Assembly (NCBI GenBank): GCA_963752285.1
Contig: CAVVXN010000003.1
Span: forward strand, 96,001 to 160,000
DNA from: an uncultured Planctomycetota bacterium
Lineage (GTDB): Bacteria; Planctomycetota; PLA2; JAEUHO01
Direction: 5' to 3'
Length of the DNA: 64,000 bases
This document shows positions 1 through 64,000 of the stretch, in pieces. Within the stretch, counting starts at the first letter, position 1; the number at the start of each line of letters is the position of its first letter. The position numbers and the translations under genes were made by a program. The notes below the pieces were generated by a model. That model was given only the letters and a program-made list of their open reading frames with translations, did no database searches and was not told the origin of the DNA.

Positions 1-201
1 CAGCGTGAGGAAGAGGTTCGTCATGTCCACGCCGCCGAGCAGGAGCCCGAGCGGCGGCATGATCAGGTCCTTCACGATCGAGCTCACGACGGTCGTGAAG
101 GCGGCCCCGATGATGATGCCGACCGCCAGGTCGAGCGCGTTGCCGCGCGCCGCGAACTTCTTGAACTCCGCGAGGAACCCACCCACGGACGATCTCGACA
201 T
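1..201 (-). CDS. mscL: Large-conductance mechanosensitive channel MscL (5' part, truncated by window edge)
   Basis: Manual translation from ATG at 201: [67 protein letters not shown], the MscL N-terminal signature. GAGGAG SD upstream. Not in the ORF track because it runs off the edge. Confidence 0.95.
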
Positions 202-529
202 GGCCACACTCCTCATCCGACGCCAGGGGCCGGACCTGTAGCACGCCGGCCGGTCCGCGCCCAGCGGGCCGATCGGCACGCGAGTGCCGAAGCGCCGGAC
301 GTCCGGCAAAACCGACCCGCAAGTCGGCGTTGGGAGCGAGGCCCCGGGCCCCGCCCCCCCGCGTCTTTGGGGAGCCCGAGCACGCGGCGCACGGCTCGGT
401 CGCCATGGGTTCTCGACGCCTTCTCGACGGTCGTTCTCCCGTATGAGGAGACCGTCGGTGCCGACGAGGCGCCGACCCGCGCCCGCCGACTCGACGAGGG
501 AGCCTCTGACCTTGCCGTACGCTCTGGCC

Positions 530-1974
530 ATGCCGAGGGGTGGGATCCGCCTGGGTCGGGGGGCCGTGGTCCTCGCGTTCGGAGTGATCCTCCTGCGTGC
601 CCGGGAGCCGGCGCGGGCCGGGCCTGCGACACTCGAGGTCGGCTACGAGACCACGCGGCTCCTCGGGCCGCTCACCCCGGACGGCCTCGTCGACTACGCC
701 GCGGCGCTCAACGTGGCGGGCGCGCCGCCGGCGGACGAGAACCTCGCGATCCCCATCCTCAGGATCTTCGGAACCGACGTCCTCAGAGGGGATCGCGAGG
801 CGGTGCTCGCGTCCCTCCACGCGCCGGCCGACCTGCCTGCGGTGGGAGGATCGCCGACTCGAGCTGCCTCCTCGCGCCGGCGCTCGACGAGCACCCGGGA
901 GCCCGGGACGAGGCTCTGGACGTGCTGCGGCGCGAGGTGCGCCGGCCCCGGATGTGGTGGCCGGTCGTCGCCGACCCGACGAGCGGCGTCCTCCAGTCCG
1001 CCCTGCCCTCGGAGCACCTCTCGGCCCTCGCGGCCGCCCTGGCGCGGAGGGCGAACGACCGGTGGGCGCAGGGGAGCCTGTCCGAGAGCTGGGGCGACGT
1101 GCGGGCGCTGCTTCGCCTGGGGGGCCTCGTCGAGGACCTGCCGGGGGTCTCCGCGCGATTCCTGGCGTCGGGGATCCTCCGCGACGCCATGGACTGGTTC
1201 GTCCGTTCCCTCGAGTCGGGTGCAGCCGACGAGGCGCTCGCTGCCGCGATGCTCGAGGCTCTTCTTCATCCGCCGGTCCCCGGCGACCTCGCTCACGACG
1301 CCGACGGCATCGATCGCTACCTCCTGTTGAACGCGTTGATCCAGGGTGTCGAGGAGCGTGCGCACCCCGGATCGGGCCCGGGGGCGCGAGGTGGACACGC
1401 CGCCCTCGCCGGGGCACTGAGACAGGTCAACCGTGTCTTCGACGAGGTGGTCCCCCTCCTCCGCGTGCCCACGCGTGAGACCGAGGCGACGGTGGATGCG
1501 CGCGTGGAAGCCCACATGGCCCGCGCGGACGAGCTGGCGAGGCTTCGCTCGGGCGCCGACTCCGACGCCTCCTTCGTCGAGCTCCTGATCGCCGGGGGAA
1601 CGCGAGCCGGGCCCCTCGTCGGAGAGGTCGCCGCCGCGATGTCCCTGCACCTGTTCGCGCTCGCCGCGCGAGACAGGTAAGCGCTGGAGCTCGAGCGGCG
1701 ACGACTGGTCCTCTCGCTCGCCCTTCGCCTCTTCGGGCTCCGCCACGGCGCGTTCCCGGAGACCCTGGAGTCGCTGGTCCCCGCCCCGCTGGCCGCGCTC
1801 CCCACGGACCCGCGGGACGGGACGCCCCTCCCCTACGCGCGCACCCCGGACGGGTGCGTCGTTGGCGACGGGGAGACGGCGATCCACCTCACGTCCTCGG
1901 TCCGGACTCCGCGTCCGAGCGCGAACCCGGAGCCCGCGACCGCCGGCGCGATCCACGGGCCGCCGCCCCGGTGA
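530..1974 (+). pseudogene. Disrupted planctomycete-type exported hypothetical protein (frameshift near 848, in-frame TAA at 1678-1680)
   Basis: [18 protein letters not shown]...ETTRLLGPLTPDGLVDYAAALN in one frame. Protein-like sequence continues in the 367..1680 frame from about 850. After the TAA the same frame reads ALELERRRLVLSLALRLFGLRHGAFPETLESLVPAPLAALPTDPRDGTPLPY to TGA at 1972-1974. Confidence 0.7.
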
Positions 1975-2048
1975 GATCCGACGTGGCGGCGCGAGGGACC
2001 GGGTGCGCCACCGCGGCGCCTCCCCCGCGCGGTGCGGCCGGTGGCCCC

Positions 2049-3440
2049 TCAGGCGGGGAAGAGGAGAGTCAGGGCGTGCGCGCGGAGGGCCTGGAGCGAC
2101 GTCACGTGCTCGGCGGCGTGCGGGTCGGACGAGACGAGGCACGGGCCGTCGTCGGGGTCGGCCGGCGGGACGCCGTGGCTCCCCTGGACGAGCGAGGGGT
2201 CGAGCGGCACGACGTCCAGGAGGTAGCGGAAGCCGAGGGCCTTCCTCGCGAGGCGCGAGAGGACGCGGAGCCTCGGGAACCGGATCGTGGGGTCCACGAA
2301 GAGCTCGAGCGGGTCGTAGCCGGGCTTTCGGTGGATGTCTACCGTTCGCGCGAAGTCGGGCGCGCGCTTCTCGTCGAGCCAGTACGGGTAGGCGAACCAC
2401 GCGTCCCGCTCGGCGAGGAGCACGAGGTCGCCCGACCGCGCGTGGTCGAGGCCGGCCGCACGAAGCGTCTCGCCCTCGAGCACCTCGGCGACGCCGGGCT
2501 CGGCCCGGAGGAGGTCGCGGACGCGCGCGCGGTCGGAGGGGTTCTCGACGTACACGTGCGCCACCTGGTGGTCGCACACGGCGAACGCGCGGCTCTCGAA
2601 CGTGTCGAGGAGCTCGCCGAAGGGCCCGTCGCGGACCGCGAGGAGCCCGGCCGTCCGGAGCGCCTGGTTCGGGAGGACCGCGCGGGACACCGCCTGGATC
2701 CCGTACTCCGAGAAGGCGACGACCTCGGCGCCGATGTCGCGCGCGGCGTCGAGCACGACGCCCGCCGCCTCGTCCGCCTCCGCGACCCGACGGGGCACGT
2801 CCGCGTGGTCCGGTCCGAACCGCTGCAGGTCGTAGTCGAGGTGCGGCAGGTAGACGAGCGTCAGGGTCGGACGGCGCTCCCGGAGCACGCGGGCCGCGGC
2901 CTCGGCGATCCACCGCGACGATGCGAGGCCCGCGTGGGGGCCCCAGAACGAGAAGAACGGGAAGCGGCCGAGCGCCCGTTCGAGGTCCGGCGCGAGGTCC
3001 GGCGGCCGGCCGTGGACGCCGAACACCTTCGCGCCGTCCGCCCCGTACCAGGGCTTCGGCGTCACGGCGAAGTCCACGGGCGCCCCCTGGTTGAACCACC
3101 AGAAGAGCTTCGCCGACGAGAACGCCGCCCCGCGGCGGCGCGCCGCCGCCCGGGCGGCCGCGTACAGGCACTCGCCTCGGATCAGCGCGTTCGACTGGAG
3201 CCAGAAACGCACCTCGCCGGTCTCCCGGTACAGCCAGCCGTTCCCGACTACCCCGTGCCCCGACGGGGGCAGGCCCGTCAGCGCGGTCGCCTGCGCGGTA
3301 CACGTGAGGGCGGGCAGGACGCCCCGGAGGGACCGCGCGCTGCCCGACCGGGCCAACGCCGAGAGTCGGGGCGCGTGCGGCAGGAGGCGCGACGTCAGAC
3401 CGACGACGTCCAGCCAGACCAGAGGGCGGGGCCCGTCCAC
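2049..3440 (-). CDS. Alkaline phosphatase superfamily / type I phosphodiesterase-nucleotide pyrophosphatase (EboF-like)
   Basis: LDVVGL, PALTCTAQAT nucleophile region, HGVVGNGW, YLPHLDYDLQRFGP, SEYG, GSHG motifs. Confidence 0.9.
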   Translation of the reverse strand: MDGPRPLVWLDVVGLTSRLLPHAPRLSALARSGSARSLRGVLPALTCTAQATALTGLPPSGHGVVGNGWLYRETGEVRFWLQSNALIRGECLYAAARAAARRRGAAFSSAKLFWWFNQGAPVDFAVTPKPWYGADGAKVFGVHGRPPDLAPDLERALGRFPFFSFWGPHAGLASSRWIAEAAARVLRERRPTLTLVYLPHLDYDLQRFGPDHADVPRRVAEADEAAGVVLDAARDIGAEVVAFSEYGIQAVSRAVLPNQALRTAGLLAVRDGPFGELLDTFESRAFAVCDHQVAHVYVENPSDRARVRDLLRAEPGVAEVLEGETLRAAGLDHARSGDLVLLAERDAWFAYPYWLDEKRAPDFARTVDIHRKPGYDPLELFVDPTIRFPRLRVLSRLARKALGFRYLLDVVPLDPSLVQGSHGVPPADPDDGPCLVSSDPHAAEHVTSLQALRAHALTLLFPA

Positions 3441-3513
3441 CCGGGCATCCTACGGACCCGTGGTCCCGTACGATGGTCGAAGCCGCGGCGCCGGGTCGCG
3501 GCCGGGAGGCCCC

Positions 3514-3801
3514 ATGGCCAGGTTGTTCGTGGAGGACGAGGACCGGAGCTACCTCCTGGACCTCGCGCCCGGCGAGTCCGCGGTCCTCGGGCGGAGCGCG
3601 GGCGCCGACGTGCCGCTCGCGGCTCCGCGCGCCTCACGGCGGCACGCCGAGATCGTGGCGCGCGGCGAGGCCCACGCGGTCGTGGACCTCGGCTCGACGA
3701 ACGGGACGCTCTTGAACGGGGCGCCCTTCGCCGGAGCGGGGGACCTCTCCGACGGCGACGTGATCGACGCCGCCGGCTGTCGGATCACGTACCGGCGGTG
3801 A
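3514..3801 (+). CDS. Small stand-alone FHA domain protein
   Basis: LGRS...ASRRHAEI...DLGSTNGT..NG FHA motifs. GGGAGG SD before ATG 3514. Confidence 0.9.
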   Translation: MARLFVEDEDRSYLLDLAPGESAVLGRSAGADVPLAAPRASRRHAEIVARGEAHAVVDLGSTNGTLLNGAPFAGAGDLSDGDVIDAAGCRITYRR

Positions 3802-5000
3802 GCGCGCCCGTCGCCTGGGTCCGGCTCGACGGCGAGCGTGTCTCGGTCCCCTGCGTGGGCCTCCCGTTCCGCATCGGGCGGGACCCGCGCTGCGACCTCG
3901 TGGTGGACCACCCCTGTGTCCGGCCTGGACACGCCCAGGTCCGGCGGCCCCGGGGCGAATACCTCATCACGCCCGCCCGCGACGCCCGCGTGCTGGTGAA
4001 CGGCGCCGAGGTCGTCGTGCTGGTGTTGCGTCCGGGCGACGAGGTTCGCCTGGGGGGCGAGCCCGACGCCCCCCGCCTCCGGTTCGAGGACCGCATGGCC
4101 GACGCCTTCGTGCCGCCCGGCCACTCGTTCGCCGAGGGTTGGATCGCGCATCCGGCGTTCGCGACCGCGCCGGGACCCGACGCGTACGGCCCGGGCGCCC
4201 CGCTCGCGGGGCGGGACCCCGCCCGGTGCCGCCGCGTACCCGGACCGGACGGGCACGGCGACCTCGTCGTGAAGGTGCTGGGCGCGGTCCGGTCGCCCGC
4301 CGACGGCGACCACCACCTCCGCCTCCTCTCCCGGCTCGCGGGAGGCGTCGATCCCGGGGTCCAGCGGGTCGTGGACGGCGGCCTCGCCCCGGGGCCGCGC
4401 GGACCGGTCCGGTGGCTCGCCGCGCGCTTCGTCGAGGGCCGCGTCGCCTCGGAGGTGATCGCCCGACACGACGTCCTCGACGCGCGCGACCTCCTCGGCG
4501 CGCTCGTCTCGCTGGCGCGCGGTCTCGCCCACCTGCACGCGCGCGGGGTGCGCCACCGCGACGTGGCGCCGTCGAACGTGGTGCTCCGACCCGACGGTTC
4601 GGCCGCGCTGATCGACCCCGGGCACGCGGTCGTGGCGGACGACGCGCCGCCGGAGGGCCTCGCCGTCGTCGGCACGCCCGGCTACGTCGCGCCGGAGGGC
4701 GTCCTCGCCGGCGGGCCCCCCGCCACGACGGCCGCGGACGTGTACGGCCTCGCGGCCGTCGGCTACGCGCTGCTCGCCGGGCGGCCGCCGGCCGAGGGCG
4801 AGGACGTGCTCGAGACCCTCGCGCTCGCCGCGCGGGCGCCGCCCCCGCCGAGCACGCTCGGCGTCGAGGTGCCCCCCGTGCTCGAGCGCCTCCTGCTCGA
4901 GGCGCTCTCGGCCGACCCGGCCGCGCGGCCCGGCGCCGCCGCGCTCGCGGAGCGCCTGGCCGGGCTCGAGGACGCCCTCGCGGTCGGAGGCGGCGGATGA
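3798..5000 (+). CDS. FHA domain + Hanks-type Ser/Thr protein kinase
   Basis: GTGA overlap with the upstream stop. IGRDPRCDLVV..HA FHA-like region, then VVKVL, HRDVAPSNV, IDPG, GTPGYVAPE, DVYGLA. Confidence 0.85.
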   Translation: MSAPVAWVRLDGERVSVPCVGLPFRIGRDPRCDLVVDHPCVRPGHAQVRRPRGEYLITPARDARVLVNGAEVVVLVLRPGDEVRLGGEPDAPRLRFEDRMADAFVPPGHSFAEGWIAHPAFATAPGPDAYGPGAPLAGRDPARCRRVPGPDGHGDLVVKVLGAVRSPADGDHHLRLLSRLAGGVDPGVQRVVDGGLAPGPRGPVRWLAARFVEGRVASEVIARHDVLDARDLLGALVSLARGLAHLHARGVRHRDVAPSNVVLRPDGSAALIDPGHAVVADDAPPEGLAVVGTPGYVAPEGVLAGGPPATTAADVYGLAAVGYALLAGRPPAEGEDVLETLALAARAPPPPSTLGVEVPPVLERLLLEALSADPAARPGAAALAERLAGLEDALAVGGGG

Positions 5001-6211
5001 GCGACGTGTGGCTCCGAGGCGGGCCGCCGGTCCATCCCTTCGTCTACTCGAAGCGCATCCTCCGGACGGAGCGCGGGGCGAGGGACGGAGACGTCGTGCG
5101 CCTGAGGACCCGGGAGGGCCGGCCGGTCGGCTTCGGGTTCTGGCACGGCGGCTCGCTGATCGCGGTGCGCGTCCTCACGTACGACCCCGACCTCGTGCCC
5201 GACGAGGCGTGGCTCTCCGTCCGGATTCGGGAGGCCGAGGCGATCCGGCGCGACACGCTCCGGCTGCCGTCGCTGACGAACGCGTGGCGCGTCGTCCACG
5301 CGGAGGGGGACGGTCTCTCGGGGCTCGTCGTGGACCGGTACGGCGACGTGGCGTCCGTGCAGGTGTTCAGCCTCGGCTGGGCGCGGCGGCAGGACGAGGT
5401 GGCCCGTGTGCTCGTGCGCGAGACGGGCGTTCACGAGGTGGTGGTCCGCGCCGACGCGAAGGCGGCGCAGCACGAGGGGATGGCCCTCGCACCGCCTGCG
5501 CCGCGACCCCGGGTTCGCGTGGAGGAGCGCGGGGTGCGGTACTGGGTGGACCCCACGGGCGGTCACAAGACGGGCTTCTTCCTCGACCAGCGCGACAACC
5601 GCGCGTTCGTCGCCGCGCTCGCGAAGGGACGCGACGTGTTCGACGGCATGACGTACACGGGCGGGTTCGCCGTCGCGTGCGCCGCGGGCGGCGCCCGCGC
5701 GGTCCGCGGCATGGACCTCGACGAGGAGGCCGTGGCGCGCGCCGTCGAGAACGCGCGCGAGAACCGCGTGGACGTGCGGTTCGACCACGGCGACGTCTTC
5801 GACGCGCTCCGCGCGTACGTCCGGGTCCCCCCCTCCGACCGCCCGGAGGTCGTCGTCGTGGACCCCCCGAAGTGGGCCCGCGACCGCGCGGGGCTCGGCG
5901 CGGCCCTCCAGCGCTACCGCGACCTGAACCGCCTCGCGCTCGACGCCGTCCGCCCCGGGGGCGTCGTCTGCACCTGCTCGTGCTCCGGCCTCGTCTCGGA
6001 GGAGACCTTCCTCGACGTCGTACGCGCCGCGGCCCTCGACCTCGGTCGCGAGACGCGGGTCCTTCACGTCGGCGGCGCCGCGCCCGACCACCCCGTGGCC
6101 TTGTCGTTCCCGGAGGGTCGCTACCTGAAGTGCGTCGTGCTGGCCGTCGGTGCGCCCCGCTCGGGTCCCGGCGGGAGTGCGCAGGCGGGGCGCGGTCCCA
6201 CCGGTCCCTGA
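4997..6211 (+). CDS. Class I SAM-dependent rRNA methyltransferase (RlmI/YwbD-like)
   Basis: HPFVYS PUA-like start, EGDGLSGLVVDRY, GHKTGFFLDQRDNR, YTGGFA, VVDPPKW, TCSCS, FPEGRYLK. Confidence 0.92.
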   Translation: MSDVWLRGGPPVHPFVYSKRILRTERGARDGDVVRLRTREGRPVGFGFWHGGSLIAVRVLTYDPDLVPDEAWLSVRIREAEAIRRDTLRLPSLTNAWRVVHAEGDGLSGLVVDRYGDVASVQVFSLGWARRQDEVARVLVRETGVHEVVVRADAKAAQHEGMALAPPAPRPRVRVEERGVRYWVDPTGGHKTGFFLDQRDNRAFVAALAKGRDVFDGMTYTGGFAVACAAGGARAVRGMDLDEEAVARAVENARENRVDVRFDHGDVFDALRAYVRVPPSDRPEVVVVDPPKWARDRAGLGAALQRYRDLNRLALDAVRPGGVVCTCSCSGLVSEETFLDVVRAAALDLGRETRVLHVGGAAPDHPVALSFPEGRYLKCVVLAVGAPRSGPGGSAQAGRGPTGP

Positions 6212-6221
6212 CCCGAGCCCG

Positions 6222-6968
6222 TCAGCCGCGCTTCGCCTGGTTCGCGACGGCCTCTGCGGCGCGGCGCGCCGCCTCGGGGTCGCCGAGGTAGCGATGCGAG
6301 CGCGGGGTCAGGTCGTCCTCCAGCTCGTAGAGGAGGGGGATGCCCGTCGGGATGTTCAGGTCCGCGATCTCGTCGTCCGGGACCCGGTCGAGGTGCTTCA
6401 CGAGTGCGCGGAGGCTGTTTCCGTGCGCGGCGATCAGGACGCGTTCGCCGCGCGAGACCGCGGGCGCGATCTCGTCGTTCCACGCCGGGAGGAAGCGCGC
6501 CACCGTGTCCTTCAAGCACTCCGTCCGCGGGATCTGGTCGGGCGTGAGGTCGCGGTACCTCGGGTCGTGCCCCGGCCACATCGGGTCCGAGGGGTCGAGC
6601 GCCGGCGGGCGCACGTCGTAGCTCCGGCGCCACTGGTGCACCTGCTCCGCCCCGTGTCGCGCCGCGGTCTCGGCCTTGTCGAGGCCCTGGAGCGCGCCGT
6701 AGTGGCGCTCGTTCAGGCGCCAGCTCCGATGGACCGGGAGCCACATCAGGTCGAGCTCCTCCAGGACGATCCAGAGCGTCTTGATGGCGCGCTTCAGGAC
6801 CGACGTGTACACGACGTCGAAGCCGAGCCCCTCCTCGCGCAGGAGCGCGCCGGCCCGGTGGGCTTCCTGGATCCCCTTCTCGGAGAGGCCCACGTCCACC
6901 CACCCGGTGAAGCGGTTCGCCTGGTTCCAGACGCTCTCGCCGTGTCGGAGGAGTACGAGCGTCTTCAT
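6222..6968 (-). CDS. gpmA: 2,3-bisphosphoglycerate-dependent phosphoglycerate mutase
   Basis: [46 protein letters not shown]. Confidence 0.97.
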
Positions 6969-7043
6969 CCGGAGGGTCTCCCGTGGGGTACGTCCTGAAC
7001 CTGCCACGCCCCTCGGCGACCGGCAACCGGTGCGCGACGGAGC

Positions 7044-8690
7044 TCAGAGAACGATGGGGCGGGCGATGGGCATCCGCCAGCCGACCCCGAAGGCGGTGGG
7101 GGTGACCTTCAGTCCCGGCGCCATCTGCCGGCGCTTGTACTCGCTGGCCTCCACCATGCGGAGGACGCGCTCCGCGACGGCCGGGTCCTCGCCCCCCCGG
7201 ACGATCTCGGCGAGGCTCGCCCCGTCCTCGACGCGACGCCTCAGGATGCGGTCGAGGACGGGATACGGCGGCAGGCTGTCCTGGTCGGTCTGGTTCGGAC
7301 GCAGCTCCGCCGACGGCGCGCGCTCGACCGTGCGACGCGGCACGAGGCCTCGCGCGAGGTAGAGACGCGCGAGGTCGTACACGCGCGTCTTCCACACGTC
7401 CGAGATCACGGCGAGGCCGCCGCTCATGTCGCCGTAGAGCGTGGCGTAGCCGACCGCCATCTCGCTCTTGTTGCCCGTGGTCAGGACCATCGCGCCCAGC
7501 TTGTTGGACAGGGCCATCAGGATCGTGCCGCGTACGCGGGCCTGCAGGTTCTCCTCCGTGACGTCGAAGGGCCGGCCCCGGAACGACTCCTGGAGCGCGT
7601 CGAGGAACGCACCGTACGGCTCGCCGATCGGGATCGTGGTGAGCGCGACGCCCAGGGCAGAGGCCTGGAGCGTCGCGTCTTCCAGGCTGATGGGCGACGA
7701 GTACGGCCCCGGCATCGCGACGGCGCCCAGCCGGCTCGCCCCGAGCGCCTCGGCCGCGAGGCACAGGGTCACGGCCGAGTCGACGCCTCCCGAAAGGCCT
7801 ACGAGGGCGCGTTCGAAGCCCGTCTTCGCGAAGTAGTCGCGGATGCCCATCACGAGCGCCCGACGCAGCTCGTCTACGTCTCCCTCCTCGCGCGCCTCCA
7901 CCCCGACGGACGCGTCGGGCGGGGCGTTGGTGTCCACCACGCGGAAGTCCTCCTCGAACGACGCGAGTCGCGCGAGAGGCGTCCCGTTCCCGTCGAACAC
8001 CCGGCTCGTGCCGTCGAACAGTACGTCGTCGTTCCCGCCGACCTGCTGCGCGACGACGAGCGGCACGCCCATGCGACGCGCCTCGGCGGCGAAGAGCGAA
8101 CGTCGGTGCGCGTCCTTGCCCTGGTGGTAGGGCGACGCGGCGATCGCCACGGCGAGGTCCACGCCGAGTCGCGCCAAGTCGCCGGGCGGGTCGGCGTCGT
8201 GGAGGCGGCGGCCGCGGACGGACTCCTTCACCCAGAGGTCCTCGCACACGAGGAGTCCCACACGGCGACCGGCGACCTCGACGACGATCGGCACGCGTCC
8301 GGGCTCGAAGTACCGGTACTCGTCGAAGACGTCGTACGTCGGCAGCAGACGCTTCGCGTACACCGCCTCCACCGCGCCGTCGCGGAGCAGCACGGCCGCG
8401 TTCCAGAGGGCCCGTCCGGACGGGCGGGGATTTTGCACGATGGTCCCTACGACCGCCGGAGGGCCGCCCGAGAGCCCCCGGGCGAGCGTGGCGAGGCCCT
8501 CTCCCGCCGCCCGGACGAGCGAGGAGCGCAGGAGGAGGTCGCGCGGCGGATAGCCGACGACGGCGAGCTCCGGGACCACGAAGAGGTCCGCCCGCGCCTC
8601 GCGCGCCCGGGCGCCGGACTCGAGAATCCGGCGGACGTTCCCGGGCACGTCTCCCGGGGTCGTGTCGATCTGCGCCAGCGCCACCCGCAC
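7044..8690 (-). CDS. nadE: Glutamine-dependent NAD+ synthetase
   Basis: CN-hydrolase N-domain (PEL..GYPPRDL, KRLLPTYDVFDE, CEDLW) plus GLSGGVDS, ENLQARVRG, TGNKSE, GYATLYGD, PSAELRPNQTDQDSLPPY. Confidence 0.96.
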   Translation of the reverse strand: MRVALAQIDTTPGDVPGNVRRILESGARAREARADLFVVPELAVVGYPPRDLLLRSSLVRAAGEGLATLARGLSGGPPAVVGTIVQNPRPSGRALWNAAVLLRDGAVEAVYAKRLLPTYDVFDEYRYFEPGRVPIVVEVAGRRVGLLVCEDLWVKESVRGRRLHDADPPGDLARLGVDLAVAIAASPYHQGKDAHRRSLFAAEARRMGVPLVVAQQVGGNDDVLFDGTSRVFDGNGTPLARLASFEEDFRVVDTNAPPDASVGVEAREEGDVDELRRALVMGIRDYFAKTGFERALVGLSGGVDSAVTLCLAAEALGASRLGAVAMPGPYSSPISLEDATLQASALGVALTTIPIGEPYGAFLDALQESFRGRPFDVTEENLQARVRGTILMALSNKLGAMVLTTGNKSEMAVGYATLYGDMSGGLAVISDVWKTRVYDLARLYLARGLVPRRTVERAPSAELRPNQTDQDSLPPYPVLDRILRRRVEDGASLAEIVRGGEDPAVAERVLRMVEASEYKRRQMAPGLKVTPTAFGVGWRMPIARPIVL

Positions 8691-8762
8691 GGTCCGTCTC
8701 CGCTTCCCCGGCGCCGAGTCTACGGCCGCCGGATCCGCCTGGGTTTCGCGGCACCGGAGCCC

Positions 8763-8790
8763 TTGACGCCCCGGGGGGGAGGGGTATAGG
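8763..8790 (+). promoter_or_regulatory. Putative sigma70-type promoter of the acidic-protein gene
   Basis: TTGACG (8763-8768), 16 nt, TATAGG (8785-8790). GAGGAGG SD at about 8828-8834. Confidence 0.45.
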
Positions 8791-8841
8791 TACCCGCCGC
8801 GACGGGGATCCCCCCCGTCCGGTACCCGAGGAGGCGTCGCG

Positions 8842-9201
8842 ATGGCGTCGAGCCTGTTCGCTTGGGAGATCGACCATCTGTCCTGGCCCTTCGTGCCGTA
8901 CCTCGGCCGGGAGGACGAAGAGGAGGAGCTGGACGAGGACGAGGAGGACGAAGACGACGTCGACGACGAGGAGGAAGAAGAGGACGACGAAGAGCTCGAG
9001 GAGGAAGAGGAAGAAGAAAAAGAAGAGGAAGAGGAAGAGGAAGAGGAGGAGGACGAGGAAGAAGAGGACGAGGAGCCCGACGACGACGAAGAAGAGGACC
9101 TCGAGGACCTCGAAGAGGAAGAAGAGGACGAGGACGACGACTTCGAGGACGACGACGACGACTGGGACGACGACGACGACGACGACGACTGGGACGACTG
9201 A
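8842..9201 (+). CDS. Small hyper-acidic (Asp/Glu-rich) protein of unknown function
   Basis: 23-aa aromatic/hydrophobic N-terminus followed by about 95 residues that are almost all D/E. Strong SD; fills the gap between nadE and rnd exactly. Confidence 0.75.
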   Translation: MASSLFAWEIDHLSWPFVPYLGREDEEEELDEDEEDEDDVDDEEEEEDDEELEEEEEEEKEEEEEEEEEEDEEEEDEEPDDDEEEDLEDLEEEEEDEDDDFEDDDDDWDDDDDDDDWDD

Positions 9202-9207
9202 CCCGCG

Positions 9208-10386
9208 TCAGCCCGGCGGAGCGAGGAGCGTCAGCCAGGTCTCGCCGTAGCGTTCGGCGCGCTTCGGCCCGACGTCGCGACAGAGGGCGAGGTCCTCGAC
9301 GCGCGACGGCACTTCGTTCACGAGCCAGCCGAGGGCCCGGTTGGGGAGCACGACGAGGTTCGGGACCTTGCGTCGGCCCGCCTCCTCGCGACGCCACGCG
9401 CGGAGGCGCTCTTCGCGTGCGCGGACCTGCTGGCGGCGCGCCTTCTCCTCGGGGCTCGGACGTTCGCGCTCCTCCGGCGCGGGCCCGCGTCCCTCGCGCA
9501 TGTCCTCGAGGCCGGCGCGGACCGCGTCGAGCACCTCCCGGCCGAACCGCCGCCGGTGACCGGGAGAGAGCGCGCGGAGGTCGTCGACCTTTCTCGGCGG
9601 CGGCCCCCCGTGCTGGGCGATCTCGACCATCGCGCGCGGCGGGATCACCTTGAAGGGAGGGCGGTCGAGGCGTGCGGCCTCCGCGTCGCGCCAGCACCAG
9701 AGGCGCGCGAGCACCGCGCGACCGCTCGCGTCGAGTCGGTTCGCCCCCTTGAGGCCGCGCCACCCCTCCGGGTCGAAGACGACGGGCGTGCCGCGGCGCT
9801 CCGCGAGGCGCTCGAACTCGATCTCCGCCTCCTCGCAGAGGTCCGCCTCCTCGAGGCGCGCACGGAGCCGCTCGTACAGGCCGGGGAGGTAGAGCGTGTC
9901 GTGATGAAGGTACTCGATCTGCTCCGGCGAGAGGGGCCGCCGGCCCCAATCGGCCGTCTGGAAGCGCTTGTCGAGCTCCACGCCGTACGCCTCGCGGACG
10001 AGGTCCGCGAGCCCGACCTTCGGCTCGCCCAGGATCGTGGCGGCGATCATGGTGTCGAATACGTGCCGGAACTCGACGCCGTGCTCGCGGGAGAGCAGGG
10101 CGATGTCGAAGTCGCCCCCGTGGAAGACGCACACGTTGTGGTCGCGGGTGGTCACCCCCGCCACGGGTTCGAGGCTTCGGACCGCGAACAGGTCCACGAT
10201 CGTGCTCTCCCCGTCCGCGGTGATCTGGAGGACGCACGCGCGTTCGCGGTACACGTAGAGCGAGTTCGCCTCCGTGTCGAGGGCGATCACCCGCGCGCGG
10301 GCGAGGCGATCACCGACCCGCGCGAGGTCCTCGTCCGTCTCGACCAGACGCGGCGGTGCTTCGGGAGGCTCCGGCAGGGGCGGCAC
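9208..10386 (-). CDS. rnd: Ribonuclease D family 3'-5' exonuclease with HRDC domains
   Basis: IALDTEANS, FHGGDFDI, FDTMIAA, QTADWGRRPLS..QIEY..HD, WRDAEAARLDRPPFKVI and a second HRDC at the C-terminus. GTG start chosen from a TATGCT hexamer 6 nt upstream. Confidence 0.9.
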   Translation of the reverse strand: MPPLPEPPEAPPRLVETDEDLARVGDRLARARVIALDTEANSLYVYRERACVLQITADGESTIVDLFAVRSLEPVAGVTTRDHNVCVFHGGDFDIALLSREHGVEFRHVFDTMIAATILGEPKVGLADLVREAYGVELDKRFQTADWGRRPLSPEQIEYLHHDTLYLPGLYERLRARLEEADLCEEAEIEFERLAERRGTPVVFDPEGWRGLKGANRLDASGRAVLARLWCWRDAEAARLDRPPFKVIPPRAMVEIAQHGGPPPRKVDDLRALSPGHRRRFGREVLDAVRAGLEDMREGRGPAPEERERPSPEEKARRQQVRAREERLRAWRREEAGRRKVPNLVVLPNRALGWLVNEVPSRVEDLALCRDVGPKRAERYGETWLTLLAPPG

Positions 10387-10469
10387 CCGCGGAGCATACT
10401 CCGCGCGCGCGGCTGCCCCGCCCCGTTCGCGCGGTGCGCGGTCCACGCGGCTTCGCGGCTCGGGTTTCC

Positions 10470-11129
10470 CTACCCCGCTCGGCCCGCGCGCTTCGCCTCG
10501 ACCTTCGCCTCGACCTTCGCCCATCGGGCGCCGGGGTCGCCCGCGATCGCGAGGTCCGCCGGCGTGTCCACGTCGAAGCACACGTCCGGCTCGTGGACCG
10601 CGATGCGCGCGGTCTCCTTCGTGTGTCGGAGCAGGACCTCGCGCGCCCCCTGGACGTCGCCGTGGAGGTAGAAGTCGTCGGCGAGCCGCGCCGCGTAGAG
10701 GCCCGGATGTCCGCCGAGGCCCTTGTACGTCGGGTACGCGATCGCGCAGGACCGCGCGAGGAACGCCGCGACGAGGCGGTCCACGATCTCGGGCGGGACG
10801 AAGGGGACGTCGCCGGGGTGGAGCAGGAAGTCGCGCCCCTGGGCCCACGTCGACCTGAGTCCCACGCGGATCGAGGTGATCATGCCGCCCTCGGGGCTCT
10901 GGTTCTCGACGAGGTGGACGTGCGTGCTCCGGAGCCAGGAGAAGTCCTCGGCGCGCCCCGGCGGGTGCACGATCAGGACGTCGTGCACGCGGTGCGACCT
11001 CCGGTGGGTCTCGACCACGCGCTCGACGAGCGCGATCCCGTCCACCGGCTCGAAGAGCTTGGGCCGTCCGAAACGCCGACTCTCGCCCGCGGCCAGGACG
11101 ATCGCGATCGGTTCACCGTGGAGGGCCAT
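10470..11129 (-). CDS. Nucleotidyltransferase, MocA/MobA-like (molybdenum cofactor cytidylyltransferase family)
   Basis: IVLAAGESRRFGRPKL, GMITSIRVG, GDVPFV, GHP, GDVQGAR, DVDTPADL. Confidence 0.88.
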   Translation of the reverse strand: MALHGEPIAIVLAAGESRRFGRPKLFEPVDGIALVERVVETHRRSHRVHDVLIVHPPGRAEDFSWLRSTHVHLVENQSPEGGMITSIRVGLRSTWAQGRDFLLHPGDVPFVPPEIVDRLVAAFLARSCAIAYPTYKGLGGHPGLYAARLADDFYLHGDVQGAREVLLRHTKETARIAVHEPDVCFDVDTPADLAIAGDPGARWAKVEAKVEAKRAGRAG

Positions 11130-11254
11130 TCGGACCGAGTCTACCGCCCGGGCGGTTCGGACGGTCGTCCACGCCGACGCCTCCCGGTCGGGAGGCGCCC
11201 GGGCCCGCCGGTCCGGGCCCGGGGGCGCGGCGGGGGAGGGGGTACGATTCGGCC

Positions 11255-11587
11255 ATGGCCGGCACGGTCTTCGACACGAACGCGATCCGGGGCGGCGCGC
11301 CCGACGGGCCCCGGAAGGTCAACCTCTTCGAGACGCCCCGCTGCTTCGCGGACGTCCACGTCCTCGGGCCGGGCCAGGCGGCGCGCGTGCACGCGCACGC
11401 GCGGGAGGACAAGTGCTATCACGTCCTCTCCGGAGACGTCGTGATCACCGTCGGGGACGCGGAGCACCGGGTCGGGCCCGGCCGTCTGGTGTTCTGCCCG
11501 GCCGGCGTGTCGCACGGTGCGAGGAACGAGGGGACGGAGGACGTGCGCCTCCTCGTGTTCATGGCCCCGCACCCCCGGATGGGCTGA
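11255..11587 (+). CDS. Cupin domain protein
   Basis: PGQAARVHAH..EDKCYHVLSG and PAGVSHGARN cupin motifs. Confidence 0.9.
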   Translation: MAGTVFDTNAIRGGAPDGPRKVNLFETPRCFADVHVLGPGQAARVHAHAREDKCYHVLSGDVVITVGDAEHRVGPGRLVFCPAGVSHGARNEGTEDVRLLVFMAPHPRMG

Positions 11588-11603
11588 GCGAAGGGAGTCG
11601 GAC

Positions 11604-12278
11604 ATGGCGACGCGGGTGGGGGTGATCCTGTCGGGTTGCGGGTACCTCGACGGCACCGAGGTCCACGAGAGCGTCCTGACGCTCCTCTTCCTGGACCGCG
11701 CGGGCGCCCAGGTGCGCTGCTTCGCACCGGACGCGGCGCAGCAGGCGGTCGTGGACCACCGGGACGGCGAGTCGGTGGCGGAGAGCCGGAACGTCCTGGT
11801 CGAGTCCGCGCGCATCGCGCGCGGCGAGGTCGAGCCGCTCTCCCGGGCGCGCGCGGAGGACCTCGACGCCGTGATCATGCCGGGCGGCTACGGGGCCGCG
11901 CAGAACCTCTCCGACTTCGCGCTCCGCGGCGCGCAGGCGCGCGCCGAGCCGGACCTCGCGAGGCTCCTCTCCCAAATGCACGCCGCGGGGAAGCCCATCG
12001 GCGCGATCTGCATCGCGCCGGCCGTGGTCGCGGCGGCGCTCGGCGCGTCGCATCCTACCCTCACCATCGGAAGCGACGCGGGGACCGCCGCAGCGCTGGA
12101 GGCGCTCGGCGCCCGTCACCGCGTGTGCGGCGTGGAGGGTCACGTCGTGGACGCGGAGAACCGGATCGTGTCGACGCCCGCGTACATGCTCGGGCCGGGC
12201 ATCCGGCACGTCGCCGCCGGCATCGAGCGTCTCGTCGCGGACGTGCTCGCGATGGCGAGGGCCCCCTCGGTCGCCTGA
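11604..12278 (+). CDS. elbB: ElbB / ES1-family glyoxalase (DJ-1/PfpI superfamily)
   Basis: VILSGCGYLDGTEVHE, RNVLVESARIARG, PGGYGAAQNLS, ICIAP, STPAYM. Confidence 0.95.
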   Translation: MATRVGVILSGCGYLDGTEVHESVLTLLFLDRAGAQVRCFAPDAAQQAVVDHRDGESVAESRNVLVESARIARGEVEPLSRARAEDLDAVIMPGGYGAAQNLSDFALRGAQARAEPDLARLLSQMHAAGKPIGAICIAPAVVAAALGASHPTLTIGSDAGTAAALEALGARHRVCGVEGHVVDAENRIVSTPAYMLGPGIRHVAAGIERLVADVLAMARAPSVA

Positions 12279-12358
12279 AGCGCGGAGGCGGCGCCGATCG
12301 CCTTGGTACGATCCCCGTCCCGGTTGTCTTGCACGAAGACGGAAGACCAGGAGCCCTC

Positions 12359-13459
12359 ATGCCCGTGACCGAGTCCGCCGTCCTGGACGCGCTGCGCGCG
12401 GTGATGGATCCCGACCTGAACCGCGACATCGTGAGTCTCGGTTTCGTGAAGAACGTGCGGATCGACGGGGGCCGCGTCGCCTTCGACGTCGAGCTGACCA
12501 CGCCAGCCTGCCCCGTGAAGGACCGGCTCGAGCGGGAGGCGCGCGAGGCCGTGTCCCGTCTCGCGGGCGTCGAGTCGGTGGACGTGCGGCTCACCTCGAA
12601 CGTGCCGCGCACGGGCGGAGCGGGCATGCACGGCTCGAACCCGGTTCCCTCCGTGCGGAACGTGGTCGCCGTCGGGGCGGGGAAGGGCGGGGTCGGGAAG
12701 TCCACCGTCGCGCTGAACCTCGCGCTCGGCCTGTCGGAGAGCGGCGCGCGCGTGGGCCTCCTCGACGCGGACGTATACGGCCCGTCGATCCCCAAGATGC
12801 TCGGCCTGTCGGTGCGGGCGCGCGTGGACGCGTCCGGGCAGCGCATCCTCCCGCACGTCGCCGCGGGGCTCCGCGTCATGTCGATCGGGTTCGTGCTCGA
12901 CCCCGAGAAGCCGATGGTCGTGCGGGGGCCGATCGTGCACACGGCCATCCGGCAGTTCCTCGGGGACGTGGAGTGGGGCGAGCTCGACTACCTCGTGGTC
13001 GACCTTCCGCCGGGCACGGGCGACGTCGCGTTGAGCCTGGTACAGCTCGTACCCGTCACCGGCGCCGTCGTCGTCTCGACCCCGCAGGACGTCTCCCTGA
13101 TCGACGTGCAGAAGGCCGTCAACATGTTCCGCACCCTGAAGGTGCCGATCCTCGGCCTCGTCGAGAACATGTCGTTCTACGTGTGCCCGGCGTGCGGCAA
13201 CCGCGACGACATATTCGGCCACGGCGGCGCGGAGGCGTGGGCGGAGGAGCAGGGCATCCCCTTCCTCGGGGGCGTCCCGCTGCACGCCCGCGTGCGCGAG
13301 GGCGGCGACGCGGGGCGTCCGGCCGTCCTCGACGACGCGGCGCCGGCCCCGGTGCGCGAGGCCTTCCGGGAGGCGGCCCGACGACTGGCCCAACAGGTGA
13401 GCGTCCACGTCCTGTCGAAGCCCGGCGTGCCCCTGGTCCAGATCGAGGGCCTCTCCTGA
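12359..13459 (+). CDS. apbC: Mrp/NBP35 (ApbC) Fe-S cluster carrier ATPase with N-terminal DUF59
   Basis: VMDPDLNRDIVSLGFV, LTTPACP, GKGGVGKST, DADVYGPS, DLPPGTGD, STPQ, ENMS..CPACG. Confidence 0.95.
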   Translation: MPVTESAVLDALRAVMDPDLNRDIVSLGFVKNVRIDGGRVAFDVELTTPACPVKDRLEREAREAVSRLAGVESVDVRLTSNVPRTGGAGMHGSNPVPSVRNVVAVGAGKGGVGKSTVALNLALGLSESGARVGLLDADVYGPSIPKMLGLSVRARVDASGQRILPHVAAGLRVMSIGFVLDPEKPMVVRGPIVHTAIRQFLGDVEWGELDYLVVDLPPGTGDVALSLVQLVPVTGAVVVSTPQDVSLIDVQKAVNMFRTLKVPILGLVENMSFYVCPACGNRDDIFGHGGAEAWAEEQGIPFLGGVPLHARVREGGDAGRPAVLDDAAPAPVREAFREAARRLAQQVSVHVLSKPGVPLVQIEGLS

Positions 13460-14367
13460 ACGACGCCTGGATCCCGCGACTACGGTGCCCCAGGAGCCGG
13501 GCGCCCTACGACCTCGACCTCTCGCGCCGGCAGGATCACGACGTCGTCGAGGGGTTCCTCGTGGCGCGGTCCACGCACGACGTGCGGCCGATCGTCGCCG
13601 GCATCGCCGTGCTCGTGCACGACCTCGCACGGCACTTGAAGGCGCACGGAAACGTGTACCGGCGCGTGCCCATGGTCGACTCCCGGGTCGTCCGGCTCGT
13701 CCTCGGCCGGTCGGGGCGCGGATCCGACGACTTCGTGCCCTTCGACGAGGTCGTTCGCCACTACGGCGACCTCGCCGCGACCGACGCCGACGCCCCGCGC
13801 GGGCCGGCGCCCGAGGACGAGGCCCTCCTCCGCCTGCTCGCCGAGCACGCGCCCCGGGGCGGCATCGGCCTCGACGTCGGCTGCGGGGTCGGTCGGAGCA
13901 CGTTCTCGCTCCGCGCCTTCCTCGACGAGGCGCTCGGAGTGGACCGGAGCGCCGCCCGGGTGCGCCGCGCGCGGAACCTCGCGACCACGCGCGCCGACTT
14001 CTTCGTCCCGGTCGTTCCCTCCCCGACCGAGGCCGCCGGCTCCCCCCGGCGCGCCGCGGGGAAGGACGAGCGGCTGGACCTCGAACGCCTCGTGCGCGAC
14101 CGCGTGGACTTCGCGGTGGCGGACGCGTTCGCGCTGCCCCTGGCCGACGGCGCGATCGACGTCGTCGTGCTGCGGCGCGGCGACGGCCGCGGACCGTGGC
14201 CCGACGCCTCGGCGGCCCTCGCGGAGGCCCGTCGCGTGCTCGCTCCCGGCGGCCTCCTCGCCCTCGAAGCCGAGGCGCGGGAGGGCGGGGACCCGTTCGG
14301 CGCGCTCGGCTCGGCCGGCGCGCTCGCGACGGACGCGCCCTGGGTGTTGTACCGTCACGGGTCATGA
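13456..14367 (+). CDS. SAM-dependent methyltransferase with Trm112-like N-terminus (apparent CTG start)
   Basis: LRCP...EGFL....RPIVAGIAVL N-terminus, LDVGCGVGR motif I, GVDRS, ADAFALPLADG, RRVLAPGG. The only plausible start is CTG overlapping the apbC TGA. Confidence 0.75.
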   Translation: MNDAWIPRLRCPRSRAPYDLDLSRRQDHDVVEGFLVARSTHDVRPIVAGIAVLVHDLARHLKAHGNVYRRVPMVDSRVVRLVLGRSGRGSDDFVPFDEVVRHYGDLAATDADAPRGPAPEDEALLRLLAEHAPRGGIGLDVGCGVGRSTFSLRAFLDEALGVDRSAARVRRARNLATTRADFFVPVVPSPTEAAGSPRRAAGKDERLDLERLVRDRVDFAVADAFALPLADGAIDVVVLRRGDGRGPWPDASAALAEARRVLAPGGLLALEAEAREGGDPFGALGSAGALATDAPWVLYRHGS

Positions 14368-14969
14368 CCACGGACCCTTCGAGTCCTCCGCCGACCTGGG
14401 TGCGCCCGGCGGTGCACGCCACGACCGGCTTTCTCGCGCTCCTGCTCGCCGTGCTGCCGAGGCCCTACGCCGTCTTCGCGGCGTGCCTCGGCGTGGTCGC
14501 GGGTTGGGTCGTGATCCCCTTCACCGTCGAGACCTGGCTCCGCCGGCCGGGCGAGCGATTTCTCTGCGGGCTGCGGACGTACCCCCTGGCCGTGCTCGGC
14601 CTCGTCCTCCTCCTCCCGCCCGCCGAGGCGGCCGCCGGCTGGGGCGTGCTCGCGTTCGGGGACCCGGCCGCCGCCGTCGCGGGGCAGCGGATCCCGAGCC
14701 CCCGTCTTTTCGGACACAAGAAGGCGACGATCGCCGGGAGCCTCGCCTACCTCGTGGTCGGCGCGGTCGCCGCCTTCGCCCTCTCCGAGGCGGTCGCCTG
14801 GGCCGGCCCGCGCGTCGGCCTCGTGGCCACGGGCGCCGCACCGGGCGCGGTGCGCGCGCTCCTGGCGGCGGTCGCGGCGGTGCTCGCCGACCTGGTCCCG
14901 GTGCCCCCCGACGACAACCTGCCGGCGGCGGCCGCCGCCGGCCTCGCGCTTGCTGTCACGCGCGCATGA
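14364..14969 (+). CDS. Integral membrane protein, phytol/dolichol kinase (CTP_transf_1)-like
   Basis: RPAVHATTG, multiple TM helices, LAFGDPAAAVAG, KKATIAGSLA, DDNL. ATGA coupling. Confidence 0.75.
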   Translation: MTTDPSSPPPTWVRPAVHATTGFLALLLAVLPRPYAVFAACLGVVAGWVVIPFTVETWLRRPGERFLCGLRTYPLAVLGLVLLLPPAEAAAGWGVLAFGDPAAAVAGQRIPSPRLFGHKKATIAGSLAYLVVGAVAAFALSEAVAWAGPRVGLVATGAAPGAVRALLAAVAAVLADLVPVPPDDNLPAAAAAGLALAVTRA

Positions 14970-16885
14970 CGGCGATCCCGACCTCTTTGCCCCGTCGTCT
15001 CCGTCCGCCGCGGCGGCGCGCGTTCCTCCGCGCGCTGCGCCGAGCGGTGGCGCCCTGCCTCGGCTCGGCACTCGGCGTCCTCCTCGCGCTCGGGCCGCGC
15101 GCGGTGGCGGACGACGCCGCGGCCGGGACGGTGCCCGAGGCGTCGGGGCTCGTGCTCGACGGCCGCCTCGACGAGGCCGCGTGGGGCGGGGCGCTCCGTC
15201 TCGCGGGCGCGTCGGTGGAGGTCACGCGTCCGGCGGCGTCTTTCGACGCCACCGCGCCCGACCGCGCGGAGATCCGCCCGGACGTGCGCGTCGCCGTCTC
15301 GGGCGGTCGGCTGTGGATCGGCGTCGCCCTCGACGACGACGCGGGGCGCTCGATCGGCTTCGACGCGTTGCTGGCGCCGGACGGGGCGGGCGCCGCCGAC
15401 GCGACGGCGCTGGCGTACGCGCCCGAGGACCCGGCCGCTGTGCGGTACGTCGCACGCGGGCCCCGCGGCTCCGGTCGGGGCGCCATCCGCCTCGAGGCGG
15501 CGGTCGACGTGTCCACGCCCGGACACTGGTCGGTCGAGGCTCGGGTCCCCCTCGCGGACCTGCCGCCGTTCCCGCTCCGCCTGGCGCTCGTCGTCCGTAC
15601 GCGCGAGGGCGGCGTCACCGCGTCCGTCCCCGCCGGGGCGGCCTTCGCGGGACCGGACCACTGGGCGCGGCTCGTCGGCCCGGCCGCGCCCGCGGCGCCG
15701 GTCGAGGTGGACGCCCAGACGATCGCCGCCGAGGACGCGGCGGACGTGCGCCGCCTCCGGGCCTGGCAGTCGTACCTCGCCGCCTCGGAGCGAGGCCTCG
15801 ACGCGATGGCGAAGGGCGCCGGCCTCGCGTCGCCGTGGGACACGGCCGTCTCGAAGGACGACGTGCGCCAAGCCGTCGAGCGCGCGCTCCTCGGCCCGCT
15901 CGAGGAGGCGCTCGCGGCGCGTCCCGACCTCGCCGCCGTCCACGTCCTCGAGGCCGAGACGCTGGCGGCCCTCGGCGAGCCCGACCGGGCGCGGGCGGAG
16001 CTGGACCGCGCCGAGGCCCTCGTCCCGGGCCTGAGGGAGGCGCGGTTCGTGCGCGCGATGCGGGTCGAAGGACCGGCGCTGGCCGGGGGACCGCCGGGCG
16101 GGCCCTCGGCGTGGGACGGCGCTCTGGCGCGCGCGCGGTCCGCGGTGACGGGGGCCCGTGGGCCCTACGAACGGGACGGCGCGGGCCTCGGCCTGGGCCT
16201 CCTGCTCCTCGGACACGGCGACTACCCGGAGGCCGCGGGGCGTCTCGGGCCGCTCGCGAAGCGGTTCCCCTTCGAGGGCTCCCTCGTCCTCGCCGCGGAG
16301 CGCGCGGCGCGCGCCGGCGACCTCGCGGCGGACGAGCGCCAGGCGCGCGCTCACGAGGCCGACCTCCCGCGCGTGCGCATCGTGACCGCGCGCGGCCCGA
16401 TCGAGGCGGTTCTCTACGAGGACGAGCAGCCGAACACGGTCGCGAGCTTCGTGTGGCTGGCGCGCCACCGCTTCTACGACGGACTCTCGGTCTCGGAGAC
16501 CACGCCGTTCCTCTTCGCCCTCCTCGGCGACCCGCGCACACGGGAGGGCGCTCCGGAGGGCCGCGCGCCGGGACCGGGCTACGCCGTGCCCGTCGAGGCG
16601 CCCCGGGGCGCCGGGGCGCGCGCCCATCCTCCGCTCCGCGGGAGTCTCGCGATGGTCCACGCCGGCGACCTCGGCGTCGGATCGCGCTTCGCGATCCTCG
16701 AGGGCACCGCGCTCCACCTGGACGGTCAGGTGATCGTGTTCGGACGCGTCGCCAAGGGCCAGGACGTGGCCGACGCGCTCGAGAAGGGCGACCGGGTGGA
16801 CCGCGTGGAGGTCGTGCGCGTTCGGGACGGCGTCGAGTACCGACCGCAGGCGATGGACGGTCGGCCGGCGCCCGACCCGCAGTAG
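14966..16885 (+). CDS. Exported multidomain protein: CBM9-like N-terminus, TPR-like middle, degenerate cyclophilin domain
   Basis: Signal-like segment, LVLDGRLDEAAW, TPR-like helices, then LPRVRIVTARGPI...PNTVASFVWL...FYDGL...GDP...GPGY...RGSLAM...GSRF...HLDG..IVFGRV..GQDV. Confidence 0.8.
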   Translation: MTAIPTSLPRRLRPPRRRAFLRALRRAVAPCLGSALGVLLALGPRAVADDAAAGTVPEASGLVLDGRLDEAAWGGALRLAGASVEVTRPAASFDATAPDRAEIRPDVRVAVSGGRLWIGVALDDDAGRSIGFDALLAPDGAGAADATALAYAPEDPAAVRYVARGPRGSGRGAIRLEAAVDVSTPGHWSVEARVPLADLPPFPLRLALVVRTREGGVTASVPAGAAFAGPDHWARLVGPAAPAAPVEVDAQTIAAEDAADVRRLRAWQSYLAASERGLDAMAKGAGLASPWDTAVSKDDVRQAVERALLGPLEEALAARPDLAAVHVLEAETLAALGEPDRARAELDRAEALVPGLREARFVRAMRVEGPALAGGPPGGPSAWDGALARARSAVTGARGPYERDGAGLGLGLLLLGHGDYPEAAGRLGPLAKRFPFEGSLVLAAERAARAGDLAADERQARAHEADLPRVRIVTARGPIEAVLYEDEQPNTVASFVWLARHRFYDGLSVSETTPFLFALLGDPRTREGAPEGRAPGPGYAVPVEAPRGAGARAHPPLRGSLAMVHAGDLGVGSRFAILEGTALHLDGQVIVFGRVAKGQDVADALEKGDRVDRVEVVRVRDGVEYRPQAMDGRPAPDPQ

Positions 16886-17054
16886 GCGCTCGCGCGGCGC
16901 GGCGCGTCCCTTTTCGGCCCCCCGGGGTCGTCCGATCGTAGAGTGCTCCGCCATCCGCCGGTACGAGTCCGGCGGAGCGTCGGGCCGCGTCGGCTCGGGG
17001 ACGGTACGGGAGGGTTCCGCCGCGTCGGTGGTCGTCGCGGCAGGAGGAGCGGGC

Positions 17055-18947
17055 ATGAGCTTCACCGTTCAGGACGCCGAGCGCCTGTACGGGATCGACG
17101 CCTGGGGACACGGCTACTTCCGCGTGAACCCGCAGGGGCACCTCTGCGTCCATCCCGACCGCGAGGAACGGGGCATCGACCTCCTCCACCTCGTGTCGCG
17201 CCTGAAGCGGCGCCGGGTCCGGTTCCCCGCGCTGCTGCGCTTCCCGCAGATCCTGCACGCGCGCGTGGAAGAGATCTTCGGGGCGTTCGAGCGAGCGATC
17301 GAGGAGTACGGCTACCCCCAGCCGTACCGCGGCGTCTACCCGATCAAGGTCAACCAGCAGCGCGACGTGATCGACGAGCTGACCCGCGCGGGACGCGGAC
17401 GCGGTCTCGGCCTGGAGGCGGGGAGCAAGGCCGAGCTGGCCATCGCGCTCTCCCAGCGCCTCGACCGGGACGCCCTGATCATCTGCAACGGTTACAAGGA
17501 CAAGCCGTACATCCGCCTCGCGCTCCGCGGCGTGGCGCTCGGGAAGCGGGTGTTCCTCATCGTGGAGAAGCCGCAGGAGGTCCCGCTCATCGCCGCCGTC
17601 GCCCGCGAGACGGGCATCTCTCCCCTGCTCGGGATGCGCATCCGGCTCCGGGCCCGCGGCTCGGGCAAGTGGGAGAAGTCGGGCGGGAGCGAGGCGAAGT
17701 TCGGGCTGAGCACGCAGGAGCTGCTCGACGCCGTCGCCCTGCTTCGGCGGCACGAGCTCATCGACGGTTTCCGTCTCCTCCACTTCCACGTCGGCAGTCA
17801 GATCCCCGAGATCAAGAAGATCAAGAACGCCGTGAAGGAGGGCGCGCGGATCTACGCGAAGCTCCGGGCCGACGGCTGCCCGATGGAGTTCCTGGACGTC
17901 GGTGGGGGTCTGGGCGTCGATTACGACGGGAGCGGCACGTCGTTCGAGGCCAGCATGAACTACACGGTCTCGGAGTACGCGCGCGACGTCGTCTACAACG
18001 TCCAGGCCGTCTGCGACGCCGAGGAGGTGCCGCCGCCCGTCCTGGTGAGCGAGTCCGGCCGGGCCCTCGTCGCGTACCACGCGATGGTGCTCATGGAGGT
18101 TCGCGGGCAGAACCTCAGCCTCGACGGCGAGGCGATCCTCCTGCCCGAGGACGTCCACGAGGGCGTGCGCGAGCTCCACGAGATCTACAAGGGTGTCACG
18201 AGGAAGAACCACCGCGAGTCGCTGCACGACGCCGAGGAGATGCGTGACGTCCTCCTCGGCCACTTCGACCTGGGGTACCTGTCGCTCCGGGACCGCGCGC
18301 TGACCGAGCGCCTGGTGCAGGCCATCGCGGTCCGCGCGCTGGCCTACGCGGACGGCGAGAAGTACGTGCCCGAGGAGATCGAGCTCCTCAAGAAGCGGCT
18401 GATCGCGAAGTACATCGCGAACTTCAGCGTCTTCCAGTCGATCCCCGACTCCTGGGCGCTCGACCAGCTCTTCCCCATCGTGCCCATCCACCGCCTCGGG
18501 GAGCGGCCGACGGTGCGCGCGACGCTCTGCGACGTGACCTGCGACTCGGACGGGGAGGTGGACCGATTCACCGACCTGAGGGACGTGAAGGACGCGCTCG
18601 AGCTGCACCGACTCCAGGAGGGGAAGCCGTACTACCTCGCCGTCCTGCTCGTGGGCGCGTACCAGGACGTGCTCGGCGACTACCACAACCTCTTCGGCCG
18701 CGCGGACGAGGCCATGGTGACGCTCGGCAAGGGCGGCGCACGCGTGAACCGCGTCATGCCCGGCGACGATTCCGACGACGTGCTGAAGCTCTTTCGGCAC
18801 GACCCCGAGGGGATGGTGTCCTCGATCCACGAGCAGGCGCGAACGGAGATCCGCGAACGCCGCCTCACCCGCGCCGAGGCGAACGAGATCCTCGCCGAGT
18901 ACCGCGAGGCCCTCGAAGGCTACACCTACCTCGACTTCTCCGAATAG
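17055..18947 (+). CDS. speA: Biosynthetic arginine decarboxylase
   Basis: YGIDAWG.GYF, YPIKVNQ (PLP Lys), GLEAGSKAEL, HFHVGSQI, LDVGGGLGVDYDG, NFSVFQSIPDSW, TCDSDG, GAYQDVLGDYHNLFG. Confidence 0.97.
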   Translation: MSFTVQDAERLYGIDAWGHGYFRVNPQGHLCVHPDREERGIDLLHLVSRLKRRRVRFPALLRFPQILHARVEEIFGAFERAIEEYGYPQPYRGVYPIKVNQQRDVIDELTRAGRGRGLGLEAGSKAELAIALSQRLDRDALIICNGYKDKPYIRLALRGVALGKRVFLIVEKPQEVPLIAAVARETGISPLLGMRIRLRARGSGKWEKSGGSEAKFGLSTQELLDAVALLRRHELIDGFRLLHFHVGSQIPEIKKIKNAVKEGARIYAKLRADGCPMEFLDVGGGLGVDYDGSGTSFEASMNYTVSEYARDVVYNVQAVCDAEEVPPPVLVSESGRALVAYHAMVLMEVRGQNLSLDGEAILLPEDVHEGVRELHEIYKGVTRKNHRESLHDAEEMRDVLLGHFDLGYLSLRDRALTERLVQAIAVRALAYADGEKYVPEEIELLKKRLIAKYIANFSVFQSIPDSWALDQLFPIVPIHRLGERPTVRATLCDVTCDSDGEVDRFTDLRDVKDALELHRLQEGKPYYLAVLLVGAYQDVLGDYHNLFGRADEAMVTLGKGGARVNRVMPGDDSDDVLKLFRHDPEGMVSSIHEQARTEIRERRLTRAEANEILAEYREALEGYTYLDFSE

Positions 18948-18951
18948 GCGC

Positions 18952-19053
18952 TCGGCGCTCTGAGAGGCCAGTTCGCGGCCCTTCCTCCTCCTTGCGTGCA
19001 TTCGCACGCGGCGTCGTCGTCATGGCCACTCCTTTGGCCTCTCAGAGCGCCGA
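18952..19053. repeat. Structured dispersed repeat ('leader'), copy 1 of 4
   Basis: Perfect 19-bp stem TCGGCGCTCTGAGAGGCCA / TGGCCTCTCAGAGCGCCGA enclosing the 64-nt core GTTCGCGGCCCTTCCTCCTCCTTGCGTGCATTCGCACGCGGCGTCGTCGTCATGGCCACTCCTT. Confidence 0.92.
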
Positions 19054-19077
19054 TCGCGTGCGGGCGTGTTGGCGTGC

Positions 19078-19545
19078 GGGCTCGCGGGCCCGCCTTCGGC
19101 GGGGCCGCGTCGCGGCGACCGCGGGGGGGCTCGCGGGGCCGCCTTTGGCGGCGCCGCATCGTGCGGTGTGGCGGTGGGCTCGCGGGCCCGCCTTTGGCGG
19201 GGCCGCGTCGCGGCGACCGCGGGGGGGCTCGCGGGGCCGCCTTTGGCGGCGCCGCATCGTGCGGTGTGGCGGTGGGCTCGCGGGCCCGCCTTTGGCGGGG
19301 CCGCGTCGCGGCGACCGCGGGGGGGCTCGCGGGGCCGCCTTTGGCGGCGCCGCATCGTGCGGTGTGGCGGTGGGCTCGCGGGGCCGCCTTTGGCGGGGCC
19401 GCGTCGCGGCGACCGCGGGGGGGCTCGCGGGGCCGCCTTTGGCGGCGCCGCATCGTGCGGTGTGGCGGTGGGCTCGCGGGCCCGCCTTTGGCGGGGCCGC
19501 GTCGCGGGGTACCGGGACGGGCTCGCGGCTTCGCCGCATGCGCCC
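19078..19545. repeat. Tandem hairpin array 1: alternating A/B units, exact 49-nt period (REP/BIME-like)
   Basis: GGGCTCGCGG recurs every 49 nt (CTC at 19081, 19130, ..., 19522): 9 full units plus 1 reduced. Each full unit has a CCGCC-TTY-GGCGG hairpin. Confidence 0.92.
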
Positions 19546-19572
19546 TTCGTCACCGGTCCGGACTAGGGGGAG

Positions 19573-19828
19573 TAGGGAGCCGGAGCAATTTGTCCGGATC
19601 CGTCCAGAACACCCTTGCCGTCCACTCGCGTCGTTCGCGACTGATTCGGACAAATTGCTCGGGCTCCGTACGTCCCAAGCCGCGTCCGCTGGCCGAGGAC
19701 CGCCGCGCCGCGTCCGCTGGCCGACTACCGCTGCGCCGCGTTCGGGCCGTTGGAGCCCGGGTCTGCCGCCCTGCGAGCGCCGGTCCGCCCGGCGGATTCG
19801 GACGAATTGCTCTGGCTCCGTACGTCCC
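19573..19828. repeat. Three copies of a ~28-34 nt motif (one inverted pair plus one direct copy); MITE/IS-end-like
   Basis: 19573-19600 TAGGGAGCCGGAGCAATTTGTCCGGATC is the inverted complement (25/28) of 19643-19670. 19643-19676 recurs at 19795-19828 with 2 mismatches. Confidence 0.7.
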
Positions 19829-19839
19829 CGTACGTCCAG

Positions 19840-21093
19840 TCAGGGGGCCTTGTCGGGGGGGAACGTCAGGAGGTGGCCCAGCTTCTCCGCCTTGGCGCGG
19901 AGGTAGCGCTCGTTCTGGCTCGTGGCCGGCATCTCGATCGGGATCCGCTCCACGATGTCGAGGCCGTAGCCCTTGAGCGCCCGGTACTTGACCGGGTTGT
20001 TCGTGAGGAGACGGAGCTGCCGCACGCCGAGGTCGTAGAGGATCTGCGCGCCGACGCCGTAGTCGCGGTGGTCGGGCTTGAACCCGAGGTGCTCGTTCGC
20101 CTCGACCGTGTCCAGCCCGTCCTGGTCCTGGAGGTGGTACGCGCGGATCTTGTTGACCAGCCCGATCCCCCGGCCCTCCTGCCGCATGTAGAGGATCACC
20201 CCGCGCCCGGCGACCGCGATCCGCCGCTGGGCCGCCGCGAGCTGCTGCCCGCAGTCGCACCGGAGCGAGCCGAACACGTCCCCCGTGAGGCACTCGCTGT
20301 GCGCGCGCACGAGGAGTGGTTCCTCGATCGGCGGGTTGGGCTGGCCTTCCGTGGGCAGCGGGATCCCGAGGGTCAGCGCCATGTGCGGCTCGGGGTCCGT
20401 CCGGGCCGAGTAGACGAGGACGTCGAACTCGCCGTGGCGCGTCGGCAGGTGGGCCGTCGTCTCGAGGTGGATCAGGCGCTCGTGGCGCCGCCGCCACGCG
20501 ATGACGTCCCGGACGCTGCAGAGCTTCAGGTCGTGCTCCGTGGCGAAGCGCTCGAGGTCGGGGAGCCGGGCCATCGTTCCGTCGGGGAGCATCAGCTCGC
20601 TGATCACCCCGATCGGCTTCAGCCCCGCGAGGCGGCACAAGTCGATCGAGCCCTCGGTCTGCCCCGCGCGGCGGAGCACGCCGTCGGGGTGTCCACGGAT
20701 CGGGTAGATGTGGCCGGGCCGCGCGAGGTCCTCGGGCGAACACTCGTCCCGCGCGATCGTCTCGATCGTGGTCGCGCGATCGGCCGCGCTGACGCCCGTC
20801 GTGACGCCCGCGCGCGCCTCCACCGAGACCGTGAACTGCGTGCCGAAGCGGGACGAGTTGACGGAAGACTCGACCTGGAGGGGGAGCTCCAGCGCGTCGG
20901 CCTTCTCACGGGGGAGCGTCACGCAGACGATGCCGCTCGTGTGGCGGAGCATGAACGCGATCTTCTGCGGCGTGACCTTCTCCGCCGCGAGCACGAGATC
21001 GCCCTCGTTCTCGCGGTCCGGGTCGTCCACGAGGATGACCATCCGACCCGATCGGAGCTCGTCCAGGATCTCGGGGATGGGGGCGAACGGCAT
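19840..21093 (-). CDS. ribBA: Bifunctional DHBP synthase / GTP cyclohydrolase II
   Basis: DDPDRENEGDL, TTGVSAADR, RPGHIYP, RAGQTEGSIDL, VRAHSECLTGDVFGSLRCDCG, RQEGRGIGL, LLTNNP. Confidence 0.97.
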   Translation of the reverse strand: MPFAPIPEILDELRSGRMVILVDDPDRENEGDLVLAAEKVTPQKIAFMLRHTSGIVCVTLPREKADALELPLQVESSVNSSRFGTQFTVSVEARAGVTTGVSAADRATTIETIARDECSPEDLARPGHIYPIRGHPDGVLRRAGQTEGSIDLCRLAGLKPIGVISELMLPDGTMARLPDLERFATEHDLKLCSVRDVIAWRRRHERLIHLETTAHLPTRHGEFDVLVYSARTDPEPHMALTLGIPLPTEGQPNPPIEEPLLVRAHSECLTGDVFGSLRCDCGQQLAAAQRRIAVAGRGVILYMRQEGRGIGLVNKIRAYHLQDQDGLDTVEANEHLGFKPDHRDYGVGAQILYDLGVRQLRLLTNNPVKYRALKGYGLDIVERIPIEMPATSQNERYLRAKAEKLGHLLTFPPDKAP

Positions 21094-21253
21094 TGGTCGT
21101 CGGTTCCTCGGTCGGACGGTCGATGGTACGCCGCACCGGACCGGGGGACCCGCCCCGACCGGGGTCCGTCGCGAATCGCGCTCGAGACCGGGGAAGTGGC
21201 TCTCCCGGGGGAAGCCTTCGCGGCGTATGATGCGCCGGGAGGCCGGGAAGGGC

Positions 21254-21757
21254 ATGACGGGCGAAGCGAAGGTCAGGTCGGCCCGGCGTCAGGACACGGC
21301 CGCGCTCGCGGATCTTCGGGTCCAGTACCTGGCCGAGATGGCTCGTCTCGAGCCCCGCCTCCAGCTCCTGCCGGACGTGCGGGACCGGACCGAGCACGCG
21401 ATCCCGATCTGGCTCGACCAGGAGGATCGGATCCTCCTCGTCGCCGAGACCGCGGTCTCCGAGCACGGCCCGTCCGATCTCGTCGGCTACGCGACGGGCG
21501 TCTCGACGGTCTGGCCCCCGGTGTTCCGCAACCAGCACGTGGGCGAGGTGAGCGAGCTCTACGTGATCCCGTCCTGGCGGGGGCGTGGCGTGGGAAAGGA
21601 GCTCCTCCGGACGCTCTCCGAGGGGCTGACCCGGACCGGCGCGAGCGTGCTGCGCGCGCCGGTCGCGAGCCGGAACGCCGACAGCCTGGCCCGCTTCCGC
21701 GCCCAGGGATACCGGACGCTCCAGATCGTGCTGCAGAAGGGGATGGAGGACGTCTGA
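21254..21757 (+). CDS. GNAT family N-acetyltransferase
   Basis: VGEVSELYVIPSWRGRGVGKELL acetyl-CoA motif, N..SLARF...GY. Confidence 0.88.
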   Translation: MTGEAKVRSARRQDTAALADLRVQYLAEMARLEPRLQLLPDVRDRTEHAIPIWLDQEDRILLVAETAVSEHGPSDLVGYATGVSTVWPPVFRNQHVGEVSELYVIPSWRGRGVGKELLRTLSEGLTRTGASVLRAPVASRNADSLARFRAQGYRTLQIVLQKGMEDV

Positions 21758-22257
21758 TGGAGGGCGTTCCGATCCGCAACGCGCGGCGCGGCGACATCCC
21801 CGCCCTGCTGCTCCTCTGGGCCGCGATGGTCGAGGAGAACGCGCGCCTCGAGCCGCGCCTCGCGTCGCACCCCCACGCCCGCGAGCACATGGCCGGTCAG
21901 TTCAGCACGTGGCTCCAGGACCCCGATCGCGACGTCGTCGTCGCGGAGGAGAACGGCCGGCTCGTCGTGGGATTCGCCGCGGCGCGCATCGCGTCCGGGA
22001 CCGGATGGCACAAGCCCGTGCGCGTCGGAGAGGTGACGGACTGCTTCGTCGTGCCGCCGCGGCGCCGCCAGGGCATCGCGCGCCGCATGGTGGGGCGGCT
22101 CCTCGACCTGCTCTACGAGAAGGACGCCGAGATCGTCCGCTGTCGCGTCGTCGGGGCGAACGCCGGGGCGCTCGCGTTCTGGCGGTCCATGGGCTGGGAC
22201 GACCTCGAAGAAGTCCTCGAGAAGGAGGAGGGGGCCGACCCGGTCCCCGCCCCTTGA
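21757..22257 (+). CDS. GNAT family N-acetyltransferase (paralogue of the upstream gene)
   Basis: VGEVTDCFVVPPRRRQGIARRM, NAGALAFWRSMGW. TGATG overlap. Confidence 0.88.
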   Translation: MEGVPIRNARRGDIPALLLLWAAMVEENARLEPRLASHPHAREHMAGQFSTWLQDPDRDVVVAEENGRLVVGFAAARIASGTGWHKPVRVGEVTDCFVVPPRRRQGIARRMVGRLLDLLYEKDAEIVRCRVVGANAGALAFWRSMGWDDLEEVLEKEEGADPVPAP

Positions 22258-22450
22258 TCGACGGCCCTCGGCACCGCGCGCCGAGGCGGGTCGAGCCTCC
22301 GAGACGACGAACGGCGTAACCCATTGGACGCACGTTGGTTGTGTCGCCTCGCGCGCGCCCTTCGAGGTCGCCGCGCCTCGACTCCCGGTGTCGGGAAAAC
22401 TCGACGCGCCGCCGGGCGAGTTTTGGGGGCTCGCGGCCTATCCCACACGG

Positions 22451-22630
22451 CCGGGCAGGCCGATAGAGGCGGGCCGGCGAGAGTCGGTGGGTCCCCGGGA
22501 TCCGGGGGCTCGTCCGAGCCGAGGCAATCGCCCTGCAAGGTAACCTTCCACCACATCCCTTATCTCACAAGTCCCCTCGGTGAGGACGCCCGGCCCCGGT
22601 GGGTTTCGCCCATCGGGGCCATCTTCTTTC
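22451..22630 (+). ncRNA. Candidate structured small RNA (family not identified)
   Basis: Gene-free interval. Ends CCGGGC/GCCCGG can pair, several short hairpins, a C/U-rich stretch, and a + strand terminator at the end. Confidence 0.3.
22592..22630 (+). terminator. Intrinsic terminator
   Basis: GGCCCCGGTGGG-TTTCG-CCCATCGGGGCC hairpin followed by ATCTTCTTTC. Confidence 0.65.
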
Positions 22631-22655
22631 CGCCCCGACGCCCGTTCCCTTCGTG

Positions 22656-23057
22656 TCACACGGATTGCGCGCCGGACGGGACCACCTGTCCCGCGCGCGC
22701 CCACGCCGCGGGGTCCGCCGGCGGGTCCGCGAGGTCGAGGAGCGGGGGTTCGGCGGCCCGGTCGGGCTCGCCGACGCGGAGCACGGCGCCGGCGCTCTCG
22801 AGCGTCCGAGCGAGCGACGCGAGGTCCACGAGCTCCGGCACCACGCCGAACCCCGCGAGGAGCTCGATCGTCCGCTCGACCTCGGGGGGGAGGTCTTCGG
22901 CAAAGAGCGCCGGGGCGCCGGGACCCGTCACGAGCACGCGGACCGGGCGATCCGCCGCGACCAGGGCTGCCACCACCCGGAGGAGCTCCAGCGCGCCCTC
23001 CGAGAGTCGGGAGGTCGCGAACAGCGCGACCACGGGCGCGGCGGGCGGCGCCGTCAC
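22656..23057 (-). CDS. Small protein, possibly DsrF/TusC-like fold
   Basis: GTG start coupled (GTGA) to the upstream stop. VVALFATS...ALELLRVVAAL...VRVLVTGPGAPAL pattern. Confidence 0.5.
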   Translation of the reverse strand: MTAPPAAPVVALFATSRLSEGALELLRVVAALVAADRPVRVLVTGPGAPALFAEDLPPEVERTIELLAGFGVVPELVDLASLARTLESAGAVLRVGEPDRAAEPPLLDLADPPADPAAWARAGQVVPSGAQSV

Positions 23058-23368
23058 GGGAACAGCCCCCACAGCCGGTCGGTCGGGGCGAGGTCCCGGG
23101 CGAAGGACACGAGGCTCGACCAGCGCACCCACGCCGGCAGGTCGTCGGCCGAGAGTCGGCGCGCCCCGGCGCTCCGGGCGCAGAGCGCGACCTGGACGAC
23201 CCCCTCCTTCGCCAGCGCCTCGAGCCGCGCGCTCTCTGTCCAGTCGAGACCGGGGCCCGTGAGGATCGCGCGGCAGCCCCCCGCCGCCCGAGCGGCCGAC
23301 GCGAGACGGTCGAGCCAGGGACCCGCCCCGGGAGCGGCGCGCGGCCCGGCGAACACGGCAGCGAGCAC
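23054..23368 (-). CDS. DsrE/TusD-like protein
   Basis: ILTGPG, VALCARSAGARRL (CxxSAxxR), SSLVSF......DRLW matches the DsrE-family layout. Start uncertain (23368 or 23425). Confidence 0.6.
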   Translation of the reverse strand: MLAAVFAGPRAAPGAGPWLDRLASAARAAGGCRAILTGPGLDWTESARLEALAKEGVVQVALCARSAGARRLSADDLPAWVRWSSLVSFARDLAPTDRLWGLFP

Positions 23369-23448
23369 GCGCGGCTCCTCCTCCGGGCGGCCCCTTCCCG
23401 CGTGTCCCGGCTGGTAGCATTCCACGTCCCGGGGGAGGGGGACACGCG

Positions 23449-24045
23449 TTGGCGGGACCGGACCCGGACCAGCACCTCGTTCGGGAGCTCTCGTCGAACG
23501 ACCCCGCGGCGAGACGTCGCGCCCTGGCCCGCCTGTACGAGCGGTACCAGCGCCGGGTCCTCAACGTCGCCTGGCGGGTCATCGGCGACTGGGCGTCCGC
23601 CCAGGACGTGACCCAGGAGGTGTTCCTGGACCTCGGGCGGCGCATCGGGAGCTTCCGGGGCGAGTCGGGCCTCTCCTCGTGGATCTACCGTGTCGCGGTG
23701 AACCGGGCGATCGACACCCGGCGACACGAGCGGCGCCGGCCGGCCTGGTCGATGGACCACCTGCCCGCCGACGACTCTGCACGCCGTCCGGACGGCCAGT
23801 CCACGAGCGTGCCCGGCCTCCCCGTCGACGACGGGCGCTCGGACCGCGTCCACGAGGCCATGCGACGCCTCTCGCCGAAGCACCGCGCCATCCTCGTGTT
23901 GCGCTACCTCGAGGGACTCTCGTACGAGGAGCTGGTGGAGGTCCTCGGGTGCTCCATGGGGACGGTCAAGAGCCGCCTGAACCGCGCCCACGCGGCCATC
24001 CGGGCCGAGCTCCTCTCGCTCGGGGAGGACGACCGGGTCAATTGA
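23449..24045 (+). CDS. ECF RNA polymerase sigma-70 factor
   Basis: LYERYQRRV, AQDVTQEVFL, SWIYRVAVNRAID, LRYLEGLSYEE...GTVKSRLNRA. Confidence 0.93.
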   Translation: MAGPDPDQHLVRELSSNDPAARRRALARLYERYQRRVLNVAWRVIGDWASAQDVTQEVFLDLGRRIGSFRGESGLSSWIYRVAVNRAIDTRRHERRRPAWSMDHLPADDSARRPDGQSTSVPGLPVDDGRSDRVHEAMRRLSPKHRAILVLRYLEGLSYEELVEVLGCSMGTVKSRLNRAHAAIRAELLSLGEDDRVN

Positions 24046-24098
24046 GGACCGCCCCGCGCGTTCTGGGTACGGTCGCCTGACCCCAGACGGAGCCGCGC

Positions 24099-24674
24099 AT
24101 GCTCGACGAGCAGAAGAAGTCCCCCCGGGCGCCCGCGATCGAGCGCCGCCTGTTGAAGGCGCGGAGCGTCCTCCTCTTCGGGCCCATCGAGCCCAAGCTG
24201 ACCCAGCGTGTCATCCAGCAGATCTTCGTGCTCAACGAGATCAGTCGCACGAAGCCGATCCGCCTCTTCGTGAACAGCCCGGGAGGCTGGGCGGACGACG
24301 GCTTCGCGATCTACGACGTCGCGCGGTTCGTGGAGGCCCCCGTCTACACGATCTGCACCGGGATCGCGGCCAGCGCAGCGACCATCGTGATGGTGAGCGG
24401 CGAGAAGGGCCACCGCTACGTGCTCCCCAACGCGCGGCTCATGCTGCACCAGCCGAGCAGCGGCGCGCGCGGGACCGCCGCGGACATCGCCATCACGGCG
24501 AAGGAGATCATCCGGCTCCGCGAGAAGGCGAACGAGCTGTTCGCGCGCGAGACCGGCCATCCGATCGAGAAGATCCACAAGGACATGCAGCGCGACTACT
24601 GGCTGAGCGCCGAAGAGGCGGTCAAGTACAAGCTCGTGGACAAGATCGTGCGGTCCGAGAAGGACATCAAGTAG
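24099..24674 (+). CDS. clpP: ATP-dependent Clp protease proteolytic subunit
   Basis: NSPGG, CTGIAASAA (catalytic Ser), MLHQP (His), RDYWLSAEEA (Asp). Confidence 0.95.
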   Translation: MLDEQKKSPRAPAIERRLLKARSVLLFGPIEPKLTQRVIQQIFVLNEISRTKPIRLFVNSPGGWADDGFAIYDVARFVEAPVYTICTGIAASAATIVMVSGEKGHRYVLPNARLMLHQPSSGARGTAADIAITAKEIIRLREKANELFARETGHPIEKIHKDMQRDYWLSAEEAVKYKLVDKIVRSEKDIK

Positions 24675-24683
24675 CGCGGCCCG

Positions 24684-26102
24684 TCACATCCGGGCCAGCC
24701 GGCCGATCGCGCCGACGGCCGCGCACTCGAGGCGCGTGACCTCCGCCGCCGGGATCGCCTGCCCCGACGCGAGGCCGGGCTCCAGCCGGGCGACGGTCGC
24801 GAGGTCCGCCACGAGCGCCTCCACGTCGGCGTCCTCGAGCGTGCCCCGGGGCAGGGGCGCCTCGCCCCTCGCGCCCGCGATCGACCACGTCCGCGCGAAG
24901 AGCGCGAGGAGCACGGCCACCTCGGCGGGCCCGAGACGGGGGAGGCGTTTTCCGGCCGCGAGGTCCCGGGCGAGGTCGCCGGCGCTCCCGAACGGGAGAC
25001 CGGGGACCTCGTCCGCGAGGCCCTCGACCAGGCGTGCGCGGAGCGGCGCCTTTCGCGTCGCCTCCCGCGGGAGGGCGCGCGCCGCGTGCCGCACCGCGGC
25101 CGTCCCGAGGCGGGGCAGGACCCGCGACCCTAGAAGCTCCTCCAGCGCGCGGAGCACGCCGAGCAGCGCGACCGCGCGCTCCGGGGGGAGGCGCCCGTCC
25201 TCGTGGACGGCCGGGGCGCGGAGGAGCGCGCGGACGGCCGGCTCCGCCTCCGGGGGCAGCGTGCCCTCCCCGCCCACCAGGGCCGCCACGGCCGCCCGCG
25301 GGTCGGAGCCCGACGGGTCCTCGATCTCGATCTCGAGGCCGACGACCTCGTCGCCCCCGAGCGGGCGCGGTCTCGCGCGCGCGGTCGCGCGCGCGGGATG
25401 GAGCCAGGCGAGCACCCGGGCCGCGCGGTCCACGGCGGGCGGCGTCTCGCCCTCGCGGGTCCCCTCCTCCACGCCGATCCGCAGGCGCACGAGCCGTCCG
25501 CCTCGCTCGACGGCGACGCGCCACGGCCCCGCCTCCGGGAGCGCCGTCCGCGCCGCGAGCAGGAGGTCGAGGAGCCCGTGCGGGTCGGTCGCGACGGGCG
25601 GCGGGACCCGGTCGAAGGGGCGCCCCCTCGGCTCGGCCGCCTGGGCGAGGAGGCGGCCGAGGTCCACGGGCCGCGCCTCCGACAGGACGCGCTTCTCGTC
25701 GTAGGCGGCCTGGAACGCCTCGAGCCGCTGGAGGGCCGCCTCCATGCCGGCGAGCACGCGGCGGCGCGCGTCGGCCTCGGCGGCGCGGCCCGCGCGCCGG
25801 TCGGACTCGAGGGCCGCGGCCGCTTCGAGGTGGAGCGCGGTCGTCTCGGCGGCGACCACGAACGGGATCTCCGCCCAGCCGCGCTCGCGGTCGCGGAGGC
25901 GTCCCTCGAGGACCTGCGCGGCGCTCTCTCGCGCGTCGGCGGCGATCGCGAGGATCTCGAGGTCGGCCTCGTCCTTGAGGGTCGCGAGGCCGATGGCCTC
26001 GCCGCGCCACGCGAGGCGTCGCTCCTGGAGCACCTTTCCGAGCCGCCAGCCGAGGCGCCGAGCCCGGTCCCGCGCGACGAAGAGCTCGGGGCGTTCCTCC
26101 AC
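24684..26102 (-). CDS. Hypothetical protein (helical, Ala/Leu/Arg-rich)
   Basis: 472-aa ORF with protein-like composition filling the clpP-polA gap. TAGGAT hexamer 6 nt upstream of the GTG. No family recognised. Confidence 0.7.
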   Translation of the reverse strand: MEERPELFVARDRARRLGWRLGKVLQERRLAWRGEAIGLATLKDEADLEILAIAADARESAAQVLEGRLRDRERGWAEIPFVVAAETTALHLEAAAALESDRRAGRAAEADARRRVLAGMEAALQRLEAFQAAYDEKRVLSEARPVDLGRLLAQAAEPRGRPFDRVPPPVATDPHGLLDLLLAARTALPEAGPWRVAVERGGRLVRLRIGVEEGTREGETPPAVDRAARVLAWLHPARATARARPRPLGGDEVVGLEIEIEDPSGSDPRAAVAALVGGEGTLPPEAEPAVRALLRAPAVHEDGRLPPERAVALLGVLRALEELLGSRVLPRLGTAAVRHAARALPREATRKAPLRARLVEGLADEVPGLPFGSAGDLARDLAAGKRLPRLGPAEVAVLLALFARTWSIAGARGEAPLPRGTLEDADVEALVADLATVARLEPGLASGQAIPAAEVTRLECAAVGAIGRLARM

Positions 26103-26169
26103 CCCCGCATCCTACCGGTCCCGCCCGCCCGTTTGCGCCCCGCGGCGGAACCGACCACAATCGCCGCCC

Positions 26170-28962
26170 ATGGCCGAGCCCCTCACCCGCTCCGACCGGC
26201 CGCGCCTCTTCCTGATCGACGGCATGGCCCTCGCGTACCGCGCCCACTTCGCGCTGATGCGGACCCCGCTCGTCACGAGCCGCGGACAGCCGACGAGCGC
26301 GGTGTTCGGCTTCCTCGCCGCGCTCGACCGGATCCGGGAGCAGGAGCGGCCGGAGGAGCTCGTCGTCGTCTTCGACGCGAAGGAGCCGACCTTCCGGCAC
26401 CGCGCGTACCCGGCCTACAAGGCCACGCGCGAGAAGATGCCCGACGAGATGCTCCCGCAGCTCGCGTGGATCCAGCGGGCCGTCGAGGGCGAGGGCTTGC
26501 CCTTCGTCCGGGTGCCGGGCTGGGAGGCGGACGACCTGATCGGCGCCCTCGCCCGGCAGGGCGAGGCGGCGGGCCGCGAGGTGTGGATCGTGTCGGGCGA
26601 CAAGGACATGTGCCAGCTCGTGACCGATCACGTCCGCCTCTACAACGTGATGAAGCCCGGGCAGGCCGCCGTCGAGCTCGTGGGGCCGGCGGAGGTGGAG
26701 ACGCGATTCGGCGTTCCGCCCGGGAAGGTCGTGGACGTCCTCGCCCTGATGGGCGACACGTCGGACAACGTCCCCGGGGTCCCGGGCGTCGGTCCCAAGC
26801 GCGCGACCGAGCTGGTCGTCCGCTTCGGGTCGCTCGACGAGGTGCTCCTCCACGCCGGCGAGGTCACGCAGAAGAAGCTCCGCGAGAACCTGCTCGAGAA
26901 CGTCGAGAAGGCGCGGCTCAGTCGGGACCTCGTCACGATCGACGTGGCGGCTCCGGTCCGGCTCGAGGACCTGCGCCACGGCGAGCGAGCCCCCGAGCGC
27001 CTGAAGGACCTCTACCTCGAGCTCGAGCTCCAGGCGCGGCTCGAGTCGCTCGAGACCGTCTCGGCGCCCGTCACGGACGTCCGCTACCACCGCGTGGACA
27101 CGCCCGAGAAGCTCGATCGCCTGGTCGAAGACCTCGCCGCGACGAAGGGGAAGGGCGGCTTCACCTTCGACACCGAGACCACCTCGGTGGACCCGATGCG
27201 GGCGGACCTCGTCGGGCTCTCCTTCTCGTGGAAGGAGGGCGAGGCGTTCTACGTCCCGGTCAACCTCGACCCGCCGATGTTCGGCTCGACGGCCGGGCGT
27301 CGCGGGGGGGCGGACGGGCGCCTCTTCGACCGTGGCACCGGCGCCGACACCACGGCCGTCCTCGACCGCCTGCGCGGTGTGCTCGAGGACGCGGCGCTCC
27401 CGAAGTCGGGTCAGAACGTGAAGTACGACCTCCACGTGCTCTGGCGCCACGGGGTCCCGGTCCGCGGCGTGGCCTTCGACACGATGGTCGCGGACTGGTG
27501 CGTGGACCCCGGCGGGCGCACCCACAACATCGACGAGATGGCGCTGCGCCGCCTGGGCCTCCGGAAGATCCCCACCACGGAGCTCATCGGGAAGGGAAAG
27601 TCGCAGATCACGATGGCCGAGGTGCCCGTCGAGGACGTCGCGCACTATGCGTGCGAGGACGCCGACGTCGCCCTCCGTCTCGAGCACCAGATCGCGCCCG
27701 AGCTCGTCGCGCGCGGTCTCGACGGGCTCTTCCGTGACGTCGAGGTGCCGCTGATCCCCGTGCTGACGCGGATGGAGCACCGGGGCGTTCGTCTGGACGT
27801 GGCGCTGCTCGCGCGCATCTCGGCCGACCTCGGCACGCGCGCCGACGCGGCCGAGGCCCGCATCCACGAGCTCGCGGGGGAGCAGTTCAACGTGCGCTCG
27901 AACGCGCATCTCGGTCGCATCCTCTTCGAGCGCCTGAAGCTCCACGAGGCGTTGGGACGGCGCCAGCCGAAGCGCACGGCGAAGGGCACCGGTTTCGCGA
28001 CGGACGAGCAGACCCTGCTCGAGCTCTCGCGGCACCACGCGCTCCCGGCGGCCGTGGTCGAGTACCGGACGCTCACGAAGCTCAAGAGCACGTACGTGGA
28101 CGTTCTCCCTCTCGCGGTGAACCCCGAGACCGGGCGCGTCCACACGACCTTCCACCAGACGGGAACGGCCACCGGGCGTCTCTCGTCGAGCGACCCGAAC
28201 CTCCAGAACGTCCCCGTGCGCAGCGAGGAGGGCCGCGCGATCCGCCGCGCCTTCGTCCCGGAGGACGGCTGGTGGATGCTCTCGGCGGACTACAGCCAGA
28301 TCGAGCTGCGCCTGCTCGCCCACCTGTCGGGCGACGCCGGCCTGATCGAGGCGTTCCGCTCCGGCCTCGACATCCACCGCGCGACCGCGGCGCGCGTCTT
28401 CAAGGTCGCGCCCGAGGAGGTGACGCCCGTCCTGAGGAGCCGCGCGAAGGCCGTGAACTTCGGCGTCATCTACGGCATGGGCCCGCAACGCCTCGCGCGG
28501 GACACCGAGGTGACGCTCGACGAGGCGCGCCGGTTCATCGACCAGTACTTCGACACGTACCCCGGTGTCCGCGCCTTCCTCGACCGGACCGTCCGCGAGG
28601 CCCGCGAGCAGGGGTACGTGACGACGCTGCTCGGTCGCAAGCGCTGGCTCCCCGAGCTCACGAGCAAGGACCCGCGCGTGCGGGCGCAGGCCGAGAACGT
28701 CGCCGTGAACACGCCGATGCAGGGGACCGCGGCCGACCTGATCAAGCTCGCCATGATCCGCATCGACCGCCGCCTGAGCGAGGAGGGGCGGCGCTCCGCG
28801 ATGCTCGTGCAGATCCACGACGAGCTGCTCTTCGAGGTCCCGGAGGACGAGAAGGAGGAGCTCGGCCGGCTCGTCGAGACGGAGATGACGCGGGCGATGG
28901 ACCTGGACGTGCCGATCGTCGTGGACGCGGGCTGGGGGCGGAGCTGGGAGGAGGCGCACTGA
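26170..28962 (+). CDS. polA: DNA polymerase I (5'-3' exo, 3'-5' exo, polymerase)
   Basis: LIDGMALAYRAHF, EADD, GDTSDNVPGV, FDTET, TGRLSSSDPNLQN, DYSQIELR, KAVNFGVIYG, QIHDEL. Confidence 0.98.
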   Translation: MAEPLTRSDRPRLFLIDGMALAYRAHFALMRTPLVTSRGQPTSAVFGFLAALDRIREQERPEELVVVFDAKEPTFRHRAYPAYKATREKMPDEMLPQLAWIQRAVEGEGLPFVRVPGWEADDLIGALARQGEAAGREVWIVSGDKDMCQLVTDHVRLYNVMKPGQAAVELVGPAEVETRFGVPPGKVVDVLALMGDTSDNVPGVPGVGPKRATELVVRFGSLDEVLLHAGEVTQKKLRENLLENVEKARLSRDLVTIDVAAPVRLEDLRHGERAPERLKDLYLELELQARLESLETVSAPVTDVRYHRVDTPEKLDRLVEDLAATKGKGGFTFDTETTSVDPMRADLVGLSFSWKEGEAFYVPVNLDPPMFGSTAGRRGGADGRLFDRGTGADTTAVLDRLRGVLEDAALPKSGQNVKYDLHVLWRHGVPVRGVAFDTMVADWCVDPGGRTHNIDEMALRRLGLRKIPTTELIGKGKSQITMAEVPVEDVAHYACEDADVALRLEHQIAPELVARGLDGLFRDVEVPLIPVLTRMEHRGVRLDVALLARISADLGTRADAAEARIHELAGEQFNVRSNAHLGRILFERLKLHEALGRRQPKRTAKGTGFATDEQTLLELSRHHALPAAVVEYRTLTKLKSTYVDVLPLAVNPETGRVHTTFHQTGTATGRLSSSDPNLQNVPVRSEEGRAIRRAFVPEDGWWMLSADYSQIELRLLAHLSGDAGLIEAFRSGLDIHRATAARVFKVAPEEVTPVLRSRAKAVNFGVIYGMGPQRLARDTEVTLDEARRFIDQYFDTYPGVRAFLDRTVREAREQGYVTTLLGRKRWLPELTSKDPRVRAQAENVAVNTPMQGTAADLIKLAMIRIDRRLSEEGRRSAMLVQIHDELLFEVPEDEKEELGRLVETEMTRAMDLDVPIVVDAGWGRSWEEAH

Positions 28963-29257
28963 GGGCGCCGGTCCCGGTGCCACCCCGCGGCGCGCACGGG
29001 GACGAGCGCGCGCCCGCGCGCCGGGCGCCCTCCTCGTCACGAGTCGAGAGGGTTCGCGCTCTCGTCCTCGGGGGTTCGGGGGCACGCACGGTCCCGTTCC
29101 CTCCCGCCGTTCGTGGCTACGACGGGTGCCTGCCGACGTGCGGACCGCCGCGACGACCCGCGGGGGCCGCCCCGCGACGCCGCTCGACCCGGGACGGGAC
29201 GTTCACGCGAACATCCGCCCCGGTGACGCCGGCGCCGGGTCGCGCTATCCTCGCGGT

Positions 29258-29506
29258 ATGTCCGAGCGCCCGAAGCGACGTACCGAGGTCACCAGCGGTC
29301 TCTTGGGGATCGGTTTCGACGGAGCCGACGGCCACCGACGCGTGACCACGGGCGACAACTTCCTTCTCCTCGGCGGCAGCGAGGAGACGCACGAGCGCAT
29401 GCAGGACGTCGTCATTCGGATCAACCAGAAGCTGAAGCGGAAGGGGAAGACGCTTCGTGAGCTTTCGGAGTCCGAATTCGAGGACATCGCCAAAGACAGC
29501 CTCTAA
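29258..29506 (+). CDS. Small hypothetical protein (recalled as a conserved PVC-type family)
   Basis: LLGIGFDGADGHRRVTTGDNFLLLGGSEETHERMQD. TATCCT hexamer 6 nt before the ATG. Confidence 0.8.
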   Translation: MSERPKRRTEVTSGLLGIGFDGADGHRRVTTGDNFLLLGGSEETHERMQDVVIRINQKLKRKGKTLRELSESEFEDIAKDSL

Positions 29507-29509
29507 CCC

Positions 29510-29617
29510 CCAGCGGCGCGCTGAGGGCCCCGTTCGCGGCCCTTCCTCCTCCTTGCGTGCATTCGCACGCGGCGTCGTCGTCATGGCCACTCCTTGGGGC
29601 CCTCAGCGCGCCGCTGG
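29510..29617. repeat. Structured dispersed repeat ('leader'), copy 2 of 4
   Basis: Same 64-nt core. Perfect 22-bp stem CCAGCGGCGCGCTGAGGGCCCC / GGGGCCCTCAGCGCGCCGCTGG with compensatory changes relative to copy 1. Confidence 0.92.
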
Positions 29618-29633
29618 CGTGGCGGCGGGTGCT

Positions 29634-30098
29634 GGCGGGCTCGCGGGGCCGCCTTTGGCGGCGCCGCATCGCGGAGCGGCGGGTGGCGGGCGGGCTCGCG
29701 GGGCCGCCTTTGGCGGCGCCGCATCGCGGAGCGGCGGGTGGCGGGCGGGCTCGCGGGGCCGCCTTCGGCGGCGCCGCATCGCGGAGCGGCGGGTGGCGTG
29801 GCGGGCTCGCGGGGCCGCCTTTGGCGGCGCCGCATCGCGCGGCGTGGGGGCGGGCTCGCGGGGCCGCCTTCGGCGGCGCCGCATCGCGGGGGCGGGGCTG
29901 GCGGGCTCGCGGGGCCGCCTTTGGCGGCGCCGCATCGCGGAGCGGCGGGTGGCGGGCGGGCTCGCGGGGCCGCCTTTGGCGGCGCCGCATCGCGGAGCGG
30001 CGGGTGCTGGCGGGCTCGCGGGGCCGCCTTCGGCGGCGCCGCATCGCGCGGCGTGGCGGGCGGGCTCGCGGGGCCGCCTTTGGCGGCGCCGCATCGCG
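29634..30098. repeat. Tandem hairpin array 2: nine 40-nt units with short G-rich variable linkers
   Basis: GGCGGGCTCGCGGGGCCGCCTTYGGCGGCGCCGCATCGCG at 29634, 29689, 29744, 29800, 29849, 29900, 29955, 30009, 30059. Linkers 9-16 nt. Confidence 0.92.
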
Positions 30099-30205
30099 GC
30101 GGTGGTGGCGCCGCGTCGCGGGCGGTGGTGGCGGGTGTGAAAATGCGCGACCCGGGAAACGTGCGGCCTAGGATGCCGCCGGGGACTCTACGCGAGGGCT
30201 GGATC

Positions 30206-31066
30206 ATGGCGGGAGCGGTGTCGAAGCTGGGCGTGGTCGGTTGCGGGCTCATGGGGTCCGGCATCGCCGAGATCGGTGCGAAGGCCGGGCTCGACGTGCT
30301 CGTCCGCGAGGTGGACGACGCGCTCTGCCAGCGGGGCCGGGCGGGCATCGAGAAGTCGCTCGGTCGCGCCGTCGAGAAGGGCAAGCTCGAGGCGGCCGAG
30401 CGCGACCGGATCCTCGGTCGGATCCGGTTCACGACCGAGCTGTCGGCCTTCGCCGACCGCGACCTGGTCATCGAGGCGATCCTGGAGAACATGGGCGCGA
30501 AGAAGGAGCTCTTCGCGACACTCGACGGGATCGCCGGTCCCGACGCCATCTTCGCGAGCAACACGTCGTCGCTCCCGGTCGGCGACATGGCCGCCGCCAC
30601 GCGTCGGCCCGAGCGGTTCGTCGGCCTCCACTTCTTCAACCCGGTCCCGGTGATGCGCCTCGTCGAGGTCGTCCGCACGCTCGAGACGACGGACGAGGTG
30701 TTCGACACGGCGGTCGCCTTTGCCGAGGCGGTCGGCAAGACCGTCGTGCGCACGAAGGACACGCCGGGGTTCGCCGTGAACCTCCTCCTCGTCCCGTACC
30801 TCCTCGACTCGATCCGGGCGCTCGAGAAGGGCGTGGCCTCGGCGCGCGACATCGACACGGGCATGAAGCTCGGCTGCGGCCACCCGATGGGGCCCCTCGA
30901 GCTCCTCGACTTCGTCGGCCTCGACACGACGCTCTACATCGCCGACATCATGTTCCACGAGTTCAAGGACATCCGGTACCAGGCGCCTCCGATGCTCCGG
31001 CGGCTCGTGGCGGCCGGTCGCACGGGACGGAAGAGCGGCCGCGGCTTCTACGACTACAAGAAGTAG
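30206..31066 (+). CDS. hbd: 3-hydroxybutyryl-CoA (3-hydroxyacyl-CoA) dehydrogenase
   Basis: GVVGCGLMGSGIA, ASNTSSL, GLHFFNPVPVM, KDTPGF, HPMGPLELLDFVGLD, GRKSGRGFY. Confidence 0.93.
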   Translation: MAGAVSKLGVVGCGLMGSGIAEIGAKAGLDVLVREVDDALCQRGRAGIEKSLGRAVEKGKLEAAERDRILGRIRFTTELSAFADRDLVIEAILENMGAKKELFATLDGIAGPDAIFASNTSSLPVGDMAAATRRPERFVGLHFFNPVPVMRLVEVVRTLETTDEVFDTAVAFAEAVGKTVVRTKDTPGFAVNLLLVPYLLDSIRALEKGVASARDIDTGMKLGCGHPMGPLELLDFVGLDTTLYIADIMFHEFKDIRYQAPPMLRRLVAAGRTGRKSGRGFYDYKK

Positions 31067-31078
31067 GGGAGCGAAGCG

Positions 31079-31864
31079 ATGTCCTCGTACGTCCGCTACG
31101 AGCGCGCCGAGGGCGCGTCCGTCGTCACGATCACCGTCGATCGGCCCGACAAGCTGAACGCCCTCGACGAAGAGGTGATGAGGCAGATCGACGAGGCCTT
31201 CGCCCGGGCGCGGTCGGACGAGGGCGGCCGGGTCGTCGTCCTCACGGGGGCGGGCGAGAAGGCCTTCGTGGCCGGCGCCGACATCGGCGAGCTCGCGAAG
31301 ATGGACGTGCGGGGGGGCAAGGCCAAGTCCGTGCGGGGCCAGGCGATCCTCGGCCGAATCGAGAGCCTCGGCAAGCCGGTCGTCGCGATGATCAACGGCT
31401 ACGCGTTCGGCGGCGGCCTCGAGCTCGCGCTCGCATGCCACCTGAGGACGATGGCCGCCGAGACGAAGATCGGCCTCCCCGAGGTCGGGCTGGCGATCTT
31501 CCCGGGCTACGGCGGCACCCAGCGCCTCCCGCGGATCGTCGGTCGCGGTCGCGCGCTCGAGCTGATCCTGACGGGCGATCCGGTGGACGCCGAGACGGCG
31601 CTGCGGTACGGGCTCGTGAACCGCGTGGCGCCCGCGGCGGAGCTGGGCGAGGTCACGCAGGGCCTGGCCGCGAAGCTCGCCTCGCGAGGTCCACTGGCGC
31701 AGGGGGCGGCGCTCGAGGCGGTTCTCCGCGGCAGCGAGACCACGCTCGAGGAGGGCCTCAGGATCGAGGCCGACCTGTTCGGGATCATCGCGTCCACCGC
31801 CGACATGCGGGAGGGCCTCACCGCCTTCCTCGAGAAGCGGAAGCCCTCCTACCGCGGGACCTGA
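31079..31864 (+). CDS. crt: Enoyl-CoA hydratase / crotonase
   Basis: [51 protein letters not shown]. Confidence 0.92.
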
Positions 31865-31920
31865 CCGGCCGGGCGCGGCGCGGGCCGACCCGCCCCCGAG
31901 GGAGGACCTACCTTCCACGC

Positions 31921-33972
<2,052 letters not shown>

Positions 33973-33996
33973 GACCGCGCGGTCGGGGGTCTCGGT

Positions 33997-34485
33997 CTAC
34001 GACTTCGGGGCAATACGCAGCCGGTTGTGGACGTCGCGCACTCCGACCACGTCGTCCGCCACCCGCTCGCAGCCCCGCTTCGTGAAGCGGTCGGGGACGG
34101 CCCCGGCCAGCGAGACCTCGCCGTCCCGGACCTCGACGGTCACCTCGCGCACGTCGAGCTCGCCGTGCTCGGTCAGGCGGTCGCAGACGTCCTCCAGGAT
34201 CCGGGCGTCGCTCCGGGCGTACCCGACCGGCCCCACGCCCGCGAAGGGGCCCTGGGACATGTGCCGGCCCCCCGACACGAAGCCGCCGCTGCCGGCCACG
34301 CGCGGGGAGATCGCGCCCGGGACCCACCCGTACGGGTCGAACGGCCCCACGGCCTCGCTCTCGCGCGGCGGCTGTCCCGGCACGTGCGGCCACCGCCCCT
34401 GGACCGGGTGCCCGGACACGCCGGGCGGCTCCTCGGGCACCTCCGCGTGACGGCGGCGGGCCTTCTGCTTCTTGCGCACGCCCAT
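33997..34485 (-). CDS. BON domain protein
   Basis: GPVGYARSDARILEDVCDRL...VEVRDGEVSLAG.V..RFTKR..E.....V.GVRDVHNRL. GAGGAGG SD. Confidence 0.88.
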   Translation of the reverse strand: MGVRKKQKARRRHAEVPEEPPGVSGHPVQGRWPHVPGQPPRESEAVGPFDPYGWVPGAISPRVAGSGGFVSGGRHMSQGPFAGVGPVGYARSDARILEDVCDRLTEHGELDVREVTVEVRDGEVSLAGAVPDRFTKRGCERVADDVVGVRDVHNRLRIAPKS

Positions 34486-34750
34486 GGCGAACCTCCTCGG
34501 GACCGCGCGGTCCAGGGTCCACGATACGACGCGCCGGCGGCCTCCCTTCCGGGCTGGCCGACCCGGGTGCGCACGCGCCGGGACGTCCGCTCCCCGAGCC
34601 CGGCGCCCGCGAGATCGAGCCGCGGTGGGCCGCGCTCGGGAATCACCTTTGCAGCGGGCGGCGTTACCGCTATCTGGCTGGCGTGCTCTTCCGCCGGCGC
34701 GGGCCGATGCCGCGTCCTCTCCGGCCGGGACCGGCGCGTTGGAGATCGGC

Positions 34751-35827
34751 ATGCGACGACACGAGATCGCGGTGCTCCCGGGCGACGGCATCGGGGAGGA
34801 GGTGGTCGCGCAGGCCCTCCGGGTGATGGACGCCGCGCTGGAGGGCGAGGACGTCCGGGTCGAGAGGACCGTCTACCCGCACGGGGCGGACCACTACCTC
34901 GCGACCGGCGAGGCCATGCCGGCGAGCGTCCTCGAAGAGATGGGGACGAAGGAGGCGATCCTCCTCGGCGCCATCGGCGACCCGCGGGTCGAGACCGGGC
35001 TCCTCGAGCGCGCGATCATCTGGGGCGTTCGGCAGCGCTTCGACCTCTACGTGAACCTGAGGCCGATCAAGCTCTACGCGGAGCACCTCTGCCCCCTGAA
35101 GGGCAAGACGCCGGACGACGTGGACATGGTCGTCATCCGGGAGAACACCGAGGACGCGTACGCGGGCCTCGGGGGGATCCTGCGCGAGGGCACGCCGTAC
35201 GAGGTCGCCACGGCCGTCATGATCTACACCCGCAACGGCGTGGAGCGCGTCATCCGCTACGCCTTCGAGACGGCGGCGGCGCGCAACAAGAACGGCGCGC
35301 CGAAGGTCACGCTGGTGGACAAGGCCAACGCGATCCGCGCCCAGGACATCTGGACCCGCGTGTTCGCCGAGGTCGCGTCGGAGTACCCGAAGGTCGAGAC
35401 CGACCACGCGTACATCGACGCGGCCTGCATGTGGATGGTCAAGAACCCCGAGTGGTTCGACGTGGTGGTCACTCCGAACCTCTTCGGCGACATCCTCACG
35501 GACCTCGGGGCGATGGTCCAGGGCGGCATGGGCATCGCCGCCTCGGGCAACATCCACCCCGGCCGCGTGAGCATGTTCGAGCCGATCCACGGCTCGGCGC
35601 CGAAGTACCGGGGCCAGAATTGCGCGAACCCGATCGCCACCATCGAGGCCGCGCGCATGCTGCTCGACCACCTCGGCGAGACGACCGCCGCCGGCCGCAT
35701 CGGCCGTGCGGTGCGACGCGTTCTCGAGACGGGCAAGATCCGGAGCCTCTCCGCGGGCGTCCACAAGACGGACGAGGTGGGCGACATCGTCCTCGCCGCG
35801 ATCGACGCGGAGGACGCGAAGGTCTGA
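34751..35827 (+). CDS. leuB: 3-isopropylmalate dehydrogenase (isocitrate/IPM dehydrogenase family)
   Basis: LPGDGIGEEV, LGAIGDP, DLYVNLRP, RENTE, DKAN, NLFGDILTDL, FEPIHGSAP. Confidence 0.85.
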   Translation: MRRHEIAVLPGDGIGEEVVAQALRVMDAALEGEDVRVERTVYPHGADHYLATGEAMPASVLEEMGTKEAILLGAIGDPRVETGLLERAIIWGVRQRFDLYVNLRPIKLYAEHLCPLKGKTPDDVDMVVIRENTEDAYAGLGGILREGTPYEVATAVMIYTRNGVERVIRYAFETAAARNKNGAPKVTLVDKANAIRAQDIWTRVFAEVASEYPKVETDHAYIDAACMWMVKNPEWFDVVVTPNLFGDILTDLGAMVQGGMGIAASGNIHPGRVSMFEPIHGSAPKYRGQNCANPIATIEAARMLLDHLGETTAAGRIGRAVRRVLETGKIRSLSAGVHKTDEVGDIVLAAIDAEDAKV

Positions 35828-36037
35828 CGCGCGACCCCGACGCGCGTCGCGCACACGGGAGACGCCGCGCCGCGGGCGATCCGCATCGCCCGAGAGGCGG
35901 TACGGCGGGAGAGCCCGATGCGCGGCCCCGCGCGCGCCCGGCCCGGCGCTCCGCCACGGTGCACGGCGATGCGGACCCCGCGCGCCGGGGACCGCCCCGG
36001 GCTCGTCGCCGCGCGCCCGTCTGGGTAGCCTGGGTCG

Positions 36038-36985
36038 ATGTTCATCCCCCTCGGTGACGCGCCGAACGACTCGGACCGCGCGCCGTGGGTGAACCACGGC
36101 CTGATCGCCGTGAACGTGCTCGTCTACGTCTGGGCGCTCTTCTCGCTCGGCGGGGACGCCGGCTACGCGCGCTGGGTGCGGAACTGGGGCTTCGTGCCCC
36201 TCGCGCCGCGGCTCGAGACCTTCTTCACGCACATGTTCATGCACGGCGGGTTCTGGCACCTCGCCGGCAACATGCTGTTCCTGTGGGTCTTCGGCGACAA
36301 CGTCGAACGCCGCCTCGGGCACGCGGGCTACCTGCTCTTCTACCTCGCGAGCGGCCTCGCCGCCGTCCTGCTGTTCCGGGCGTTCGACCCGTCGAGCACG
36401 GTGCCGCTGGTCGGGGCGTCGGGCGCGATCTTCGGCGTCGAGGGGTTCTACTTCCTCGCCTTCCCGCGGAACCAGGTGCGGGTGCTCGTCTGGATCTTCT
36501 TCGTCTTCACGTTCTGGGTGCCCGCGCGGATCGTCCTCGGGTTCTCGTTCCTGACGAACCTTCTCCTCACGCTCTCGCCCAGCGCGAGCGGGTCGGCCGG
36601 CGGCGGCGTGGCGTACGCCGCGCACGTCGGGGGGTTCGTCGCGGGGCTCGCGATGGCCGCCGCCATCCGCCTCGCGACGCCGCGCGCCGATCGGGTCGCG
36701 GTGCCCGTCCCAAGCGGCCGCGGCGCCGCGTCGATCGAGACCGCGCGCCGGCTCCTGACCGAGGGGCGCATGGGCGAGGCGGAGCCCATCCTCCTCGACG
36801 TGCTCCGGAACCGGGTCCACGAGCCCGAAGCGCCCGAGGCGGCCCTCCTCCTGGGCCTGCTGCTGTCGCGCATCCGCGGTCGCCCGGAGGCCGCGCGCGG
36901 ACCGCTCCGGTTCGCCGCCCGGCTTCACCCCGACCCGCGGGCGCGCGCCGAGGCGCGCGCGGAGCTCGATCGCATCGGGGGGTAA
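36038..36985 (+). CDS. Rhomboid family intramembrane serine protease with TPR-like C-terminus
   Basis: HMFMHGGFWHLAGNMLFLWVFGDNVE, VGASGAI (Ser), AYAAHVGGF (His). Confidence 0.93.
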   Translation: MFIPLGDAPNDSDRAPWVNHGLIAVNVLVYVWALFSLGGDAGYARWVRNWGFVPLAPRLETFFTHMFMHGGFWHLAGNMLFLWVFGDNVERRLGHAGYLLFYLASGLAAVLLFRAFDPSSTVPLVGASGAIFGVEGFYFLAFPRNQVRVLVWIFFVFTFWVPARIVLGFSFLTNLLLTLSPSASGSAGGGVAYAAHVGGFVAGLAMAAAIRLATPRADRVAVPVPSGRGAASIETARRLLTEGRMGEAEPILLDVLRNRVHEPEAPEAALLLGLLLSRIRGRPEAARGPLRFAARLHPDPRARAEARAELDRIGG

Positions 36986-37005
36986 CGGCGGCGCGCCCGC
37001 GCGCG

Positions 37006-38226
37006 TCAGCGCAGCGCGGGGACCGTCGAGCCGTCGAGCGAGCCGAGGAACGCGGCCACGCGGCGCACGCCGCTCCGGATGTTCTCCTCGGAGCACGCGT
37101 AGGAGAAGCGGATCGCGTACGGCGCCTCGAACACGTGGCCCGGAACGACCGCGGCGTGGGCGTGCTCGATCAGCATCTCCGCGAGCGTGGCGACCGAGTC
37201 GACGGGGCGCCCCTCGTGACGGCGTCCGAGGTACGCGGAGACGTCGGGCAGCAAGTAGAAGGCTCCGTCCGGGACGCCGCACTCGAGCCCCTCGATCGCC
37301 GAGAGCTCCTCGACCATCGCGTCGCGACGCCGCGCGAAGGTCCGGCGCATGTCCTCGATCCGGTCGGTCGGTCCCTCCAGCGCGGCCACCGCGGCGAGCT
37401 GGCAGAACTCGGGCGTACCGCTCGTCGCGTGGCTCTGCAGCTGCGTCATCCGCTCGATGAGCTCTTTCGGCCCCGCGCCGTAGCCGATGCGCCATCCGGT
37501 CATCGCGAAGGCCTTGGACACGCCGTTCACGAGCAGCGTCAGCTCGCGGGCCTCGGGGGCGAGGGTCGCGAACGACCGGAACCGGGCGGGCTCGTACACC
37601 AGGTGCTCGTAGATCTCGTCGCTCAGGACCACCACCCCGTGCCTCGCCGCGATGCGGCCGATCTCGGCCTGCACGTCGTCGGGCTGCACGGCCCCGGTGG
37701 GATTGCCCGGAGAGTTGAGCACCAGGGCCTTCGTGCGCGGCGTCATCGCGGCCTCGATGCGCCCCGGGTCGATCGCGTACCCGTCTTCGGGCCGGGTCTC
37801 GACGAAGACCGCGCGGCCGCCGGCCGCGTGCACCATGGAGGGGTACGAGAGCCACGCCGGGACGGGGATCACGACCTCGTCGCCCCGGGAGACCAGCACC
37901 TGGAGCGCCAGGTAGAGCACGCCCTTGGCGCCGGGCCCGACGAGGGTCCGCTCGGCCGTCACGCCGACGAGCCCCGCGGCGTGGGAGCGCGCGGCGACGA
38001 CCTCGCGGAGCGGCGCGATCCCCGGGGCGGGCGTGTACTTGGTCCGCCCCTCGCGCAGCGCGCGGATCGCCGCCTCCTTCACGTGCTCCGGCGTGTCGAA
38101 GTCGGGCTCTCCCGCCGCGAAGGGGGCCACGTCGATGCCCTGCGCCCGCATCGCCTTGGCCCGCGCGGATATGGCCAGCGTCTCGGAGGCGGGCAAGGAC
38201 CCCGCGTACTCGGAGAAGGACAGCAT
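37006..38226 (-). CDS. PLP-dependent aminotransferase class I/II (aspartate aminotransferase-like)
   Basis: AGEPDFDTP, NSPGNPTG, SDEIYE, NGVSKAFAMTGWRIGY, GAFY, IRFSYA. Confidence 0.94.
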   Translation of the reverse strand: MLSFSEYAGSLPASETLAISARAKAMRAQGIDVAPFAAGEPDFDTPEHVKEAAIRALREGRTKYTPAPGIAPLREVVAARSHAAGLVGVTAERTLVGPGAKGVLYLALQVLVSRGDEVVIPVPAWLSYPSMVHAAGGRAVFVETRPEDGYAIDPGRIEAAMTPRTKALVLNSPGNPTGAVQPDDVQAEIGRIAARHGVVVLSDEIYEHLVYEPARFRSFATLAPEARELTLLVNGVSKAFAMTGWRIGYGAGPKELIERMTQLQSHATSGTPEFCQLAAVAALEGPTDRIEDMRRTFARRRDAMVEELSAIEGLECGVPDGAFYLLPDVSAYLGRRHEGRPVDSVATLAEMLIEHAHAAVVPGHVFEAPYAIRFSYACSEENIRSGVRRVAAFLGSLDGSTVPALR

Positions 38227-38376
38227 GGTCCGAGGCTACCAAGGGAGTCGTTGGGACGCCACGCGCGGCGCACGTCGTCCAACGCTCGAACACCCCTCCC
38301 GGGAGGCCCGGCACCTCGCTACCCTGAGCGGCGCGCGGCCCACCTCCGCCCGCGCGCACACGATCCGGAGCCCGCC

Positions 38377-40509
38377 TTGCCCCGCCGCCTTCGACGAGTC
38401 CTCCTCCGCACCGGTCTCGTTGTCCTCGTCCTGGCGCTCGTCGGGCTCGTCGTCTTCTCGTGGATCGCCTACTGGCCTCTCGAGAGCCGCGTGGACCGAG
38501 TCGCCGCGCTGGTCCCCGGGGGCGTGGACTTCGTCATGCGGGCCTCGTGGCGGGGGCTCGAGGACACGGGGTGGATCCAGACGAACGTCCTCGACCACCC
38601 CCTCGTCTCCGAGCTCCGGGAGGGCGTGGTCGAGCTCAAGCGACAGCTGAAGCAGCTTCCCGAGATGGAGGCGCAGATCAACGCCCAGATCCCCCTGGGG
38701 ATCACGCACTTCTCCTTCGAGCAGGACGTCGTCCCCGACGAGATCGTCGCCGCCGGCCGCTGGTGCAGCGACGTCCGGCCGCCCCAGCCGCCCACGTGGT
38801 ACGAGATCCTCGTGCTGACGCGGGTGTCGTGGAAGACCCGCACGGCGGTCGCGGCGCTCCGCCACGGCTTCGTGCGCAACATGATGTCGCGCGACGTCAC
38901 GATCGACGACCTCGGCGACGGCGTGCTCCGGGTCACGGTCCACACGCTCCGCGTGTCGCCGCCCGCGATGCGCCGGTGCGGTGCCGGCCAGGAACGCGGT
39001 CCGGAGAACGTCTGGTACCTGACGCGGGTCCGGGACGTCCTCGCCGTCTCGAACGCGGAGAGCCTGATCCGTGGCGTCGTGGACCTCGCGGAGTTCCCCG
39101 GGAGCGGGCGGGCCTACGTGGACCGCCCGAACATCGACCTCGACCTCCGGCCCGGCGCGATCAGCGCGTCTTCCGACCTGAAGCCCCTGCAGGCGTACTT
39201 CTCCGACCTCCTGGGCGGCGCGGGGCCGCACGGCGGCGGCATCGACCCGCACGGGAGGTCCGGGCCCGCCGCGCCGACTGGGTCGCCCCTCGCGATCCTC
39301 TCGCGTTACGTGGCCCCGGCGTCCCTCGACCGCATGAACGGCGTGCTCTCGCTCCCGAGCACGGACCAGGTCCGCGGGCACGCCGAGATCCGCTACGTGG
39401 AGGACCGCCTCGCCCACGGCATGGAGGAGGTGTACCGGCTTCAGCCCGCGCCCACGCGGTCGGGCATCTCGAAGCTCGTCCCCGCCGCCGACACCTTCGG
39501 CGCGCTCCTCCTGAGGACGCCTCCCCTCCATCTGCTCCGCGGCATCAGCCAGGACGTGCTGAGCCCCTCGGAGCGGCAGCTCTGGGCGGACAACGCGCGC
39601 CGCCTCGGCTACCCCGACCTGGACGTCGTGCTCTCGGAATTCGCCGCGAAGCTTGACGACACGGCGGGCATCGCGATGGCCCGCATCTCCGACGTGTACG
39701 ACCACATGGACTACGACAAGTTCTTCCCGTCTCCGGGCGAGGGCTTCCACGATCCCAACCTCCCGGCGATCGCGATGATGGTCCGGCTGCGGCAGGACAC
39801 CTCGCCCGAGGAGTTCGACGCGTACCTGTCGAAGCGCGTCCCGCTCTTCGGTCTGAAGCCGGAGGTCGAGAAGGTCGAGTACAAGGGCCTCACGTACTCG
39901 CGTGGGCACCTCGAGGTGGAGGCCGCCGACTTCGCGGACATCTCGCCCGCCTGGATCCTCGCCCAGAACCACTTCATCTTCTCGAACAACGAGTCGTACT
40001 TCCGGAAGATCCTCGACACGCTCGTGGACCCGAAGGCCGCGCCGCCGCTCGCCGACGACCCCACGTTCCGCGCGGCCATGGACCAGCTTCCCGACGAGGT
40101 CCACGTCGCGCTCTACCTGAACCTCGCCCGCCTGTTCCAGGTCCCGCCCTCGTCCGCGCCGGGCGGGGAGCCCCGCGGCTTCCTCTGGGACCGACGGAAC
40201 CTCTGGGTCAACGCGAACCGGAACGAGTACGAGCCCGTGAAGCAGTTCGGCATCCAGCTCGGGAAGGAGCTCCAGGAGCGGAGCGGACGCCCGCTCACCG
40301 ACCAGCAGCTCGACGAGATCGACCGCCAAAAGGAGGCGTTCGCCAAGCAGTACGAGGGGCGCTACCCGGAGTTCATCGAGGAGCGGCGCCAGGAGCTCCT
40401 CGGGTACGGGCGGCTCCGGGCCCTCGGCGTGAGCTTCGTCGCGCGCCAGGAGACCCTGTACGCGGACCTCGGCCTCCTGCTCTCCCCCCCGCTCGGCGGC
40501 CTGAGATGA
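38377..40509 (+). CDS. Large hypothetical protein with N-terminal membrane anchor
   Basis: TTG start with GGAG SD; basic then hydrophobic N-terminus (RRVLLRTGLVVLVLALVGLVVFSW); about 710 aa of protein-like sequence. Confidence 0.8.
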   Translation: MPRRLRRVLLRTGLVVLVLALVGLVVFSWIAYWPLESRVDRVAALVPGGVDFVMRASWRGLEDTGWIQTNVLDHPLVSELREGVVELKRQLKQLPEMEAQINAQIPLGITHFSFEQDVVPDEIVAAGRWCSDVRPPQPPTWYEILVLTRVSWKTRTAVAALRHGFVRNMMSRDVTIDDLGDGVLRVTVHTLRVSPPAMRRCGAGQERGPENVWYLTRVRDVLAVSNAESLIRGVVDLAEFPGSGRAYVDRPNIDLDLRPGAISASSDLKPLQAYFSDLLGGAGPHGGGIDPHGRSGPAAPTGSPLAILSRYVAPASLDRMNGVLSLPSTDQVRGHAEIRYVEDRLAHGMEEVYRLQPAPTRSGISKLVPAADTFGALLLRTPPLHLLRGISQDVLSPSERQLWADNARRLGYPDLDVVLSEFAAKLDDTAGIAMARISDVYDHMDYDKFFPSPGEGFHDPNLPAIAMMVRLRQDTSPEEFDAYLSKRVPLFGLKPEVEKVEYKGLTYSRGHLEVEAADFADISPAWILAQNHFIFSNNESYFRKILDTLVDPKAAPPLADDPTFRAAMDQLPDEVHVALYLNLARLFQVPPSSAPGGEPRGFLWDRRNLWVNANRNEYEPVKQFGIQLGKELQERSGRPLTDQQLDEIDRQKEAFAKQYEGRYPEFIEERRQELLGYGRLRALGVSFVARQETLYADLGLLLSPPLGGLR

Positions 40510-40600
40510 GCGGGCGCCGCGGACGGCGGACGCCCGCCCCGGGCGGCGCTCCGGCCGGGGCGCGCGGGCCCGGCGCCGCGCTCCCGGCGGCCGGGTCGTC

Positions 40601-40628
40601 TTGACACGGACGGCCTCGGGACTACGCT
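40601..40628 (+). promoter_or_regulatory. Sigma70 promoter of tRNA-Leu
   Basis: Consensus TTGACA (40601-40606), 16 nt, TACGCT (40623-40628), 11 nt before the tRNA. Confidence 0.75.
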
Positions 40629-40639
40629 TCCGGCCCGTC

Positions 40640-40728
<89 letters not shown>

Positions 40729-40988
40729 TCGCCATGGGGCTTTTGCCCGGCCCCCGGGCGCCGCGCTCGCCCCGGGCCGTACACGTGGGGAGCCCCCGGG
40801 GGCGGTATCTTGGGCCGGTCGCCCAGGGGGGCGCGCGACCGGGAGGTGGCGGACGCCGAGAGCGGGTTTCGCACCGGTCCGGGCTCCAGAGGGCGGGCGG
40901 ACGGGCCGATCTTCCAGCACGAAGCGACCCCGGCCCCCGGCCAGGGCACGCGACCTCCATCGATGGCTGTTTCCCGGGAGGAGGATCC

Positions 40989-41963
40989 ATGGGTATCCGG
41001 AGATGTACGTTCCTCGCGACGGGCCTCGTCGTCGGGCTTGCGCTCGCCGCCTGCACGTCGTCGGGCGCCTGCAGCACCTGCGCCGCGCCCGTGCCGCAGC
41101 CGGCGCCGTTAAGCACCCCCTGCGCCGTGCCGGCTCAGACGCCGTGCGCGGTCCAGCCGACCGACGCGCCCCGGCCGCCGAACGCCCAGCCCGGCGAGGT
41201 CTGGTGCTACGTGCGCGTCCCGGCGGTCACGCGGACCGTCGAGGAGCCCGTCTGCATCCAGCCCGCCACCTGCCGGCAGGAGTGGGTTCCGCCGGTCACC
41301 GAGAACGTCGACGAGCAGGTGTGCGTCCAGCCCGAGCAGGTGGTGAAGCACCCCGTTGCCGCCCAGTACCAGACCGTCTGCGAGCAGGTCCTGACCTGCC
41401 CGGGACGCGCTGAGTGGCGCCGGGTCAACTGCGAGCCGAAGAGCCTCGGCGAGGGCGAGCAGCTCGGCGAGTGCTGGAGCCTCGTGGAGGTGCCGCCGGT
41501 CTACGAGCAGCGGTCGCACCAGGTCTGCGTGACGCCGGAGTCGTGCACCGAGGAGGTCATCCCGGCGCGCTACGAGACCCGGACCCACGAGGTCGTGAAG
41601 GAGGCGGGGTACTGGAAGGACGTGCAGGTGCCCGCCGTCTACGACACGCGCTGCCGCGAGGAGCAGGTGTGCCCCGCGCGCTGGGAGTGGCGCCGCACGA
41701 CCGAGTGCGAGGTGCCGGGCGTGACCGGGTCTTCCCAGCCCGCCGCGGCGCCCCTGGCTTCCCCGGACGGCGGCCCGGCGCCGAGCGACATGCAGGGCCC
41801 GAGCCCGGATCTCCCGCCGACCGGGACCCTCCCGCCGGCCGAGACCGCTCCGAGCGACGACATGGGGCCGCCGCCGGCCGAGGCGCCTGTGTCCCCCGAC
41901 GACGCCGCGCCGGGCGCGACCGAGACGCTGCCGCCCGCGGACCCGTTCGCGCCTACGCGCTGA
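40989..41963 (+). CDS. Cys/Pro/Val-rich repeat lipoprotein
   Basis: GGAGG SD, lipobox LAAC, six 23-aa VPxxYxxxxxxV repeats, 19 Cys, acidic Pro-rich tail. Confidence 0.85.
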
Positions 41964-42123
41964 CGGTCCGGACGCGACCCGCCGGCCCCGACGCGGACCG
42001 GCTCCCATCGGACGGGCCCCGAACGCGGGGCCCGTTCGCGTTGCTACGCTCCGCCTCGCGCGCCGCCCCGGGCCTCGCCGAGCGCGGACCGGGGCGGGGA
42101 GGCGCGGGGAGCGGAACGGGGCC

Positions 42124-44478
42124 GTGCGATCGAACCACCTGGCCGGGGCCCGGAGCCCCTACCTCGCGCAGCACGCCGGGAACCCGGTGGACTGGTTCCC
42201 GTGGGGCGCCGACGCCTTTCGGCGGGCGCGTGCGCTCGACCGGCCCGTGCTCCTCTCGGTGGGCTACGCCGCGTGCCACTGGTGCCACGTCATGGCGCAC
42301 GAGTCCTTCGAGGACGAGGCGACGGCCCGGCTCCTCGACGAGACGTTCGTGTGCGTGAAGGTGGACCGCGAGGAGCGGCCCGACGTGGACGCGCTCTACA
42401 TGGAGGCCGTCCACGTCCTGTCGGGCCGGGGCGGCTGGCCGATGACCGTCCTCCTGACGCCCGAGGGCGCGCCGTTCTGGGCGGGGACCTACCTCCCGCG
42501 GGCGCACCTCCAGCAGCTCGCGGAGCAGGTCGGCGTCCTCTGGCAGACGGACGCGGAACGGCTCCGCGCCAAGGCCGGTCAGGTGGCGGAGCGCGTCCGG
42601 GACCTGACGGCGGGCCTCGCCTACGCGGAGCCGTTCACCGGCTCCGACACCGACCTCCTCGGCGTCCTCGACGCGGCGCTCTCCGAGGCGTTCGACGAGC
42701 GCCGCGGGGGGTACGGCGGCCGGCCCCGCTTCCCTCCCCACGCCGAGCTCCTCTACCTCCTCGACCGGGCCGAGCGACCCGGGGGCGCGGCGCGGGCCGA
42801 CGAAGCGCGGACCACGCTCCTCGCGATGGCGGACGGCGGGATCCACGACCACCTCGCCGGCGGCTTCCACCGGTACAGCACGGACGCGGACTGGCTCCTG
42901 CCGCACTTCGAGAAGATGCTCTACGACAACGCCCTCCTCACGCAGGCGTACGCGCGCGCGGCCGGGGTCCTCGGCGAGGCCCGGTTCGCCGAGGTCGCCC
43001 AGGGGATCCTCGCCTGGGTGCGCCGCGAGATGTCCGTTCCCGGCGGGGGCTTCGCGTCGAGCCTCGACGCGGACACCGAGGGCGAGGAGGGGCGCACGTA
43101 CACGTGGAGCCTCGCCGAGGTCGAGGCGGCGCTCCCGGCGGCGGACGTGGCGCTCGCCGTCCGCGCGTACGGCGTCCTGCCGGACGGGAACTTCCGGGAA
43201 GAGGCGACCGGTCGCCGCACGGGCCAGAACGTCCTCTACCGTCCGGAGCGTCTCCCGGACCTGGCCCGCGCGCTCGGCTGTCCCCCCGCCGAGGTCGCGG
43301 ACCGGCTCGCCGGCGTCCGGGCACGCCTGCTCGCGGCGCGCGCGAGGAGGCCGCGCCCCGGCCGCGACGACAAGGTGCTGACGGCCTGGAACGGGCTCCT
43401 CCTCTCCGCGTTCGCGACCGTCGGGGCGCGGCTCGGCGACGCCGAGGCGCTGGACGACGGCCGCCGGCTCGCCCGTGCCCTCCTCGACGGCTCGCGTCGG
43501 GGCGACGGGACGGTGCTCCGCTTCCCGCGCGGCAGCGGCCCGGAGATCCCCGGCTTCGCCGACGACCACGTGCACCTCGCCGAAGGCCTCCTCGACCTCT
43601 CGGACGCCACCGGCGACCCGACCTGGGCCGCGACCGCGCGCGACGTCGCCGAGCGACTCCGGCGGGGCTTCGAGGATCCCGACGCCGGCGGGTTCTTCAC
43701 GACCTCGGCGCTCGACCACGAGACGCTCTTCGCGCGGAGGAAGGAGTCGTTCGACGGCCCCATCCCCTCCGAGAACGGGACCGCCGCCCGTGTGTTCCTC
43801 CGTCTCTTCGCCCGGACGGGAGAGACGGCGTACCGGCACGCCGCCGACCGGGCGCTCGCCCTGTGGCGCCCCCTGATGGCGAACCCGCGGGCCGCCCGCG
43901 GGATGGCCGCGCTCCACCGCGCCCTCGCGACGCGGGTGGCGCTCGACGAGGCGACCGGCGCCGCGCCCGCGTCCGGCGACGCCACGGCGCGCGCCGAGGG
44001 CGTGCAGGTGGACGCGTTCCTCGAGCGGGCCGAGACCCGCCCCGGCGGGACGGTGCGCCTCGCGTTGCGCGTCCTCCTCGACCCGGGATGGCACGCCGCG
44101 GACCGTCCCGGCGGAGGCGGTCCCGTCGCGGTCGCGCTGGCCGAGGGCGCGCCCGTCGGCCTCGCCGACGTCCGGGTCGAGGGGGCCGGGGACGGGGCGC
44201 CGCGATCCCCGGACCGTGCGGAGGGCGCCCTCTGGGTCCGGGCGCGTCTCGACGTCCCGCTCGACGCGTCGCGCGGGCCCCGGCGGGTGCCGCTGGTCGT
44301 GCGCGTCCAGCCGTGCAGCGAGACGGCGTGTCTCGAGGACGCGGCGCTGTCACTCTCCGTGCCGCTCCGGTTCGGCGCGGAAGACGGACCCGCACGGCAC
44401 CCCCGGGCGTTTCGATCGAGCGCGCCGGAGGGGGACGCTCCCGTCGCGGAGGAGTCGTCGCCCGGTCCGGGCGCGTAG
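42124..44478 (+). CDS. YyaL/SSP411 (DUF255) thioredoxin-domain protein with a C-terminal DsbD-N-like extension
   Basis: [70 protein letters not shown]-terminal LDPGWH...QPCSETACL. Confidence 0.92.
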
Positions 44479-44503
44479 GGTGGGCCGCCGCGAGGGAGAG
44501 GCC

Positions 44504-44917
44504 ATGTCGGAAGCCGATCAGGTCGTCCGTGTGCGGCTCGAGGGCGGGTTCTACACGGAGGGCCTCTCGGGCCCCCACGTGGTCGCCATGGACGAGCCGG
44601 AGTCGGTCGGCGGGACGTTCCGGGGCCCGACGCCGATGCGGATGCTGCTCCTCGCGCTGGGCGGCTGCTCGGCGATCACGCTCCGCCTGTACGCGTCGCG
44701 GAAGGGCTGGGACCTCCGGTCGGTGGACGTCGCCGTGACGCTCACGCCCGCCCGCGGGAAGGAGCCCGCGCGTCTGGAGCAGGAGCTCACCCTCGACGGC
44801 GACCTCGACGACGAGCAGCGTGCCCGACTCCTCGAGATCGCGGGTCGGTGCCCCGTGCACAAGCTGCTGGAGGGGCCGGTCGTGACGGACGAGCGTCTGG
44901 CGCGAGGTCCCGGATGA
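44504..44917 (+). CDS. OsmC family protein
   Basis: DEPESVGG...[35 protein letters not shown]. Confidence 0.92.
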
Positions 44918-45273
44918 CCGAGCCCCTCGCGACGTTCGACAACCCGGCCCCGGACCGCGACTACGAGATCGTCCACACGGCGCACGAGTTCACGTCGCTC
45001 TGCCCGAAGACGGGCCAGCCCGACTTCGCGCGACTGGTGCTGACGTACGTTCCGGACCGCACGTGCGTCGAGCTGAGGAGCCTGAAGCTCTACCTCCAGT
45101 CCTACCGCTCGCGGGGCGTCTTCTACGAGGCGCTGGTGAACGAGATCCTCGGTGACCTCGTGCGCGCGCTCTCGCCGCGGCGGCTGGAGGTGCGCGGGGA
45201 GTTCACGGTGCGAGGCGGCATCTCGAGCGTCGTCGTCGCGCGGCACCCCGACGCCGGGGGGAGGACCGGGTGA
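44914..45273 (+). CDS. queF: NADPH-dependent 7-cyano-7-deazaguanine (preQ0) reductase, type I
   Basis: [34 protein letters not shown]. Confidence 0.95.
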
Positions 45274-46580
45274 ACGCGGACCGACCGGAGGACGACGGCG
45301 CGCTGCGGCGCGAGCTCGCCCGGGCGCGCCGGCTCGTGGAGGCCTCGTACGCGCTCCACACGACGCTCGACCTCGACGAGCTGCTGAGCCTCATCCTCGA
45401 CGCGGCGCGGGGCGGGGTGGACGCCGAGCGGGGGACGGTCTTCCTCTTGACGCCCGAGGGCGACCAGCTCTGGTCGCGCGTCGCGAGCGGCGACGAGAGC
45501 CTCGAGATCCACCTGCCCGTGGGGCAGGGGATCGCCGGGAGCGTCGCGGCGACCGGCAAGACGCTGAACCTCGACGACGCGTACGCCGACCCGCGCTTCG
45601 ACCGGTCGTGGGACGCCAAGTCGGGATTCCGCACGCGCCAGCTCCTGACCGCGCCGATCCGCAACCGCGAGGGCCAGGTCGTCGGCGTGTTCCAGCTCCT
45701 GAACAAGCGGCACGGGCGGTTCGACCGGGAGGACGAGGGGTTCCTCGACGCGCTCTCCATGCACGCCGCGCTGGCGGTCGAGAACGCGCGGCTGCACCGC
45801 GCCGCGCTGGAGAAGGAGCGACAGGACCGCGAGATCCGGCTCGTGCAGAAGGTGCAGCGCGCCTACCAGCCCGAGCGGCTCGACCTGTCGCGGGGCGTGC
45901 TCCAGTGCTCCGGCTTGAACCAGCTCTGCGAGCACGCGAGCGGAGACTACTACGACGCGTTCGAGCTTCCCGACGGCCGCGGTGTGGTGGTGATCGGCGA
46001 CGTGTCGGGGCACGGGCTGGGCGCCGCGCTCGTGATGGCGCAGGCCCGCGCGCTCCTCCACGCGCTCGCGCCGACGTGCCCCGACCCCCCGCAGCTCGTC
46101 GCGATGCTGAACGACTTCCTCGCCCGGGACATGACGGACGGTCGCTTCATGACCCTGTTCGTCACGGTCGTGGATCTCGCGACCGGCACGCTCGAGTGGA
46201 ACAGCGCGGGCCATCCGCCCCCGCTCCTGGTCCGCGCCGCGACGGGCGCGGTCGAACGCCTCGGCGCGCAGGGGCTCGTCCTGGGCGTGCTCCGCGGGGC
46301 GACGTACCCCGCGACCGAGCCCTGCCGGCTGGAGCCCGGCGACGTCCTCCTCCTCTACACGGACGGCGCCACGGAGGCGCGCGACCCCGGGGGGCAGATG
46401 CTCGAGGAGGCCGGACTCGCGCGCGTCCTCGCCTCGCTCGCGGGACGGGACGCGCCCGGGGTCCTCGACGGGATCCGCGACGCGCTCGTCGAGTGGACGG
46501 GCCGCACGAGCTTCGACGACGACCTCACGCTCGTCGCCCTGAGGCGGGTGGCGTCCGATCAGGCCCCGGCCGCGTCGTAG
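45270..46580 (+). CDS. GAF domain + SpoIIE/RsbU-type PP2C phosphatase
   Basis: GAF (GQGIAG.VA.TG..LN..DAY.DPRF, LLNK) then [34 protein letters not shown]. Confidence 0.93.
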
Positions 46581-47806
46581 AGGCGGACCTCCACCTCCGC
46601 GCCCTCCGCGTAGCCCTCGAGGTCCCGCGGCACGAGCAGGTAGCCGTCCGCCTCGGTCGTGGACGAGAGGATGGACGCCCCGCGCGCCATGATCGGTCGG
46701 GCCTCCGCGCCGGCGACCGCCACCCGCACGTAGTCCACGCGGCCGAGCGCGCTCGCGACCTTCGCCACGAGCCGCACGCGGCGGCGCGGGTACGGCGGCT
46801 CCGGGCCCCGGCCCGCGAGGCGGCGGACGAGACGGCCGGCGAAGAGGTCGTACGCGCACAGGCACGACACCGGGTTCCCGGGGAGCAGGAACACCGCGCG
46901 GCCGCCCAGCCGGCCCGCACCCGCCGGCGAAGCGGGCCGGAGCGCCACCCCGTGGAAGCGGAGCTCCCCGTCGCGGGCCAGGATCGTCGGCGCGTGGTCC
47001 TCCTGGCCAACGCTCGAGCCGCCCGTGACGAGGAGCGCGTCCCCCGGCGCCTCCGCCATCGCGCGGGCCACCTCGACGGCGTCGTCGCGGACCCGTTGCG
47101 CGAGGGCCACCTCGCCGCCGTCGCGCCGGACGAGCGCCGCGAGCATCGGCGAGTTCGCGTCGGCGATCGACGATCCCGACGGGCGTGTCCCGGGCGGGAG
47201 GAGCTCGTCGCCCGTCGCCACGATCGCGACCCGGGGCCGCCGACGGACCCCGAGCGTGCCCCGCCCCACGGAGGCGGCGAGCCCCACGTCCTGCGGGCGG
47301 AGGCAGCGGCCCGCGGCGAGGAGCAGACGCCCGGCGCGAACGTCTTCCCCGCGGGGGCCCACGTGCCGTCCGGGCGGGACGCCCGCGCGCGCCTCGAGGG
47401 CGGCGTCGCGCTCCTCGCCGTGCTCCGCCGGCAGCACGGCGTCCGCGCCCGCCGGCATCGGCGCGCCGGTCATGATGCGCACGGCCTCGCCCGGCCCCAC
47501 GGCGCACGGGCACGGTCGTCCGGGGAGCGCGACCCCGACGACGGAGAGGGGGAGCGCCTCGGTCTCGCTCGCGCCGAGCGTGTCGGCGCCCCGGACCGCC
47601 CACCCGTCCATCTGGGCCCGGTCGAACGAGGGCACGTCCACGTCGCTTCGGAGGTCCTCGGCGAGGACGCGGCCCGCGGCCTCCTCGAGCGCGGCGGGCC
47701 CGACGTCGAGCGCCACGTCGAGCCCGTCCACCCAGGCCTGGAGCTCCTCGACGGTCCGCCGGTCCCGGAACCCGCGCATGCGGACGTCTTCGGGGCCCGA
47801 CGCCAC
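46559..47806 (-). CDS. moeA: Molybdopterin molybdotransferase (gephyrin-like)
   Basis: GRVLAED, FDRAQMDGWAV, IMTGAPMP.GADAV, TGDEL, TGGSSVG..D, LPGNPVS. Confidence 0.93.
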   Translation of the reverse strand: MASGPEDVRMRGFRDRRTVEELQAWVDGLDVALDVGPAALEEAAGRVLAEDLRSDVDVPSFDRAQMDGWAVRGADTLGASETEALPLSVVGVALPGRPCPCAVGPGEAVRIMTGAPMPAGADAVLPAEHGEERDAALEARAGVPPGRHVGPRGEDVRAGRLLLAAGRCLRPQDVGLAASVGRGTLGVRRRPRVAIVATGDELLPPGTRPSGSSIADANSPMLAALVRRDGGEVALAQRVRDDAVEVARAMAEAPGDALLVTGGSSVGQEDHAPTILARDGELRFHGVALRPASPAGAGRLGGRAVFLLPGNPVSCLCAYDLFAGRLVRRLAGRGPEPPYPRRRVRLVAKVASALGRVDYVRVAVAGAEARPIMARGASILSSTTEADGYLLVPRDLEGYAEGAEVEVRLYDAAGA

Positions 47807-49435
47807 CTACGGGCCGGGCTCGGGAGACGTCTCGGGGAACCGCGCGGCCACGGCCGGGAAGAGCCGGAACAGCGCGGTGGCGGGGCTCAGCGCCACCTGT
47901 CCGAGGCCGCAGATGGACGTGAGTCGCAAGGTCTCCTCGAGCTCCTCCAGGAGCGCGCGCTCGCCGCCCACGGCGCGGCCCTCGAGGACGCGGTCGAGGA
48001 TCTCGACGCCCTTTGCCGAGCCGACGCGGCACGGCACGCACTTGCCGCACGACTCGTTCTCGAAGAACCGGACGACGTTCGTCGCGAGGTCGAGGAGGTC
48101 CGTGCCCTCCGCCACGACGAGGACGGCTCCGCTCCCGAGCATGCTGCCGGCCTTCTGGACGGACTCGAAGTCGAGGGGCACGTCGGCGAGCGACGCCGGG
48201 AGGAACGGCGCGCTGGCGCCGCCCGGCGAGAACGCGAGCATCGGCGCGCCGCCGCGCATCCCGCCGCCGTGCCGGTCCACGAGCTCCCGGACGGTCGTAC
48301 CGAGCGGGACGCAGTACACGCCCGGTCGCTCCACGTGTCCGCAGAGCGAGAGGAACTTCCAACCCGACGCGCCGTTCACGCCGTGCGCGCGCCAGCCCTC
48401 GGCGCCTTCCGCCAGGATGGTCGGGACGTACGAGTAGGTCTCGACGTTGTTGATGAGCGTGGGGCGTCCGAAGAGGCCGTGGTCTCCGGGGTACGGGGGC
48501 TTGTTCCTCGGCTCGCCGCGCTTGCCCTCGAGCGCCTCGAGGAGCGCGGTCTCCTCGCCCAAGATGTACCCGCCGGGCGAGACGAACACCTCGACCGAGA
48601 CGCCGGCCCGTTCGAGGATCCCCGCGTCCCGGGCGCGCGCGACCTCGCGCTCGACGGCCTTCGTCTCGCGCGTGTACTCGTGCCGCACGTAGATCGTGGC
48701 GTGAGAGGCGCCGGTCACCACGCATCCGAGCAGGAGCCCCTCGAGCACGAGGTGCGGCAGCTCTTCGAGGACGACGCGGTCCTTGAACGTCCCGGGCTCG
48801 GACTCGTCCGCGTTCACGATCGCGTGCTTCGGCTGGCCCTTCGCGTCGCGCACGAGACGCCACTTCACCCCGGTCGGGAACCCGGCGCCCCCCATGCCAC
48901 GCAGGCCCGCGCGCTCGAGCGCCGCGGGGATCTCCGTCCGCGCGCGCTCGGGGTCGGCGAGCGCGCGCTCGAGCATGGCGTAGCGCTTCGACGCGTCCGG
49001 ATAGGGGTCGGAGGGCCAGCGCTTCGGCGCGCTCGTCGGCTCGTCGGGCGGCAAGGGGCGCTCGCCCCGGGCCGTCGCCGCGACGTCGGCGGCCGAGACG
49101 GGTCCGAGCGGCACGTCGTCGACCGACGCCGCGGGGGCGTGCTCGCATCGTCCGAGGCACGACACCTCGCGGACCTCCACGCCGGACGCGCCGGCGAGCG
49201 CGGCCCGGACCTCGCGCGCGAAGCCGCGCGCGCCCGCCAAGTGGCACGCCGCGTCGCGGCAGAGCGAGACCGTCGTCTGGGGCGGCGGCGCGAGTCGATA
49301 GTGCGGATAGAAGCTCGCGACCTCCTGCAGGCGGTAGAGCGGGACGCCCTCCTCCTCCGCGAAGCGCCGGAGCGCGTCTTCGGGGAGCCAGCCGAGTCGA
49401 TGCTGGATCTCGTTCAGGCGAAGCAGGAGGTTCAT
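47807..49435 (-). CDS. NuoE-NuoF fusion flavoprotein (NADH dehydrogenase/diaphorase module; FdsGB/HoxF-like)
   Basis: N-terminal VASFYPHY and CRDAAC...CLGRC (2Fe-2S); GLRGMGGAGFPTG.KW, NADESEPGTFKDR, YILGEETALLE.LEG, NNVET, ESCGKCVPCR...CGLG (4Fe-4S). Confidence 0.9.
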   Translation of the reverse strand: MNLLLRLNEIQHRLGWLPEDALRRFAEEEGVPLYRLQEVASFYPHYRLAPPPQTTVSLCRDAACHLAGARGFAREVRAALAGASGVEVREVSCLGRCEHAPAASVDDVPLGPVSAADVAATARGERPLPPDEPTSAPKRWPSDPYPDASKRYAMLERALADPERARTEIPAALERAGLRGMGGAGFPTGVKWRLVRDAKGQPKHAIVNADESEPGTFKDRVVLEELPHLVLEGLLLGCVVTGASHATIYVRHEYTRETKAVEREVARARDAGILERAGVSVEVFVSPGGYILGEETALLEALEGKRGEPRNKPPYPGDHGLFGRPTLINNVETYSYVPTILAEGAEGWRAHGVNGASGWKFLSLCGHVERPGVYCVPLGTTVRELVDRHGGGMRGGAPMLAFSPGGASAPFLPASLADVPLDFESVQKAGSMLGSGAVLVVAEGTDLLDLATNVVRFFENESCGKCVPCRVGSAKGVEILDRVLEGRAVGGERALLEELEETLRLTSICGLGQVALSPATALFRLFPAVAARFPETSPEPGP

Positions 49436-49522
49436 CGGGCGGAGGATACCGCCATCCGGGAGAACGGGGGCGGCCGGGGGCAGGCGCCGGGAGGCGTCCG
49501 GACCTCGGTCGCCGAGCCGAGC

Positions 49523-50461
49523 TCAGGCCTCGGGCCCGTGCTTCTGGAGGAACGCGTCGAACGTGGCCCGATCGGCGTAGCCCGCGCGCGCGCCGAGCGA
49601 CGTCGTGGAGTGCGCGGCGTACACGCACGCCTCCGGCACGGCGTCGGAGAGCGGGCGCCCCTCGGAGAGCAGGGCCGCGAGCGCGCCCACGAAGGCGTCG
49701 CCCGCACCCGTCGCGTCCACGGAGCGCACCTCGGGTGACCGCGCGTGCTCGATCCGGCCACGGTCCACGTAGAGCGCGCCCTCGGCCCCGAGCGTGATGA
49801 TCGGGCTCGAGACGCCGAGGTCCCGGATCGCGCGCAGCGCGGCCATCGCGTCGTCGATGCCGCTGATGCCGACCTCCGCGAGGAGCTCCGCCTCGGTCTC
49901 GTTCACGACGAGCAGGTCGAACCCCGCCGCGAGCTCGCGTGCGTCCGAGCGCACGGGCGCGGCGTTGAGGATCGACGTCGCGCCGGTCGCGTTCGCGATC
50001 TCGGCCACCGCGCGCACCGCCTCGGCCGGGACCTCGAGCTGCGTGACGAGCACGCGAGCCGACTCGAGCCGCGGCCGAAACGGCTCGAGGTCCGCGGTGC
50101 GCAGGCGGTCGTTCGCGCCGGGATACACGGCGATCATGTTCTCGCCCTTGCCCTTCGACTCCACGACGACGGCCGCGTGGCCCGTCGCGGCGTCGGGCGT
50201 GACGAGCCACGCGAGCTCCACGCCGTTCGCCTCGAGGTCCCGGCGCGCGGCGCGCCCGGCCTCGTCGTCACCCACGCGCGCCACGAGCAGGGTCGGTGCG
50301 CCGAGCCGGCGCGCGGCCGTGGCCTGGTTCGCCCCCTTGCCTCCGGGGGCGAAGATCGGCGTGCGCGAGATCGCGCTCTCCCCGGGGAGAGGCAGGGCCT
50401 CCACCCGGAAGACGTGGTCTTCGATGACGCTCCCGACGACGGCGACCAGGTTCCCGGGCAT
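49523..50461 (-). CDS. rbsK: Ribokinase (PfkB family)
   Basis: PGGKGANQA.AA.RLG, GENMI...GAN, TQLEVP, LNAAP, NETEA, DATGAGDAFVG. Confidence 0.9.
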   Translation of the reverse strand: MPGNLVAVVGSVIEDHVFRVEALPLPGESAISRTPIFAPGGKGANQATAARRLGAPTLLVARVGDDEAGRAARRDLEANGVELAWLVTPDAATGHAAVVVESKGKGENMIAVYPGANDRLRTADLEPFRPRLESARVLVTQLEVPAEAVRAVAEIANATGATSILNAAPVRSDARELAAGFDLLVVNETEAELLAEVGISGIDDAMAALRAIRDLGVSSPIITLGAEGALYVDRGRIEHARSPEVRSVDATGAGDAFVGALAALLSEGRPLSDAVPEACVYAAHSTTSLGARAGYADRATFDAFLQKHGPEA

Positions 50462-50566
50462 GTGTCCCTCCACCCGCGGAAACCAAGTTACCGGAGCGGG
50501 GGCCGCGCGTCTCGGGCGTAGATCCGTTCCGCCCGTGTTCTCCGGGCCGCCCCGGAGCGGACCGCC

Positions 50567-51805
50567 TCACCGCGGGCGGGCGTGCCGGAGCGCCTCGACC
50601 TCGTCGAGCCACGCGCGCACCCGGTCCGGGAACGGCGCGCCGAAGGCGAGGGCCACGATCTCCGACTCGAGTCGGCCCGTGGACGGGAGCGCCACGGCCG
50701 CGCCGTGACCCGCCGTCGCGATCTCGTCGAAGTGCTCGACCCGCTCCGGCGTGGTCGAGACCGTGTGGACGACCACGGGGTGGTCGTAGAGCGGGTCGTC
50801 CCGCGCCGAGGCGAGGCGTCGCACGAGGCCGGCCACGTCGCCCTCGTGCGGCGGGGCGTCTCCGATCACCACGATCACGCGGTACGCGCGGCGGCTCCAG
50901 CCGAGCGCCTCCTGGCGCAGCGCGAGGTAGATGCCCTGGTCCACGCCCTCCTCGTAGTCGCCGCCGCCCCCGGCCCCGACCCGCGAGAACGCCTTCTCGA
51001 GGGCGCCTCCGTCGGGCGTGAGCTCGATGCGGAGCCGCGCCTGGTCGTCGTACGTGACGAGACCGGCCCGGAATCGGGGAACGAGCCAGGCGAGGCGCGC
51101 CACGAGCGTGGCGGCCCGCCGGGTCGCCTCGCCGATGTACGGCCCCATCGAGCCCGTGCTGTCGATCACGATCACGAGGTCGAGACCGTCCCGGCGGACC
51201 TCGCGCGCGTGCTCGACGAGGTCCGGAGGGGGTGGGGCGGCCGCCGTCCCCGAGCCCGGCGCGGTCCGGGGCGCGTTCTCCCGGGCCGCCCGCCGCGCCG
51301 CGAGCAGCGTTCGCTGCGCCTCGTCGAGCGACGCGCGGCTCTCGAGCCACCACCGCTCCCAGGCGTGCGCGTCGCGCCCGGGCTCCGTCCCCCCGAGCGA
51401 CCGGAGCACCGCGGCCGCGCGGTCCCGGACGAGGGGGTGACGGTGGGAGAGGAGGCGCAGGAGCAGACCCGGAAGCATCGCGCCCCCCTCCGCGACGAGG
51501 TCGGGTCGCGCCCGGCCCTCGAGGCTCCCCAGGAGACATCCGAGGACCGTGTCCTCGCGCTCCGGCGCGAGCGCGCCGGCGAGGAGGTGGACCGCGCCGT
51601 CCTCCGCGTGGTGTCGAAGCTCGAAGGCCGCGAGCGCCCTCAAGACGGGGTCCGGGTCGGCGAGGGCCGACCGGAAGGTCTCGAGCGCCGGGTCCACGTG
51701 GACCGCGCCGGGCGCCGCGCCGTCCGCGCCGCGGGCGTTCGGTCCGAGGAGGGCGAGCGCGAGCGCGGACAAAAGAGCGCCTCGAACGAGGAGGGGGGCG
51801 TGCAT
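50567..51805 (-). CDS. Exported HEAT-repeat + von Willebrand factor A domain protein
   Basis: Signal peptide, HEAT-like helices ending WERWW, DLVIVIDSTGSM MIDAS motif, GGGDYEE, IGDAPPH. Confidence 0.85.
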   Translation of the reverse strand: MHAPLLVRGALLSALALALLGPNARGADGAAPGAVHVDPALETFRSALADPDPVLRALAAFELRHHAEDGAVHLLAGALAPEREDTVLGCLLGSLEGRARPDLVAEGGAMLPGLLLRLLSHRHPLVRDRAAAVLRSLGGTEPGRDAHAWERWWLESRASLDEAQRTLLAARRAARENAPRTAPGSGTAAAPPPPDLVEHAREVRRDGLDLVIVIDSTGSMGPYIGEATRRAATLVARLAWLVPRFRAGLVTYDDQARLRIELTPDGGALEKAFSRVGAGGGGDYEEGVDQGIYLALRQEALGWSRRAYRVIVVIGDAPPHEGDVAGLVRRLASARDDPLYDHPVVVHTVSTTPERVEHFDEIATAGHGAAVALPSTGRLESEIVALAFGAPFPDRVRAWLDEVEALRHARPR

Positions 51806-51818
51806 GCGGAGAACGATG

Positions 51819-52478
51819 TCAACGCGGAGGGGACGAGATCCGCAGCACGATCCGTACGACCTCCACGTGGTCCCCGGGCCCGGCGTCTTCGACGTGTGCG
51901 GTGAGCCGCCCGCCGACGCGTCCGACCTGGCGGCGGTCCCTCGGCGCGTCGAAGACGGCGACGGCACCGAGCTCGACGTCGCCCGAGGCGGGAAGCGCCT
52001 CCCCCTCGCGCGGGGGGGAGGCCGTGCGAACCTCGCCGCCGCCGAGGCCGGGTCTCGTCCAGACCACCGGGACCCAGGTGTCGTACGACTCGTGCTCGAA
52101 CGCGCCGTCGACCCGCACCGGGTGGGGCTCGGTTCGACCGGCGGCCTCGGCGTCCTGCGGCGGGACGCGCGTTGCGGAGCGCTCGGGCTCGACGGCGCGG
52201 ATCGCCCATTCGAGCGGAAGCACCGCGCCGGCGTGCACGGTCCGCTCGGCGAGCACGTGGGGGTCCTCGCCCTCCTCCAGGGCGACGAGCTCGAAGCGCG
52301 CGGCGGCGGGGACCTCGACGATGGCCGCGATCGCGTGGGGGAGGCCGGTCGCCTTCGTCAGGCGCCAGGTGGGCGACTGCGGGGGCGGCGCCGGGGCCTC
52401 TGTCCGCCCGTCCGGCCCGCCGCATCCGGCCGCCACGAGCGCGACGACGAGGGCGGCGAGGAACGGAGGTCTCGGCAT
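51819..52478 (-). CDS. Hypothetical lipoprotein
   Basis: MPRPPFLAALVVALVAAGC lipobox; GGAG SD. Confidence 0.65.
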   Translation of the reverse strand: MPRPPFLAALVVALVAAGCGGPDGRTEAPAPPPQSPTWRLTKATGLPHAIAAIVEVPAAARFELVALEEGEDPHVLAERTVHAGAVLPLEWAIRAVEPERSATRVPPQDAEAAGRTEPHPVRVDGAFEHESYDTWVPVVWTRPGLGGGEVRTASPPREGEALPASGDVELGAVAVFDAPRDRRQVGRVGGRLTAHVEDAGPGDHVEVVRIVLRISSPPR

Positions 52479-52552
52479 GACCACACTCCAGCATCTCCGC
52501 GAGGGGCACCCCACAAGGGGCCGCCCGGTCCCGCGGGTAGCATCCCGGCGAC

Positions 52553-54643
52553 ATGACCTCGACGCCCCGCCGGCCCTTCCTCCTCGCCCTGCTCGTCCTG
52601 ACGCTGGCCCTGCCGATCCTGGGCGCGCCCGCGCGCGCCGAGTCCGGCGAGGAGACGCCGCTCCGGACCGAGCGCTGGTACGAGATCCTCCTCCGGGGCC
52701 AGAAGCTCGGCCACCAGAAGGTGGTGTGGGCCCCCTCCACCTGGGAGGGCAAGAAGACGGTCCACGACACGACGGTGGTCACCGAGACGAGCGTCCGCGA
52801 CATGCTCGGCACCAAGGACGTGTTCGAGGTGGTGACGACCATCGACCTCGAACGGGGCGACGACGGCACGCTCTGGTGGATGAAGACGGCGGTCGAGGAG
52901 GCGGACCGCACCGTCGTCACGGAGTGGACCTGGACCGGCAAGGGCTATCTGTGGGTCTCGCGGTTCAAGACGGAGGAACGGATCGAGGTGCCGGCGGACG
53001 CCCCGGTGCCCGCGGACGCGGAGGCGTTCCTCGGCGCGCGCGTCCGCGCGGGCGCGGTCCACGTCGGCGACCGCTTCGCGCTCCCCGTCCTCGACGTGAC
53101 GGCGCGCAAGGTCGCGACGGACCGGCTCGAGGTCGTCGGGCGGGAGGACGTCCTCGACCCGAGCCGGGGGGAGGCGGCGAGGGTCGGCGCGTTCGTCGTG
53201 AAGCAGACCGACCCGGAGAGCGGCGAGGTCTCCCGCATCTGGATCGACGACGAGGGCGCGTTCGTCCGCATCGTCAGCGACCGCGGACAGGTGTGGCAGC
53301 GCGTCGCGCGGGACGCGGCGGAGCGACGCGCGGTCCAGCCCGCCGAGTCGCCCATCACGACCCCCTCCAAGCCGCAGCTCGAGCGCGTCATGAGCGCCGA
53401 TCGCCTGTGGCTCGACGTCCACGTTCAGAGCGACCCCGACCGCGCGCGTCCCGAGCTCCCCGACTCCCCGTGGAGCCGGGTGGCGGGTTTGGAGGGGAGC
53501 GACGAGGCCGGGTGGGTCTACCACCTCGTGCTCTCGCGCTACGACGACCCCTCCGCCGACACGACCCTTCCGATCGCGCCCGAGGGCTTCGAGCGAGACC
53601 TCGAGGCGACGGTCCTGATGCAGACGGAGGACCCGCGCGTCGTGAAGCTCGCTCGCTCGATCGTCGGCACCGAGAAGAGCGCCCGGCGGGCGTCCTACCT
53701 CCTCGCGCGCTACGTGTTCGAGCACCTGGAGAAGGAGAGCACGGCGGTCGGTCAGGCGAGCGCGCTCGAGATCCTCGATTGCGGTCAGGGCGACTGCTCG
53801 GAGCACGCGTTGCTCTTCGTCACGCTCTGCCGCGCCGTCGGCATCCCGGCGCGCATCTGCAGCGGATACGTCTGCGTCGGCTCGGACTGGGGCGCGCACT
53901 CGTGGGCGGAGATCTGGGTGGGGCGCTGGATCTCGTCGGACCCGACGACCGGCGAGATCGGCGGCGCCGCGCGGTACGTGTTCTTCGGGTACCCCGACCG
54001 CCCCGACAGCCATCCCGGCCTCGTGTCGGCCCGCGCGACGGGTCGGATGCGGATCGTGGCCACGCGGATCCAGGAGGGGGAGCAGACCTTCGACCTCACG
54101 GACCCCGCGGGGTGGCAGGTCCACGACCTGGAGCACCACAGGTTCGTGAACGTGCTCGCGGGCATCGAGGTCCGTGACGCGCCCGACGACTGGGTCGTGC
54201 GCATGGTCTCTCCCGACGGCTGCTACCTGCGCGCTCCGGGTCTCCGCGTCGAGGTCCGCGCGAGCGCGGACCAGGGCTACACGCTCGCCAGGCTGGGCGG
54301 CGCCAGCGGGACCTTCGCCGGGGCGCCGGCGAGGATCCTCCGATACGGGGACCAGCCGGTCCGCGTCCTCGTGCAGAGCCGGCGCCGCATCCTCACGTTC
54401 CTGATCGAGGCGGACGACATCGACGGTTCCATCGCCGCGCTCGAACGCGCGTTCGCCCCGACCTTCGCCGCGCGCCCGACCGCGTTCGTGCCGCCCGAGA
54501 AGCGCGAGCCCGAGCCGGTCGCGAAGGACCGCGCGCCGAAGGAGGCGCCCGACGGCGTTCGTCCCGGGAAGGACGACAAGGACGCGAAGGACGCGAAGGA
54601 CGCGAAGGACGACGCGCCGCCCCCGGCGCGCGGCGAGCGCTAA
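52553..54643 (+). CDS. Exported transglutaminase-like domain protein
   Basis: Signal peptide; GDCSEHALL....RAVGIPAR, HSWAEIW, SDPT catalytic triad; KDAKDAKDAKD tail. Confidence 0.9.
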   Translation: MTSTPRRPFLLALLVLTLALPILGAPARAESGEETPLRTERWYEILLRGQKLGHQKVVWAPSTWEGKKTVHDTTVVTETSVRDMLGTKDVFEVVTTIDLERGDDGTLWWMKTAVEEADRTVVTEWTWTGKGYLWVSRFKTEERIEVPADAPVPADAEAFLGARVRAGAVHVGDRFALPVLDVTARKVATDRLEVVGREDVLDPSRGEAARVGAFVVKQTDPESGEVSRIWIDDEGAFVRIVSDRGQVWQRVARDAAERRAVQPAESPITTPSKPQLERVMSADRLWLDVHVQSDPDRARPELPDSPWSRVAGLEGSDEAGWVYHLVLSRYDDPSADTTLPIAPEGFERDLEATVLMQTEDPRVVKLARSIVGTEKSARRASYLLARYVFEHLEKESTAVGQASALEILDCGQGDCSEHALLFVTLCRAVGIPARICSGYVCVGSDWGAHSWAEIWVGRWISSDPTTGEIGGAARYVFFGYPDRPDSHPGLVSARATGRMRIVATRIQEGEQTFDLTDPAGWQVHDLEHHRFVNVLAGIEVRDAPDDWVVRMVSPDGCYLRAPGLRVEVRASADQGYTLARLGGASGTFAGAPARILRYGDQPVRVLVQSRRRILTFLIEADDIDGSIAALERAFAPTFAARPTAFVPPEKREPEPVAKDRAPKEAPDGVRPGKDDKDAKDAKDAKDDAPPPARGER

Positions 54644-54717
54644 GGCCCGCCGCGGACCCGGGACCGTCGCTCGTCCGCGCGCCGCCGGGCGCGTCGGGTC
54701 CGGGTACCGTACGCGCC

Positions 54718-55671
54718 ATGAAGTACCGGGCGCTCGGTCGATCGGGCCTGAAGGTGAGCCGGGTGGTGCTCGGGTCCTGGCTCACCTTCGGCTCGTCCGT
54801 CGATCGCAGGACGACCGTCTCCACGGTCCGCGCGGCGCTCGACCGGGGCATCCAGACGTTCGACACCGCGGACGTCTACGCGCGCGGCGAGGCGGAGCGC
54901 GTGTTGGGCGAGGCGCTGCGCGGCGTGGACCGGACCTCGATCGTGCTCGCCAGCAAGTGCTTCTGGCCGATGGGATCGGGGCCGAACGACCGCGGCCTCT
55001 CGCGGAAGCACGTGACGGAGTCGGTCGAGGCGAGCCTCCAGCGCCTCGGGACCGACTACCTCGACCTCTACCAGTGCCACCGCTACGACACGGAGACGCC
55101 GCTCGAGGAGACCGTTCGGGCGTTCGAGGACCTGGTGCGACACGGGAAGGTCCTCTACTGGGGCGTCTCGGTCTGGTCCGGTGGGCAGATCGAGGAGGCG
55201 ATTCGTCTCGCGCGCGACGCGAACGGGTACGGGCCGGTCTCGAACCAGCCCCCCTACAACCTGCTCGAGCGTGACATCGAGGAGGAGGTGCTGCCCGTCT
55301 GCCGCCGGCTCGGCGTCGGCCAGATCGTCTTCTCCCCGCTCGCGCAGGGCGTGCTCACGGGCAAGTACGAGGGCGGCGTGCGCCCGGAGGGAAGCCGGGC
55401 CGCGGACCCGGAGCGCGGCGTGTTCATGAAGCGGTACCTCGCGCCCGAGGCGGCCGCGCGCGTCGCGCGGTTCGTGGCGCTGGCCGAGGAGGCGGGCGTC
55501 ACGCCGGCGCGGCTCGCGCTCGCATCGCTGCTCGCCCGACCCGGGATCGACGCGGTGATCGTCGGCGCGACGAATCCCGACCACGTCGAGGAGAACGCGG
55601 CCGCGGTGGACGTCGTGATCGACGGTGACCTCGCCCGCCGACTGGACGAGATCTTCCCGCCCGGTCGATGA
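54718..55671 (+). CDS. Aldo/keto reductase (Kv-beta-like)
   Basis: LGRSGLKVS...LGSWLTFG, FDTADVY, GLSRKH, DLYQCHR, NQPPYN, FSPLAQGVLTGKY. Confidence 0.95.
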   Translation: MKYRALGRSGLKVSRVVLGSWLTFGSSVDRRTTVSTVRAALDRGIQTFDTADVYARGEAERVLGEALRGVDRTSIVLASKCFWPMGSGPNDRGLSRKHVTESVEASLQRLGTDYLDLYQCHRYDTETPLEETVRAFEDLVRHGKVLYWGVSVWSGGQIEEAIRLARDANGYGPVSNQPPYNLLERDIEEEVLPVCRRLGVGQIVFSPLAQGVLTGKYEGGVRPEGSRAADPERGVFMKRYLAPEAAARVARFVALAEEAGVTPARLALASLLARPGIDAVIVGATNPDHVEENAAAVDVVIDGDLARRLDEIFPPGR

Positions 55672-55755
55672 GCCCGGGCGGGGCCGCGCGGGGCGCGACG
55701 GTCCACGGACCGACCGCGCCCGGGAGGCGCGTCCCGTTGGCGGCGCCTCGCGCCG

Positions 55756-56520
55756 CTACAGGCGCGCGGTCTCGTCGGGGACGATCGTCGGGAGCGCGCC
55801 GCGGGACTCGTCGATGAGGAAGTCCGCGGCGACGCGCGGACCGTACCGGTTCTCGATCACCTCGGCGTGCGACCGGCCCGGCGCGTCGGCCGGCTCGATC
55901 CAGCCCGCGCGGTCGCAGTGACGTGCGACCTCGCCCGGGCGCGCGTCGGCTTCGAGGCAGGCGACGATCGCCAGGTGGAGGCGCGAGGCGAGCAGCGAGA
56001 GCGTCCGGACGAGCGATCCGAGCTCTTCGCCGTCCGGCCGGATCACCGCCTGAAGGAGGTCGATCGCGAGGACCTCGGCGCGGAAGGGCATGCGGACCAG
56101 GCGGTCCTCCAGCGACGCGGCCGAGAAGCCACGCGCCTCGACGACCCAGAACGGCAGCGTCGAGAGCGCGTGGCCCGCGCGGGCCACCCGCTTCGCGGCG
56201 TCGGGGTCCGTCGGGCCGCTCGTGATCTCGCGCGCCGGGACGCCCGCCGCCATCGCGAGCAGGCGGACGGCGACCGTCTCCGCGGGCAGGTGGTAGCTCG
56301 CGTAGAGCACGCGCCGACCTCCCGTCGCCGCCCCGTGGAGGAGCGAGAGGAGGAAGGCCGACTTGCCGGCGCCGCGCGGGCCCCCCCAGAGGTGGAGGTG
56401 CCCCGCGGGCAGGTCGGCGCCGAGGTCGTGGAGCAGACGTCGATCGGGCGGGGCGTCGGTGACCCCGTCCCCGGCATCCGGGAGACCGAGACCGGCCAGC
56501 AGATCGCCGAGTCGTTTCAT
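55756..56520 (-). CDS. Degenerate stand-alone DnaB-like helicase C-terminal domain protein
   Basis: Walker A GPRGAGKS, LYASYHLPAETVAVRLL, LAIDLLQ, LVRTLSLLASRLHLAIV, ENRYGP align by eye to DnaB motifs H1-H4. Confidence 0.7.
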   Translation of the reverse strand: MKRLGDLLAGLGLPDAGDGVTDAPPDRRLLHDLGADLPAGHLHLWGGPRGAGKSAFLLSLLHGAATGGRRVLYASYHLPAETVAVRLLAMAAGVPAREITSGPTDPDAAKRVARAGHALSTLPFWVVEARGFSAASLEDRLVRMPFRAEVLAIDLLQAVIRPDGEELGSLVRTLSLLASRLHLAIVACLEADARPGEVARHCDRAGWIEPADAPGRSHAEVIENRYGPRVAADFLIDESRGALPTIVPDETARL

Positions 56521-56723
56521 GACCCGGATCCTCCCGCCCGGGGGGGACATCGGTCCGGGCGCGCCGCGGCGGGCTCGCACGGAGAACGGCCCCTCGATCG
56601 CCACGCAGGTCGCGAGCGTGGTGGTAGCCTGACCGCGACAAATGGCCGGGGAGGGCCTCCCGTGGGGCTTCGAGGACCGCGAGGGGTCCCGGCGCCGCGT
56701 CCCCACGCACGAGGGAACGTCGT

Positions 56724-57419
56724 ATGACCGAACGCCCGAAGATCGCCGTCATCGAAGACGACGCGCACGTGCGCGATCTGCTCTCGGTGGTCCTCTCCGA
56801 CGCGGGGATGGAGCCCCGAGGCGCCGGGGACGGGACCGTGGGGCTCGATCTCGTCCGGGGCTGGGAGCCGGACCTGGTCCTGCTCGACTACGGTCTCCCG
56901 AAGGGACCGACCGGCCTCGACGTCTGCCGAGAGCTACGCCGCCAGCCGGAGACGGCGAACCTGCCGATCATCGTGCTGACCGCGCAGCTGAACGACCAGC
57001 TCGAGGAGTCGTTCTTCGAGGCGGGCGCGGACGACTACATCCGGAAGCCGAACTTCAAGGCGAGCCTCCTGATCTCTCGGATCACCGCGGTGCTGCGCCG
57101 CACGCGTCCCGCAGGCGCGGACGTGGTGCAGACCGAGCACCTCGTGATCCACCCGGGGCGGCGCGAGGCGCTCGTGGACGGCGAGCCCGTGAACCTGACG
57201 CCCACGGAGTTCGACATCCTCTACAAGCTCGCCACGAACCGCGACCGCGCGCTGTCGCGCCGCGAGCTCCTGGACCGCGGCGGCGCCGACGGCGAGGGCG
57301 TGGACCGCACCGTGGACGTCCACGTGCTCTCCATCCGCAGGAAGCTCGGCAAGCACGCCTGGCTCGTGTCCACCGTCTGGGGCGTGGGCTATCGGCTGGG
57401 GACCGCGCCGGGCGTCTGA
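56724..57419 (+). CDS. OmpR/PhoB-family two-component response regulator (no adjacent kinase)
   Basis: IEDD, LLDYGLP (phospho-Asp), GADDYIRKP, LTPTEFDIL, RTVDVHV..IRRKL, TVWGVGY. Confidence 0.95.
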   Translation: MTERPKIAVIEDDAHVRDLLSVVLSDAGMEPRGAGDGTVGLDLVRGWEPDLVLLDYGLPKGPTGLDVCRELRRQPETANLPIIVLTAQLNDQLEESFFEAGADDYIRKPNFKASLLISRITAVLRRTRPAGADVVQTEHLVIHPGRREALVDGEPVNLTPTEFDILYKLATNRDRALSRRELLDRGGADGEGVDRTVDVHVLSIRRKLGKHAWLVSTVWGVGYRLGTAPGV

Positions 57420-57887
57420 GAGCCCGTGAAGGAATCGAGTCCGGGGCTTCGGCCGGCTGCGGCGCCGCGATGCGGCGTCGCGCGTCGTCAGCGACCCACG
57501 GCGGGGTCGCCTCTTCCTCGTGCCTTGCCTCGCGCCCCCTCGCTCGGCCTCGGGCCCTCGGCGCCTTCCTTCACAGGCCCCAAGCCGCGCGTGTGGCCCG
57601 TCTCGCGCCGCGCGGCGCCTTCCCGAGGCGATCCCGATGCCTCCCCGGTGCCTCCCCGGGCGCCTTCGCGACGCGCTCGCGACGCGCTCGCGGGCGGCGC
57701 GAGCGCCCCTCGGGCGTCCGTGCTCCGCCGGTGAAAGGCCGTTTTTCGCCCCGCAGCGGCCTCCGGGCGGCCTTCGAGCCCCTTCTCCCGCAGCCGCGCC
57801 GAGCCACCGGGCCGGGGGGCCGCCGGGGGGGGATCGACACCCGCCGCGGGGTCGCGCTCGCTCGCGAGCCGTTCCGGGGGCCCTCCG

Positions 57888-57905
57888 ATGACAGGCGGAT
57901 GACCG
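57888..57905. promoter_or_regulatory. Pho-box-like 11-bp-period direct repeat upstream of porin 1
   Basis: ATGACAG-gcgg-ATGACCG; the reverse strand reads CGGTCAT-N4-CTGTCAT. Confidence 0.5.
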
Positions 57906-58096
57906 CCTACTACCTAACTTCTTACGAAAATCCTCTCCGGGGACGCCCTTCATCTCTGGAGGCGGGGGGGGCGCCCTCCGATCCTTCCTCTCGTACCCGC
58001 GGTGCCGAGGGCCCCGTGGGGTCCCGGCGGGGTTGGCGCTCCATCCGAGGACAGGCAGGAGACGCCGGGACGCAACACAGGGAGGCAAGGAACACG

Positions 58097-59521
58097 ATGA
58101 AGCGCATCGCACTGGTGGCGGTTGCGGTCGGGCTGATGGCCTGGGCCGCGGCCCCTGCGCTGGCCGACAGCCAGCCGACGACCGCCGACATCGACACGGC
58201 GGTTTCGAACTATCTCGCGTCGGCCCAGAGCGACGCGAGCCTCGTCGGTGGCACGGGCAGCGCCGGGTACGACTCCGGTTTCTGGATCCGTGGCGGGGAC
58301 TTCACGCTCAGGATCAACCTGACGCTGCAGGCCCGCTACGAGATCTTCAAGTTCGACAAGGACGAGCAGCTCGGCTTCCGCGGCACGACCGCGAATCAGC
58401 GGATCGGGGCGGGCCTGCCCGGCGGCGGCGACCTGTCGGGCTTCTCACTGCCGCGTTCGATCCTGAAGTTCAGCGGCACGGCTCCGTGCAACGTCCGCTA
58501 CTACGTCGAGATGGACTTCGGCCATCACGGCGGCTCGCTCTACGGGCTGCCGTGGACGTACGCGGGCTACCTCGCGCAGTTCAACGGCGCGATGTGGCTG
58601 AACAACTGGTACCAGTACTCGAACACGCGTGAGGCGTGGATCGAGTGGGGGATGAGCGACCTGCTCAACGTCCGGATGGGTCAGATCATGATCCCGAGCA
58701 CCCGTCAGCTGATGACGGCTCCGGAGCTGCAGCAGTTCGTGGACATCTCGATGGCGTCGTCTCTGACGGGCCAGCTGCAGCCGGGCTACACGGATCGCAA
58801 CCGCGACATGGGCGTGATGGTCCATGGGACGTTCGGCTGCTCGAACGACTGGCAGTACATGCTGGCGGTCACGAACGGGGACGGCGGGGACTCGATCCGC
58901 AACGTGCTCAACCCCCTGACCAACGACAACTTCATGTACAGCGGTCGTCTGAACTGGGCGTTCCTGGAGCCGATCGGCTACACGGAAGGCGCGACCCGGT
59001 TCAAGAGCTGCACGTGGTACGGCGAGGCCGGCGTGTGGGGCAGCTACTACGCGCAGCGCGTGGACCACCCGCACACGAAGATCGGCAACCGCCTGATGTT
59101 CGGCGGCGACGTGGCGTTGGGCTACGGCGGCTTCTCGTTCACGGGAGCCTTCACGTACTACAAGTTCAACAAGAGCGACGTGGGGATCCTGGACGAGGAC
59201 TGGTACCTGATCCTGGTGCAGGCGGGGTACCTCTTCCCGGACACGCCGTGGGAGATCGCGGCTCGTTGGAGCTACTACAACCGCAAGATCGCGGCGGCGG
59301 GCGGCGACCTCAAGCCGACCACGAGCGAGATCTCGGGTGCGATCAACTACTACCTGAACGGCCACGGCAACAAGCTGACGCTGGACTTCACGTACATCTC
59401 CGCGAAGGCCGACGGCGCGGCGGGTGGCGGCTGGTTCGACGTGTACCCGGGCGTGCCGCTCGGTTACGACTCGGATGCCAACCACTACCTCATCCGCTTC
59501 CAGTGGCAGCTCGCTCTCTGA
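58097..59521 (+). CDS. Outer-membrane porin, phosphate-selective porin O/P-like (copy 1)
   Basis: Signal peptide, AGYDSGFWI, LQARY, amphipathic aromatic beta strands, RMGQ, RDMGV, INYYLNGHGNKLTLD, C-terminal RFQWQLAL. Confidence 0.85.
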   Translation: MKRIALVAVAVGLMAWAAAPALADSQPTTADIDTAVSNYLASAQSDASLVGGTGSAGYDSGFWIRGGDFTLRINLTLQARYEIFKFDKDEQLGFRGTTANQRIGAGLPGGGDLSGFSLPRSILKFSGTAPCNVRYYVEMDFGHHGGSLYGLPWTYAGYLAQFNGAMWLNNWYQYSNTREAWIEWGMSDLLNVRMGQIMIPSTRQLMTAPELQQFVDISMASSLTGQLQPGYTDRNRDMGVMVHGTFGCSNDWQYMLAVTNGDGGDSIRNVLNPLTNDNFMYSGRLNWAFLEPIGYTEGATRFKSCTWYGEAGVWGSYYAQRVDHPHTKIGNRLMFGGDVALGYGGFSFTGAFTYYKFNKSDVGILDEDWYLILVQAGYLFPDTPWEIAARWSYYNRKIAAAGGDLKPTTSEISGAINYYLNGHGNKLTLDFTYISAKADGAAGGGWFDVYPGVPLGYDSDANHYLIRFQWQLAL

Positions 59522-59544
59522 CCACCCCCCACGGCCGCGAACGT

Positions 59545-59646
59545 TCGGCGCTCTGAGAGGCCAGTTCGCGGCCCTTCCTCCTCCTTGCGTGCATTCGCAC
59601 GCGGCGTCGTCGTCATGGCCACTCCTTTGGCCTCTCAGAACGCCGA
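59545..59646. repeat. Structured dispersed repeat ('leader'), copy 3 of 4
   Basis: Same core and stem as copy 1, with one C/A apposition in the stem (G-U on the minus strand). Confidence 0.92.
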
Positions 59647-59668
59647 CCGCATGCGCACGCGGGGGGGC

Positions 59669-60150
59669 GGGCTCGCGGCGTCGGCCTTCGGCCTCGCCGC
59701 ATTGCCCTTGTGAGGCCCCAGCCCCGGGGAGGGAGCTGGGGCCTCTTCTCGTTTCGGGGGGGCTCGCGGCTTCGGCCTTCGGCCTTGCCGCCTCGCCCTT
59801 CGTAGGGGCGGGCTCGCGGCGTCGGCCTTTGGCCTCGCCGCATTGCCCTTGTGAGGCCCCAGCCCCGGGGAGGGAGCTGGGGCCTCTTCTCGTTTCGGGG
59901 GGGCTCGCGGCTTCGGCCTTCGGCCTTGCCGCCTCGCCCTTCGGAGGTGCGGGCTCGCGGCGTCGGCCTTTGGCCTCGCCGCATTGCCCTCGAGGCTCCG
60001 GCCCCGGGGAGGGAGCTGGGGCCTCTTCTCGTTTCGGGGGGGCTCGCGGCTTCGGCCTTCGGCCTTGCCGCCTCGCCCCTCGGAGGTGCGGGCTCGCGGC
60101 TTCGGCCTTCGGCCTTGCCGCATGGCCCTTCGGGGGGGTGGGCTCGCGGC
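59669..60150. repeat. Tandem hairpin array 3: three-part XYZ unit, ~141-nt period, three copies plus extra units
   Basis: X = GGGCTCGCGGCGTCGGCCTTYGGCCTCGCCGCATTGCCC, Y = GAGGCCCCAGCCCCGGGGAGGGAGCTGGGGCCTC, Z = GGGCTCGCGGCTTCGGCCTTCGGCCTTGCCGCCTCGCCC. X starts at 59669, 59810, 59951. Confidence 0.92.
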
Positions 60151-60271
60151 TTGGGGGTTTGGGTTTCGGGTTTCGGGGTGGGCGCGGGGCGTGGGCGTGC
60201 GGGGGGTGGGGGATCGGGAGGGGGCGTTGGGGTAGGACTCTTGGTCCCTCGGGGCCTTATGGGGTTGGCGG

Positions 60272-60289
60272 GTGACGGCGTTGTGACCG
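60272..60289. promoter_or_regulatory. Pho-box-like 11-bp-period direct repeat upstream of porin 2
   Basis: GTGACGG-cgtt-GTGACCG; the reverse strand reads CGGTCAC-N4-CCGTCAC. Confidence 0.45.
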
Positions 60290-60434
60290 GCTTCGGGCCC
60301 ACTGTGGGGGTGGCACGCTCTCTCGGGGGCCCTGCAGGAGGCCCGCGCGCGTGTCTTGCGCATCGCAGGCGAACGGCGGGACCGGCCAGGCCGGTACGGA
60401 GCCGCCGGTGATCGACAAGGGAGGTTGGCAAATC

Positions 60435-61874
60435 ATGAAGCGAATCGCATTGGCGGTCGTCGTCGCCGGTCTGCTCGCGTGGGTCGCGACGCCGGCGCGC
60501 GCGAGCGACCAGCCGACGACCGCCGACATCGACACGGCGGTTTCGAACTATCTCGCGTCGGCCCAGAGCGACGCGAGCCTCGTCGGTGGCACGGGCAGCG
60601 CCGGGTACGACTCCGGTTTCTGGATCCGTGGCGGGGACTTCACGCTCAGGATCAACCTGACGCTGCAGGCCCGCTACGAGATCTTCAAGTTCGACAAGGA
60701 CGAGCAGCTCGGCTTCCGCGCCCCCCGGACGGTCGTGACGACGAACCAGCAGGTCGGTCCCGCGGGCCTGCCCGGCGGCGGCGACCTGTCGGGCTTCTCA
60801 CTGCCGCGTTCGATCCTGAAGTTCAGCGGCACGGCTCCGTGCAACGTCCGCTACTACGTCGAGATGGACTTCGGCCATCACGGCGGCTCGCTCTACGGGC
60901 TGCCGTGGACGTACGCGGGCTACCTCGCGCAGTTCAACGGCGCGATGTGGCTGAACAACTGGTACCAGTACTCGAACACGCGTGAGGCGTGGATCGAGTG
61001 GGGGATGAGCGACCTGCTCAACGTCCGGATGGGTCAGATCATGATCCCGAGCACCCGTCAGCTGATGACGGCTCCGGAGCTGCAGCAGTTCGTGGACATC
61101 TCGATGGCGTCGTCTCTGACGGGCCAGCTGCAGCCGGGCTACACGGATCGCAACCGCGACATGGGCGTGATGGTCCATGGGACGTTCGGCTGCGCGAACG
61201 ACTGGCAGTACATGCTGGCGGTCACGAACGGGGACGGCGGGGACTCGATCCGCAACGTGCTCAACCCCCTGACCAACGACAACTTCATGTACAGCGGTCG
61301 TCTGAACTGGGCGTTCCTGGAGCCGATCGGCTACACGGAAGGCGCGACCCGGTTCAAGAGCTGCACGTGGTACGGCGAGGCCGGCGTGTGGGGCAGCTAC
61401 TACGCGCAGCGCGTGGACCACCCGCACACGAAGATCGGCAACCGCCTGATGTTCGGCGGCGACGTGGCGTTGGGCTACGGCGGCTTCTCGTTCACGGGAG
61501 CCTTCACGTACTACAAGTTCAACAAGAGCGACGTGGGGATCCTGGACGAGGACTGGTACCTGATCCTGGTGCAGGCGGGGTACCTCTTCCCGGACACGCC
61601 GTGGGAGATCGCGGCTCGTTGGAGCTACTACAACCGCAAGATCGCGGCGGCGGGCGGCGACCTCAAGCCGACCACGAGCGAGATCTCGGGTGCGATCAAC
61701 TACTACCTGAACGGCCACGGCAACAAGCTGACGCTGGACTTCACGTACATCTCCGCGAAGGCCGACGGCGCGGCGGGTGGCGGCTGGTTCGACGTGTACC
61801 CGGGCGTGCCGCTCGGTTACGACTCCGACGCCAACCACTACCTAATCCGCTTCCAGTGGCAGTTGGCGCTCTGA
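60435..61874 (+). CDS. Outer-membrane porin, phosphate-selective porin O/P-like (copy 2)
   Basis: Near-identical to 58097..59521 apart from the signal peptide, one loop and one S/A change. GGGAGG SD. Confidence 0.85.
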   Translation: MKRIALAVVVAGLLAWVATPARASDQPTTADIDTAVSNYLASAQSDASLVGGTGSAGYDSGFWIRGGDFTLRINLTLQARYEIFKFDKDEQLGFRAPRTVVTTNQQVGPAGLPGGGDLSGFSLPRSILKFSGTAPCNVRYYVEMDFGHHGGSLYGLPWTYAGYLAQFNGAMWLNNWYQYSNTREAWIEWGMSDLLNVRMGQIMIPSTRQLMTAPELQQFVDISMASSLTGQLQPGYTDRNRDMGVMVHGTFGCANDWQYMLAVTNGDGGDSIRNVLNPLTNDNFMYSGRLNWAFLEPIGYTEGATRFKSCTWYGEAGVWGSYYAQRVDHPHTKIGNRLMFGGDVALGYGGFSFTGAFTYYKFNKSDVGILDEDWYLILVQAGYLFPDTPWEIAARWSYYNRKIAAAGGDLKPTTSEISGAINYYLNGHGNKLTLDFTYISAKADGAAGGGWFDVYPGVPLGYDSDANHYLIRFQWQLAL

Positions 61875-61965
61875 GAGGCCAGTTCGCGGCCCTTCCTCCT
61901 CCTTGCGTGCGTTCGCACGCGGCGTCGTCGTCATGGCCACTCCTTTGGCCTCTCAGACCGCCAAC
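61862..61965. repeat. Structured dispersed repeat ('leader'), copy 4 of 4; overlaps the porin 2 stop codon
   Basis: GTTGGCGCTCTGAGAGGCCA / TGGCCTCTCAGACCGCCAAC stem; core with one A>G change in the inner hairpin loop. Confidence 0.92.
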
Positions 61966-61985
61966 CGCATGCGCACGCGGGGGGG

Positions 61986-62327
61986 GGGCTCGCGGCTTCG
62001 GCCTTCGGCCTCGCCGCATTGCCCTCGAGGCCCCGGCCCCCGGGAGGGAGCTGGGGCCTCTCGTTTCGGCGGGCTCGCGGCTTCGGCCTTCGGCCTCGCC
62101 GCATTGCCCTTGAGGCCCCGGCCCCCGGGAGGGAGCTGGGGCCTCTCGTTTCGGCGGGCTCGCGGCTTCGGCCTTCGGCCTCGCCGCATTGCCCTCGAGG
62201 CCCCGGCCCCCGGGAGGGAGCTGGGGCCTCTCGTTTCGGCGGGCTCGCGGCTTCGGCCTTCGGCCTCGCCGCATTGCCCTTGAGGCCCCAGCCCCGGGGA
62301 GGGAGCTGGGGCCTCGTCTCGTTTCGG
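61986..62327. repeat. Tandem hairpin array 4: two-part XY unit, 85-nt period, four copies
   Basis: CTC of GGGCTCGCGG at 61989, 62074, 62159, 62244. Each unit is an X-type hairpin plus a Y-type hairpin plus TCGTTTCGG. Confidence 0.92.
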
Positions 62328-62422
62328 GGGGGCGGCTGGGGCGTTTGGGCTGGCGGCGGTGCGTTGGGGGGGGGCGTGAAGGGGGGGGATTGCGCTCGCG
62401 GCGGGAATCGTTAGGCTACGGC

Positions 62423-62542
62423 CGTCCGGCGTGAAGTCGGACGACCCGTCGGGTCCGATCCTGCCCTCATGGGGACCCAGCGGGCATTGCCCTGCCTCCT
62501 ACCCGCCCCGGCGTCGAGTTCGAACGCCGGGGCATCTTCTTT
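62423..62542 (+). ncRNA. Candidate ~120-nt sRNA or terminated leader upstream of uvrA
   Basis: TTGCGC-16-TAGGCT promoter-like motif (62390-62417), 5' hairpin CGTCCGG/TCGGACG, a CCTCCT motif, terminal terminator. Confidence 0.35.
62505..62542 (+). terminator. Intrinsic terminator
   Basis: GCCCCGGCGT...ACGCCGGGGC stem followed by ATCTTCTTT. Confidence 0.65.
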
Positions 62543-62593
62543 GGGGGCGGCGGGGGACCCGCGCGGTCCACCTTCGAATACCATGACGCGCCC

Positions 62594-64000
<1,407 letters not shown>

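Follow-up and report, generated by a model that had tools for sequence, protein, structure and literature searches.

BOX elements consist of a boxA module, a tandem array of boxB modules and a boxC module, and as 3' adducts they are thought to impede exonucleases; the account that describes them also reports Streptococcus suis forms with larger boxE/boxF end modules (PMC3049150). REP clusters are described as a tandem reiteration of REPs together with flanking DNA, each REP being marked at one end by a conserved tetranucleotide, GTAG or CGTC (PMC3733652), and in BIMEs successive REPs are said to alternate in orientation (PMC2817692). A 12-hairpin REP cluster of E. coli, REP325, has been reported to act in a 3' UTR as terminator and as stabiliser, with a ladder of hairpin-ended transcripts (bioRxiv 10.64898/2026.03.23.713779). 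Correia elements are described as having inverted repeats and a conserved core, binding IHF and being cleaved by RNase III (PMC2649163). CcsR RNAs are reported to carry a CCUCCUCCC anti-Shine-Dalgarno motif and to be processed by RNase E out of a small-protein gene's 3' UTR (PMC8034643).

Here we analysed a window of 64 kb (the whole stretch of DNA under study), in which a first-pass annotation had pointed to a recurrent leader followed by a hairpin array as a candidate for an undescribed system. That wording was too strong, since a unique module with a tandem array is already known from the published description of BOX (PMC3049150), and tandem REP clusters have been described as well (PMC3733652). 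The cassette itself was confirmed to be real and polar.

Anatomy and location of the cassettes

The leader had been annotated as a ~100-nt element present four times in the same orientation. Consistently with this, a repeat search and a leader model delineated four modules of ~110 nt each, starting at positions 18948, 29509, 59541 and 61859, all on the + strand (leaders 1 to 4; L18952, L29510, L59545 and L61862). The repeat search over the 64-kb window returned a family of 124 nt with four copies (18954, 29515, 59547 and 61865; 83–100% identity to the reference), and a 30-mer of the core had four matches in the window at ≤3 mismatches, vs 0.00 expected. The two arms of each leader are separated by exactly 64 nt in 4/4 copies. 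In three copies they measured 23 nt (96% complementary), 22 nt (100%) and 23 nt (91%), and in the remaining one 39 nt at 79%, flanks counted in; arms of 19–23 bp agree with the closing stem of 19–22 bp that had been proposed.

After a gap of 17–24 nt (15–25 nt in the first-pass annotation), each leader is followed by GGGCTCGCGG-headed hairpins arranged head-to-tail. GGGCTCGCGG occurs 33 times in the window vs 2.58 expected; 31 of these 33 occurrences lie within arrays, all on the + strand (10, 9, 8 and 4 in the four arrays), and the two isolated ones (10005, - strand; 22427, + strand) are at chance level. A covariance model of the unit, applied unfiltered to the entire window, yielded 53 matches at E≤1: 29 at ≥50.8 bits, every one inside arrays and on the + strand, one further match (22 bits) to a truncated terminal unit, and 23 others at ≤19.3 bits. 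Moreover, the leader covariance model detected just the four leaders in the 64-kb window (120.8–132.4 bits, + strand), with the next independent match at ≤19.7 bits. Leader and array had been said never to occur apart, and with these models neither a solitary leader nor a solitary hairpin unit was found in the 64 kb.

Cassette 1 lies behind the arginine decarboxylase gene speA (17028–18947, + strand, stop codon 18945–18947). Leader 1 (18948–19057, + strand; arms 18948–18970 and 19035–19057, core 18971–19034) starts directly after the speA stop, and its RNA is predicted to fold with an MFE of -71.3 kcal/mol (z -6.2). Array 1 (19078–19546, + strand) comprises ten GGGCTCGCGG-headed units with a period of 49 nt, the final unit being truncated, and two alternating unit variants create a higher-order period of 98 nt (4.7 copies, 97% matches). 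The gene beyond it, ribBA, is convergent (- strand, ending at 19840). Cassette 2 follows a small ORF without family match (29126–29506, + strand, stop codon 29504–29506), whose GC3 of 0.83 favours the + frame. Leader 2 (29509–29618, + strand; arms 29510–29531 and 29596–29617, core 29532–29595) lies 3 nt past the stop of this ORF; its arms form 22 bp with 100% complementarity, seven pairs differing from those of the other copies in both partners, and its predicted RNA fold reaches -82 kcal/mol (z -5.6). Array 2 (29637–30133, + strand) has nine units with a period of 49–56 nt, a degenerate tail and a higher-order period of 211 nt (2.2 copies, 94% matches), and is followed by a 3-hydroxybutyryl-CoA dehydrogenase gene (+ strand, start ~30206).

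Cassettes 3 and 4 are parts of a tandem duplication of ~2.3 kb, in which porin 1 and porin 2 are identical at 463/499 positions (93%). Porin 1 (58097–59521, + strand, stop codon 59519–59521; weak Porin_O_P and ExtI-like matches) is followed ~23 nt past its stop by leader 3 (59541–59650, + strand; well-paired arms 59545–59563 and 59628–59646, core 59564–59627; predicted RNA fold -64.5 kcal/mol, z -4.3). Array 3 (59669–60160, + strand) contains eight units and then a G-rich tail to ~60240; in each of its 141-nt higher-order periods (3.4 copies, 95% matches), two hairpin units are combined with a single terminator-like hairpin that has a T-rich tail (such as those at 59712–59745 and 59853–59886, + strand). 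Porin 2 (60435–61874, + strand) ends within leader 4 (61859–61968, + strand; arms 61859–61881 and 61946–61968, core 61882–61945; predicted RNA fold -64.9 kcal/mol, z -3.1), the 5' arm of which contains the porin 2 stop codon (61872–61874). A 35-nt deletion shifted this stop codon into leader 4. Array 4 (61986–62325, + strand) has four units with a terminator-like hairpin after each, a period of 85 nt (3.9 copies, 97% matches) and then a G-rich tail to ~62390; uvrA follows at 62594 (+ strand).

As had been noted, the leader always lies near or overlaps the stop codon of a + strand gene: the distance from stop to leader arm is 0, 3 and ~23 nt at cassettes 1, 2 and 3, and at cassette 4 the stop is inside the arm. 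Since cassettes 3 and 4 share the tandem porin duplication, the four occurrences claimed stand as cassettes but represent three independent loci only, and co-orientation with the upstream gene alone is therefore not statistically significant.

Array amplification, leader constraint and searches for relatives

The unit hairpins have stems of 10–11 bp with an internal mismatch and fold at approximately -23 to -33 kcal/mol each. Because the higher-order periods of arrays 1–4 (98, 211, 141 and 85 nt) repeat with 94–97% matches, and because the arrays of the porin duplicates are organised differently (141 vs 85 nt) while ~970 nt of adjacent coding DNA differs at one position, these data indicate that the arrays were amplified locally, as the first-pass annotation had suggested. 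Covariation in the unit hairpins was at shuffle level, with one doubly changed pair and 462/500 shuffles doing as well, and the unit stems show too little variation for a G-U vs A-C strand signal. The hairpin interleaved in arrays 3 and 4 has the G+C-rich stem and T-rich tail of an intrinsic terminator on the putatively transcribed strand, in the orientation of the upstream gene, and folds at -36.7 kcal/mol. A simple scan flagged four of the seven terminator-like hairpins in these two arrays, on the + strand only; between 59300 and 62700 it returned five sites vs 2.1 expected, the fifth inside porin 2, and it found none in cassette 1 and none in cassette 2.

The annotated single substitution in the 64-nt core over four copies was recovered exactly: there are 0/64 differences among L18952, L29510 and L59545, and one in L61862. 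Between L18952 and L29510 the core differs at 0/64 and the arms at 14/46 positions, a contrast with a hypergeometric P of 1.3e-6, or ~2e-3 with seven pairs counted as single events. The arms of L29510 differ from those of the other copies at 14–18 of 46 positions and the core at 0–1 of 64. In the closing stem, 8 of 24 pairs carried changes in both partners and no pair carried a single-sided change; of 156 cells, 95.5% were paired vs 34–46% with a slid partner, and 0/500 shuffles reached the observed value. All four leaders shared a common predicted fold (MFE -64.5 to -82 kcal/mol, z -3.1 to -6.2). Given eight compensatory stem changes and zero core differences, both the stem pairing and the core sequence look constrained. 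An invariant core with a covarying stem makes the leader a candidate structured RNA that is worth testing.

The family had not been recognised in the first-pass annotation, and the cassette indeed had no match in Rfam. At the gathering score only tRNA was detected in the whole window, and at E≤10 all four cassettes matched unrelated families (13.8–21.8 bits), the best by E-value being BjrC68 (19 bits vs a gathering score of 39). A 20-mer of the core had no true match in 185,579 species genomes, a collection that does not hold the source genome; two loci containing it (L001 and L002) were discarded as chance, being ordinary ribosome-binding regions on the other strand with no leader-model match. 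Leader 1 had no blastn match among plasmids, and a full-text literature search with sequence strings from the element retrieved unrelated primers or constructs only. A spurious ORF spans leader 3 and array 3. It was searched whole and then as its leader part against 5.8 billion proteins, and P0003 was searched against 1.84 billion representatives; beyond the window's own ORF, these searches gave a single match, to the repeat protein P0004, which was set aside as chance. Each protein search covered one reading frame and limited lengths, and these results are therefore weak negative evidence. P0005 (54 aa), from a separate contig of 2,347,332 bp, shares 15 residues with the start of the leader's minus-strand frame and continues with an L29510-like arm, which shows that the leader is also present in another genome. 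The cassettes yield spurious protein predictions such as P0003 and P0005; assembly errors and deletions are also likely to concentrate in them, the 35-nt deletion at the porin 2 stop codon being an example.

A putative 3'-UTR barrier and alternative readings

The explanation that we favour, and to which we would give an even chance, is that the cassette is a composite interspersed repeat specific to its lineage, of the general kind of pneumococcal BOX elements and enterobacterial BIME/REP clusters, acting as a hairpin barrier and leaky terminator in 3' UTRs. Its first part would be the long-stem module of ~110 nt, with a closing stem of 19–23 bp round the invariant 64-nt core, and its second part a head-to-tail series of G+C-rich, REP-like hairpins of ~35 nt plus spacers, which may expand and contract locally via slippage or unequal recombination. 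Since the cassettes lie directly behind stop codons and are oriented as the upstream gene, they are, judging from position, most likely transcribed as its 3' UTR. A series of very stable hairpins would then provide roadblocks to 3'-to-5' exonucleases as well as leaky terminators; the terminator-like hairpins of the porin cassettes might reinforce barrier and termination, and the long stem of the leader would be the last and strongest barrier beside the coding region. We infer both this effect and the route by which the copies spread. A pure barrier role does not explain the invariance of the 64-nt core beside a freely varying stem. If transcribed, the cassette would offer a compact and modular means of addressing 3'-end stability and read-through in a very G+C-rich lineage from which nothing comparable is known; if it is merely a selfish repeat, it would represent one more lineage-specific family, of modest interest.

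An invariant core with a covarying stem is also the pattern expected of a functional RNA, and it is conceivable, albeit rather unlikely, that the leader is a regulatory RNA module similar to CcsR/cuckoo RNAs, excised from the 3' UTR and displaying a pyrimidine tract, with the array as insulator and terminator. The closing stem of 19–23 bp would be long enough for an RNase III substrate, and the tract of 13–14 nt, CCUUCCUCCUCCUU, could pair in trans with Shine-Dalgarno-like purine tracts of other mRNAs, or in cis with GGAGGGAG, the loop sequence of the terminator hairpins in arrays 3 and 4. This tract is single-stranded in 4/4 MFE structures, with a predicted mean P(unpaired) of 0.77–0.81 in 3/4 copies, but it lies in a multiloop strand, not in a hairpin loop, and in L59545 it is just 0.43 unpaired with 60 nt downstream included. 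The + strand fold has two predicted G-U pairs that do not vary and that would become A-C mismatches if the - strand were the RNA; however, the predicted inner helices are invariant across copies. Unit loops read TTCG on the + strand in 13 of 31 cases, but TTTG in 16 of 31 argues against strong selection for a stable tetraloop. CcsR provides a precedent, yet no Rfam family, the cuckoo type included, was found at threshold (the best at E≤10 being unrelated, 15–22 bits), and no DUF1127 gene adjoins. Also rather unlikely is a mobile origin, with the leader either as a miniature inverted-repeat element like Correia or ERIC or, as the first-pass annotation had proposed, as the recognition end of a non-autonomous element with two components. 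It would be mobilised in trans by an enzyme whose gene lies elsewhere and would insert at or beside hairpin arrays. Recent spread would explain the identical core at three unlinked loci; the inverted arms of 19–23 bp, the length of ~110 nt, the several copies and the intergenic position are as in such elements, with Correia elements as a precedent, and the leader copy on the contig of another record (P0005) points the same way. Moreover, the leader is always the first element, which would be expected about once in 720 if it landed randomly among 10, 9 and 8 units, and the stretch that follows the leader of cassette 2 shows homology to the array inter-unit spacer (score 38 vs a shuffle maximum of 28), but this homology is at chance in cassettes 1, 3 and 4. 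Against mobility, no target-site duplication was found, direct repeats within ±6 nt of the arm ends being at most 3–4 nt, as expected by chance at such G+C; conservation is lowest in the arms, which vary through compensating pair changes around an invariant core, the reverse of what would be expected of TIRs bound by a transposase; and the units have neither GTAG nor a conserved CGTC. Those ORF translations of the window that were scanned with Pfam and NCBIfam included no transposase, Y1/HUH, RT or cas family, in agreement with the earlier reading of the window, and there was no sign that a trans-acting transposase uses the leader for recognition or initiation. Separately, the idea that the leader is a first array unit with an enlarged hairpin was set aside, the tail-spacer homology being significant in cassette 2 only.

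We regard it as improbable that the core is a recognition site, in RNA or ssDNA, for a dedicated trans factor with directional unit addition beside it, or that the cassettes are a new class of multicopy 3'-UTR riboregulator. If the former were true, the leader would be the true initiation site for polar array growth, with an array-building logic like leader-proximal CRISPR addition, without spacers. A small protein encoded on the - strand of the leader, with a Shine-Dalgarno-like AAGGAG 5 nt before an ATG, seems very improbable: this motif, the ATG and the first 22–23 codons are common to 4/4 copies and an ORF of this kind has been gene-called in another record (P0005), but the frames run 30, 43, 52 and 155 codons into unrelated antisense of the upstream genes with no conserved stop or C-terminus, the copies show no synonymous variation to indicate coding constraint, the gene calls of the protein collection include no such ORF for the window's contig, and the peptide is neither hydrophobic nor toxin-like. 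We likewise give hardly any credence to the possibility that the cassettes arose in assembly or are G+C-rich sequence of low complexity that looks repeated by chance. Tandem higher-order repeats with 94–97% similarity are prone to assembly collapse or expansion, which could alter unit counts but not create the cassettes; four leaders, each with its arms exactly 64 nt apart (0 expected by chance), stand in flanks that are unique, and 31 unit heads contrast with the 2.58 expected.

Comparison with known systems

A CRISPR array was rejected as an identity for the cassette: the inter-hairpin sequences are themselves repeated, no cas was present among the scanned ORFs and no CRISPR repeat family scored above threshold. 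The leader resembles the CcsR/cuckoo RNAs (Rfam ar14 group) as they are described in PMC8034643, being multicopy, located downstream of a gene in its putative 3' UTR and exposing a C/U-rich, anti-Shine-Dalgarno-like tract that contains CCUCCUCC, a motif found once per leader, inside the unpaired 13–14 nt multiloop strand of the predicted fold. It differs from CcsR in having this multiloop strand rather than two hairpin loops and in its long closing stem, and it has neither a covariance-model match nor a DUF1127 neighbour. With the Correia (CREE) and ERIC elements, TIR-type MITEs whose RNA forms hairpins, as presented in PMC2649163 and PMC3049150, the leader shares a length of ~110 nt, terminal inverted repeats round a conserved core (here arms of 19–23 bp, 91–100% complementary) and a place in intergenic DNA, here putatively transcribed; its long duplex is a possible RNase III substrate, as reported for Correia (PMC2649163). 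Unlike them, it shows no target-site duplication, its arms vary by compensating pairs around an invariant core, and a hairpin array accompanies it in every case.

The units, being short (20–40 nt), imperfect, G+C-rich palindromes, are similar to REP/BIME units: both are ~26–35 nt with an internal mismatch and form clusters 3' of genes, whether the flanking genes are tandem or convergent, and the tandem (head-tail) reiteration of REP clusters with flanking DNA, in the description of PMC3733652, resembles the cassette arrays. However, neither GTAG nor CTAC is present in any of the 31 units, CGTC occurs in 9/31, and the invariant unit end is GGGCTC; all 31 heads and all 29 strong model matches are direct, on the + strand, unlike BIMEs, and each array stands behind a unique 110-nt module, unlike REP/BIME clusters. 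With no GTAG, no conserved CGTC and no alternation, the arrays are therefore not canonical REP/BIME, and the REP/RAYT-type mobile link previously put forward found no support; no RAYT gene or Y1 transposase family was found among the scanned ORFs of the window.

For the composite repeat acting as a 3'-UTR barrier, which is the reading that we favour, the BOX elements of Streptococcus (boxA-boxB(n)-boxC) offer a likeness in architecture. They differ in that the array units of the cassette are themselves G+C-rich palindromes with a conserved head. BOX ends in a further module, boxC, which pairs with the opening one, whereas the cassette has no 3' closing module and its leader closes on itself; the four cassettes share no trailer, leader/trailer complementarity is not above shuffles, and the cassette is therefore not BOX-like in this respect. 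The hosts also differ, a bacterium of 73.7% G+C with porins in one case and a streptococcus in the other. Nevertheless, as in BOX according to PMC3049150, one unique structured module is combined with a variable tandem array of small modules (here 4–10 units per leader), and both repeats are intergenic, are predicted to fold tightly if transcribed, form ORFs that gene callers annotate and expand locally.

Recurrence and setting of the cassettes

A repeat search of the window (G+C 73.7%) returned a 124-nt family, D5, with four copies at 18954, 29515, 59547 and 61865, which mark the leaders of cassettes 1–4 (L18952, L29510, L59545 and L61862), each with a core enclosed by the two arms of a long closing stem. 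In all four aligned copies the arms, an inverted repeat common to all, lay exactly 64 nt apart, and a 30-mer of the core matched four times at ≤3 mismatches, versus 0.00 expected in the window. Scanned with filters off against a covariance model of the four leaders, the window yielded these leaders alone on the + strand (120.8–132.4 bits) and the same four loci on the − strand (38.6–51.1 bits), with the 26 remaining rows at ≤19.7 bits. Each leader was followed, after 17–24 nt, by an array of head-to-tail hairpin units, each beginning GGGCTCGCGG. Exact unit heads numbered 33 (2.58 expected), 31 of them inside the four arrays (10, 9, 8 and 4) and all on the + strand; the other two were isolated, at chance level. 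Consistently, a unit covariance model run over the window (E≤1, filters off) gave 53 rows: 29 at ≥50.8 bits, all within arrays and on the + strand, 23 noise rows at ≤19.3 bits, and a single row at 22 bits from a terminal unit that is truncated. Thus the first-pass annotation, which had reported arrays starting ~15–25 nt past the leader and no leader without an array or array without a leader, was accurate on both points (four of four both ways, zero orphans within the window). Its fourfold recurrence stood as a count of copies, but not of independent loci. The two porins were identical at 463/499, with 1 DNA difference in the ~970 nt ahead of the 3′ end, which makes cassettes 3 and 4 products of one ~2.3-kb tandem duplication and leaves three independent loci.

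Cassette 1 lies 3′ of speA, facing the convergent ribBA; cassette 2 lies 3′ of a small ORF without family, downstream of polA, and is followed by a 3-hydroxybutyryl-CoA dehydrogenase gene; the two porin genes precede cassettes 3 and 4, with uvrA next. Leaders had been placed near or overlapping stop codons, and we measured distances of 0, 3 and ~23 nt from stop codon to arm in cassettes 1–3, the stop codon of cassette 4 lying inside the arm. With only three loci, the shared strand and the common orientation with the upstream gene each fall short of statistical significance when taken alone. Also in agreement with the earlier description, the scanned ORF translations (three partly overlapping sets of 12, 25 and 23, a subset of the possible ORFs of the window) matched no transposase, reverse transcriptase, Y1/HUH or cas family, and the remainder of the window was ordinary housekeeping DNA.

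Several neighboring features were recorded. An OmpR-type response regulator gene (56628–57416) sits immediately 5′ of the porin pair. Just past array 1, in the speA–ribBA gap, a second long inverted repeat, unrelated to the leader (19567–19676; 44-nt arms, 82% complementary, 22 nt between, lower G+C in one arm stretch), had an RNA fold of −76.3 kcal/mol (z −6.8) and a partial third arm copy at 19799–19813 on the − strand; the same gap holds a 28-nt tandem repeat (19679–19741, 2.2 copies, 91% matches). A long imperfect GAC/GAG-rich triplet repeat (8910–9200; periods 9, 15 and 30) occupies the 5′ part of a − strand ORF matching NAD+ synthase.

Leader fold and pattern of constraint

In the predicted fold common to all four leaders, a 19–23 bp closing stem encloses three short helices and a pyrimidine tract, 13–14 nt long, that is unpaired; minimum free energies on the + strand were −64.5 to −82 kcal/mol, with z-scores of −3.1 to −6.2. 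Since both copies for which the − strand was folded too gave equal or better values there, folding energy is uninformative on strand. The leader is C-rich on the + strand (GC skew −0.15). Pairing was preserved in 95.5% of the 156 cells of the four-sequence alignment, versus 34–46% with slid partners, and none of 500 shuffles matched the observed values. Double-sided changes affected 8 of the 24 closing-stem pairs (seven in L29510, one in L61862) and single-sided changes none, while all 15 inner-helix pairs were invariant, so that covariation says nothing on them. The core, previously called near-invariant, showed 0/64 differences across the three independent loci, whereas the L29510 arms differed from the other copies at 14–16 of 46 positions (P = 1.3e-6 assuming independent changes, ~2e-3 if the seven pairs are counted as events). 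Thus, the stem is constrained in its pairing and the core in its sequence, the pattern expected of a structured nucleic acid that a partner recognizes by sequence, and the opposite of that of a transposase-bound terminal inverted repeat.

The leaders of the porin duplicates (59541–59650 and 61859–61968) differed at 4 positions in ~105 nt, with a compensating change of one pair from C-G to T-A among them; set against the near-identical coding DNA, this divergence suggests faster leader change or gene conversion from other copies. In a comparison of the porin 3′ ends (59473–59545 for porin 1, 61826–61874 for porin 2), porin 2 lacks 35 nt (59510–59544), so that the leader 5′ arm provides its stop codon and the four codons before it. 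Despite this loss the two proteins share their terminal residues, which follow a beta-signal-like ...FQW, and the C-terminal extension may derive from an old leader junction.

Arrays and interleaved hairpins

The array unit is an imperfect G+C-rich palindrome of ~26 nt, flanked by a head, GGGCTC, that never varies and by a tail resembling CCGC-AT(C/T)G; the loop is TTCG in 13 units and TTTG in 16. Units are of two types, one shared by arrays 1 and 2 and a second by arrays 3 and 4. Covariation within the unit was not above that of shuffles, although the palindrome makes pairing evident. Tandem Repeats Finder resolved higher-order periods of 98 nt (4.7 copies, 97% matches), 211 nt (2.2 copies, 94%), 141 nt (3.4 copies, 95%) and 85 nt (3.9 copies, 97%), which indicates that multi-unit blocks were duplicated locally and recently. 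The local amplification proposed in the first-pass annotation was thereby supported, as it was by the organization of the porin-duplicate arrays, already different in period (141 versus 85 nt).

Arrays 3 and 4 also contain seven copies of another hairpin, followed by a T-rich tail and interspersed among the units. A simple terminator scan flagged four of the seven, all on the + strand; with one further site, within porin 2, the total for 59300–62700 was five (2.1 expected). The same simple scan found none in cassettes 1 and 2. The loop of the interleaved hairpin (59712–59745 and six copies) carries GGAGGGAG, complementary by eye to part of the leader pyrimidine tract (an estimated 8 pairs, one G-U), and a leader–array kissing interaction is conceivable. 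BjrC68, a Bradyrhizobiaceae sRNA in Rfam, gave sub-threshold matches at 59680–59754 and 59821–59895 (19 bits versus a gathering score of 39, E ~0.1), each spanning one hairpin unit and the terminator-like hairpin, probably a generic hairpin-plus-terminator resemblance. Arrays were G-rich on the + strand (GC skew +0.11 to +0.23, versus 0.007 for the whole window), and long G runs occur in the G-rich tails after arrays 3 (60150–60240) and 4 (62326–62390); arrays and tails may have G-quadruplex or R-loop potential. No conserved trailer was found among the cassettes, nor any leader–trailer complementarity.

Candidate functions and relation to known families

The cassette is built like composite interspersed repeats that are already known. 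In BOX elements, one unique module precedes a tandem array in which a small module recurs a variable number of times; they fold tightly if transcribed, produce ORFs that enter annotations and, where they are 3′ adducts, are thought to obstruct 3′-to-5′ exonucleases (PMC3049150). The 12 hairpins of E. coli REP325 are reported to stabilize upstream mRNA and attenuate read-through, yielding a ladder of transcripts that end in hairpins (bioRxiv 10.64898/2026.03.23.713779). By position and analogy, the cassette would be co-transcribed with its upstream gene, the hairpins acting both as leaky terminators and as a series of roadblocks to exonucleases, and the long leader stem as a final barrier beside the stop codon, with array length shifting via slippage or unequal exchange. 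REPs at ≤ ~15 nt from a stop codon reportedly stall terminating ribosomes, and the spacing of 0–3 nt seen at two loci would be compatible with stalling of this kind.

This barrier and terminator model leaves the invariance of the core unexplained. A leader acting as a regulatory RNA might account for it. The leader pyrimidine tract contains CCUCCUCC and is predicted single-stranded in all four minimum free energy structures (mean unpaired probability 0.77–0.81 in three copies, 0.43 in one), and CcsR/cuckoo RNAs are described as carrying a CCUCCUCCC anti-Shine-Dalgarno motif and being cut from a 3′ UTR by RNase E (PMC8034643); against this, the leader gave no covariance-model match and its motif lies outside hairpin loops. 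Alternatively, much as first proposed for the leader, the core could be the recognition site of a trans-acting enzyme, or else a recently spread mobile unit, consistently with the inverted arms, the leader as invariable first element and the spacer homology of cassette 2, but not with the missing target duplication, the variable arms and the absence of both a GTAG tag and a conserved CGTC tag. It is unlikely that the leader encodes a small − strand protein: the frame has an ATG 5 nt past an AAGGAG motif, but continues for 30–155 codons into unrelated antisense sequence.

That frame retrieved P0005, a predicted protein of 54 aa from two public sources (2,347,332-bp contig), whose residues 1–15 are identical to it and whose following residues resemble the L29510 arm. 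The HMMER E of 0.8 reflects the short match; since an exact 15-residue N-terminal identity is implausible by chance, we take P0005, from its sequence, to mark a putative copy of the leader in a different record; this copy would have one core substitution and another arm. P0003 (266 aa; 59424–60275, +, 508,178-bp contig) is a called ORF translating leader 3 and array 3, and this one reading frame had zero relatives among 5.8 billion proteins or 1.84 billion representatives. The cassettes open in several frames, giving annotated proteins such as these, which are almost certainly spurious. A core 20-mer was absent from 185,579 species genomes (a set evidently without the source genome) bar two chance sites, and a plasmid collection held no match to the leader. 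Rfam returned nothing for the cassettes at gathering score and unrelated weak matches alone at E≤10, in keeping with the initial failure to recognize the family.

The cassette lacks the tag and alternation of canonical REP/BIME elements and the closing module of BOX, and its leader has neither the target duplication and conserved terminal inverted repeats of TIR MITEs nor a match to the cuckoo RNA model; it is thus outside every family tested against it. By analogy, it would nonetheless work, as it is built, like the composite intergenic repeats, a known class; the constraint pattern of the leader is the component that could prove new.
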